In this document: positions 1 to 64,000 of the stretch, piece by piece
How the letters are laid out: every line of letters starts with the position of its first letter
Position numbering within the stretch: position 1 is the stretch's first letter
From: Oculina patagonica
Lineage: Eukaryota
Length of the DNA: 64,000 bases
Assembly: GCF_052425735.1 (NCBI RefSeq)
Contig: NC_135771.1
Coordinates: forward strand, 868,001-932,000
Direction of reading: 5' to 3'
Made by a program: the position numbers and the translations under genes
The notes under the pieces: model-generated
What the model saw: only the letters and a program-made list of their open reading frames with translations
Databases searched by the model: none
Told to the model about the DNA's origin: nothing

Positions 1-1699
1 CTCTTGGGAAATAAAAGGGTTAAAGTTTCATCATGCACACCATATGCCTGCTCTGCTCTGTATTTAACTAAAGCTTTAACCAACTTCGTTGCTACTTGTA
101 CAAGCATGTTTTCTGGATGCTCTTAAATCGCTTGGCACCATCATTTTGCCTGAGGCTAAACATTCATGATCATAACTTATCACCTTTCGGTGTGCATGTA
201 TAGGTGCAGAGTTATTGGCAAATACCTGCAGTCAAATTGCCTCATACGTGTAATGCAGATTAGGTATGTACATCACATGTCATCATCATCATCATCATCC
301 TCATCGTCCTCATCATCACAAATCCTATATTACACATTTTATTTTCAGTTGGCTTTTTAAATGCACCTAAACTGTGACTAATGTTTCCTGCCTTCCATGT
401 GTGTTATTGCCTTTGCTTGCACTGCACTTACACCATCCATTACTCTGACATGGTTAAGCATAGCTCAAGAAATCAAAAATTGTAAGAAGGGGATGTCTGA
501 GAATGGCCTCTTCCGCAGACTACTCCTTTTAATCCTTTATATTGGGATTCATTTGGTGGCAGAGGGGAAGAGAGAAAACTGGGACTAGTAGAGAGGAAGA
601 AGTCCTGTGGCTCTGTCCCAGTCTCTCTTCTGTAACAAAGGGAGTTGCCTGCAAGAAGGCTTGAGCAACAAGCTGACAATAAATATTCCATTCTGTCTTG
701 TTCTGTCAGAGTTATACATTTATTTCTCTGGAAATACATGTAGGCCTTGCATGCAGTTGCAAGGGTTTTCATTGGTCTTCATTTCAGAACTTCTTTGACT
801 ATTTGTTGAGATCATTCTTAACAAGTCACCTTTACTTTTCAGGCCTCCAGACAACACAGTCAAGCAAGATAACAGTGAATCAGCATTTCAAGTTGTAGGA
901 TATCGAAAGGGTGGAAAAGTTCTACATGAACACTGGGTGTGACCAGTTTTACTCAATAATTTCTGTTTTTTTTTAACAAATTTGGCCTTTCAATAACACA
1001 CAAAGTCTGAAAATCGGAACCAACTTATGAGTATTTTTTCGCTTTTTTGTTTGTTGGTTTGTTTTTTTTTTCTTCACTGTGAATTATGATGGCAGTCAAC
1101 AAGCCTGGAAAAAAGAAGCAAACAAAACAGATTATTGAAAGGCATAGTAAGGCATTATCTGATAAGCTTGTGTGATTTTATAATTATACAGTAATTCAAC
1201 AAAGCTGCTTTATAACTACAGTACATGGCATTTTTTCATGGTTTTTGTGAAAGCAATTCTTTATGTTTCAGGGTCACACTTTTTGAAAATTCCTTTTGAT
1301 GCACTTCTGTATTTGTATCAAGTCATTTACATGTACATGGCACATTCAAATTTTATTTATTTTTAATAGTCAGCAAAAAAGTCGCCTTGCAATTGAGGAC
1401 AATACCGTTTTGCTTTCATTAAGTAAGAAGCATTTTAAAACTTCAAAAAAAAGAAAAAATATTTTTTTAGTAAAATAGAGTTGGACCTTTTAACAAGATT
1501 GCCATGTTATTATTTAGAGTAAGGAAGCAAAGATTTCTCTTCATTAACTTGCATGTACAAATTATACCAGGAGAGATGTAATGAGATCCAAGCCAGAAAA
1601 TTTGTTTCTAAACAGTGTAGCTGACAGATACCATAAAAGCGTCATTTAAGCTAAACCTTACCAAGCCCCACACAGATCTTTGTAGCACTGCATTGTGAG

Positions 1700-1990
1700 T
1701 ACCGGGGCCTGCGGCGCCCTGATCGCAGGAGCCCCGCACGAGCAGAAACCGGGCACTCCGGAGCACGCCAGAGGAGACCGGACCCGTGACACACGAAAGG
1801 AGACAGAGTGCCTCGCGAAGACAAGGGGGCACGAGAACTGCACCAAGCGCGACGCGGGCGGCGAGAGACAGGACACGGGGAGGAGCGAACGAGGGGGACG
1901 CGAGAAGGGGAGGACGGAGGGAGGACACCCCAGGGACAGAGGCCGGAACGCGCCATGAGACCGGAACGAAATGGTCCAAGGATCGCGCCC
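1700..1990. other. GC/CpG-rich, T-poor self-complementary island of unknown origin (island A)
   Basis: Abrupt compositional shift, several hairpins, and CATTGTGAG direct repeats at 1691-1699 and 2058-2066. Confidence 0.7.
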
Positions 1991-2594
1991 AAAGTGTTTG
2001 GTTTGGATCTCACTTCACTCTTTTCCAACCAAAGAGATTCAGAGGTTTCCAAGGAAACATTGTGAGGATATGATGTGAAATTTAAAATAGCTGTTAAACT
2101 ACAGTTGATCCGTATTTGCCAAAATCAAAAACAGAGGCCAGTGTCTATAATGTAGAGGTTTTATTTTAAGCAAATGATAAGAATATTGTGGAGGGACGTG
2201 AACTGTCTGTTGTGATCAGGTGGTGGAGTATGGCAGTGGCCAGTTAAATTTATGATGTCCAGTTGTAACAATGATTTTTTTACTGCCATGTTCATTGTAA
2301 ATATTATTGTACATAAAAAAGAAAAATAATCAAAATATTCACATAATTGCCACAGACTTATTTAAATGCTGCCTAGGAGAATATTGTGGTACATTAAGAC
2401 AATAGCCGCAAGTTGATGATTTTAGTTATTCTCATCAATTGTCTGCTAAATAATGTGTGGATATCGTGAGGAGAAATTAGATTTTTGTCACTCTTGGGAA
2501 TTAAAGAGCTTTTGAGGGACTGGTAGTATTTGAGCCTGAAAAAACAGCTGCCTCTCATCTCTCCAAGTTGGTTCAGTGTTTGCTTAAGCCAAAC

Positions 2595-2753
2595 TAGACT
2601 GCTCACAGCTCTCTATTTTTTTTTATTTTTCTTCCATAGTTGAATGGAGGGAAAGAATCAACCCAACCCCACTCCCCATGTTTCACACTTTGCACCCGCT
2701 GATCCTCTCACGTTTTTTAGCGTTGAAAAAAAACAGAGGCTGTGAACAGTCTT
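2595..2753. mobile_element. Short TIR element with 9-bp target-site duplication (AcademH-like, non-autonomous)
   Basis: TIRs TAGACTGCTCACAGC / GCTGTGAACAGTCT; AAGCCAAAC duplicated at 2586-2594 and 2754-2762. Confidence 0.65.
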
Positions 2754-2789
2754 AAGCCAAACTGGCCAAGCAGTGAGAGGGAGCTGTAT

Positions 2790-2979
2790 TGTGCAGTTCC
2801 AGAAAATATCCATACTCACTCCATGGAAGGTCATTGGAAATTCTGAGGGGGTAGGAGCTTTCAAACGCCAAAATTTTACAGGAAAGTATGGGGCTTAACT
2901 GGAATTTTTTCCAGAGGGGAGGGGGATTCAGATCTAAAACTGTTCGCTGGGAGGAGTGGATATTTTCTGAAACAACACA
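2790..2979. mobile_element. MITE, same family as 9420-9609
   Basis: TIRs TGTGCAGTTCCAGAAAATATCC / GGATATTTTCTGAAACAACACA. The right end plus flank is tandemly re-duplicated at ~3025-3085. Confidence 0.75.
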
Positions 2980-3651
2980 TTTGAAGGCTGTTGTATTTGT
3001 ACCAGCTGGATTGTTATCTTCTGGGGGAGGGATTTTCTGAAACAACACATTTGAAGGCTAGTTGTATTTGTACCAGCATGGATTGTAAGTTATCTTTTTT
3101 AGCGTTTGCTTTGTTTTCTGCAAGAAAACCAGATGACTGTTGTAATGCGCATTTTCTTTTTTACATAAAAGAGGTCCAGTTAGACTATTTTTCCTACCTT
3201 GCATCAGGGCTGTGTTAAATAAAGAACTCTAATAAAAGCCTACAGCTGGTGATAGTTAGCCCCATGGAGCATATCAGTTATTTTCTTTTGTAAAATAGAA
3301 TCTGATCTAGGAGTGCCTTTTAAAAATAGTGTAAATAGGTTTATTATTAAATGTAATTTAATAAAGGGAATAATTTGTGGTAATGTATGTGCAATCGTCA
3401 TAGAAATTAGATGATTTGTAACCACAAGTGAAGTGGAAGTAGATATATCGTGAATAACCAGTTAGGTTTTTTTTGGTGGGAGGGGGTATGGTCCATCAGT
3501 CCTGATTTAAATTGGGATTTATTTTCTAATTTTAGAAAGCAAAATTGGAAATAATATCTTTTGTTAACCTATGTGATATGAAGGTGAACTGCAGAGTCCA
3601 TTTTAGTATTATGTTCCTGTGCTGAACACTTTTCTACCTTAGTGGTATTTC

Positions 3652-3890
3652 TCTCCACCCAGAAATGGGTGGCGGGGAGGGAGTATGCTTCCTGAGAGCG
3701 TCCTCAGGGCATTTATGTACATATATTATAGTACTGGCCCGGGAAGCTCTGCAGTTTTGCCATATCCCCCCCTCCTCTTTGTTTTAGCACTGAGGACGTC
3801 TGCGAGATTGAACAAGAGACCGGCAGCAGAGAAGCCAGCAGTTCCGTGCGTGGTCCCCTGCATCCAAACTGTTTTTGTGTCTCCACCCAG
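3652..3890. other. Structured insert with 11-bp direct repeats and pseudoknot potential (island B)
   Basis: TCTCCACCCAG at 3652-3662 and 3880-3890, a GAAA tetraloop hairpin, and CGTCCTCAG/CTGAGGACG pairing. Confidence 0.55.
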
Positions 3891-4838
3891 GCACTGGTTA
3901 AATAACTGTGAAAATGTACTGGGAGGTAGTCTAACTTATGCACCAATCAATATTACGTTGGGGAGAGGGCAGGGGGTTTGACAGCAATTGTCCGCCCTTA
4001 GTGGGGACTCCTGACTATTCTAAAGGAATCTCTAACAAAGTTATTGACGTTTAGTGGTTTTTGACCATCCACGAATGCCCTGTGGTGGGACATTTGAACA
4101 GAAAATCCCGGCTAATAGGTTTAAATTTCCCTCCAATTCCCATCCTTCCTCATGACGCGCATAGCAAAAATAAACGTGACGGAAACGTCCTCTGTAATGA
4201 AGTATACATAGTGAGGGAGTTCCTCTTAAAATGGATAGGTGATGATGGGAAATTACTATGCGATTTCCCGCATTTTGATTGGTTCTTACTTATGATCTAT
4301 CAGAGTACAGACACATGGATGACGTCACGCGGTGGTGTGACTCGCGCGCGTGATCAGAGTTCATAGTCCAATTCAGAGTTGTCGGCAAAGTTTTTCAAAC
4401 TTGCGGTGCCACAACCAAGCAAAAAAGTTCAGCTTAATTACAAATCTTCAGTGAGAAACAATACGCCAAGCATCGTTCACCTTTCGAAGCATTTAACTAG
4501 GCGAAGCAAGCTTGAAGAAGACAGTGAATTATTCAAGAAATTATCCGAAATCTGTATAAAAGTTTGACCGATGTTGTACAGTTGGACGACGCCACAGAAA
4601 ACGAACGAAATGCGGTTGAACGCTTCGGTTAATGCTTACAGATTTGAACAACTTTCCAAATCGGAATAAAGGTTAGTTTTTTCATTGACTCTCAATTGAC
4701 CATTTTTCTGTTTATTCAATCGGATTAACAATGCTTCACGTTAACGAAAACTTAATAGTGAAATCAAAACAACTTAGCTCATCGGTACGGCAGCATTGCT
4801 CACACAGAAGTGTGCTGAAGTCTTGTGTTATTATATAA

Positions 4839-5026
4839 AACAAATAGATTTCATTTTGCCGTGCGTCTGTTCAGTAATAGATCACAGAAGACGTCAAAAT
4901 GTGGTATGAACATCAGTGACCCACTCGGCTAGCGCCTCGTGGGCCACTTCTCTGTTCATACCACATTTTGACGTCATCTGTGATCTATTACTGAACAGAC
5001 GCACGGCAAAATGAAATCTATTTGTT
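4839..5026. mobile_element. Long-palindrome foldback element / MITE
   Basis: About 75-bp near-perfect inverted arms (AACAAATAGATTTCATTTTGCCGTGCGTCTGTTCAG... / ...CTGAACAGACGCACGGCAAAATGAAATCTATTTGTT). Confidence 0.8.
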
Positions 5027-5089
5027 AGCCAGGGCGGGAGAAGGCCTTCTCCCGCGCGCGCCCTGGCTTAGCCAAGTTTCCTCCCCCGC

Positions 5090-5215
5090 TTCCGGAAGTT
5101 AGTTTCTGCGGTTGCGTGACCGGAAGTAATCCCAGACCACCAGTTTCTTCTGTAAAGTTCGACCGAGTCCTCCACTCCTCCGGGCTCCTCGAAGTGAATT
5201 TTTGTCATCATGGCG
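5090..5215 (+). promoter_or_regulatory. CpG-rich core promoter region of SLC38A9 with ETS (CCGGAAGT) sites and a YY1-like ATGGCG motif
   Basis: CCGGAAGT at ~5092 and ~5120 and CATGGCG at ~5208, 70-190 bp upstream of the ATG. CpG is retained here, unlike the gene body. Confidence 0.5.
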
Positions 5216-5283
5216 ATGTGCACGTCGCTCATATGATAGCTATTCAGCTTTAGTTCTGCTGTTCTGACGACGCCTTGGCTGCT

Positions 5284-8200
5284 ATGGAAGGAAGAGGCAC
5301 AAATGATCATGCAGTAAAAGCCATAGACGAAAAATCTCCTCTCCTTTCTGTACAAGACGATCCAAGCAATGGGAGTAGCGACAGGTTAAGTCTCTCAACT
5401 TCAAGCAATTCAAGGTAGAATTGCTTACAAATTTAATATGTTCTAGAATGTGGGTGATTATACCATGTAAATCAGCCTTTTAAACGACAGTTTTCATATC
5501 GATGGCCTGTTTAATCATTTAGAAAGCTTATATGAGCTTGATCTAGCTACTAATCACATGTCACGTGAAAAATTTTACGACACGCATTTACGAAACGTTT
5601 TGCTGTGGTTTTCGTTTATTCCTTGGACGAATACGTCGTATTATGCATGGCTAACAATGAAATTGTAGGAGATACTAAAAATAAGGCCCCTGGGAAATAA
5701 GGGCTGCAAGAAATTTCTCAGAATATCAGGAAGAATTTTAAAATCAAAGCCTCTTCGAGCCACGACTGAATTTTTTTCACCAAGTTTTACGTTTGGTTTT
5801 CATATCTTGAATATATATGAGCGGCAGATGTTCAAACATTTCTTTGATGCAATTAAAAAGCAAAAAAACGGGCAAACATGCGTGACAATTGCAGACAATC
5901 GGCGGTTGACCCCACAATGTCTATAACATTGATATAAGATCTTTTCATTTTACGTGACTGAGATTGTCGGATTAGCTCAGTCGTGTAGGTTTCAGGATGG
6001 AGTGTGAGAGGTCGTGAGATCAAAACCCAGAAGTGTCTGTTCCTTTTTCCCTTTTTTTCTGTTTTTACCCCGCAGCACTAAAATGGTTTGTTTATTCTAT
6101 CGCTCCTGTATACATTGGAGAATAAAAGCATTTACACATGATTTACATGTAAGCCGTAAAGTAATAACGCTGTAAATAAATACCGTATATCAGAACATAT
6201 AGACTGATTCAGGTAAGTATACGAAAGAGATCAATCGGTGCATCGCTTTTGCGGCTCTTAATGTGGAAGATAAACTTGTTTATCGTATTTTACAAATTTC
6301 CGGCGTTATCTTTGCAATAGGAAATTATGTTATGCGAGGAATCTTCTAAGTATAGTATGAATGCGCGAGTGTCAGTTTCATGCATGCGTTACAAGCAGCT
6401 GTAACGCATGCAAATATCGCATGTCGCATCACTTTTGCGGCTCTTAATGTCCACCTTTTCGGCGGTCAGGTATCTTCCCCACATAATTTTTTTAGCCGCA
6501 TTTTGTTTCTTTGCTTTTGCCTTCCTTGTTAAACCTTAAAAAATAGCCTTATTACGGCCGCCTTGCCACACTCTCACTTCTCTTATCAAAATGTTTACAG
6601 CCCCAAGCTGGAAATAATAGAATATGTTGAACCCGATTTAATTTTCGAATGGTCATAGATGTGCGACGCTAGCTTAAAACAGTGATACATTGGAGAATAA
6701 AAGCATTTACATGTATAAACCCGTAAAGTAATAACGCTGTACGAAAGAGATCGATCAGTGCATCGCTTTTTGCGGCTCTTAATGTGGTAGATAAACTTGT
6801 TTATCGTAGTTGAAAATTCAGGCGTTAACTTTGCAATAGGAAATTATGTTATGCGAGGAATCTTCTCTGTATAGAAGATGCGCGAGTGTCAGTTTCATTT
6901 ATCGAGCGTTTGCATGTGTTACAAGCAGCTGTAACGCATGGAAATATCGCATGTTGCATCGCTTTTGCGGCTCTTAATAACGCTGTACGAAAGAGATCGA
7001 TCAGTGCATCGCTTTTTGCGGCTGTTAATGTGGTAGATAAACTTGTTTATCGTAGTTGAAAATTCAGGCGTTATCTTTGCAATAGGAAATTATGTTATGC
7101 GAGGAATGTTTACAGCTGATGGACCAACCAACCAACCAACCAACCAACCATGTGAGTGAAGTCGGGCTACCCACGACACTCCTTCATTGAAAATTCAGTC
7201 GTAATTATGACGCCATCAATTCTCTTCACCAGTCCCAACCCAGCCCCATACGTTCCTTGTTTGTTGAATTATTTCTGGCAAAATCAATATTATTAAAAGA
7301 CACATACATAGCTTTTCTTTATTGAAACTGTTCTTAATGCCTGTTTCTCTAGGAATCAAGATGACAACAACAGAACTAATGAGAATTCACGGAGCGACTC
7401 ACTTGATATTGAGATACGCAATCCTCGTCCAAAGAGAAAACCATTTCATTATAACTCACTCAAAAATCCAATTGTTACTTCACATGATGCAGACATGGCT
7501 GCCAAATTCAACCGCTATAGATACATTTCCAGACTGTCCAGACACAACTTGGTAAGGAAATTACAATACTCAATTTTTTTTTTTATTTGTGAGAGGTATG
7601 GTGGCCTTACTGTTAGTGCACTTTATTCTGGATTGAGTACTCCAGGCTTGAGCCCTGGCTGGGGCACTGCTTTGTTTTCTTGGGCAAAACACTTACATGT
7701 AACTCTCACAGTGCCTCTCTCCACCCAGTTGTATAAATGTACTGGCGAATTTACTGCCTGGGGTAACCCTGCGTTGGACTAGCATCCCATCCAGGAGGGA
7801 GCGGAATTACTCCTGGTCCCTTCATGCTACGGAAACTGGGATAAGCTCTGGCCTGATGGGCCACTAGGCTCGTATGCAGACTTTACCTTACCTTAGCTAC
7901 TTTTTTGATTTAATGATATAAATCTACATCTAGGAATAGCATTTTACTTTTAATTATGGAGTTGGTCAAAATGTGTTTGTCTTCAGAGGAGAAAGCCTAA
8001 AAATGAAAACATCTGAAACTGAACTGAAACTTTATTTACCCTCGGTAATATGAGCCGTGTTGGGGCTCTAGTAAGTATATGCTAATGAAACCGAGCATTT
8101 CACAGTATACAACACAATGCGCAAAGATAGACCACAACGCCAGGAACTCCGTGCCCTACTCTTTTCGATAAGTGTGTGGGTTCTTTAACGTCCCCTGTTG

Positions 8201-8305
8201 ATTATAACACTGAAGATGCAGGAGACGGGGCCTACAGTTTATCGTCCTCATCCGAGCAGACTAGAATATCTAACCATTTGCAGATGTCATTGCAAAGGCA
8301 GCATA

Positions 8306-8346
<41 letters not shown>

Positions 8347-11300
8347 TGGGACTCGAACCCGAGACCTCCCGCACGGCAGTCCGGTGCTCTACCAACAGAG
8401 CTAACCGGTCGGCGGTTAACATCATCTGTTGTTTCAGTTAGTGATTTGACAGTCAGAGGGCAGTTACAGGCTAATAGACATGCCACACCACCACAGAGAC
8501 GTTATCTAGGCTTGTCACACATTCTTCTGTTCAAAGTAACGACTACATTAGTTCCTTGGCAGTTGACCAAAATCTTATCATTTTTCCTGTCTTCTCTCTT
8601 AGATAATTCCAAGTCACATGCTTCCACCTCAGTTGTTTCTCATTGTACCCAAAGACACTGATGAGAAACAAAGCAGCCTTGTTACAATGTGAGTACTTCA
8701 AAAACTATGTGTCTCACAAAATTTTAGCCAAGTTTCAGGGGTCTCCTGGTCTTGAATTTTTCTGGTACCTTGGAGTCTGATTTTTTTTTTCAGTACTATT
8801 AACAACTTTTTCTAAAAAGGTGCTTAATATGATGATTTTTGCCCAGTTTGCAAAACATTATGGGAATGACCCCTTCATCATTTCTTTTGCAAGACTCACT
8901 CTCCAGCTCACAGAAGAGATATCAGTCTTGCCATCTTGCAAAGTATTAAATTCGACACCCTGCACAGTACACATACATGTACCAGTAAAGTCTCCCTTTG
9001 CAGGCGTATAAATCTCTACTAGCAAATTGGTTGGTCAGGCAGGAATAATTTGATAAACCAGTCCCAAGCTACAAAGCTACAGATGATTGCTTGGTTAAAA
9101 TAATTTTTTTGTTTAGCTTTTCAGTTTGGAATACCATGATGGGTACATCACTTTTAAGCATTCCATGGGCTATCAATCAGGTCAGTGTATCTTTAAGTCA
9201 AAAATAAACAGGGCTGTACATAACGGGGGAGGGGGGAGGCAGTTGCCCCCTGCCAAGAAAACTACAAAAACTAAGAAAATAAACTAAAAAAAAACTAAGA
9301 AAGCTACATTTGTAAAGGTGTGCAGAGTTTGCCCCCGCAGCGTGGAGTTTGTCCCCGCAGACAAAAAATCCTAGGTACCGCCCTGATAAACTCATTTATT
9401 ATGAATTCAGCCTTTAAATTGTGCAGTTCCAGAAAATATCCATACCCACCCCATGGAAGGTCATAGAAAATTCCAAGGAGGTGGGGGATCTCAAAACCCA
9501 AATTTTGAAGGGAAAAGTATAAAGCTTAACTGGCATTTCCAGAGGGGTGAGGGGGTCAAACCAAAATACTTTCCATAGGAGGGGTATGGATATTTTCTGG
9601 AACAACACATCCAGTACCTTGAAAGTGAATTTTCTTATCCAAAAAAATAAGTGGAAATAATTTGAACATAAATGATCTTCATTCATATGTAAATTTATGA
9701 TTATTTGCTTTATTTTTCACTGAGGTTATGAATAAATGATTGCAAGGTTTAAAACTCGAATTTGTTTAGGATTTATGAAGTTATTTTCATAGCTTATAAT
9801 TTTATGCAAAATCATTCTGGATCTTTTATTCCATTATATTTTGCAGGCTGGTTTTGCTCTTGCTATAATTCTGTTGATATTGATGGCTGGGATTTGTCTC
9901 TACAGCTGCTACTTAATAGTCAAAAGCGCAGAAGAGACAGGTATAAACTAAATTGTTAGCTAAAAGCATACAGTATTTCACTTTTTATACATGCATGCTT
10001 TCATGCCTTGCCTCGCGTGCCTCACACATTTTGTAAGACTCCAAAAGTACTGAATGAGCCTGCATTGGATATGAGATGCTAGATAGTCAACGAGGTGCTT
10101 AGCACCGAGTTGGCTATAACGATCTCATATCCAACAAGCACGAGTGGAATAATTGTTTTATTAAAAACGCCCAAAGAATTGCAAAATTTGAGCTCCTTAG
10201 CTATTTTCATTGACGTGTATCAGCTATCATAAAAATATTTAATATTTATTTTTATTATTATTACCAAATTTGTGGTCAATGGTATACGAGCTCATATACC
10301 ATTGCCTGTTAACCAATCAAAACGCAGAAATGGCAATATACCATTGCTAGTTTTTAATAATGTCTGTCATACAGTCAGTATATTGCCCTTCAGTACTAAA
10401 CTGTTGACAAGTTTTACTCTGTTTATTCCTCTAGTAAAACGTGGTGATGTTTTAGAATTTTCTGACATATGCAAGAAGTACCTTGGAAAGCCTGGGGAGC
10501 TCATAGCAGTGTTGTTTTCATTGGCTGCTATAGCTGGATCTGCCATTGTTTTTTGGGTTCTCATGAGCAATTTTCTTTTTAACTCTGGAAAGTTCATGCA
10601 TGGTATGTATGTTTCTTCAGCTATTGAGCTTGTAATGACAAAAGTGTTGTTTTGTTATTTAATAAATTATTGGAATCAAACAAAATCTATAGACCTGTCA
10701 TTTCTGCCACAGTTACATTTTTGTAAAGAAATGTGAAATTAGTGATCTTGTAGAAAATTTGTGACATTCACACTACTGATCAGCTAACAAGATGACAAAT
10801 GAAACTATTGTGGCACATGTATTTTACTAATTAAACATTCACTAACAGAGTCAAATTAAATTAATATATGGTTCTAACTCTAACTTCTAATAACATCCAT
10901 GTGGCTGCATGAAAAACACAAATCAGGAGAAAATTGTGTATTGCAACATGTATGGCATGAACAAACGTAATCAAATTGATGTGCTAAAAAATTATACACT
11001 AAAATATTTTAAGACTTCTGTCCCTTCATTAGCCTAAAAAATTTGTTCATCCATGTGGTACTGTTTTAGTAATAATTTTTGAACTTGACACCTTTAGAAG
11101 TGAATTAACTGATCAATGTTAACATAGAATAATTATTGTGTGAAAGTTTAAACAAACTGAGAACTAAAGGTGATCCTTTTATACAATTATGAATGCACAA
11201 CTATTGGTTTTATATCAAATATTTGTGATTTGCTCGTTGTTTTTGCAGAGAGTATTCATCATGCCTTTTCAGTCCCCACTTCAGTGAATTCTTCAAATGC

Positions 11301-14300
11301 ATCGTCGTCCCCAGGCCACTTGGAAGGTGATTTTTATTTTTAAATTATCAGACTTGAAAAATTTGTATTCAAAGGAGTTTTGATTGATACTTCCTAATCT
11401 AGACTATGTATGAGGAATAAATAACTTTCAGTTGTCATTTTATCCATCTTCTGTCCATGCATTAGTCTATCCTTCTGTTTATTTGCTCATTCGTTTATTA
11501 ATAGCTCTCTTTTATTTTGGCAGAATTAATTAGTTTGTGTCCAAACAATCTTGATGAAACTGCTAGTCGCAGAGAATCTTTTATGTTTTGGCTTTTGTCG
11601 TAACTGTCAAGGCTTTGTCTAAAGATCTTTGTGTTTTCTTTTCAGTGCTTTGCCCAGTTGGTCACAGTTCGTCCTCAAGTTCTGCAAATAGTTTAGTAGT
11701 AGCTGACACATCTAGTTTCTTCAAGTTCTGGCAGCTCCAGCACACTGTACCATTCTTTTTAATTGTTGTCCTCTTTCCACTGTGCATGGTCAAGTCACCA
11801 ACATTCTTCACAAAATTCAATTCTTTAGGTGAGGGGAGTATACACCATTTTAATAAGTCAAGGGGTCATTTTGAATTTTTATTTTTCCGCAAATGACGTC
11901 ATTAATAAAATTTTCAAAATGACACCTCGGCCTATTACAATGGTAGGTACTTTATTATAATACGTCGAGGCACAAATGAATATTTCATTAACGACGTCAT
12001 TCGCGGAAAGTTAAATATTCAAAATGGCGTCTCGACTTATTAAAATGGTATATACTGAATATAACTCTGTACATATTTACTACATTGGAATCCCAATTTC
12101 TCAACCTTTAATTTCTTGAACCTCCCAATAACTCAATGCCAAAGTTGTTTCCCTTGGAAATTTTTCACTTAGTTGGCTGTGAACAATGCAATTTTACCCC
12201 TGATCGGGACTGAAATTATGCTAAATTATGTGTAAAATTTTGTATACATGTAACTATAAAATTAATGGCCAGGATCCAGTAAATGTTAATTTGGTTCTGG
12301 GATTTAGCTTGATATAGGGCTTGAATGATGTGTTGATTTTCTACTCAGGCACCTTGTCAGTTATCTACATCATTGGCTTCATTATCACAAAAGCCAGCAT
12401 ATGGGGTGTTCACATGGATTTTAAACATGAAGATATACCAAGTAAGATATTATGAGCATATTTTTTAGTGTTACAGGACGATTTCAAACTCAGCCTTTTC
12501 TTTTTTAATATTTCATTGTAGTGTTCAAGGATGGATTCCCAGCCCTAACCGGAATTCTTACTCTGGCTTACTTTATTCACAACTGCATCCTTTCAATATT
12601 GCGGAACCAAGAACGTCCAGAAAATAATGTAAGTCATGTATGGCGCCAACTATGGCATGTTTGTTAGTAACTTAGTAGAGGATGAACACAGGAAAATTGA
12701 TATTGCTAATATCCAAGGTTGACTACCCATTATCGTAGTTTTGACCTGTGACCTCTTATACCTACAGTACATTTTTGGTAACTTTATACAGTTCAACATT
12801 TTCAATAAAGACATATTTTATCTTTCAGAAGCCTTTGCTCCTTGTTGGGTAACTCAAACAGCAATAAATTATGTGTTTTTTACGTATTCTTTGTCCAGAA
12901 TAGCACCTTGAAAAAGTGAGCCCTTGACGTTCCACAACGTATTCAGTATGTTGAAGCTTTTTTGTGCTCTGATAATGTTATTTTTCTCCCTTCTTAGGCA
13001 CGCGACCTCAGTATAGCATACTGTTTGGTAGCTTCAACCTACATGCTTGTTGGGCTGCTGTTTTTCATTACTTTTCCAAAAGATAAATCTTGTATTCAAC
13101 AGGTACTGTTTCAATAAGCACTCCAGCAGTTTTAATTTTTCAATCAATTGTTTAATTTTCAGCAAAATATTTAATATCTTGTTAAATATTGTTTTGTTTT
13201 CTTTTTAGGTTCTTCTCGATAATTTTCCTGCTCCAGATGTTATGACATTTATAGCAAGGCTCTTTCTTTTGATTCAACTAACGACTATCTTCCCTTTGGT
13301 CATGTATATAGTACGTGTACAGTTCATGTTATTTTTCTTCCAAAAATTTTATCCGAGGTGAGTCGGTTTAAAGTTTCTCTTCTTGTTACACTGTAGAATT
13401 TCTGTAGTGAGTTTGTTAACTTTATTGCATAGTTGGATATTGCTAATATCCAAGGATGGTTCAAATGTAATTTACATTCAGTACAGTAAACTCCTGCCTT
13501 GTGAACACCTTGTTATTATAGATGTTGTGTTATTGCAGACAGAAATTGAAGTCCCAGTAAATAAGAATAACTGATTTCTTCTATTATGGACACAAAAATT
13601 GTGGTCCTGAAGGTTTCTTTCTGTAGTGGGAGTTGACTGACAAAAATCCTGTAACAGAAATATTTTTCAGTAAGCAGTTGCTCACATGAGTGGTCATTTA
13701 CGGGAGCTGTGAATTGAAAAGTTCTACTGGGAATATAACAAAGCTCTGTGAATGTCGTCGCTTTGAGAGCACAAGAGTGCTCCCAACAAGAGTTTCAACT
13801 GTGCTTTCTTTCCTTTCCTCACTGAGCTCCTGTTGTTTCTGTTCTCCACAGCTTTCTTCACGTGTTTGCCCTAAACTTTGTACTTATTGCAGCGTGTGTT
13901 CTATGTGCGGTTTTTTATCCACATGTTGGCAACATTATCAGGTAACAATGCTAATAATGGAAAGTTCAGATTTTAGAAAAACCAATAGCATGTTGAGTAT
14001 CAAACCTTTTCTTCTTTACTTCTAGTGGCACTGCAACCCTGTCAGACATTAATTATTAGTGATACATGTGGCTGAGAGAATCTCTTTGGAGATCAGGACA
14101 ATATCTGCAAACTTATAACTATCATCACTGTTCTCATCCCTGCTGTAGCCCAATGGTTAGCGGGTTGGACTCTGGATCGCGTAGCATGGGTTCAGGTGCT
14201 AGCTGGGGGCATTGTCCCCCTCCCCCACCCCTGACCCAATGCATTGTTAGGACAACCTAACAAAATGAAGGGGCTTATCTGCGATTGACTTGCAGGCCAC

Positions 14301-14801
14301 CCAGGGGTGGGGTGTGGAGAAGCAGTACTCCTATAGGATAATCTCTGGAAATGTGAGCTATTTGGCCCCCCCATGGGTGTACCCTGCAATACAGGCATAT
14401 TTTAGCAAGCGGGCGCATTTTGATCAGGGAGCGCCATCTTGGATTCAAACTCAGAAGAAGCTTGGGGAGTCAGATAAAAAGCGTCCTATGGAGTAGGAAT
14501 GAGGCTACCGGTAAATTAAAAACATCATAAACGTCTGCATTGCAGGCTAGTCTGCGTACTACTTAAGCTTTAAGTGTTTTTCCCTCAAGTTAACACAGCA
14601 AATTAAAGCTTTTTAAACTTTCTCTTTAGGTATGTGGGATCATTAAGTGGACTGGCATACAACTACTCGCTCCCATGCATTGTGTATATGATAATTCAGA
14701 AACGAAGAGGGAAGCTGTCATGGCCGAGTGCTGTGTTTCATTCTCTCATTGTTGTACTTGGAGTTCTAAATTTTATGTCTCAATTCTTTGTCACAGCGTG
14801 A
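5284..14801 (+). CDS. SLC38A9: Sodium-coupled neutral amino acid transporter 9 (lysosomal arginine sensor), 14 coding exons, 562 aa
   Basis: GT-AG exons with consistent phases: 5284-5384, 7353-7551, 8603-8688, 9117-9180, 9847-9940, 10435-10602, 11249-11326, 11646-11828, 12349-12441, 12522-12628, 12998-13102, 13209-13357, 13852-13941, 14630-14801 (1689 nt). The translation has SLC38A9 hallmarks: KPFHY, [75 protein letters not shown]. Confidence 0.95.
5443..7185 (+). mobile_element. Composite non-autonomous element (pearl/HINE-like) with internal tandem repeats and (CCAA)n, in SLC38A9 intron 1
   Basis: CpG-rich block with three partial tandem units (~6110-6445, ~6685-6980, ~6977-7108), (CCAA)n at 7124-7150, a 3' hairpin GTCGGG-CTAC-CCACGAC and a tRNA-like piece at ~5965-6030. 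Boundaries are approximate. Confidence 0.5.
7590..7895 (+). mobile_element. tRNA-derived SINE (CORE-like central block), CpG-decayed, in SLC38A9 intron 2
   Basis: Degenerate A/B boxes (GGTGGCCTTACTGTT; GGCTTGAGCCC), a TTCTTGGGCAAAACACTTA block, CTCTCCACCCAG and a (TTACC)n tail. Related remnants lie at ~14145-14375 and ~3605-3935. Confidence 0.75.
8010..8418 (-). mobile_element. tRNA-derived SINE (Deu/Nin-like domain) in SLC38A9 intron 2
   Basis: Minus strand starts with a tRNA-like head (GTTAGCTCTGTTGGTAGAGC...GGTTCGAGTCC), has a GGGACGTTAAAGAACCCAC central block and a (TTCAG)-like tail. Confidence 0.75.
9209..9385. mobile_element. MITE with CAG..CTG ends and 5-bp TSD (hAT5-like)
   Basis: CAGGGCTGTAC / GTACCGCCCTG; ATAAA on both sides. 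Confidence 0.55.
9420..9609. mobile_element. MITE, same family as 2790-2979
   Basis: Same TIRs and homologous interior. Confidence 0.75.
10065..10135. repeat. Imperfect palindrome within an interspersed repeat
   Basis: TTGGATATGAGAT...ATAGTCAAC / GTTGGCTAT...ATCTCATATCCAA. Confidence 0.6.
11837..12056. mobile_element. Palindromic MITE 8 bp into SLC38A9 intron 8
   Basis: AGTATACACCATTTTAATAAGTC / GACTTATTAAAATGGTATATACT, with imperfect inverted similarity continuing inward. Confidence 0.75.
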
Positions 14802-15898
14802 TATATTGTACAAGAGTTCAGTTTTACCTAAGCCGTAGTGTTATTTATTGGGTAGAGTTCTTATTTGTCTTATTGCAAAAAATCATTTTTAAGTCAGAGA
14901 TAGGTCACGCGTTTTGTGACTGTTAATTCGCTAAAACTAGTTAACATTGCTGAGTGCTGGTCACAAAGTTGGGTCTCAACTGTATGGTTAACAGGGTATG
15001 ATGAGGTATCAAGGAAAATTTTTAACAAATTTAGTTGACTGTGAAAGCGAATCATCACAGAAGTATAGCTGAGAAATCTGGGTGAAGGAAAGTCAATTTT
15101 CAAGTGATATAATGGTTTTATAGTGTCGATTGTCGGGTAGACGTACTTCGTCAAAGTTCAAATAATCTAAATTACTAATTTTGTACCTTTGGAGCATTAT
15201 TTATTTAGTAAGGGAATACCAACGTAGAAATTTATAAAAATATAAAAAGTAACACTCTCCGAAAATTAGTCTTGCGATTGTGCACAATGAACAGAATTGC
15301 ATTTATTGAAATATTTAAAATAAGGTCCTTTGTGTAAAGTAAAGGGGTTCAAATTTATTGAATTCATAAAAATGTTTTTCAGTTTCATGGGGTTACTATT
15401 AAATTTAAATAAAAAATATTTAAAATGTCGGGCCTTTTTGTTAAATAGAAGGGTTCAAATTATATTTTAGACAAAACAGAGTTTCTTAGTTTTATATTCA
15501 TGGTATCAGAATAAAAGATTTTTTTCTAAAATTTAAATGCTTCTTGAATGTCTTCCCGTTATTCTTGAATGTCTTTCCGGTATGTTGTATCTCTGCGTTT
15601 GTTAGGATATATGAACATTTACAGACCATTGGCAGCAGCGAGAACATACAAATATAGCAATGAACTCTGATAATTTTAGCAAGCAGTCACCAAATCCCTT
15701 TCTATTTGTGTGTAATCACTGGATTATGCGAACCCGTCCCCAGTCTTTTCTCTCGTCTTTCAGAGGTCACGCGCGCCAAGGGTGTGGTAAGCGCGCGAAG
15801 TGAGCGTTCTTTTTCTTCGCCCCTCGCGCTCGTCGCCTGAAAGACTAAGATGTTTTTGGTCCCACATTGACGCGGCATAAACTTTTCTATTGAAACTT

Positions 15899-16135
15899 GG
15901 GGGAGCAGGGATGGCGCAGTTGTGAGAGCGCTCCCCGCCCACCAATGTGGCCCTGTGTCGACCCGGTGCCATATGTGGGTTGAGTTTGTTGTTAGTTCTC
16001 GCCTGGCTCCGAAGGCTTTTTTCCGGTTTTCCTCTCTTCCGATAAACCAACATTTCCAATTCGACCTACATAGAGGACCTGCACGAAAACCAGCTAGAGA
16101 TAATGTGGCTTCCTCTGTAAATATATCAATTTATT
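15899..16135 (+). mobile_element. Degenerate tRNA-derived SINE (V-domain-like)
   Basis: GGATGGCGCAGTTGTGAGAGC head and GTGGGTTGAGTTTGTTGTT...CCGGTTTTCCTC block. Homologous to 54244-54541. Confidence 0.75.
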
Positions 16136-16240
16136 GACTTTCACTTAACTTATTCCTTGATGCATTGTGTGTGTTTTATTGCATTTGTTCATTAAACAGC
16201 CAAAGCATTTAAAGATACATTTGAAGCTTTGAAGTAACTT

Positions 16241-16705
16241 CATGAGAAAATGAAAGGACAGAGTTTTGCTCTCTTACTCTCATTTTTTCTCATCATGAAT
16301 GAGGAAGTGAACAGATGTGAGGGAGGGGACAATTGTGGACGGAAGGAGACCGAGTACTGCACCCCCCCCCATCAACTCATGAGGGGAAAAGTGATCAGTG
16401 TATCGCGTGCGGAAACCACCCAAGGCTGCGACCCGACTCCCCGTGGAGACGGAAAAGCAGCAGGAGGACCACCATCTCTTCCCTTGACCCCCAGACCGGA
16501 TGCGGCCACGGCTTAGCGTCGGCGTGTCGCGCGCGGGCCGCTCCAGCGGCGGGCGGAGGAGACGGCGACCGGGGCCTCCGACCCCCGCCCATCCTGCCCC
16601 GCCCCGGAGACGGGGAGGGGGGGGGGGGGGGGCCCGGCCGCGAGATAGGGAAGGCGGGAGGGGGGGCGGGCGCCGCAGAAAGAGATGAGCGGCTCAGGAG
16701 CCCTT
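16241..16705. other. GC/CpG-rich multi-hairpin island with G-quadruplex potential (island C)
   Basis: Very GC-rich 3' half inside AT-rich intergenic DNA, nested stems, and a G16 run at 16617-16632. Confidence 0.7.
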
Positions 16706-17866
16706 TGATTTTAACATCGAGTTTTCTTGAAAGAAAAAAGCATAAGTGTTAAACTTTTAATTCATCAGTAATAAATATTTTACTTTTTATTAGCTTTAAA
16801 TATATATAATAATAATAATTCTACATTTCTAGGGTATAATGGGCTCCCTTTCAGGGTATTTTCGACATCTAGCCTTTAGACGTTTTTTCTCGACGCTTAC
16901 TCCCAAAAAAAAAAGACGTCAGCGGGAGTAAGCGACCAGAAGATACGTCCAAACTGTAGGCTGCATTTTTTATCCCTTACAATAGCGTGGTGTGTTTCCA
17001 TTGAAGTAAATATATAAGTATAAAAGATAGAACATCATCACTAAATGACCACCTTTTAAATCTTCCATGGAAAAATAATATATACTAAAATATACCATAT
17101 TGCAATACTTTTATTCTACATTAATACAATTGTAACTTAAATCTTTATTAAGGAAAGAAATTAAAACTCGATCGTATTCAATTACGCATTAATAGATGGA
17201 TTTCTATGTAAGAATTTTTGGCACTTACTCGATTCTCTTAAATTATGGATTGTTTCGCAAAATGCAATTTTCCTTTAATATTTACATTCACAGGCAAGCA
17301 ATAACATTTTAACTGAACAATTAAACAATAAAAAAATCACCAATAAATATAAAATAAAATAAAGATCTATTCCTGTAACTTCAGCTATTAAATTGTCGAA
17401 TATTTTTAAACTACCGCTAACGAAAATACGTTTTTTATTCTGTTATTATATTTTTTTCTTTATCAGCAATTTCTATTAGTTAATCGGCAAAAAGGCTCCC
17501 TTCGTTTTCGCCTATTTTTACTCATAGCTAAATCGTACAAATATGGAGAGTAGTGGTTCACATAGTCTCGCTGCATCAAAAACCGTTGCTTAGAGCGAAA
17601 ATGTGTTAAGTTACCTCCATCGAAAAGCGTGGTCTTTTCAAGCAAAATCTCGCTTTTTCGCCTCAGTGAGGATTGAAAGACCTTGAAACACAAGAAAATG
17701 CCTAACCAAGCTAAATTAGTAAATTTATATTAAATATTCACTGAATTAATAATACTCATATTATTAAATGGCGAAACTTTATATTTTAACTACTTCGAAT
17801 GATCATTATCAAACTGCGAGATAATACAATGCATACATTGATTATTGTTCTTTTTTTTTTTTTCAT

Positions 17867-20800
17867 TTAAATGTTATTTGACCCATCACTGGAGAAGTCT
17901 ACAAGCTCTTCGTATTCTTCTTCATTGTAGATGACGTCATCCAGTCCAGCCTCCTCGTATTGCTGATACTCGGCGATGAGGTCATTCATGTTAGAGTCCG
18001 CCTGAAATTCACACACGAGTTAGAATAACAGGTAATTATTTTCCCCGTAAAATGATTTAAAATCCCACTTATGTCTTAAGGTTTTAACAATTTAATTCAC
18101 ATAAACGTTTGAGAGGGATTTTTTTTAGAGCTGAATGGTTGTTTTCGCACTACAACGGGTTCATACGCGGATGAAATACGAATCTGTAGACTTTTCTTTC
18201 TTTCATTCCATCCATCCTTCCTTCCTTCTTTCTTTTTTTTACTTTGTTTTTGTTGTCTTAAAGCATCTTACATTCAGAAGTCAACTTCAAATGAGAAATG
18301 AATTTAAGAAATCGTGCTAATTGAACTTTTTAAATAGAGTAATTGAGAAACACTTTGGAGTAGAAATCAGCGAAATCAGTTGTGAACGTTGTGTCGTCCT
18401 CGAAACAGCATAACAAGTTCAAAATGTCAGTCAAATGTCAAATGTGCTAAAGCATTTATGAAAATAGTGTTATTATGCTGTCATGAGGATGGCGAAATGT
18501 TGTTCGCTATTGGTCGATTTCGCTAGTTTTCATTTGCAGATTAAACTTCCACTGGGTATTTCCTTCTTCCGGTCCAGTAATCATCCGGGAAATTTTAACT
18601 TACAATAATTTGACCAATCAGAAAGGTGTTTATATTGTATACTACAGAGATAACCAATGAGAGCGTTTGTTCTATCGCTAGGGCAAGCGCGCGGAAAGGC
18701 GGGAACTTTGCTTTGTTGCGTCACAACTTCAGTAAACTTTCTTTGAGTAGTTTGCTGGAACAAACGCGTCGCTACTTTAGTTTTTTTTGCCTCGATATTT
18801 TCAAATTTTCAAGCTTCCCTTCGTGTATTGCGGTCTATATCTAGTGAGTGCTACACTACATGGAGTATAGCTGTTTCAACGGTTTGAATATTGCCAACAA
18901 ACTGCACCGAGAAGTTGCTTGAGGAAAAGACAAGCGGAGCTTTTACCGGCGGGACTTGATGACAGGAATGGAGAAAGGTGGAAAAAGGTTAGTTTCTCAT
19001 TTATTTTTTAGTTTTCTTAGCCCAATTAGATTTAGAAAAGACAATCACAAAAGCCGGAATTTTCAATTACTTGTAACTGCCTAGTTCAGCATCGTTTATA
19101 AACGCAGCTAGCTATAAATTTTCAATGAAGCTCGGAGTTTTGACGCAAGTCAAGTCAACTTCATAATATGTTGGGAACGAGTTGTGATCTCGACATTATT
19201 TATAGTTTTATTTTTCCGTTTTCTTTTTGTCGTTGCAAAAATTGTCATGATATAAGTATTTTGTTTAATTCGCAAGTCGGTTAGACCCGAAACGAAAAAG
19301 CAATTTCTTGACTTCTTAACGAAACTGTACAACAGTAAAAGACGAAAGTAAGCTTAAGTCGGCGATGAAAACCATTCAAATTTGTTGAAGAAAATTTTTA
19401 AAAAATCTGAAGAAAACTGATATTTGATTATGGATCATCAATTGTCATTTCTGAATCAAACCGGGTGAACAAAAAACTAAAAACGTAACAGCCAAAATTT
19501 AAGGCATTCTGTTTGAAGTTTAATTAAAACAAAAATATAGTGGTGTTTTCAAAAGGCTCACGGAAGATCTTTAAACAAATTGTATTTTGATAAACAATTT
19601 CGGCAGTCGAGCTTTGGATAGCCGAATGGAATGAGGACACTCAAAGAAAACATACATTGATAATTTGAGTTGTAAAAATTTCACACGACAACCTGTCAAA
19701 AATAGCAGCTAAAACGGTTACAAAGGAACTCATTACAATTTCACAGTGTAATTCCAAATCTTCAACAGGTTATGAGCCGTTGAGCTACGATTCTTGATCT
19801 GTATGAAGCGTTGTTGCTAACAGGTCATGCTGGGAATGGTTCATTTTATACCCGTTATGCAGCGAGAAAGAGATAGTATACAATATATTTGATTTCATAT
19901 ATTCACCCACGCAAGAGAATACTGATGAAAGCGAACTTCGTAGTACCGAAACAGAAAAAAACGGCCCAGAAAAGAGAAAAATACTTGCAAAAATACCTCC
20001 GTAAACTCCATGACATCCATTCCTTCAGTCGTATACCAGTGGAGGAAAGCTCTCCTTCTAAACATGGCAGAAAACTGGTCTGTGAATCTTTTGAACGCCT
20101 CTTGTATAGCGGTGCTGTTGTATAGAAAGGTGGCGGACGTTTTTTGTCCTTTAGGAGGCACATTACACACGGCTGTTTTCATATTATTCGGAATCCATTC
20201 CACAAAAGAAGACGAATGCGCATTTTGCATCTCGGAGATGGTTTCCTCGACTTCTCTCATAGCGAGCTGACCTCTGAACATAGCTGCAGCCGTCAGGTAT
20301 CTTCCCTGCCGTGGATCACAAGCTACCATCATGTTTTGAGGTCCAAACATGTTGCTTGTTAGCTCAGAGATGCCATATGATCTGTAGCTTTGCGAGTTTT
20401 GGCTGATAAGTGGCGCGTGAGAAGGAATGAAAAAATGAAGTCGAGGAAATGGAACCATGTTTACTGCGAGTTTCCTGAGGTCTGCGTTCAGCTGTGGAGA
20501 TCAAATCGTCGGTAAGTCCCTTTGTTTTAATATTACTCATAAATTTAACATTTTTTAATTGCCGGGGTATGTTCCCTTGCATATAAGGAATATTTAGACA
20601 GTGTCTTTTCAAACCCGTCAAATTCAAGCGCCACTCAATTATTACTTTGTTGTTGTTCGTTGCTGGTTAAGAGAACTCTTAAACGCTAAACTTTTAATCA
20701 TCGGTGAAAATGTATCATTTACTTAGTTAAAAACTCAGTAAATGATACATTTTCACTGATGTTTAAAAATCATTTATCGAGGGAGTGACTAATCAATTGC

Positions 20801-23800
20801 GGATCCAGACCTTCAGATAAGGGAGGGGGGGGGATCATCTAGACCCTAGAAAAAGGGGGGTCTCGTTCTCAAAAAAATAATTGGCCCTTCGGGCCTCTAT
20901 TTGTTCTTAATATGGGGGGGGGGGGATCAGGCCCCCCGGGCCCTCCCCTAGATCCACCACTGCTAATAGCCTATTTATCTAGGAAATATGCTTACTCCCG
21001 AACGCGTTTCCTTAAAAATGAGCGCGGTAACTGCAGGAAAACTCGTTTTGAAGAAAAATTCTAATGTTCTAATGGGAATTTCAAATCCAAGAAGCTTTTG
21101 AAGAAAAGCTTTTAAGTTTCGTACCTGACCAGGATAGCGAAGCGATGTCGTAACCCCTGCCATAGTTGTGGCCACTAATTTGTTCAATTCGCTATAGGTG
21201 GGCGTCTTCAGTTTTAAAACGTTCGAACAGATATGATACAAAGCTTCATTATCGATACAAATAGCTGCATCTGCAATGTCCACAAGATGATGAAAGCTCA
21301 GTGTCGCATTATAAGGCTCAGTTACTGTTTCAGACACTCTTGGCGAAGGCAGCACGCAGAAACTGCTCAGCAGTCTATCCGGGTATTCTTCGCGAATTTT
21401 TGACATTAAAAGCGAGCCAAGACCAGAGCCAGTTCCTCCTCCTAGTGAGTGAGCTACTTGAAAACCCTGAACACAATCGCAGAATTCCGCAAGTTTTCGT
21501 ATGCAGTCCATTCCTGATTCCAAAAGTTCGGAACCTTCTGTGTAAAATCCTTTGGCCCAATTGTTCGCTGCGCTGCTCTGACCTGCATCAGGGATTAAGC
21601 AAAAATCATTCATTAATATTGTTAAAACAAATTTTTAACAAAATAAAGTAACCGCGCATTCAAATCACCAGCTATAAGCACTTGGCAACCCATCGCATTG
21701 TTCTGATGACTACGTAGGCCCTGGAAACAGTCTGAAAACACCAGTGTCTTTCACGAATCATTTACCAAAAAAGCGTAAAACTTTATTAAAATAAGACTGT
21801 CCCAATTAAATAACAAGAAGTTCTGTATAATTTTACTGGCTCTTTTGTATTTTGGCGTGTGCCAACGTGTAGCAATCAGTACTACACACTGAAATGATTA
21901 ACTGTCATATAGAGAAAGAAGAGAAGAAGTCTTAAAGTTGTTTCGGTATTTCGTTCATTTACTAAGAAGAGAAAGAATAGCGGCTTCTTCGAGCAAATAA
22001 AGGGTCGAAAGTGCAACATATGTGAAGCTCCTTCCTATTGCAAATTTTACGCAATGTTGCGACCTTGGAAACCCGCTTCCCGCCCTTTCCTTTCCCCGCC
22101 TCCATTCTCACCCCCTTCCTGATTCCCTCACCCTATCCCCCTTTAAACTCACCGCATATGCAGTTGTCAGGGCTGAAAAGACCTCCGTACTTTGAGGAAC
22201 GGAGCGAGTCGATTGAGCCTGGCTCCAGGTCCAGGCATGCTGCTCTCGGGATGTACCTGCCATCTACATACACAAAAGAAAGTATCTAGTTTTCACAAAA
22301 CAGTTCTTTAACATACATTTGGTGTGCGTTAATCTCGATAGGATCATAATAAAACTCACGTAATAAGAAACAGAGATCTATATTCTCTGAACAGATTTTG
22401 TTTATTTACCACTGAGGTGAACAATTATTTTATACTTTAAATCATCGAATAGCTATTAGCGGTTAAAAGAGGCAACTTCGCGGGCACTTTTCGCAAACTC
22501 TTGATAACTTGATAAAATGACCGCCACTTAAGTTGGTGCGCGATAAAACACACATCACTTTTAAAGCTAGTGCTCAGGGAATAAGAGAATATGCTTTATT
22601 AAGCTGTTCATCCTTCGAAATTAAATCTTATGGGCCCTTTTTATGAAATCTGAAATCAACTAACGCCAGGCAGGCAATGTCATTGCAATTATTACTCACC
22701 CGCTGTTTCGTTAAAGTAAACATTGAGTCTATCCTGTTGATTTGTAGTTTTTCCTGTGCAGTATCCATCTGGCGTTATGCCGTGCTCTTCGGAGATCATT
22801 TCCCAAAACTACATTCAGGTAAATAAAACGAATTACTCGGAGTAAACTAAAAAACAAACTCTGAACAGTATGCATAAGCTTTGCCCAGGCCTTGATTTTT
22901 TTCTGTGAATTCTAAAACTTGTATAAATCTCGAATTCGAGTCGATTCGCCTAAGTGTTCGATATTTGAGTCATTTATAGTCAATAAAGCATGCCCTGTTT
23001 GCGGCTGGAACGTTAAACGTTTAGTTTATTTTCTATTCGTTTATCTAGAAAATTGCTTTCAAGCAGTTTTTAAAACTAAAAAATGTGTAGCTTATTAATG
23101 AATAAAGGCGAAAATTTGAGAAGGCCTTTAGGGGAAAATAACTTCAATATAAAGACCTGATATTGTGATTTCAGTTAAGGCCTTTAGCAGGTGAATTAGC
23201 AACCGCCTTAAGCTTGCTACAGGTGACCGAATCTTTATCTTGTAGTAAAGTCAAAAAAATTCTTTGCTTCAGACTAAAATATCTTAAACTGTGATCTTTA
23301 ACTTTTCTGACAGTTATATCAATGATTATGTTCGACTACTACTCGCTTGTTATTAGTGAAAAAATGACAGTTCTTGTTGAAGTTTGTTTTCTGATTTGTT
23401 TTTACTAGACCAGTTTCTCTACGAAAGAACAAAAGCGAAGGGTTCTAACACAGCTTTTAAATAAGAGACCTGCTCTTCATTTGGCAGGTGGCCTAAAGGA
23501 AAATATCCTGATATTGCAGCTTCTGTTCGTTAAAAATTGCCTTTCAGATTTAGGGAACATGACAAAATGCTAGCGTACCCCGAAGCGTTTATACACCGTA
23601 GACACAGTCATTTTGTGTGTGTGTGAACAATCAATCAAACCTCATTTGAATTTTGTTTAAGGCTACGTGAACCCTACCGCAACGGTAATTTGCGTTTAAT
23701 TGACAAAGAACAACTGAAATGAAATTCATTGATCATGTCTTTAAACAAGTTCTAAACTGTACAGTGTTGCTCGAATGCTTTCGATGTGCTGCTCAGCTGA

Positions 23801-24463
23801 TATACGCAATGAATGAGCAAGCTTCCGTCAAAGCGTGTCCCAACATCAATAAATAAATATGCAGTTTTTTATGGAGCTAATGGAAATCCGTTTTACTGTC
23901 TAACAAACCGTGCAATTCTACATCAGCCTTGCTGGGCTGGAAAACTTGCAAACTTTATTTAAAGAAAACGAATCTCTGTGTGCTACTACAATCAAGATAG
24001 ACTAAACTTATGTAAATAAAATATAGTAGCACTGGCAATCTAAACTTTAAGTTGAGTTTATCCTTTTTTTTTTTTTGCTCTAGCTTTGACTTATACGTTA
24101 GATATCTTTCTTTATTTTTTAAAAACCCATCTAGCAGAATTAAAATTTTACGAGAGCCTGTGCTGTAGAAACTAAATTCGGATTATGCCTGGCAGAAGTA
24201 GACCGTATTATTTTAAAGTGTGAAAAATGGCTCCAAATAACCTTAACCTTCTCTTCGGCTTGCGGTAACTTTGTTCGATTCTGTGCACGAAAACAATCAC
24301 AAAGAATATATTTCCTATCGTAAGAATTGAGCCGCATGCCTTGTAATATTACAACCGTTTGTCAAGGCTTCATAATACAAGCGCTATCAAACAAGTGTTC
24401 AAATACCTTGGAACTGATCTGGTTCCCGCACTGTCCAACCTGAATATGAACTATGTCCCTCAT
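17867..24463 (-). CDS. TUBB: Divergent beta-tubulin, 6 coding exons, 454 aa
   Basis: Exons 24463-24407, 22808-22700, 22263-22153, 21582-21125, 20491-19997, 18001-17867 (1365 nt, all GT-AG, in phase). Motifs: [70 protein letters not shown] and an acidic tail. The first three exon sizes (57/109/111) match the conserved beta-tubulin structure. A probable 5' UTR exon donor lies near 24870. Confidence 0.95.
20692..20767. repeat. Near-perfect AT-rich inverted repeat
   Basis: CATCGGTGAAAATGTATCATTTACT / AGTAAATGATACATTTTCACTGATG. Confidence 0.75.
20794..20962. mobile_element. MITE with 5-bp TSD (hAT5-like) in tubulin intron 4
   Basis: CAATTGCGGATCCAG / CTAGATCCACCACTG; CTAAT duplicated at 20789-20793 and 20963-20967. 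Confidence 0.65.
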
Positions 24464-25611
24464 GATACTTGTATCCTTGTCTTGGAGTCTGTCGATCAGC
24501 TCACTCCTGTGGAATTAAATCTAAGGTTTCACATAGCCTTCAATTCAATGGTTGGCGTTTTTGGTTCCTTTCCAGAGACATATCTCATTAAATATTATTA
24601 CTTAACTTGGAGGGATTTGTCGATTCTTTCGTGCCACTTTAACGTGATTTTATATGGACAACTAAACACCTACTCATGTCATTTTCTGCCAATAGACAAC
24701 GGAGCTCGCTTTACGTTGTTTTAAAGACATCCAAACGTCAAACTAACCAGGTTAGTCTTTAACTAGGATATGAATTGAACGGTAACAGGAACTGGTGAAA
24801 TTTTCATTTCAAAGACAAGAAAGAGAAAACGTTTTTTTTTAAAAGATTCTTTTGAATGAATGAGATCTTACCTTGAGAACTTGCTGCTAAATGAAAAACG
24901 CAAATGACCATGGTAGAGGTAATTAAGTCTTTTTTCAGGATCGGATAACAGTACGAAAAAACTGGACGGCCATTAGGACATATTTGAAGTGAGCTACATT
25001 CTATCGATTGTTCCTTTGAATGAATAATTGATGACGGCCATGATTGCTTTCTATTAGGGGGTGGTCGATTCATGGTGTCTTTTCTAACGAAAGTAACAAA
25101 TTGTCAGGCTAAAAGCTTTTTCGAGAGCTGTCGACTTTCTATTGGTCAGGAGTCACGTGACGAGGCTCTAACAAAGGACTTGAGTAGCCACACGCGAAAG
25201 TTGGTTTACAAGGAATAATCGAGTGATTCTTCACCCGCGGAGAAAAATCACGATTGTTTTGAATCATTTTAAAGGTTCTGCGTTGGTAAATTGTATCAAA
25301 AGGTGTTAATGTCACGCACTCCTAACCACACGCAATCCAGTTATTGTCTAAAATCAGTGCAAAACAACTGGCCGTGATGTTTACATTCGGTAACCGTTTG
25401 CTTTACTGTCGTTTCCGGTGTAAACTTACTTCCGCCTGTGAAAGCAACAATAGTGAAAAAGTCAGAGGCTTTTCGAACTGCAACTTCTTGCTATAATAAT
25501 CAGAATATGATAAATTTGTCTTTACTGTTTGGCCATCATATTTCTCTTCGCGCCTGTTGGCGCATAAGGCCCAGTTTGTTTAGTTGTAATTATTGGTAAA
25601 GTTGAAACAAA

Positions 25612-25981
25612 GGTCCTGTTCTATTAAACCAATGATTTCAACTGCAACCAGCTTTGGTTGATTTGGTTCAACTATCGAAATAGAACATTTCATCCGTTTT
25701 CGGTTGAGTTAGGCCGTTTTACAGGCATCAACCGTTCTCGGTTGGTTAGGTTAGTTGCGTGTTTTCGAGTTCTATTTTGGTTTAAAGGATTGTTGAATAT
25801 TGGTTGACCATTTCACCCGAATATAGTTGAAGAAGGGTTTTAGGGAGAAACTTGAGCCAAATCAACCGTTTCAACCGAGTTTTATGCCGGTTTGAAAATT
25901 TAATCAACGAAACCAACCGTAACGGTTTTTCTCAAACCAACCCAACCGCAGTAAAACAGTTGATTCCATAAAAACACGGCC
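25612..25981. mobile_element. Degenerate MITE (PIF/Harbinger-like ends) rich in CAACC/GGTTG motifs
   Basis: Imperfect TIRs GGTCCTGTTCTATT... / ...ATAAAAACACGGCC; many internal CAACCG/CGGTTG units. Confidence 0.45.
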
Positions 25982-26081
25982 AAAGGCCATCCTAAAACAA
26001 TGCTTGCCTTTTTATTCATATTTTGGCCAGCAGCAGTAGTAGGTTTTTGCTCTGTCACTATCATAGAGTCCGAGAAAAAGC

Positions 26082-26094
26082 CTGCTTCTGCTTC

Positions 26095-26125
<31 letters not shown>

Positions 26126-26130
26126 ACTGC
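26082..26130. repeat. (CTGCTT)n/(CTG)n microsatellite
   Basis: Seen directly. Confidence 0.9.
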
Positions 26131-29100
26131 AGACTAGTGCAGTTTTGAGCTATGACAGTAGTTTTTCGGGTTAATCAAAAGCATGTTCTGACAAAATTTA
26201 CAATAAGCTCTGAATGAGAGGGAAGAATTAGCCTGAAGTGTCCATGGTCTCCTCCTCCTTAAACCAGACTTAAACCCTGGGATTTGAGATTGAGGACGAG
26301 AATACGACTAACATGCTGGGTAATGGAAAGGACCCAAACAAGATTGTTACTCAAAATTTATTTGAAAAGTCACATCCATTTTAACTGCATTTGTGCCGCA
26401 GCTCATTTTAAAAAAGTTAACTGAGAAATCGTTGTATTCAGTGCACTGAATAAACAAAACAAACAATTGACACAGTATCATAGTTTAAGCAAGTGGCTTG
26501 TCGATACTAGTTTTGGCCGCGCTACGTTCGAATCGACCAACATCGCGCTATGCACGACTGTGATGTGAAGGTATGTGACTTTCATTCAAACGTCGAGCCA
26601 TAGTCTCGCTAACGTCAGAGTGAGTTTGATGAGCGGACGGGGATACATCCCGTGGAATAGGCTAATAAAATTAAACGCTTCAATGCAAACAGCTGGAAAC
26701 AGTATTGAACTGAAATACAAATCAACTCAGCAATGTTCGTCCAGCAGGTGGTGTGTTCGCCACTCTCGTTCCCAGTCTTGATTCGTCCCTACGGCGAGAT
26801 GGAAACGAGGTTGGTTAAACGTTGTAAATTATATATCAACTAGAAAATTGAAATTCGTTATCACTCCGGAAAGGTTTGGTGACTTATTCGTTTTGTGGGT
26901 TTTGGTTTTCAGTTTTATAGAACGACGCCCTGGGGCCTTCGCTGTTTCGAATCTAAGTCGGAACTTTCGCCGTAAATTCGATTCGCAAACTCTCATCAAA
27001 AGGAAGATTAACATAAAGATGTGACAGATAAAAGAAATTAACGACGTGTGATGGGCAGTTTGAAGTGTTACCTTAAATCCTTCAGGACCTTGTAACATTT
27101 AAATTATTTTTGTCATTTTAAAGCAATCACAAAGCTAGAAGAGGTCAATTAAAAGATTTGACACTTTAAGGTGTGCACTGCCCTGTCCACTGCCCTCGCT
27201 TGTTTTAATTGAGGTCAAGTTACGAAAAGTAGTGACCGTATGCTGAGTCTTTATTAAACTAACCACTGCAGCGTGTTACACCTGGTAACAGCACTTGACG
27301 TTTTTTTCTTTCTAGATTGATTTTTGTTATAAAAACTGTCGTGACTTGGGAACATGTGTTTGCCTACTAATTGTGCGAGTATACGTCATCATATGCAAAA
27401 ACACTTGAAATGTGCTGTTTCACCTCGCTAAAGTGGGCGTTTAATTTTTTTTATAAAGCGATCTTTACTTTTCAAATGAAAGGAATACTTAAGAATGTTG
27501 CAATCGAAGCCGGCTTCGGTTGCAATGTAATGAAACGTGACCTTGGTTTATTAGGATTGTTTAATTTTGGCAGTAACGATAAAATGAGTTTTCATTAAGC
27601 ATGATATTTTCCTTTACTTGGCTTTTGCACACTTGGCCGTCTTATCAGCTGCTACCGTCGTTTTGTTCAGAAAAGTAAACATTTCTTATTTCAATTTCCT
27701 TGACAATAACAAGTCAGGTAATGTGAAACTTAAAACTGACAACGCGGGAAAAATTGACATGCAAATGCGCTTCTTTCACCATAGAGGTTTGAGCCTCCTA
27801 AAGATCCCATACCATGTACGGTTTTACAAAAGACACTAAAAAACCTAATAGTTGGGAATTTGAGAGATAAACTTCTAATTACTGTGCTAGCTTGGCAAGT
27901 TCTACATCTTCTCCGTGGTTTTACGTAAAAGTGCTACACCGAGGGTGAAAATCATCGTATTTGATTCAGATCGAGAGAGCAAATGGTAAATACTTCAATA
28001 TTTCTAAATATGACCTAGGCGAGGGCGGCTAGGTCACCATGCTATTCACCATGCGAGCGGGCCCTGCTTTCCCTTTTTCACTGACAGACTATTTAGAAAT
28101 TTTTTACATCGTAGGCAGTTGTAAAATTTGGCTTTGAATCGGAGTCCGAGGTAGAGTGGTATCCTACGAAGCTTAACGCTTCTGTTAAATAGTCTTATGG
28201 ACAGTACGTATTTCTTTAAGCGACTTTTACACTGAACAGAGTTGTTCTACTTTTCTAACCAAAACCATAAGTAATCGACAAGTTTCCCGAAATTTGAATA
28301 AACCGTCTTACTCTACAAAAGAAAGTGACCAACGAAAACCTTAAAAATAATACAACAGCGTGCCGTCATTACAAAAATAATACAAAGGAGACATGTAATT
28401 TCTTCGCAAAACTCGCCAATAAATTTAATATTTGGTAATTGTTTTAAGGTACGTGCCTTATCAAATAATTATGAACATCAGATGTTCCTTTAGCTGTTCT
28501 TTCATGACTTCGCAATAATTTGAATAAGACAATGTTATCAAACACCATCAATGCAATGATTGACGTACAATTTAGGACGGAAACCTTTCAACTGCATGCG
28601 GTGATTATTTCATAATGTATGTGCTAATAACTCCAAGTTTCATTGCAAACGCTAGCTCATTTAAAAAAAGATAGAAAAAAATATTAGTTTTACCTATATT
28701 GTTTGTTCACAAAAAAGAAACTTTTCCTTAAAGAATCAAACAAGGATTGTTTGAATTACTTGTATTTAAACTACATATATCAACCTAATGACTTCTTCAA
28801 TTTTAACGCGTCACTTTTCTTTTACATATGGAAACTCAAACACGCCCTGGCCTCGAAGACTTTATTTGTTAAATGTTCACTACATACATGACAAACTTTA
28901 GTCACAACTTATTAACATTTACACTACATCATGACAGATAACAGAATAAGAAGAATGTTTAGTACAGAAGGATAACCTCCAAAAGCGCCCAAGCACCTTG
29001 CAAAAAACCTTATAACATATATATATATAACACATGCAGAAATTTAAAAAAAAAAACAATGCAAAAAAAAAAAAAAATAGAAGGATCAGTAAAACTAAAA

Positions 29101-29939
29101 AGTCTCATGTGCTAAAAAAAAAATCGATGTGTGCATTGTGTAACATATATGTAAAACATATGCAGAAATTTAAAAGAAAAATGCAAATAATATATTTAAA
29201 AAACTTAAAAGGCTCAGTAAAACTAAGTAGTCTCGTGCTGAAAAAATCAATGTGTGCATGAACTTGTGAAATAACTGGTTCCACAAGGATGTTGCTTATA
29301 TCTGAAAAATTTTATGATATCCGAGTTAGTTATCGGCAATATGAAATTAAAAATAATTTTATTCATGTTAATTTACAGTTTTTGAAAATAAAGTACTCAG
29401 TTCCATTATGATTATCACTTGTTATTAATAATAAAGGAAGAACAACGACTGGGTGGTCAGTTAATCAGCGCACGTTTAATAACTTTAATTGCTTAATTTA
29501 CGTCATCCTGTAGACTGATAACAATAGTCACTTCTTTACATTTTAATTATCTTTTTCATGTTGTATTGCACGCTCAGTAATATTTCACAATCACTATAAT
29601 TTGATGTCAAATTTGATATAATTGCAATTGGATTAAAATTTGTTTTAAACCAGGGTTATATTACCATTGGTTAGTTTTGATTGGTTTAAATGGATTTTTA
29701 ATTTTCGAAGCAATGTTGCTGCCGGATATGCAATATATTTGATTATCACTTTACCTTATTCAGACATCACGGGTAAAGTTTTAGAACTTTCCTCCGCACT
29801 GTTTCCAGCTTACATGTACCTATACAATTGGTGCACCCGAATTTACTCACAAGGTAGTTTGAAACGTTTATTTCCTTAACTTCTCTATTTTTCACATGGT
29901 GGTGGTCTTCTTCTATTAATCATTTTAAGAATTTAAATA

Positions 29940-30260
29940 GTTATGGCCCCCGTGCTATCTCTGTTGCTGCGCCGTTGCTTTGGAACAGTCTTTAACATGT
30001 TAGGGATGCAGAATTGCTAGACATTTTTAAAAGACAGCTGAAAACAGGTCTTTTTAAGCGTGCTTTTTTAAATTTATAATGTAATGGTAGCTGTTTATTT
30101 TAGTTTATCTTTTAGCCGCTCTTTACTTCTTTTCGATGAATATTAGGATTTTTTAGCTTCTTTGATGTTTAATTGCAAATTTTTAATTTTAACCCTGTAA
30201 ATAGCGCCTTTGGACACTTGGGAAAGGGGGCTTTAGAAAACGTATTATTATTAATAATAA
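29940..30260 (+). mobile_element. L2-clade LINE 3' end fragment
   Basis: Degenerate ORF2 C-terminus (YG.RAISVAAPLLWNSL...DIFKRQLKT.LF), followed by a TGTAAATAGCGC...GGCTTTA 3' end and a (TAT)n tail. Confidence 0.7.
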
Positions 30261-30267
30261 AGTATTT

Positions 30268-30406
30268 TTCGTTTTTCTCACGACGTAGTGTCACTTGTGA
30301 TGTAGATCGCGACGTTTCGACTGCACACTGCTAGTCTTCATCAGGCGATAAGGTCGACTGGTTGTGCGTGAACTTATAAAGCACGCTGCTGCGCTGTGAT
30401 TGGGTG

Positions 30407-30407
<1 letters not shown>
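30268..30407 (-). mobile_element. Penelope-like retroelement terminal (pLTR) fragment carrying the hammerhead
   Basis: Short GC-richer insert between an L2 tail and a (TTA)n array. It contains the hammerhead type characteristic of Penelope-like element repeats. Confidence 0.6.
30306..30349 (-). ncRNA. Minimal type I hammerhead ribozyme (Penelope-like element type)
   Basis: Minus strand reads AUCGC-CUGAUGA-A-GACUAGCAGUGUGCAGUC-GAAAC-GUC-GCGAU. It has stem I AUCGC/GCGAU, an intact core, stem II GACU(A)GCA/UGCAGUC, a palindromic ACGU mini stem III and a GUC cleavage triplet. Confidence 0.85.
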
Positions 30408-30442
<35 letters not shown>

Positions 30443-30470
30443 TTATTATTATTATTATTATTATTATTAT
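30408..30470. repeat. (TTA)n microsatellite
   Basis: Seen directly. Confidence 0.95.
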
Positions 30471-30610
30471 GCTCATTTAGGATAGTCTCCTATTTGCCTC
30501 TCCTGTCTGCCTTTACGTTAATAGAATTTATTCTTTTATGAGGAGCAAGATGTTAAGGGTCTCTGATGATATTTATGTTCATAATACTATTACATTTTTT
30601 GTAGGAAGTG

Positions 30611-32290
30611 ATGCACATGGTGTACAATCGAGATTTAAGCCAAAGATTGTTCTTTGCAGCCGTCGCCATCTTTTCTTTCACGGGAAACCTTTTCTTCATT
30701 GTGCTTATTGTGCGCAATAGAAAGTTGATGAAAAATGCGTATCATGTTATATTACTTAGCTTGGCTATAACTGATATGATGACAGGTAAGGAAACTAAAA
30801 ATACTGCTTTTATCTCAGTTCTAACTGTAAAGATGTTAACGTGATCAACTTTTACATTTGTTAGCTTAAAACAAGAAAGCTTCTTAGCAATTTCAAGCCC
30901 CTTGTTGTATTAGATGTGACACTGACCTTATTATCCTTACTGTCAATTTTTTATATCTCTGAACGTAACAGTTTAACGGTGAAAGGTTAACACAAGCGAC
31001 CCTTACACACACATCACACACAAAAAAGGGAAAAAAAACAAAGTCCTACATAAAACCTCCAGCCCCCGGATAATCCGAGTTAGTTGATTTTCTTTGCATC
31101 GTATACACCTTTCTTTTAATGCTGTAATATCTCATAGTTGAGGGACTACCACATTGTAATTTTAGGAGGCACTGGAACTGAATACAAAATGAAAAATAAA
31201 AATCTTAAGAATTATGGATTGTCTTCAGTTTTTATGTAATGGCCCTTTTGATGAGGAAACTGACTGAACATTTAAGTGTATTGTTAAACAGTTTTAATTT
31301 TCAGTAAAATGTTTTATCCAATATGCAAACTTAATTTCTAAGGATACGTATTTTGCAGTTACTGACATGAGTTATTCTTTCTCAGGAATGTTTCTTCTCT
31401 TAACACCTGTTTACATCATTGGAGAACAACCAGCATTGGCAGGCGAGAATTTCGGATCCGCAATCTTTTGTTACATAGTGGCAAATCAATTTCTTGTCTT
31501 CACGTTTGGAATTGTCTCCTTGTATACCGTCACGCTACTTGCAGTGGAGCGTTGGTTTGCAGTTTTCCGTCCCTTAAGATATCGAACAGCATTTAGACCA
31601 CACAGAGTGCAAAAGTATCTGATAACTGTTTGGATAATTTCCTTTGTTGCGAACAGTACGCACATCATAGAGACCAAGTATTTCCTTCACAGTGGAAACA
31701 CAACTAAACGGTGTGTGTTTAATAACCGATTTGCCGGCAATGAAGCTAGAGCTGCCATAGGAGTTGTGGAGATCTGTATCAAGTTCTTGATACCAGCGGG
31801 AATTCTCCTGATCACGTTCACCCGTCTCTATCATTTCATGAAAGGTTCAGCTGTCCTTACAACAACTCGTCGTAGTAGCTATGTCGCTCTTACACGGGTC
31901 ACACACATGGCTGCCATAACAGCGTTAGTTATGGTACTTTGTTGGTTTCCTAACCAGCTTTTCTATTTACTGTTTAAGCTCAACGTTGTACAACTGAACA
32001 CTCCATGGCACAGAGTAACAGTCATTTTGTGCATGTTTAACTCATGCTTAAATCCTTGCATATTTCTTTTGAGTAACAAAATCTACAGAAAAAAAGCAAA
32101 AGAACTGCTCCCAAGTTGCAGTGAAATTTTAAAGAAAGATGAGATATCATTAAAGGAACCAAAACGCGTGACCCAGTCTGCAGTGTGCGTCAAATTTACC
32201 AAGGGTAACTCTCTAGAAGGGGACAAGGTGCAGATATTTCAACATGCGTTAAACTCTTCATTGGCTATGCATAGCCATGACCTGGGCTAA
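30611..32290 (+). CDS. Class A (rhodopsin-like) GPCR, peptide-receptor-like, paralogue 1, ~359 aa
   Basis: Exons 30611-30785 and 31386-32290 (phase 1 intron in TM2). Motifs: GN in TM1, LAITD, ERW, CWFPNQ, NSCLNPCIF; TM3 and ECL2 cysteines present. Confidence 0.9.
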
Positions 32291-32520
32291 AGAAAATTGT
32301 TTAAGTATATATTATATGTTTAATTTATTTTAAAGACCACAACAATTTGTTTAATATATTACTTGGTGTTTAAATTAATATAATTATTTCACTGTATACA
32401 TTTCTAATATTAGTCAATAGTCAGCCCTAAGTAAGTTTGAATTGTAATACTTGTTAGTTAATTCACAACCCCAGAAGCATGTTGTGCTTCAATACCGATC
32501 GTGTTGAAACAATGGATCTT

Positions 32521-32583
32521 ATTATCATCATCATCATTAACATCATCATCGTCGTCATCATCATCATAATCATCATCATCATC
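32521..32583. repeat. (ATC)n microsatellite
   Basis: Seen directly; explains the poly-Met ORF. Confidence 0.9.
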
Positions 32584-33059
32584 TTTTGTATGAAGAATGT
32601 AGAGAATGGCTTATTAGTCAGTCCAATGATATAAATACGTACGAAACTAAACAATACGTTGTCACTTACATTTCTATCGGTATAATATGTATATAAGATG
32701 ACTTTTAAAATATATGATTTGAATAAACATGACAGTCCACTTTGCACCGTCTATTTTTATTGTTGTTCTGCCAAAATATAACAATTACAAGTGTTTTTTC
32801 TGCCCCAAGGATGGGCAGTATCTGAATTCTCTTTACAACATCTATTACATTCAAATTAATATAATAATTGCAGTCTAAGGGCTGACATAAAAATGCTTGA
32901 CAACTGATTTGAGGAATTTCTAGCTGGAAGCAGAAGGTTTTCAAGTTTCCATTTATGTAGTGATTAAGACGCTAAATTTCAGGACATAACTAATGTATGG
33001 TGATAAGAACTAGTAGGTATATAAGCAAAGAGAATCGCGCGCTTAAGTTATAGCTTGCT

Positions 33060-35445
33060 CTATACGTGTGTAACGCATTCATTGGCGGATTCATCGCGTT
33101 TGTTGGTGTTCTTATCTGGTATTCCAGTCACTGAGACCTTCTTGTTCCTGTCTTCTTGATTCTCTGGTTTTGTCTGAGGACACTCACGTGCAAATACGGA
33201 TGCTTCTGGATGTACCTCCGTCTTACTAAGCCTTGCATCATGCCTAATTCTGGTAGCTCTCAGCTCCTTTGCTGTAATGTCTGTCATTTCAGGTGCAACT
33301 TCAACTCTCTTCCAAAAACATATAATTTTTGTGAACTTTTTCCTGGTAGCTCCGTAAATCCAAGGATTTATACAGGAATTAAACATGGCTAAGACAACTG
33401 TCACGTGATGCAGAGGTGTATCAAACTGAGTGACGTTGAACTTTGTCAAGACGTAAACAAACTGATTTGGAATCCAACATAGTGCCAAGAAAAATCCTGT
33501 TACAGCGCACATGCGCAAAAGGCTGTTGAAGGAGTTTGGGCGGCTGCTCTTGGCGAGACGATAACGTGACCTGCGCATAACGCGGTACAAGTGAAAAAAT
33601 GTGATCATGGAAATAGAAAGTGGGATTAAAAAAGTGAAGGCCACGTGAAAAACTGTATATATTTGAGACGTGGACTTGTTTTTAATCAGCGTTACCCGGG
33701 CACAAGAGGGAGTTCCGTCCTTTATTACCAGTTTCTTCGCGATTAATGCTTGCCAGTTTAGAGCACAACAAACCATAGCAACACCTGTAATGTATACAAT
33801 GACTTTCCACCTCTTGAATGTAGACTTGTACTTGACGGGCCTTGTGATTGCATACCAGCGGTTTATTGCTAATAGCATCACTATGGCAATAGAGATCTTA
33901 CTAAAAGTGAAGACAAAATACTGGGAACTAAGTATATGGCAGAAAACCTCTCCTGCCAAGTTCTCTGGGACGGGAAAGTTTTCGTCTCCTATGACAAAGG
34001 CTGGAGTTATGGCCAATACAATCCCTGTGGAGATAAAAAAAATGTTCTTTTCAATCACTTGTCGTTAAAAGGTTGTCGTAAAAAGTTCTTGTCTTAGTTC
34101 GTAATTAATTTAAAAGTGTGCCTGAGGAATCAGGCAACGCCTGATAAATGTATTTGCCTTGTAGGTTTTTATTCCTATTTTTCTTGTCATTTTTTTTTTC
34201 ATTTTGTTTGCCTTATGACGAAACGTGTGTGTTATACTTTTTGTACCGTTTACTGAGAGCGCATTTGAGCTTTTAAAAAGACGACATACACGAAAATTGT
34301 AATTGCGTAATACTTTTACACATCACGTTCAGCCTTTACAAAACAAGTTGCTTTACTGTATGATTACGTATCACTTTTCGTCATTTTATATGGGTATAGT
34401 GCTGTCACTATAGTGCCACTGATTTCGCGTACATAGCAAATTTGACAATACAGAACGAAAAAACTCTCTGTTTTTTTAATACTATTATTATTTACCATAC
34501 TTGGCGACAAACTCTAGACAGGTGTTTCGCTTCTTCCGGATATTGCTTTTACGAAAATTGAAAACTTAAAAACCCATGTGATCTATTGTTAATGTCTCCC
34601 TCGATAAGCGCAAAAATAATGATCACACACGTAAAATTATACACTGAAACGACAATAAAAATTAAACAAGTCTTCTTTTTAGGGTGAATTCGGAGAATAA
34701 TAATGAACGACATGCCTTTAAATGTCCAGAGTAGCAGTGAGTTTCAACTTGGCAGTATCAAAAAATACTTCTTCCAATCACAATCACCATATTAACAAAA
34801 ACAAAATCGGAACATTTTAAATGACGGATCTCTGTTTCACAAACTGAAATGAATAAAGTTAATTACTTTTTTAAAACAGAATTTTGACAACAATGAAATT
34901 AAAAATTTTGGTTCAGTAAATATGGTGCAACTCTGAGAAAACAAGGCTTTTTTGTTATATCCACTGAATATTTGCGACTAAGACAAAAATAAATATTGCA
35001 TTCCTGAAAAAAAAAAATAGAAAAAGTAAGATACGTTTGTTCACTTCTTTGGTCGACAGAGCTTCAGTGTTTGCTTCATTCAAGTGAAGCTTTAGTAAAT
35101 TTGTGATTGTTACTAAAACTGGTCCTTAAAAGATGGTCCTCGATGTAATAGTTTTTTTTTTTTCAATATTGCCTTTATATTGTAATGTGCTCAGCTATAT
35201 TTCGTCCTTCCGTTCAGTGTTGCTTTTATCACATGTTCCTTACCTGTGAACATATCAGTGAAGGCCAGAGAGAGAATCAACAAATTATACGAGTTCTTTA
35301 ACATGGTCCGACTTCGGAGAATGACGGCACAAACCAATCCATTGCCTAAAAACGCCAGGGCAGCGATAGCTCCAAATGTTACCCTTAAAGTGGTTCGTGA
35401 AAAGGCAATACGGGTTTTGTTCCCTGCTGATTCTGTGTCGTTCAT
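33060..35445 (-). CDS. Class A GPCR, paralogue 2, ~388 aa
   Basis: Exons 35445-35244 and 34024-33060. Motifs: GNGLV, LAFTD, NRW, CWIPNQ, NSCINPWIY. Confidence 0.9.
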
Positions 35446-36362
35446 GGCTTCTTGGTGGTGTTAAGTAACAGATGTTATCTACCAAAGGGAAGAAAGCATA
35501 TAATTCCGTCAAGACAACGTCCAGTAATTACGTGTGTGACAAATAAGTCTTACAATTTTTTAATTTTCTGTTCAGAGTAACAGCCACTCAGTTTCTTTGC
35601 ATGATTCTTGGGCTGTACTTGTCAAATGTCCGTCAAGTTTGTAAGATAAAATAGAATAGGCCCGGTATAAAGCGCAGAACAATTTATGGATTTGTTGACA
35701 ATTTTAGACCTAAAACAAATATTGCGAATGATTAAGAATTCCAATTTACTTTTACTTTTTACATTAATGCTGAAGCAGAGTCAAGACGTCTTTAACGAGG
35801 AGGTTGAAAAGATCAACACAATCTCGGTTTGACTAATTTTCCAGTATTGTTTGTAAAGCAAATGTGATTCCCGGTTCATAAGCCGATAAAGGTGCCTGTT
35901 TGACTGAATTAAGTATAACAAAAATGTTAACAAGTTGAATACCCGAAAAGCAAAGGTTGTAAAGATGTCATATAATTTTGCCGAAGAAACAGTAGAACGA
36001 ATGTTAATTACCAGACAAGTTGGGAGTGAGAATCTTCTAAGAGTGGATCTGAATCACAGACTTCAGTGCGTGGTGGCTCCTACTAAGATATTTATGAGCA
36101 AAGCGATAATGCGTTTTAGACGTTTGAATATCGATTAACAGCAATAAGACAGATTGGAAAATGTTTATTTAAAGACTAATTGATATATATTATTTCGCTG
36201 TGGGATTACGGTACACTAGTGAATACGTTTTCTGTTTTGCTCTGCTTTTGTTTGAAACACAAATGAAAGCTGGTACTTCCAATCTATTTATAAAGAACAC
36301 AAAATAGATGGGTGGAAAATGTTTAAGATGGAATCCGCCAGGACTTTGAGTAGTTATTGGAC

Positions 36363-39300
36363 AAAATTATGTACCAAAATTATTTACACTTTATTGCAAG
36401 CTTTTTTGTTACTGCTTCCAATATCTTACTCTCCAAAAGAAATCTTTTCTAACAACAGCAAACATCGAAAACCAATTTCGAAGTTCCACTGATTTCCACT
36501 GAATCGCTTAAAAAACGTGAGTTTTTGCCTTTAGTTTGTGAACTTTGAATTTCATTTTCTCAGACTCTGATAAGAAATTGTTGTACCAAAGTTGTTTGCA
36601 CCTTATTGCAACTTTTTGTGTTACTGCTTTAAATATCTTATCAAAAGAAATCTTTTCTAACAACACCAAACATCGGAAACAAATTTCGAAGTTCCACTAA
36701 ATTCCCCTGAATCGCTTAAAAGACGATTTTACCAAATGGCTACACGTGAGATTTTGCCTATAGCTTGTGAACATTGAAACTAATTTTTTCAGACTATGAT
36801 TAGAAATTGTTATTGGTGTTGTGAGATATAATTACTTAGATCTTTACCTTTTATTAAGGATAGGAAATAACGCAGTAGGATTTAAATTATTCTGGTACTC
36901 GATTTTTGTCTAACTTGAAAAAATATTACTCGTCCTCTTGGTGGATCCCGTCTTACAATTATTCTAAACTGTTCGTTAGCTGTATCGTGGATGATATTCG
37001 GTCTTGTGTTTTGTATTTTATGGATAAGCGGTGGGGTAAATGTTTTCTCACTCGGATTGGGATTGACGTTCGTGTGTTTTTAACTGAGTGAGTTTTGTTC
37101 ACTGGGCATTTCTTGAACATGCTCCATTGACTTGTGGGTTTTACAAATATGTTTCATACATGTCCCTACTCTGCTCTGCTCTATTTGTGGTTCAAAATGA
37201 AAAGGAGGATCTCTGTCTAATTAAATTTTAAGTGGCTTTGTAACGGAAGGTTATGGAGTACAAGGTGATGAAACCGTTGTCGATAAAGAAATAAACTGGG
37301 AAATTAAAAGAAATCTGAGAGCGCATTCAAATGCAAACAGTTAACACCGAAGTGGTGATGTATTTTATTTCTTTGGACGTGAGTGGGATTTATGATGATC
37401 AATTGTTTAAGCCACTGAGTGTTTGTACATCTGCGAACGCCGGCTAAAATTTCAGAATGCATGCAAGATTTCATGTGTCTTAAATAGAAACAATTGTATA
37501 AATGCTTCACTGCACGTAAAATAAAAGCCAGCAGTTGTTTTGATACCAAAGAGTATAAGAGCACAGAAAGCGTTCACTGATAATTTTATGGCACAAATTC
37601 GTAGTTTAAATTAGTTCATTTTTATGACATTTATATTTATGTTTGAAACTGCACGTTGTACAAAATAAACCTTCCATTTGCCTGATTGTCGAGGATATTT
37701 TTCCCCATTTGTATAAAATTCTAGTACCTTATGTGAGTTCCTAAATAGGTCTTTAGTAAAAATCTTTTTCTTTGACCTTGGTTTAGGAACAATTTGTCAA
37801 GTTCAATACTTCAACTTTTTAGTTATCAATAAAACTAATTATTGATCTTTCACTTGTCTTCACGGGAATCCGTATACGTCACCGAGAGAAAGTGCTGCCT
37901 GATCGTAAGTTATCAGCTTTAAAAAAGCATTAATGTAATTAAAAAGATCAATCAATTTAAAGGAGAAATGATCCATTTAAATATTAAAAGTTGGAGAAGC
38001 TCTGGTTTTTTTTACGTTTGAGCACTATTAAATAAAGTAATCATTTTCGATGAATTTGACGAAGGATTAGGTTAAGCGGAGCATTGACAGCCTTAATGTG
38101 ATACTTTCCATTTAGAATTATACTAAAGGATGTTAAATGTAATTATTATAATTAAATGTTTTTTAAACCAAGAATAAGGAAGAGAGGCTACAAAGGATTA
38201 ATCGGAAGCAACTGCAAGTTGTGCTGCTACCAACATATATATTCCGGGTGCACCTCCATTGATTTTTTAAAAATCGTGCTTAAATTGAAATTTTTTTTAA
38301 ATGATTAATATATGGTCCTATATAGAAGTAAATTTATCAATCAATAATCATAAAAATCCGTGTTATACGGTTTATTTCTAATGTTGCCAATAAATAATAT
38401 TTCTAGGCTTTTTTACTTGTAGTACCTATAGTCCCAAGAATGACCAGAATCTTATTTCCCTTATTATGATCTTTTTTAATTGTAATCATAAGAATCATGT
38501 GTGATACTTTACATAACTAAGGGTCTCAGCAGGCTAGTGAGCTTGCTGTCGATAACTTTTAGTGCTTAATAGAGCTTTTCCACTGGCTACGTAGACACCG
38601 AAGCTATCGATAGCTTTTTTGTTAGTTTTTCTCTTAATAAATAGCGTTTGCATGTCACAATGCATGTTTCGACGCTGAACTAGGAAAACAAGCTGTGAAA
38701 AGTGGTAAGTTGTCAATAACGAAGTGTTTTTTTAACTGTGTTTTCGTCAACTCCTTTTACACACTGCCTTTTTTAATAACGTTTGGTTTTCGACAATTTA
38801 ATAGTCGTTCTAAAAAAAAATCTCTATATAGTTGGTTTGTCGAGGCTCAAATCTTAGATTACAAAACCTACAGTACAGCACCTGTATTAGTTCACATTAT
38901 TATTGTCGAATAATATTATTTACATCACTTACCCTATAACATTTTTATTTACGTATATTACATTTTGAACATTACAGTATTGTTAAAGCAATTTTACAAC
39001 GGGTAAAAAGATAAGTTAATATAAGTATTGTATAACAAGTCGTGAGTAGTGGACGTATCTTTTTGTAAGCGACGCCTTTCTTGTTTGTTGCAAAAAAGAA
39101 AGAAAAAAATAGTTCTGTTAGATTGTTGGGCAAAGAACGCCAAAATATAAGTTTAAAAATGATTACTATCTACAGCTTGAGACAGAAACGGTATTTCGAT
39201 TGGTGAGTTTTCCAAGTATATGAAATGATGCTCACAGCGAATTTGAACGTGAACCTGATATACGTGTACCTCATATGGTAATAAGAACAAGTCGGTAAAG

Positions 39301-42300
39301 TTATTAACTATAGATTCCTTCTTGTTATAGGTTGCTCTGTGTTAAGGAGTTATTGACGGTTTCGTGGCGTATGTGAGCAATTTCCTCATCTTCTCGTGGT
39401 ATTCCAGTCAGTGAAATTTTTCTGTTGCTTTCTCCTTGGGAATTCTCTGGTTTTGCCTGGGAGCCCTCACGTACGAATGATGAGTAGTCCACAAACCTTG
39501 ATCCTTCCGGTTGTTGCTCCGTTTTACTCAACCGTCCATCGTGACTACTTCTGGTACCTCTTTCCTTTGCTGTTATGTCTGTCTCTTCAGGCGCCACTTC
39601 CACTTTCCTCCAGAAACAGAGAATTCTTGTAAATTTTTTCCTGTAATTGCGGTTGGTAGCTCCGTAAATCCAAGGATTCACACAAGAATTGAACATGGCT
39701 AAGACAACTGTGGCGTGATGCAGAGGTGTATCCAACTGGGTGATGCTGAACTTTGACAGGACGTAGACAAACTGGTTTGGAATCCAACATAGTGCCAAGA
39801 ACAAACCTGTTATAGCGCACATGCGCAAAAGGCTGTTGAAAGATTTAGTGCTGTTGCTCCTGGCGAGACGATCACGTGACTTGCGCATAACTCGATACAA
39901 GTGAAAAAATGTGATCATGGAAATAAACAGTGGGATAAAAAATGTGAATGCTACGTAAACGACGGTAATAATTTGAGACGTTAACTTGTTTTCAATCAGC
40001 GTTATCCAGACACAAGACTGGACTCCGTCTACCATGACAAGTTTCTTTTCAATTAATGCCTGCCAGTTAAGCGCACAGCAAAACATGGAAACGCTTGTAA
40101 TATACACGATGGCTTTCCACCTCTTGAACGTAGCCTTGTACTTGACAGGCCTTGTAATTGCATACCAGCGGTCTATTGCTAAAAGCATCACTATAGCAAC
40201 GGAGATCTTGCCGAAGGTAAAGACGAAGTAATGGGAACTAAGTATATGGCAGAAAACCTCTCCAGCAAAGTTTTTTGGGACGGGAAAGTTTTCATCTCCT
40301 ATGACAAAGGCTGGAGTAATGGCCAATATAAATCCTGCGGAGACCAACAAAAAAAATGAGTTTGAGATTTCTTAAACAATATGTAGTAAATATATTCAGC
40401 TCTTCGCCCATTGCTTCTTGCATCAATGTTTTGTGTAATCCGCGCACATTCTTTTCTGTTCATTTTTCTCTTCGACACTTTCCAATTACATAATCATAAT
40501 TCTTTCACATGTTTTCGCGTGGTCGTTTGCCTTTGTTTTGTTTCGTTCTGTATAGCTTTAATAACTTTGTACGGACTGTGTATCTCAATGTTATGAGTTG
40601 AGTGTAACTCAGAATTGATTGGAGCTTTTGTAAGCCTAGCCCAAATAAGCGCCAGTACTTTGCAATTAGATTGCCTTGCAAAGACGAGATGTACGACCAA
40701 CAAATGCAACACATCAACGCTTAACCGTTGCGAGACAAGTTACTTGAAAAACTGCCTTTCGTAAGATCGTTTTGCTTTTCATAACTTCGCTTCAATCTGT
40801 TGAAATCTGATATTTCTCGCTCATAAAAAGTCAGCCTGAGCGACCTCAAAAGTTTTCATTTGAATGTCCATGGTAACACCGAAAATGCTAAAGAGACAAT
40901 AGGTCCGATGTGTTTTTCTTTTGCTTTAATGGCAGAAAATTCTAAACATGTACAATCAATTAAAAGTTAAAATTAATTTGAACTTGTAATATCTTCCTCT
41001 GTAACTAAGCGTACATGAAAATTTCACAGAGGGAAATTACGCACGCCATAAAAGCCTTGTAACAGGTGTATTTTAGGATGAATTCAAGAATGGCATGTTT
41101 TAATGACTTATCCAAGAAGAACATGCTTGTAAGCTATCATCTGTAGGTTTTACTGTACTGACGGTACAGTAAATCGCAGGTGTCCCAGGATATTTTCTGC
41201 TTATGTTTCAAGGCGGTCACAAGGAGGCACAACGTATTGATGCTATAACCGTCAATATTAATCAAATCGAAAGGCCGTCAGCAAGTTTTAAATACTGGTT
41301 CACTTTTCCAAAAAAAACGTAAATGAAAAAAGTTAATTAGCTTTGTAAAAAGCTATGACATCCATGAAATTAAAAATTGTGGCCATAAAAAGTCTCCCTA
41401 AAGCTTTAGCTTAATCAACATGAATATTTTTTATATAGCGCAAATTGAATATAAAAGTTTTCGTTATATCTAATATTTGTAACTCAGATAAGAATAATTT
41501 TGTTCACGTGGAAAAAGGCCTATTTTTAATTGCTATTTTTAATTGAGTGAAGTTATAACAAATTTGCATTTTAACCAAACACTTTGTTCGTTCTAAGATG
41601 GCTTCCGTCGTAATATATCACGGAGTTCGCTACAAATATGTGAAAACGCCAAGTCAGTGTTTTTAAATTTGTAAGTGGCAGGTTCTGTAAAACTTGTTTC
41701 TATTGTGTCCAGAAGCTCCCGGTTTCTCACATTGGATTTCTTTTGTACTGAGTTCAGTGTTTTTTTTTTGTCTTTTTTTGACAAAAAGCGTAACGTTTGT
41801 AACCTACCTGTAAACATATCAGTGAAGGCCAGCGAGAGAATCATCAAATTGTATGAGTTCTTCAACATGGTCCGACTTCGGAGAATAACAGCACAAACCA
41901 AACCATTGCCTAAAAGCGCCAGTGCAGCGATAACTCCAAATGTTACCCTTAGAGGGGTTCGAGAGTGGTCGATATTGGTTTTATTGTCTGCTGGCTCTGT
42001 ATCGTTCATGGAAAGCGTCATGGCTTTTTAGCACTAGTTTAGTAACAGGTATTATCTAGGAAAGAAGACAAACTTGAGATGAATACAATGGCGAATTAGG
42101 ATTACGGTCGGTTTCAGATACACAATTTAATATCTTATTGTCATCGGTCTAGTTACTTACCTGATACCAACTTAACTTTGTTATTTTTTAATTGTTAAGA
42201 AGCCTTTGGAATTAGACATAAACTAATTTAAAATTGTCTGCACCAGCTGCGGCTGAGACTGGCACTCCCGTATTGGAATGGTCAATCACTATCACACAAT

Positions 42301-45300
42301 ACGCTGCAGCGCAATGTGCAGGCGTTGACTCTGGGCAGGCAGAGCACATCATCACTGTCCTTCGGGATAGAGCTCTGCCAACAACAAATACTAAGCCTTC
42401 TTAATCTGTTGATGTATAAATCATATTTGCTCCTCAAACAAAATTGGAAAAAAAAGTTGATTGTGGCATCCCAAAATTTACAACTAACCAAAAACTTTAC
42501 TCTCGAGATTTTATCATTTACATAAAAGAAAAATGTAATTAGAATTGTGTACTATTCGCAATGAAATTTTTGTCTTAGGGCTATCAGTTTTCGATAAAAA
42601 AAAGTCGATCGGTTTTTACCTTATCTGGAATATTCTATTTTTACCTTATCAGCTTGAGGGACGTAACAAGTACAGTCGCTGATAAAAGAAACGCAAGTGG
42701 CATAAGGAGGCAGCCTACCGTACGAAGATGAGTTGGAAAGTAAGTATTGCTTTATCAACCCCACGCAAAGTGTAGTTGGCGTCTCCAAAGTTTCCCTTTA
42801 TTAGTCCTTTTTTACGTTTTCATTTCTGTTTTAATTATAGTTTATAAAATTATGGTTCTAAAATATGCGCTCCGATTGGTTGGCTAGGCGTTTTGTATAA
42901 AGCTATTTAAACACGGCTGACTCCACATTAAAATTCTCGTCTCTATTTTACACCCGAAAAAGAATATTGAAACTTCATGTTTACTTAGCTCGCTGTAAAC
43001 ACTGGGAGGCACGAACAACAAACCTCGTCTTTAGTTATAATTCACAGAAAAATAATACCTCTTCCCAACTTACGTGAATTCTACGTAAACGCAAGCGTTC
43101 ACATTCAGTACTGTTGCGCTGTAAAGCTACTGGTCCTACTGAATTACTTCGACAATAATAATTTTCAAAGCAGAGGCATACTAAATTTTCTCAGCAACAA
43201 ACTAATTGATATCTCGAGATATCGAATGACTTTGCTAATTTTCTTCTCTTTAAACTTCAGTAATAAAACAATTTCAGACCTGCCAACATTCTATTAAAAG
43301 CAGCAGTGTGATTGAAACTCTCATGTAACATAACACCTTTTGCGTAGAATTTATGTTTCGTGTAGAATAACCCACAAGAAATATGATTTGTCTTGTAGAA
43401 AAAATACTTACTTTAACGTTCCAACTTGACGATGTCCTCGTTTCAAAACTGAAATTCAGCTGATATTTCTATGAATACTCTTTGCTTGCTCAGTTCAATC
43501 ACGGTAATACCACCGAAACGGATTCGCTTTTCTTAATCTTACAGCGCTTCTAGCAATACTTGAACACACTGAAGCACTTATATAGCAATTCGGCGGTAAA
43601 TGTGTTTATCCTTAAGTTCGTGCCGTGCTCTTTAAGTTTGTAATTTAAGGAGTCGGTGAACGGATGCGGAAATGGGATTTCTGCCTCAAGAATTAATAAC
43701 AAACGTCAGAATAATAATTGAGTGCACTTGTAAAATGCTTAAAGCTAATCAAGATTGTTTTCTTGTACTGACAAAATAGCAAAACAGTTTTCCACTTGAT
43801 ATGACTTTTAATGGATTAAAGATTGATCCTGACATTGTCTACCAAATTGCAAAAATAGATATGATAAGACTCAAAAAACAACCTTCAAGTTATCATTCAC
43901 TAAGGTGGACAAAATCGATGTTGACTTGTATATTTCTACGGTACATTGATAAAAACTCAGCGTTTATGGTTTTCACTGCTAACATTTTTCTTTACTTTTT
44001 CTTTCGTCGATACTTTCGGAGATGCTTCAATGCTGACAATTTCCAAGTCTATACGTTTGAAAATTTATTTTTATATTAAAATTGCAATTTTTCTCAAACG
44101 TACCGATATATGAGCGGCATTTTTGGCTGTCTTACCGCATATTATCAAAACACACGGTCGTCTTCAAAACTTCCTATCATAACTTTTGAATTGTAAAATC
44201 AAATTTTAGGTCATTCTACAAACTACGTAAGTGAGTCCTTTGTAGTTATTTTACCATAAATACGACAACAGTTTCCAAACAGATTTAGGATGTAACTGAT
44301 GAAAGCGACACTATTAATCATTAATCGGTCTCATTGCTGTTCCAAAACCTCGTTAAATTTTTTTATTTTAGCGATTAAGCCGACTTCTTCGTATTAAACT
44401 GTCTTCATTTCCCGTTTAAAAACATGATTAATTTTGTCTTAAGCTGATTCGTTTCTTCTATTTTAGGTTTTTTGTAATCCGGTATGCGGCTTAAGAAAGG
44501 AAGTGCATTAAATTTTGAGGTAGGTTAACATAATTAGTTAACCTCTCGATAAAACTATAAGTAATACCTTTATCGGAAGCAAGTAATTACAGATAGTGGG
44601 GTTATTGAAGTCTCCAGCGAAACTTTTGATGTAGATTACGATGATGCTGATAACATATGCTCGTTTAATTCTCTATTCCGACGAAAAAGGAAAAAGTTAC
44701 AAAAACTTTAAAATAGTGATCGATAATTTGTATTTTTTTACTACGAATGTTCTCCATTAACAACTTGCTGTTATAGGCGTACAAAGATTCGTGTATATGC
44801 ACGAAGCGAAATGCGAAGGAAATGGACCATTAATTAAAACACAAAATATGACAATCATTTTGAATTATAGAGGTACTACAGATATGAAGTTTATATGAGT
44901 CTTTTTCAATTCTCTTCAATAAATAACCTTCTTAAAAGAAGGTTGCCGATTTAAGTTCAGCTTAATTTAATTAATAACTTCTATTTTCGTAACATTTTGT
45001 TTTGAGAGTTTGCGCCCACATTTTATCAAGTTGTCTTTAAATCCATTCTACATATATCCTAAATGCGTTGCATCGCTATCGTGGAGATCATTGGTTCAGA
45101 ATATGAACAAACCCACCAAACAAGCATCCGTACCTGGCAACGCGATACAGTTTAGATACTAGGCTAGGCTTGCGATAGTGCTATCAATTGTAGAGTGCTT
45201 GCTAAACTATTTTATTATTCGTGGTAAAACTTTGCACAGAGTTATCTTAAAATGGTCAACGATTGTGAAATGACGTACTTTTACATTTTCATAAGTTATC

Positions 45301-45703
45301 TATGTTCATAAGTTATTTATGTATTTATTTCTTGAGTCTGTTTCCCACGCATGTGAATTCTACGCTTCTACGCACAAGCAAGTTGCACCTTTCTGTCCAC
45401 TGTTTGTCACTGACTGCATCCATTTAAATGATAATTATTCATTCATTCATTCGTTCATTCATTCTTTCATTTCTTTCTTTCTTTCTTTCTTTATTGTTTT
45501 ATTAATATCTATTTTTTAACGTGCTTGAAGGTTTTAAAATGACATATTATTGACATATTATTTTCCACGTTAGATCAAGTTTTGTCTGTTTAGGCCTCCT
45601 ACAGTGGTGGAAAATTGCTCTGGGAATATTTTTTAAATAATTTTTTAAAAAGAGAGGCCGAGGAGGCAAGGTTTTCCTCGGTTATTGCCTGTCAAGATAT
45701 CTG

Positions 45704-45760
<57 letters not shown>
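36363..45760 (+). repeat. Segment duplicated at 52570-62362 (copy 1)
   Basis: Line-by-line near identity, including the GPCR3 gene and non-coding DNA. Confidence 0.95.
39325..42021 (-). CDS. Class A GPCR, paralogue 3, ~407 aa
   Basis: Exons 42021-41808 and 40334-39325. Motifs: GNGLV, LAFTD, DRW, CWIPNQ, NSCVNPWIY. Close paralogue of gene 2. Confidence 0.92.

Positions 45761-45761
<1 letters not shown>
45704..45761. repeat. (TTTA)n microsatellite
   Basis: Seen directly; shorter in copy 2. Confidence 0.95.
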
Positions 45762-45763
<2 letters not shown>

Positions 45764-47032
45764 AGTGTTTCATTCATTTATTGAAATAAAGTCACACCTG
45801 AAGCCTTCGTGCATAACCATTGGGCCACCATTGGGGCAACAGCCCATCAAAATATCAGGTGATCAATAAAAAGTGTTTTATTGAATGTAAGTGTCAATAT
45901 ATGACCATGTGATCTAAAAACTTGAGAGCAATTGCCACGTTAATATTGATATTGATAAGTATATTGATATTGATATCGATCGTTGTCAAATAAAAAGGTT
46001 CTTACTTGCGTTTCAGCAACCGTGCAATCTTTTGGCAGAAGCTTCTATGTTTATGAGCTAAATAAATTGGAGGCATGTTTAACGAAGCGGCTTTTAATAC
46101 ATGACGTTTAAACGTTTGCGTGAATGTAGTATAACCATTAGATAAGACGTAGATAAAAACAAATGGGAAATTATTAGTAATTTTAGGTTTTTTTTAAATT
46201 ATGTATTAATCAGATACGACACACAAAGACGTTTATATAAAATGCAATCGAATCACAATCTTAATTCTTACTTGCCCCCAGTCGTCTTTAATTTTGTGAG
46301 CAAATTATAAGATGCGGACCCCTACTTCTTAAAATTTTCTTCCAAGGGACGACTGGTTATCCGAACAAGTCATCTGACTAGCAATTAACGCTTAGAAAGT
46401 TGGTTGATAATTAAGTAAATAATATCAGAAACATTAAGGACATCAGACTTCGTGCTCCGAAGAACGTGTCACAGCTATCAAATGTGGCGGTTATATTGAT
46501 GGCTTCGACGGAAATCAAATTTAAGACAAACAGGTCACAATAAGAAGCAATATATTTTGTTTTATAATCGACACTCTACGATCACCGTAGGAAATGAAAC
46601 TCATAGAAATTTGAAAGAAAATATATTTTGTAGGTAAATAAAAAGAAGGTCAATATGTCTAAAAGTAAAAAACTTTTGATGCGTGCATGAGTGACTAAAA
46701 ACAAGTGTGATTTTCATAATAAAATCCACAACCTTGGTGGGGAATGTATAATAAATGACATGAATTATAAATTTATATCAATAATTCAACTGATGTTTTA
46801 CGTGGGTAAATAATAAACGCTTTATTGGAGACTTTCTGAAGAGCAATACCTGATGGGATATATTGTAAACAACTGAAAATAACTTGATTGCATAATTATT
46901 TATAAAAGGCAACAGGCGCAAACAAGCAGATTCACCTGTGCACCATTGATCTAGCGGTTTGATGCAGAGCCGCCAGCCTTTTTTTACTCTGGAAAGACAA
47001 CGTGTAAAGGAGCTTTTTTTGAATGCACTAAA

Positions 47033-50000
47033 ATGAGTGTAGGTCTCAGAGTTGTATTTGGTTTCATAGGATCACTTGCCATCATCAACAACACCCTTTT
47101 GCTGGTAGTTATTATCCAGAACAGGTCTATGCTGAAGACGCCATACAACACATTGGTGTTAAGCTTGGCCATCACTGACTTAATTTCAGGTTGGTGCAAG
47201 GGTTTGCTTTCATCTCTGTCTGAACAAACAACATCCGTAAGATATTAGCGGTTCTGTAAAAGTTGTGTTGATCGGCGAGCTGCTACAGTTTTCAGATACT
47301 TTTTACAATTAGAAAGGAGGAGATTCAATGATAACACTTTTATATTAGCTTTAAATGCATAAGTTTCTTGGAGAGAGTCAGGTTCAATAACAGCCTCCCA
47401 ATTTTATAAAAAAAACCTAGCGACATATACAGGGCTTTTGACAACAATATTAGAAAAGAAAAGTAAAAGTTTGTTTACATTTGTGATCAAAACAATTTTT
47501 TATTTCTCTAAAAACCCTTCTTTTTCACGCTTTTTATTTAAAGTACGTACTTCGTTTATCTTTTAAAAAACCTTTATTTAATACGCTCATATCAAAGTCC
47601 TGAGTTGCTACTTCAACTCTTACCGAAATTTCTTTTCGATTCCAAAATCCCATCAATTATTAACGACTGGTGGAGTATCATCGGCTATTCTGTTCTTTTC
47701 TTCCATACTTTTGAGCAGAGAAGGGTGCGTATTTCCGATTCTGAATTTAAAAATTAAAGAAGAAATATAATGGAAACTAAAGAAAAACGCTGAATAATAA
47801 CTATTTATCTTTAATTTTTGTCTGTTGATTTTATCGTATTGGAGAGTGAAGGTATAGCAGACAGTTAAGATTGACATTTGCCAAATGGCAAACATGTCAG
47901 AATGCAAAGGGCATGTTTTATTCGGAATGGAACTGTGTAACTGTTTTACGCGTATGATAAATGACCGTCTCTTACAACATAATTTACAAATTAATCGCTT
48001 AACCCGAAATTCTCACCGTGGATTTTTATTTTTCATTCCGCAAGTCATGGAAAAAAACACTCCTTGTTTTTAGATTTGGAACGCACGTCTTCCTAACTGG
48101 CAGACTGCTTTTGAATTTTTTTTTTTGCGTTAGTTTCGCTAAATCACTTTGTAAGGCATCCAAATTTGAGAGAAACGAAGCAATCCTTCATTTAATTGGA
48201 ATAGCATTTCTTGCTCTAGGTGATAAATTTTCCATCTAAATGCGGCTTTCTTTAACACCTCGAGATAAATTTGTTTGCTTATACTCGGTGAATTCGATGG
48301 GCGGGTCCGTCCAGTGGGAAACATTCCAAGTACCAGCGGTGCACTCTTTACATAAGCCACAGGATATTATTATGTTCACCCATGCAACCTTTCTCAATGG
48401 CTCAAGTTCTAATGGCAAAACTTGCTTTAGGCAATATTGAACATGTTAAGCAAACTTGTCAATTTTTTAACAGAAAGCTTTTTTTAACTCATTATTTTAT
48501 GATACAGCATGGATTAAAAATTAAGCTTAAGAACATCTTGCCCTTTACTGGCCTTTTTTTTTAAAAAAAAGAAGTGAAACATTTTAAATTTCTATTTTAC
48601 ACTTCGCGGGACTACTTTCGCACGGCTCTGTTAAAATTAAATACTTAAATTGTATGGTTATCAGTTATAGGTAAAATTGTTATTAGAACGTTTTTTATCT
48701 AAGCCGAACTATCGCAGCGATGAACCTCGAAAGGTTTATTTTTTTTCTTCCCTTAATGTAAGAAAATTTACTCCTTCACAGATGTGTACATATAACTTTT
48801 AAACAACAAACAGGTCTTGGTGATATGTAACTTATGTTATAACGACGTTAAGTATTTTTTAGTTTGTTTCAGTTTAATATAACAACGTTAAGTATTTTTT
48901 AGTTCGTTTCAGTTTAATCAAGGTTTCTTTTTTAAAACAGGCAACATATCATCTGATATACGCGCTGACAAAAACGTTTTTAAAGCTATTTAGCAACACC
49001 GTGGGTGTGCCAAGTATATGATATAAATGTTTTATTAATCTGTCAAGTGCACTTGAGGCATAAAAATTACGCAAAATTTAATTTCTCCAGCTTTGCCGCC
49101 GCCACGATCTCAAAGGCTTTTTATATTTCCATAGATACGCTATTATTTGGAGTTTTAAGATATCAACATGGCGGGGGTGACATAATATAGGGGAATTCGA
49201 AAGTTTCTATTCGTGATTGCCTCAGGCTTCGTTTACGAAAAGCGCACGTCCATTTGCAAAGTCATGATAATCGCCACGTTAACAACGTCTTATGTGAAAC
49301 AAATACCGCACAATTCCGGTTATAAGCCTTGGGCTTATACAACTTCATAAGGGTTTTGGGATGGACTAATAATTGGAGCAGGTTATACCCGGGAGGGCTT
49401 ATAAACGAAACGAGCCACGGGAGTGTTGATCGAAATACGTTTTAAGTTAAAAACGAAAAGCAACATTTAGCCTTGTTCAGTACTGTCATCCGGCAGAGGG
49501 GGCTTATATCCGGGGGGCCTTATAATCGGATGAATTTTTTGTTTCCAAGTAGATGGGCCTATAACTGGGGGGAGGGGGCTTATAACCGGAATTTTACGGT
49601 ATACGATGGTAGCGCGCCGTTATATGACCAAGCTATTATGAAAAAACAATTGATAACAATATAGTAGTAAAACTTATTTTAATATTTTTCACATATATTT
49701 TTTAATATGTATTCTTTTCAATTTAAAGGAATTGGTATTTTAGTTACCCCTGTGTACGTAATTGGGTCTGACTCAGTCACAGTTCCGCCCGGAGGTTTTG
49801 GCCAGTTTTTCTGCCGAATGATTTTTTCTCAGTACCTCGTGTTTACGCTGGGTATCGTGTCAGTGTACACAGTCACATGCATGGCAATGGACAGATGGCT
49901 CGCTGTAGCTCGCCCGACCAAGTACAAAACAATTTTAACGAAGCCGCGAGTTAACATTTGTGTGCTGTGCATCTGGGTGCTGTCGGTTCTTTTGAACACT

Positions 50001-50567
50001 CCGCACCTGTTTGAAATGAAAGCTACAACCGGCCCAGACAACAAAGCGGAGTGTGAGTGGGTTGTTCTCACCCAAGGAACAACAAGAAGAGTTGTGGCTA
50101 TTTTGGAATTTTGTGGAAAGTTTTTCCTTCCCCTTCTCACGACTACCGTTACCATGGTAAGTCTCAACAATCACGTCAAGTCGTCACCAGCCCTCTTTCA
50201 AACGAATAGAGGCAAGGCAGGGCTGCGTTTACTGCGCATGTGCATGTTAACAGCGATCGTGCTTGGAGTGTGTTGGTTTCCTAACCAATTGTATTATATG
50301 TTGTTTAAGTATGACATCACTCAACTGGACACGCCCATGCACCATTTCACTGGGGTGCTGTGCATGTTCAACTCGTGCGTCAATCCTTTGATTTACTGCA
50401 TCAGTAACAAGACATACCGAAGGCACTTTTCACTTGTCTTGTGTCCATGGTACAGGGTAAGGATTGTGGCAATGGAGCAGACTGGAAGTGATCCTGGAAG
50501 CGTGGCAAACGCGCTAAGAATCTCTAAGATGAATGGACCGGCTGCAATAAGCGTTACAAATGCTTAA
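47033..50567 (+). CDS. Class A GPCR, paralogue 4, ~331 aa (N-terminus uncertain)
   Basis: Exons 47033-47189 and 49729-50567. Motifs: LAITD, DRW, CWFPNQ, NSCVNPLIY. Confidence 0.9.
49306..49599. mobile_element. Tc1/mariner-pogo-type MITE with TA TSD in the GPCR4 intron
   Basis: TA-CCGCACAATTCCGGTTATAAGCC ... GGCTTATAACCGGAATTTTACGG-TA; internal GGGCTTATA repeats. Confidence 0.75.
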
Positions 50568-50973
50568 GCTATCGACATCGATGGACAACAAGACATGACC
50601 TTCCAAGAAACAAAAATGGTTATTTTGAAAGTAGTGAGAAACTTTAACTAGCATTTTGTTTGTCAAGTGAGTGGTATATTGAATAGGAGTTCATCAATGT
50701 CTGTGACAGTTTTCTTTTTTTTTCTGTACGCAATGGTTTTTTCTTTACATGACAAAATGGGAAGGTATGAAAACGCTGATACATTGTTATGGTAGACGCT
50801 ATTAAAAGTTCCAGTCCAAAACTTACAATTTTTATGTATTTATAAGAGAATCGCTCGTTCGATCGTGTTCTATCAACGAACACAAAGCAATGGAAGAACC
50901 GTTGAGATTCGCGAGTTTCCAGTAGATAACTCTAATGTTATCATGGTTATACTAGTTAGAATTCGAAATATTT

Positions 50974-51019
<46 letters not shown>

Positions 51020-51525
51020 CTTTATTTATAGAGGGTTACACGTGATAGTTTTACAACTAATAAATTTGTGGCCCTCTCTAATGTACTAAAAAATTAAGAA
51101 TCTACTATAAACAATAATCTAATTTAAAATTTAGTTAAAACCTAATTTAAAATCGAAATGTAAGTTAAAAATTTAAAAGCTAATCTACAATATTGATCCA
51201 AAGTTAATTATTACTAAATATCACAATCTAAAAGTTATTATCTAAAAAAGAAGTAAAAATATTATTCTTGAGCTGACTTAATTTAAAATATTTATACAAA
51301 GCATTCCTTAGGATATTTACAGATGAAGAGGTGCGTAACTTAAGGGGGAGGTGATTCCAGCATTTACTAGTCGTTGCGGAAAGCGTACGACCTCCCTCTT
51401 TCGCTCTATTAAATTTCGTTGGTAAAATGGTAAAATTAGCGCCTCGTGTATTCCTATGGTGCTGGCTGTTATTAAGTCTTAATAAGTCGTTTAAAAAAAA
51501 CTGATCAGTAGTATGAGGAATTAAG
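50974..51525 (-). mobile_element. CR1/L2-type LINE 3' end fragment with (TTGA)n tail
   Basis: ORF 51228-51587 ends in HHRNTRG...GGRTLSATTSKCWNHLPLKLRTSSSVNILRNAL, a typical LINE ORF2 C-terminus. The microsatellite tail is at 50974-51017. Confidence 0.75.
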
Positions 51526-52069
51526 TCCAGAATAGAAATAGAAACTCGGAAGAGGAAAAGGGCCTTTTTAAACGTAAATAAAATCATCGTGTCAACGTTG
51601 TTGACAGATGGTTTTTCATTGAAAACATAAATATTGATACAGTTCTGAAAACGGCAAGTCTGGGATAGGGTAGCGATTTTCGATGTTTTGTCCAGTAAAG
51701 GGTTGCGAAATCAGCTGAACAGGGTCTAGTATAGGGTAAGGGTTTCAGAGTTTCCCAGTGGCACACCCCCACCCAGAAATATATAGAGTACCCCCGGGAA
51801 AATCAGCGGTTCATTATAGAGAAAACATCAAGCTTCTCCTTGAATATGCATGAAAACACAGTGATTACAGATAAACTATTATTCCTAAGCTATATATTCT
51901 GACAAAATAAAATAAACTATAACGCAGATCATTGTAGTCTTTATTTGATGTGAAATTTAGATCAGTTGCAAACGTATTTTAATTTCACAAGCTGGTATGA
52001 CTTCTCTCACTAAGCTGAGTCAGTGTTGAGTATTAATGTTCTGCCAGATTCTGTTTTATGGCAGTGGTT

Positions 52070-52569
52070 NNNNNNNNNNNNNNNNNNNNNNNNNNNNNNN
52101 NNNNNNNNNNNNNNNNNNNNNNNNNNNNNNNNNNNNNNNNNNNNNNNNNNNNNNNNNNNNNNNNNNNNNNNNNNNNNNNNNNNNNNNNNNNNNNNNNNNN
52201 NNNNNNNNNNNNNNNNNNNNNNNNNNNNNNNNNNNNNNNNNNNNNNNNNNNNNNNNNNNNNNNNNNNNNNNNNNNNNNNNNNNNNNNNNNNNNNNNNNNN
52301 NNNNNNNNNNNNNNNNNNNNNNNNNNNNNNNNNNNNNNNNNNNNNNNNNNNNNNNNNNNNNNNNNNNNNNNNNNNNNNNNNNNNNNNNNNNNNNNNNNNN
52401 NNNNNNNNNNNNNNNNNNNNNNNNNNNNNNNNNNNNNNNNNNNNNNNNNNNNNNNNNNNNNNNNNNNNNNNNNNNNNNNNNNNNNNNNNNNNNNNNNNNN
52501 NNNNNNNNNNNNNNNNNNNNNNNNNNNNNNNNNNNNNNNNNNNNNNNNNNNNNNNNNNNNNNNNNNNNN
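52070..52569. other. Assembly gap, 500 N
   Basis: Run of N with a round-number placeholder length. Confidence 1.
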
Positions 52570-54243
52570 AAAATTATGTACCGAAATTATTTACACTTTA
52601 TTGCAAGCTTTTTTGTTACTGCTTCCAATATCTTACCCGCCAAAAGAAATCTTTTCTAACAACACCAAACATCGAAAACCAGTTTCCAAGTTCCACTGAT
52701 TTTTCACTGAATCGCTTAAAAAACGTGAGTTTTTGCCTTTAGTTTGTTAACTTTGAATTTCATTTTCTCAGACTCTGATAAGAAATTGTTGTACCAAAGT
52801 AATTTGCACCTTATTGCAACTTTTTTGTGTTACTGCTTTAAATATCTTATCAAAAGAAATCTTTTCTAACAACACCAAACATCGGAAACAAATTTCGAAG
52901 TTCCACTAAATTCCCCTGAATCGCTTAAAAGACGATTTTACCAAATGGCTACACGTGAGATTTTGCCTATAGCTTGTGAACATTGAAATTTATTTTTTCA
53001 GACTATGATTAGAAATTGTTATTGGTGTTGTCAGATATAATTACCTAGATCTTTACCTTTTATTAAGGAAAGGAAATAACGCAGTAGAATTTAAATTATT
53101 CTGGTACTCGATTTTTGTCCAACTTACATAAATATTACTCGACCTCTTGGTGGATCCCGTCTTACAATTATTCTGAACTACTGGATAAGTTAACATTGCG
53201 TTCGAGTTCCCGGTACCATAAGCTGGCGTTTAAAACAAGAAAATATCTATAAAGAGAGCTGTTATAGAAATTTAAGCGTATATACGATGACGACATCTAC
53301 CTGATATGTGTTCGTTAGCTGTATCATGGATGATATTCAGTCTTGTGTTTTGTATTTTATGGATAAGCGGTGGGGTAAATGTTTTCTCAGTCGGACTGTG
53401 ATTGACGTTCGTGTGTTTTTAACTCAGTGAGTTTTGTTCACTGGGCATTTTTTGAACATGCTCCATTGACTTGTGGGTTTTACAAATATGTTCAGTACAA
53501 TGTCCCTACTCTGCTCTGCTCTATTTGTGGTTCAAAATGAAAAGGAGGATCTCTGTCTAATTAAATTTTAAGTGGCTTTGTAACGGAAGGTTATGGAGTA
53601 CAAGGTGATGAAACCGTTGTCGATAAAGAAATAAACTGGGAAATTAAAAGAAATCTGAGAGCGCATTCAAATGCAAACAGTTAACACCGAAGTGGTGATG
53701 TATTTTATTTCTTTGGACGAGAATGGGATTTATGATGATCAATTGTTTAAGCCACTGAGTGTTTGTATATCTGCGAACGCCGACTAAAATTTCAGAATGC
53801 ATGCAAGATTTCATGTGTCTCAAATAAAAACATTTGTATAAATGTTTCACTGCACGTAAAATAAAAGCCAGCAGTTGTTTTGATACCAAAGAGTATAAGA
53901 GCACAGAAAGCGTTCACTGATAATTTTATGGCACAAATTCGTAGTTTAAATTAGTTCATTTTTATGACATTTATATTTATGTTTGAAACTGCACGTTGTA
54001 CAAAATAAAACCTTCCATTTACCTGATTGTCGAGGATATTTTTCCCCATTTGTATAAAATTCTAGTACCTTATGTGAGTTCCTAAATAGGTGTTTAGTAA
54101 TATCTTTTTCTTTGACCTTGGTTTAGGAACAATTTGTCAAGTTCAATACTTCAACTTTTTAGTTATCAATAAAACTAATTATTGATCTTTCACTTGTCTT
54201 CACGGGAATCCGTATACGTCACCGAGAGAAAGTGCTGCCTGAT

Positions 54244-54541
54244 GTAAATGTAAAAAAATGTAAATACAATTTTAAAGTCCATACGCAGGACGAGGTTACC
54301 CTCAGTGTCCGAGCCAGAGGCTCATGTATAAGACGTAGGACTGTTAAAGATCGAATTAGAATTTAGTAGTGTTGATTTTTGCGGAGGGAGGAAAACCGGA
54401 GAACCCGGAGAAAAACCCTCGGAGCGAGGACGAGAACCAACAACAAACTCAACCCACATATGACGCCGGGTCCGGGAATCGAACCCGGGCCACATTGGTG
54501 GGAGGCGAGTGCTCTCACCACTGCGCCATCCCCGCACCCCC
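54244..54541 (-). mobile_element. Young tRNA-derived SINE (V-domain-like), presence/absence polymorphic
   Basis: Intact A box TGGCGCAGTGG and B box GGTTCGATTCC, (TTTACA)n tail. Absent from the duplicate copy at ~37903 and flanked by a duplicated GAT. Confidence 0.85.
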
Positions 54542-55944
54542 GATCGTAAGTTATCAGCTTGAAAAAAGCATTAATGTAATTAAAAAAATCAGTCAATTTA
54601 AAGGAGAAATGATCCATTTAAATATTAAAAGTTGGAGAAGCTCTGGTTTTTTTACATTTGAGCACTATTAAATAAAGTAATCATTTTCTATGAATTTGAC
54701 GAAGGATTAGGTTAAGCGGAGCATTGACAGCCTTAATGTGATACTTTCCATTTAGAATTATACTAAAGGATGTTAAATGTAATTATTATAATTAAATGTT
54801 TTTAAAACCAAGAATAAGGAAGATTGGCTACAAAGGATTAATCGGAAGCAACTGCAAGTTGTGCTGCTACCAACATATATATTCCGGGTGCACCTCCATT
54901 GATTTTTTAAAAATCGTGCTTAAATTGAATTTTTTTTTTTTAAATGATTAATATATGGTCCTATATAGAAGTAAATTTATCAATCAATAATCATAAAAAT
55001 CCGTGTTATACGGTTTATTTCTAATGTTGCCAATAAATAATATTTCTAGGCTTTTTTACTTGTAGTACCTATAGTCCCAAGAATGACCAGAATCTTGTTT
55101 CGCTCATTATGATCTTTTTTAATTGTAATCATAAGAATCATGTGTGATACTTTACATAACTAAGGGTCTCAGCAGGCTAGTGAGTTTGCTGTCGATAACT
55201 TTTAGTGCTTAATAGAGCTTTTCCACTGGCTACGTAGACACCGAAGCTATCGATAGCTTTTTTGTTAGTTTTTCTCTTAATAACTAGCGTTTGCATGTCA
55301 CAATGCATGTTTCGGCGCTGAACTAGGACAACAAGCTGTGAAAAGTGGTAAGTTGTCAATAACGAAGTGTTTTCTTAACTGTGTTTTCGTCAACTCCTTT
55401 TACACACTGCCTTTTTTAGTAACGTTTTCGACAATTTAATAGTCGTTCTAAAAAAAATCTCTATATAGTTGGTTTGTCGAGGCTCAAATCTTAGATTACA
55501 AAACCTACAGTACAGCACCTGCATTAGTTTACATTATTATTGTCGAATAATATTATTTACATCACTTACCCTATAACATTTTTATTTACGTATATTACAT
55601 TTTGAACATTTTTACAACGGGTAAACAGATAAGTTAATATAAGTATTGTATAACAAGTCGTGAGTAGTGGACGTATCTTTTTGTAAGCGACGCCTTTCTT
55701 GTTTGTTGCAAAAAAGAAAGAAAAAAAAATAGTTCTGTTAGATTGTTGGGCAAAGAAAGCCAAAATATAAGTTTAAAAATGATTACTATCTACAGCTTGA
55801 AACAGAAACGGTAATTCGATTGGTGAGTTTTCCAAGTATATGAAATGATACTCACAGCGAATTTGAACGTGAACCTGATATACGTGTACCTCATATGGTA
55901 ATAAGAACAAGTCGGTAAAGTTATTAACTATAGATTCCTTCTTG

Positions 55945-58669
55945 TTATAGCTTGCTCTGTGTTAAGAAGTTATTGACGGTCTCGTGGCCTATGTGAGTAA
56001 TTTCCTCATCTTCTCGTGGTATTCCAGTCAGTGAAATTTTTCTGTTGCTTTCTTCTTGGGAATTCTCTGGTTTTGCCTGGGAGCCCTCACGTACGAATGA
56101 TGAGTAGTCCACAAACCTTGATCCTTCCGGTTGTTGCTCCGTTTTACTCAACCGTCCATCGTGACTACTTCTGGTACCTCTTTCCTTTGCTGTTATGTCT
56201 GTCTCTTCAGGCGCCACTTCCACTTTCCTCCAGAAACAGAGAATTCTTGTAAATTTTTTCCTGTAATTGCGGTTGGTAGCTCCGTAAATCCAAGGATTCA
56301 CACAAGAATTGAACATGGCTAAGACAACTGTGGCGTGATGCAGAGGTGTATCCAACTGGGTGATGCTGAACTTTGACAGGACGTAGACAAACTGGTTTGG
56401 AATCCAACATAGTGCCAAGAACAAACCTGTTATAGCGCACATGCGCAAAAGGCTGTTGAAAGATTTAGTGCTGTTGCTCCTGGCGAGACGATCACGTGAC
56501 TTGCGCATAACTCGATACAAGTGAAAAAATGTGATCATGGAAATAAACAGTGGGATAAAAAATGTGAATGCTACGTAAACGACGGTAATAATTTGAGACG
56601 TTAACTTGTTTTCAATCAGCGTTATCCAGACACAAGACTGGACTCCGTCTACCATGACAAGTTTCTTTTCAATTAATGCCTGCCAGTTAAGCGCACAGCA
56701 AAACATGGAAACGCTTGTAATATACACGATGGCTTTCCACCTCTTGAACGTAGCCTTGTACTTGACAGGCCTTGTAATTGCATACCAGCGGTCTATTGCT
56801 AAAAGCATCACTATAGCAACGGAGATCTTGCCGAAGGTAAAGACGAAGTAATGGGAACTAAGGATATGGCAGAAAACCTCTCCCGCAAAGTTTTTTGGGA
56901 CGGGAAAGTTTTCATCTCCTATGACAAAGGCTGGAGTAATGGCCAATATAAATCCTGCGGAGACCAACAAAAAAAAATAAGTTTGAGATTTCTTAAACAA
57001 TATGTAGTTAATATATTCAGCTCTTCGCTCATTGCTTCTTGCATCAATGTTTTGTGTAATCCGCGCACATTCTTTTCTGTTCATTTTTCTCTTCGACACT
57101 TTCCAATTACATAATCATAATTCTTTCACATGTTTTCGCGTGGTCGTTTGCCTTTGTTTTGTTTCGTTCTTTATAGCTTTAATAACTTTGTACGGACTGT
57201 GTATCTCAATGTTATGAGTTGAGTGTAACTCAGAATGGATTGGAGCTTTTGTAAGCCTAGCCCAAATAAGCGCCAGTACTTTGCAATTAGATTGCCTTGC
57301 AAAGACGAAATGTACGACCAACAAATGCAACACATCAACGCTTAACCGTTGCGAGACAAGTTACTTGAAAAACTGCCTTTCGTAAGATCGTTTTGCTTTT
57401 CATAACTTCGCTTCAATCTGTTGAAATCTGATATTTCTCGCTCATAAAAAGTCAGCCTGCTCAAAAGTTTTCATTTGAGCGTCCATGGTAACACCGAAAA
57501 TGCTAAAGAGACAATAGGTCCGATGTGTTTTTCTTTTGCTTTAATGGCAGAAAATTCTGAACATGTACAAGTGTTTAGTTTCTTCCTTTATTGCTTTCTT
57601 TGGAATCAATTAAAAGTTAGAAAATTAATTTGAACTTGTAATATCTTCCTCTGTAACTAAGCGTACATGAAAATTTCACAGAGGGAAATTACGCACGCCA
57701 TAAAAGCCTTGTAACAGGTGTATTTTAGGATGAATTCAAGAATGGCATGTTTTATTGACTTATCCAAGAAGAACATGCTTGTGAGCTATCATCTGTAGGT
57801 TTTACTGTACTGACGGTACAGTAAATCGCAGGTGTTCCAGGATATTTTCTGCTTATGTTTCAAGGCGATCACAAGGAGGCACAACGTATTGGTGCTATAA
57901 CCGTCAATATTAATCAAATCGGAAGGCCGTCAACAAGTTTTAAATACTGGTTCACTTTTCCAAAAAAACGTAAATGAAAAAAGTTAATTAGCTTTGTAAA
58001 AAGCTATGACATCCGTGAAATTAAAAAGTGTGGCCATAAAAAGTCTCCCTAAAGCTTTAGCTTAATCAACATGAATATTTTTTATATAGCGCAAATTGAA
58101 TATAAAAGTTTTCGTTATATCTAATATTTGTAACTCAGATAAGAATAATTTTGTTCACGTGGAAAAAAGGCCTATTTTTAATTGCTATTTTTAATTGAGT
58201 GAAGTTATAACAAATTTGCATTTTAACCAAACACTTTGTTCGTTGTAAGATGGCTTCCGTCGTAATATACCACGGAGTTCGCTACAAATATGTGAAAACG
58301 CCAAGTCAGTGTTTTAAAATTTGTAAGTGGCAGGTTCTGTAAAATTTGTTTCTATTGTGTCCAGAAGCTCCCGGTTTCTCTCATTGGATTTCTTTTGTGC
58401 TGAGTTCAGTGTTTTTTTGTCTTTTTTGACAAAAAGCGTAACGTTTGTAACCTACCTGTAAACATATCAGTGAAGGCCAGCGAGAGAATCATCAAATTGT
58501 ATGAGTTCTTCAACATGGTCCGACTTCGGAGAATAACAGCACAAACCAAACCATTGCCTAAAAGCGCCAGTGCAGCGATAACTCCAAATGTTACCCTTAG
58601 AGGGGTTCGAGAGTGGTCGATATTGGTTTTATTGTCTGCTGGCTCTGTATCGTTCATGGAAAGCGTCAT
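55945..58669 (-). CDS. Class A GPCR, near-identical copy or allele of paralogue 3, ~407 aa
   Basis: Exons 58669-58456 and 56954-55945. The protein is identical to 39325-42021 except for 5 substitutions in the C-terminal tail. Confidence 0.9.
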
Positions 58670-61600
58670 GGCTTTTTAGCACTAGTTTAGTAACAGGTAT
58701 TATCTGGGAAAGAAGACAAACTTGAGATGAATACAATGGCAAATTAGGCTTACGGTCGGTTTCAGATACACCATTTAATATCTTATTGTCATCGGTCTAG
58801 TTACTTACCTGGTACCAACTTAACTTTGTTATTTTTTAATTGTTAAGAAGCCTTTGGAAATAGACAAAATAATTTAAAATTGTCTGCACCAGCTGCAGCT
58901 GAGACTGGCACTCCCGTATTGGAATGGTCAATCACTATCACACAATACGCTGCAGCGCAATGGGCAGGCGTTGACTCTGGGCAGGCAGAGCACATCATCT
59001 CTGTCCTTCGGGACAGAGCTCTGCCAACAACAAATACTAAGCCTTCTTAATCTGTTGATGTATAAATCATATTTGCTCCTCAAACAAAATTGGAAAAAAA
59101 GTTGATTGTGGCATCCAAAAATTTACAACTTACCAAAAACTTTACTCTCGAGATTTTATCATTTACATAAAAGAAAAATGTAATTAGAATTGTGTACTAT
59201 TCGCAATGAAATTTTTGTCTTAGGGCTATCAGTTTTCGATAAAAAGTCGATCGGTTTTTACCTTATCTGGAATATTCTATTTTTACCTTATCAGCTTGAG
59301 GGACGTAACAAGTACAGTCGCTGATAAAAGAAACGCAAGTGGCATAAGGAGACAGCCTACCGTACGAAGATGAGTTGGAAAGTAAGTATTGCTTTATCAA
59401 CCCCACGCAAAGTCTAGTTGGCGTCTCCAAAGTTTCCCTTTATTAGTCCTTTTTTACGTTTTCATTTCTGTTTTAATTATAGTTTATAAAATTATGGTTC
59501 TAAAATATGCGCTCCGATTGGTTGGCTAGGCGTTTTGTATAAAGCTATTTAAACACGGCTGACTCCACATTAAAATTCTCGTCTCTATTTTACACCCGAA
59601 AAAGAATATTGAAACTTCATGTTTACTTAGCTCGCTGTAAACACTGGGAGGCACGAACAACAAACCTCGTCTTTAGTTATAATTCACAGAAAAATAATAC
59701 CTCTTCCCAACTTACGTGAATTCTACGTAAACGCAAGCGTTCACATTCAGTACTGTTGCGCTGTAAAGCTACTGGTCCTACTGAATCACTTCGACAATAA
59801 TAATTTTCAAAGCAGAGGCATACTAAATTTTCTCAGCAACAAACTAATTGATATCTCGAGATATCGAATGACTTTGCTAATTTTCTTCTCTTTAAACTTC
59901 AGTAATAAAACAATTTCAGACCTGCCAGCATTCTATTAAAAGCAGCAGTGTGATTGAAACTCTCATGTAACATAACACCTTTTGCGTAGAATTTATGTTT
60001 CGTGTAGAATAACCCACAAGAAATATGATTTGTCTTGTAGAAAAAATACTTACTTTAACGTTCCAACTTGACGATGTTCTCGTTTCAAAACTGAAATTCA
60101 GCTGATATTTCTATGAATACTCTTTGCTTGCTCAGTTCAATCACGGTAATACCACCGAAACGGATTCGCTTTTCTTAATCTTACAGCGCTTCTAGCAATA
60201 CTTGAACACACTGAAGCACTTATATAGCAATTCGGCGGTAAATGTGTTTATCCCTAAGTTCGTGCCGTGCTCTTTAAGTTTGTAATTTAAGGAGTCGGTG
60301 AACGGATGCGGAAATGGGATTTCTGCCTCAAGAATTAATAACAAACGTCAAAATAATAATTGAGTGCACTTGTAAAATGCTTAAAGCTAATCAAGATTGT
60401 TTTCTTGTACTGACAAAATAGCAAAACAATTTCCACTTGATATGACTTTTAATGGATTAAAGATTGATCCTGACATTGTCTACCAAATTGCAAAAATAGA
60501 TATGATAAGACTCAAAAAACAACCTTCAAGTTATCATTCACTAAGGTGGACAAAATCGATGTTGACTTGTTTTCTACGGTACATTGATAAAAACTCAGCG
60601 TTTATGGTTTTCACTGCTAACATTTTTCTTTACTTTTTCTTTCGTCGATACTTTCGGAGATGCTTCAATGCTGACAATTTCCAAGTCTATACGTTTGAAA
60701 ATTTATTTTTATATTAAAATTGCAATTTTTCTCAAACGTACCGATATATGAGCGGCATTTTTGGCTGTCTTACCGCATATTATCAAAACACACGGTCGTC
60801 TTCAAAACTTCCTATCATAACTTTTGAATTGTAAAATCAAATTTTAGGTCATTCTACAAACTACGTAAGTGAGTCCTTTGTAGTTATTTTACCATAAATA
60901 CGACAACAGTTTCCAAACAGATTTAGGATGTAACTGATGAAAGCGACACTATTAATCATTAATCGGTCTCATTGCTGTTCCAAAACCTCGTTAAATTTTT
61001 TTATTTTAGCGATTAAGCCGACTTCTTCGTATTAAACTGTCTTCATTTCCCGTTTAAAAACATGATTAATTTTGTCTTAAGCTGATTCGTTTCTTCTATT
61101 TTAGGTTTTTTGTAATCCGGTATGCGGCTTAAGAAAGGAAGTGCATTAAATTTTGAGGTAGGTTAACATAATTAGTTAACCTCTCGATAAAACTATAAGT
61201 AATACCTTTATCGGAAGCAAGTAATTACAGATAGTGGTGTTATTGAAGTCTCCAGCGAAACTTCTGATGTAGATTACGACGATGCTGATAACATATGCTC
61301 GTTTAATTCTCTATTCCGACAAAAAGGTAAAGGTTACAAAAACTTTAAAATAGTGATCGATAATTTGTATTTTTTTACTACGAATGTTCTCCATTAACAA
61401 CTTGCTGTTATAGGCGTACAAAGATTCGTGTATATGCACGAAGCGAAATGCGAAGGAAATGGACCATTAATTAAAACACAAAATATGACAATCATTTTGA
61501 ATTATAAAGGTACTACAGATATGAAGTTTATATGAGTCTTTTTCAATTCTCTTCAATAAATAACCTTCTTAAAAGAAGGTTGCCGATTTAAGTTCAGCTT

Positions 61601-62362
61601 AATTTAATTAATAACTTCTATTTTCGTAACATTTTGTTTTGAGAGTTTGCGCCCACATTTTATCAAGTTGTCTTTAAATCCATTCTACATATATCCTAAA
61701 TGCGTTGCATCGCTATCGTGAAGATCATCGGTTCAGAATATGAACAAACCCACCAAACAAGCATCCGTACCTGGCAACGCGATACAGTTTAGATACTAGG
61801 CTAGGCTTGCGATAGTGCTATCAATTGTAGAGTGCTTGCTAAACTATTTTATTATTCGTGGTAAAACTTTGCACAGAGTTATCTTAAAATGGTCAACGAT
61901 TGTGAAATGACGTACTTTTACATTTTCATAAGTTATCTATGTTCATAAGTTATTTATGTATTTATTTCTTGAGTCTGTTTCCCACGCATGTGAATTCTAC
62001 GCGCAAGCAAGTTGCACCTTTCTGTCCACTGTTTGTCACTGACTGCATCCATTCAAATGATAATTATTCATTCATTCATTCGTTCATTCATTCTTTCATT
62101 TCTTTCTTTCTTTCTTTATTTATTGTTTTATTAATATCTATTTTTTAACGTGCTTGAAGATTTTAAAATGACATATTATTGACATATTATTTTCCACGTT
62201 AGATCAAGTTTTGTCTGTTTAGGCCTCCTACAATGGTGAAAAATTGCTCTGGGAATATTTTTTAAATAATTTTTTAAAAAGAGAGGCCGAGGAGGCAAGG
62301 TTTTCCTCGGTTATTGCCTGTCAAGATATCTGTTATTTATTTAATTATTTATTTATTTATTT

Positions 62363-64000
62363 ATCTAGGGGCAACCGCACAAACAAGATAGTGACAATCA
62401 TTTTTTTTTTCGTGGTCGGTTATAACATTAAAACTTTATTTCACTGTTATCGACTCTCCGAGATCATCCGTTTACATGTAGTTAAAAAACACCATGAACG
62501 CCACATCCATGGAAGAGGAAGAGTAGAGCAGTACTACTTCTTCGGGGAGTGTCAAGCACATAAGACCCTCGCCCTGAATGACACATAAATTGCAGACAAT
62601 AGGCTACCCTAATACCAAACTCTGTAGTAGCTCGATCATGGAGACTATACGGAGCGGGATATCCTCTTTGACCATGTCAATGAGACGTGTGCCCGTGTAA
62701 ATGTCATATTTTGAAAGAAACATCTTCAAACTGATAATGGATACAGAGTGTCCGAAGCAAGTCTTCGAAATTTAAAAGTATGTTTTTTTCAAATGTTTAA
62801 TTTCGCCCATACTTTTAAGAAATCTCGCTAATATTTTGAAAGGTACGATTTTCTTTAACTTCCTAAACATGCACGACAGTGACCATACACCACTTATATA
62901 TCAAACAACGTAGCTCCTAGCTTCCTAGTCAACAAAGGAATTGTATTGTGTAGAATTGTTGCTGGACGCACACAGTTGGCGTTTTGCCCAGCAAACTAGT
63001 ACTAATTAAGATAAAGATATACAAACGAGAATTTCGCTCGCATAGCGACCCCTTACTCCCTCAACGAAACAACTCAATGTAAACAATAAAAGTAAGTTAG
63101 ACTTTTGATGCATTTAACCAACAATTTAAGCAATGAGATGTGCCCGCACACACTCAAGATAAATAAACTGAACTCTTGCCGATCAAAATAAATGTTAGCA
63201 AGTTTTAAGAAAATATATAAGCAAGACGTTTGCTCGTACACGCTCGAGATAATTTAAAAGTAATTTTCGCCCAAAAGAGCAAGCGAGACTTTTACTCGTA
63301 ATGAAAAAAAAAAAGGAAAAAGAAAAAAAAAATGAGTTCCGTCCAGATTTGAACCAACGACCGGGACATACAGCATGTGGAACTGCTCTCTCCCAAATGA
63401 GCTATTGTAACGTTTTACGGTACAGAAATTTTTTTGGATTATTTATATATTATATTTGAACAAGCTTTAAAAAATCGTTAATTGTTCAGCCATGAGTAAA
63501 CAAATTGCTTTAAACGAATGCCTCTATTTTAGCCAGTCATACAGAGATAATGTCCACCAAATGTCGTTAATATTGAATGGGAGCGAATTATTTATATATA
63601 TGCAAAAAAATTAGTTTCACCTGGGGCATAACAGCTTGATTTCTCGGTGGTGTTTTTTTTTTTCTACACTACAAACGTTCCAATTCTATCGACGGCTGAA
63701 GTCTCTCTGAAATAGCCGGCGTTCGAACTCAACATACTGAAACATCAAAATTTACTGTTGCGTTTGTTAAAATAAAACGGCATACTCAGAAAAAAAAAGA
63801 TTATAGCATCCGTTTGCATTTGAACCAACGACCAAGGCATACACAACTTCCGTAGAAGTGTTCTCTACCAACTGAGCTATCGTAACTTTGCATGGTACAA
63901 ACTATTTTGTTTTGTATATTTGAAAATTATATTGGACGCGCTTGGAAAAAAAATGTTTAACTACTCGGTTATGATTAAACAAAACCCGAAAAAACGCTTT
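62363..64000. mobile_element. Probable repeat element inserted at the (TTTA)n tract, with two tRNA-like units; runs off the window end
   Basis: Homology with copy 1 stops abruptly in the (TTTA)n tract. Related degenerate tRNA-like segments lie on the minus strand at ~63340-63410 and ~63810-63885. Confidence 0.45.

Follow-up and report, generated by a model that had tools for sequence, protein, structure and literature searches.

Location and composition of the block

The window, the 64-kb stretch of DNA analysed here, corresponds to C14:868001-932000 of a 529-Mb coral assembly and contains a compact GC- and CpG-rich block near its left end. The gene to the left, on the + strand, includes two large coiled-coil exons (L004 5701-6717 and 7148-9181) and ends approximately 820 bp short of the window. 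On the right, a second + strand gene begins near 5254; it is putatively SLC38A9, the label given in the sequence-only reading of this DNA. The block is located in the tail of the left coiled-coil gene or just downstream of it, and no minus-strand gene was evident around it. The features at the site are as follows, with positions given in the window.

1662..1701, left flank; joined directly to 1990 onward in contigs of other corals
1691..1699, + strand, left copy of CATTGTGAG; 2 bases before the junction, not a target-site duplication
1702..1989, + strand, thinned MITE copy of 288 nt, differing from the canonical element only by deletions (LCS and gap-minimising alignment)
1962..1989, + strand, what is left of the right-hand terminal inverted repeat, the part of the block that gave the first tie to the family (BLAST, search for the repeat pattern, and alignment)
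1990..2085, right flank; ordinary CpG-depleted DNA
2058..2066, + strand, right copy of CATTGTGAG; 68 bp past the other junction, a chance repeat

Base counts for 1700-1990 were A 27%, C 29%, G 39.5%, and T 4.5%, and this stretch contained 34 CpG, with an observed/expected ratio (o/e) of 1.02. Outside the block, CpG o/e was 0.22 (1-1690) and 0.25 (1991-3600), and the flanks were ordinary AT-rich, CpG-depleted DNA. The contrast first described from the letters, a CpG-rich block inside CpG-depleted DNA, was therefore confirmed. The key feature of 1702-1989, however, is the near-absence of T, which had gone unremarked. No stop codon was found in any of the six frames across the block, because stops require T on the + strand and A for the minus strand. 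The open frames described earlier are thus confirmed across the block, and its overlapping ORFs result from composition, also as proposed, since without T there are no stops on either strand.

The site is empty in other corals

Contigs from four public coral runs (X1, X3, X12, and X8), each from a different study, were placed on positions 1001-3000 of the window. In all four, 1701 was joined straight to 1990 with 288 letters skipped and 1 bp of microhomology at the empty-site junction, and contig depth over 1738-1938 was zero. This places the insertion between 1701 and 1702 (+/- 1 base), with the far end at 1989/1990. Contigs of X3 displayed 0 differences from the window in the flanks up to the junction, indicating that the flanks are free of errors. 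The block was absent from every indexed public run, none of which is known to come from the source colony. For 1600-2100, the best indexed run contained a share of 0.32 of the words sampled, about what lies wholly within the flanks, and a 26-mer of the block had 0 matches in metagenome contigs. Thus, the check on raw reads that had been proposed for this block found it unsupported in public data, with the empty site directly observed in four runs. With nothing at the matching site in other corals, the block represents an insertion, and the earlier view that it is recent holds.

A 9-bp direct repeat had been reported to accompany the block. Both copies of CATTGTGAG, at 1691 and 2058, are present, but they do not bound the insertion. 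A pair of this kind is compatible with chance: 0.5 were expected in 64 kb, and at least two copies occurred in 11 of 100 shuffles. As a target-site duplication the repeat was rejected, being away from the junctions and compatible with chance.

The same contigs revealed two further features to the right of the block. Over 2223-2306, contigs of X1 and X12 carry 75 other letters in place of 82, and small indels were seen at 2191-2325 in all runs, so that this stretch is polymorphic or poorly polished. At 2743-2943 there is an abundant short interspersed element, a very high-copy repeat with many joints and loose ends, for which the summed contig depth in three DNA runs was 30,000-88,000, compared with about 50-200 alongside.

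The block as a thinned copy of a 673-bp element

The first link to other sequences in the assembly was a weak BLAST match between the last 105 bases of the block and C1:5748441-5748551, part of a second GC-rich block. The window copy has the same orientation as L008:1505-2177 in minus-strand reading. By longest common subsequence (LCS), 288 of 289 letters were found in order in the 673-bp element, compared with 251 +/- 2.8 for composition-matched shuffles (z = 13), 256 for the opposite strand, and 250 for the reversed element. The gap-minimising alignment gave 287 matches, 0 mismatches, and 1 extra letter, and the 386 element letters missing from the block were distributed over at least 121 gaps of 1-19 letters. 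MAFFT and ordinary global alignment were misleading, producing a poor fit and spurious substitutions; LCS together with the gap-minimising alignment resolved the relation.

The right terminal inverted repeat, canonically TTGGTCCAATGGATCGCGCCC, reads TGGTCCAA-GGATCGCG-CC in the window copy and is recognisable with 2-3 letters lost, while the left one was mostly dropped. The window copy has no 3-bp target-site duplication, and against the empty site only the 1 bp of microhomology is seen. This is expected if the whole inserted string, duplication included, was thinned. Judged from these alignments, the block is derived from a resident 673-bp PIF/Harbinger MITE family. The suggestion that it is foreign DNA, the other half of the recent-or-foreign proposal, is thereby contradicted, since the letters of the block occur, in order, in a transposon resident in the coral genome.

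This origin also accounts for the CpG content. The parent element is already CpG-rich (39 CpG, o/e 1.31). According to the alignment, 21 of the 34 CpGs of the block were inherited from it, and the other 13 were newly made where A or T between C and G went missing. The island-like appearance results from a CpG-rich parent and from CpGs created by letter loss; the notion of an unmethylated island spared from decay gave way to this explanation.

The composition itself would also be anticipated if the minus-strand transcript of an element had been hyperedited from A to G by an ADAR-type enzyme, reverse-copied, and inserted: the low T of the + strand (4.5%) corresponds to depleted A on the opposite strand, the GC content is elevated, a target-site duplication is missing, and RNA editing is extensive in corals. 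Editing, however, yields substitutions, of which there were 0 among the 287 aligned letters; the missing T was deleted, not converted to C, and C itself was partly lost (kept 0.57). With all differences being deletions, the alignment rules out a hyperedited retrocopy, to which we assign almost no probability. The block and its relatives described below resemble fungal RIP and APOBEC- or ADAR-edited retroelements in that a strong strand-asymmetric skew affects a small number of copies within a repeat family; they differ in that transitions are the rule in those systems, while only deletions and no substitutions were found here.

Exon, promoter, and RNA readings

A CpG o/e of 1.0 within depleted DNA, open frames, and a minus-strand GTAAGG at 1661 could be taken to mark foreign or unmethylated DNA, or else the start of a minus-strand gene, as its first exon or its CpG-island promoter. 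The block was nevertheless traced letter for letter to a resident transposon family, and its neighbouring genes are on the + strand. Pfam searches with both long open frames of the block gave no family match. No splice joint at 1661 or 2085 was seen among the joints shown, which come from contigs of runs whose RNA status is guessed, and a contig of X8 of 1,680 letters ran from 1080 to 2816 unbroken except for the skipped block. The proposal that the block interrupts a minus-strand exon, bounded by a possible acceptor near 2085 and the GTAAGG donor at 1661, was accordingly abandoned, and a foreign, promoter, or exon origin is extremely unlikely.

The hairpins drawn in the block fared no better. 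Several GC stems can be drawn, as would suit a hairpin module in DNA, or a structured RNA, with its own function. The folding energy of the minus strand was -97.3 kcal/mol, compared with -101.0 +/- 4.1 kcal/mol for shuffles (z = +0.91), and 164 of the 200 shuffles folded at least as well. The stems are therefore ordinary. A search of window positions 1-6000 gave no Rfam match, in the block or elsewhere, and an inverted-repeat search found none inside it, so that a functional hairpin module is hardly credible.

A near-perfect palindrome at 4885-4980 showed miRNA-like Rfam matches on both strands (mir-497 and mir-2, 24-27 bits), which are under the gathering scores.

The parent family

Canonical copies of the element carry perfect terminal inverted repeats of 21 bp, GGGCGCGATCCATTGGACCAA, and a genome search found this pattern at 89 places with no more than 2 mismatches. 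There are about 35-40 MITE copies, and most members are 673 bp long. The composition of the element is normal (A 29, C 22, G 21, and T 29%). The 12 intact copies examined were 673 +/- 17 bp, except for one of 602 bp with 89% identity; the other 11 matched the reference copy at 97-100% identity, in nine cases at 99% or more. Clean 3-bp target-site duplications flanked all 12 copies (CTT, TCG, ATC, TAA, GCG, CCT, AAG, TTT, CAA, AAT, CTC, and GTT). The near-identity of the copies indicates recent activity, and the family is young and probably still mobile. In a young, mobile family, polymorphic insertions are to be expected.

Three longer elements are candidate autonomous partners of the MITE. 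The first, L046 337-4185 (C4:24917337-24921184), encodes a DDE_Tnp_4 transposase domain (PF13359, E = 1.9e-12) together with an opposite-strand Myb/SANT-like domain (PF13837, E = 3.8e-10), the ORFs being fragments of 144 and 242 aa. The others are C4:45454453-45458300 (3.85 kb) and L047 322-4918 (C12:3855422-3860017, 4.6 kb).

The family resembles PIF/Harbinger elements and Tourist-like MITEs in its 21-bp terminal inverted repeats and 3-bp duplications, and in partners of 3.85 kb with a DDE_Tnp_4 fragment and a Myb/SANT-like ORF on opposite strands. It differs in that the duplications show no TWA/TAA preference, with 1 TAA among 12. The window copy differs further in having no duplication and having lost most of the left repeat, as a thinned rendering of the element.

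Other thinned copies and the strand rule

Three more thinned copies were located, and each could be placed in the element almost without remainder.

C1:5748181-5748551, C1 copy, 370 of 371 letters in order (LCS)
C7:1272893-1273282, C7 copy, 390 of 390 letters in order (LCS)
about C2:13592995-13593417, C2 copy, 421 of 423 letters in order (LCS), element inverted

Each of the three gave z = 21-28 against shuffles and had 92-110 deletion blocks with no substitutions. When pooled with the window copy, about 1,470 letters were kept without substitution, and the losses amounted to about 1,220 letters spread over at least 433 blocks. A BLAST search with the thinned copies found no additional thinned members.

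The letters were not lost evenly. The shares kept, all read on the + strand of the assembly, were as follows.

Window copy: G 0.83, C 0.57, A 0.40, T 0.06
C1 copy: G 0.95, C 0.74, A 0.40, T 0.28
C7 copy: G 0.84, C 0.81, A 0.52, T 0.28
C2 copy: G about 0.91-0.93, C about 0.91-0.92, A 0.59, T 0.24

In all four copies, survival on the + strand followed the order G, C, A, T, with G and C near-equal in the C2 copy. The inverted C2 copy separates the strand of the assembly from that of the element: in element coordinates it kept A at 0.24 and T at 0.59, losing A and not T. The bias is therefore tied to the assembly strand and not to the element. Loss was heavier within runs. The survival of T runs was correlated among the three copies of the same orientation (r = 0.29-0.47) and uncorrelated with that in the inverted copy (r = 0.01-0.04), indicating that loss depends on context on the assembly strand.

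A fifth copy was found at L042 (150-1073; C4:26211750-26212672), in which the right 240 nt are intact and join abruptly to a T-poor tract. The tract is 685 nt long and contains A 39%, G 36%, C 21%, and T 4% on the + strand, with T locally at 0-4%. It exceeds the matching part of the 673-bp element and must therefore derive from a longer or different source. Comparison with the 1.1-, 1.4-, 3.8-, and 4.6-kb relatives by exact-subsequence span and LCS gave results that were at shuffle level or powerless. With this copy, the strand rule covers five copies on five scaffolds, an agreement with a probability of about 1 in 16 if strand were random.

Origin of the thinning

These properties are best explained, with a probability of roughly 85%, by an artefact of consensus building or polishing at a new, probably heterozygous MITE insertion. 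Micro-deletions without substitution, a bias following the assembly strand, perfect flanks, a young family, and absence from public data together argue for an artefact. The sequence of events may have been as follows. The colony would carry a new 673-bp non-autonomous PIF/Harbinger insertion at C14:869,701/869,702 that is probably heterozygous or that only some of the reads contain. Long-read consensus or polishing would then have weighed inserted and empty reads together, letter by letter, under indel penalties that would depend on the letter and on its context, as read along the forward strand of the contig. G and C would mostly be kept, A about half the time, and T almost never, and the output would be a 288-letter "median" string present in neither haplotype. 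Here we infer the software origin of the loss, the heterozygosity, and the program step involved. The animal itself probably lacks the 288-letter form.

Consensus errors at heterozygous insertions show the same characteristics, with the error confined to the insert, perfect flanks, deletions only, and the worst loss in A/T runs following the assembly strand. A literature search yielded no published account of letter-specific thinning with the survival order G, C, A, T, and found no paper describing the assembly methods. A variant of the artefact explanation, in which one poor read was patched in, is less likely because five of five copies share the strand.

It is also conceivable that the block is real DNA, a MITE physically thinned by a strand-specific process that removed T and A, for example during error-prone synthesis in transposition or break repair, and then fixed in the colony. 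The block lies within otherwise perfect sequence, five family members have the same pattern, and the lack of a visible 3-bp duplication together with 1 bp of microhomology is what break capture would leave. On the other hand, the bias follows the + strand of the assembly and not the orientation of the element, the sequence is in no public run, and more than 100 micro-deletions per copy without substitution fit no known mechanism; we know of no polymerase or repair route with such an outcome. Real DNA is therefore an improbable source of the block. Smaller still is the chance that all the thinned copies are real and that the coral can remove T and A from a single strand of active-transposon copies without introducing substitutions. 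If it were so, thinned fragments could re-insert with or without transposase, and the process would be a new genome defence or a by-product of repair.

Meaning for the locus and for users of the assembly

Under the preferred explanation, an artefact at a new insertion, little biology is left over at this locus beyond a young Harbinger MITE whose insertion between two coral genes is probably polymorphic. For users of this assembly, single-copy blocks that are rich in GC and CpG, nearly devoid of one letter, and absent from relatives may be thinned transposon insertions. Such blocks can mimic CpG islands, orphan insertions, uORF leaders, and RNA modules. They can be diagnosed as in-order subsequences of a resident repeat with zero substitutions.

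Elsewhere in the window, the single-copy Island C (16320-16705) contains G 48%, C 31%, A 14%, and T 6% on the + strand, which is the letter order of the thinned copies, and has sharp edges. It possibly fits the profile of a thinned insertion and may be another one; no source element was found for it.

At L043 (C9:26552000-26554000), about 700 bp are rich in homopolymers (about G16, C10, A18, then C6 and T5). The DNA around this stretch is normal, and the stretch adjoins an end repeat of the family with one mismatch; it looks like low-quality consensus.
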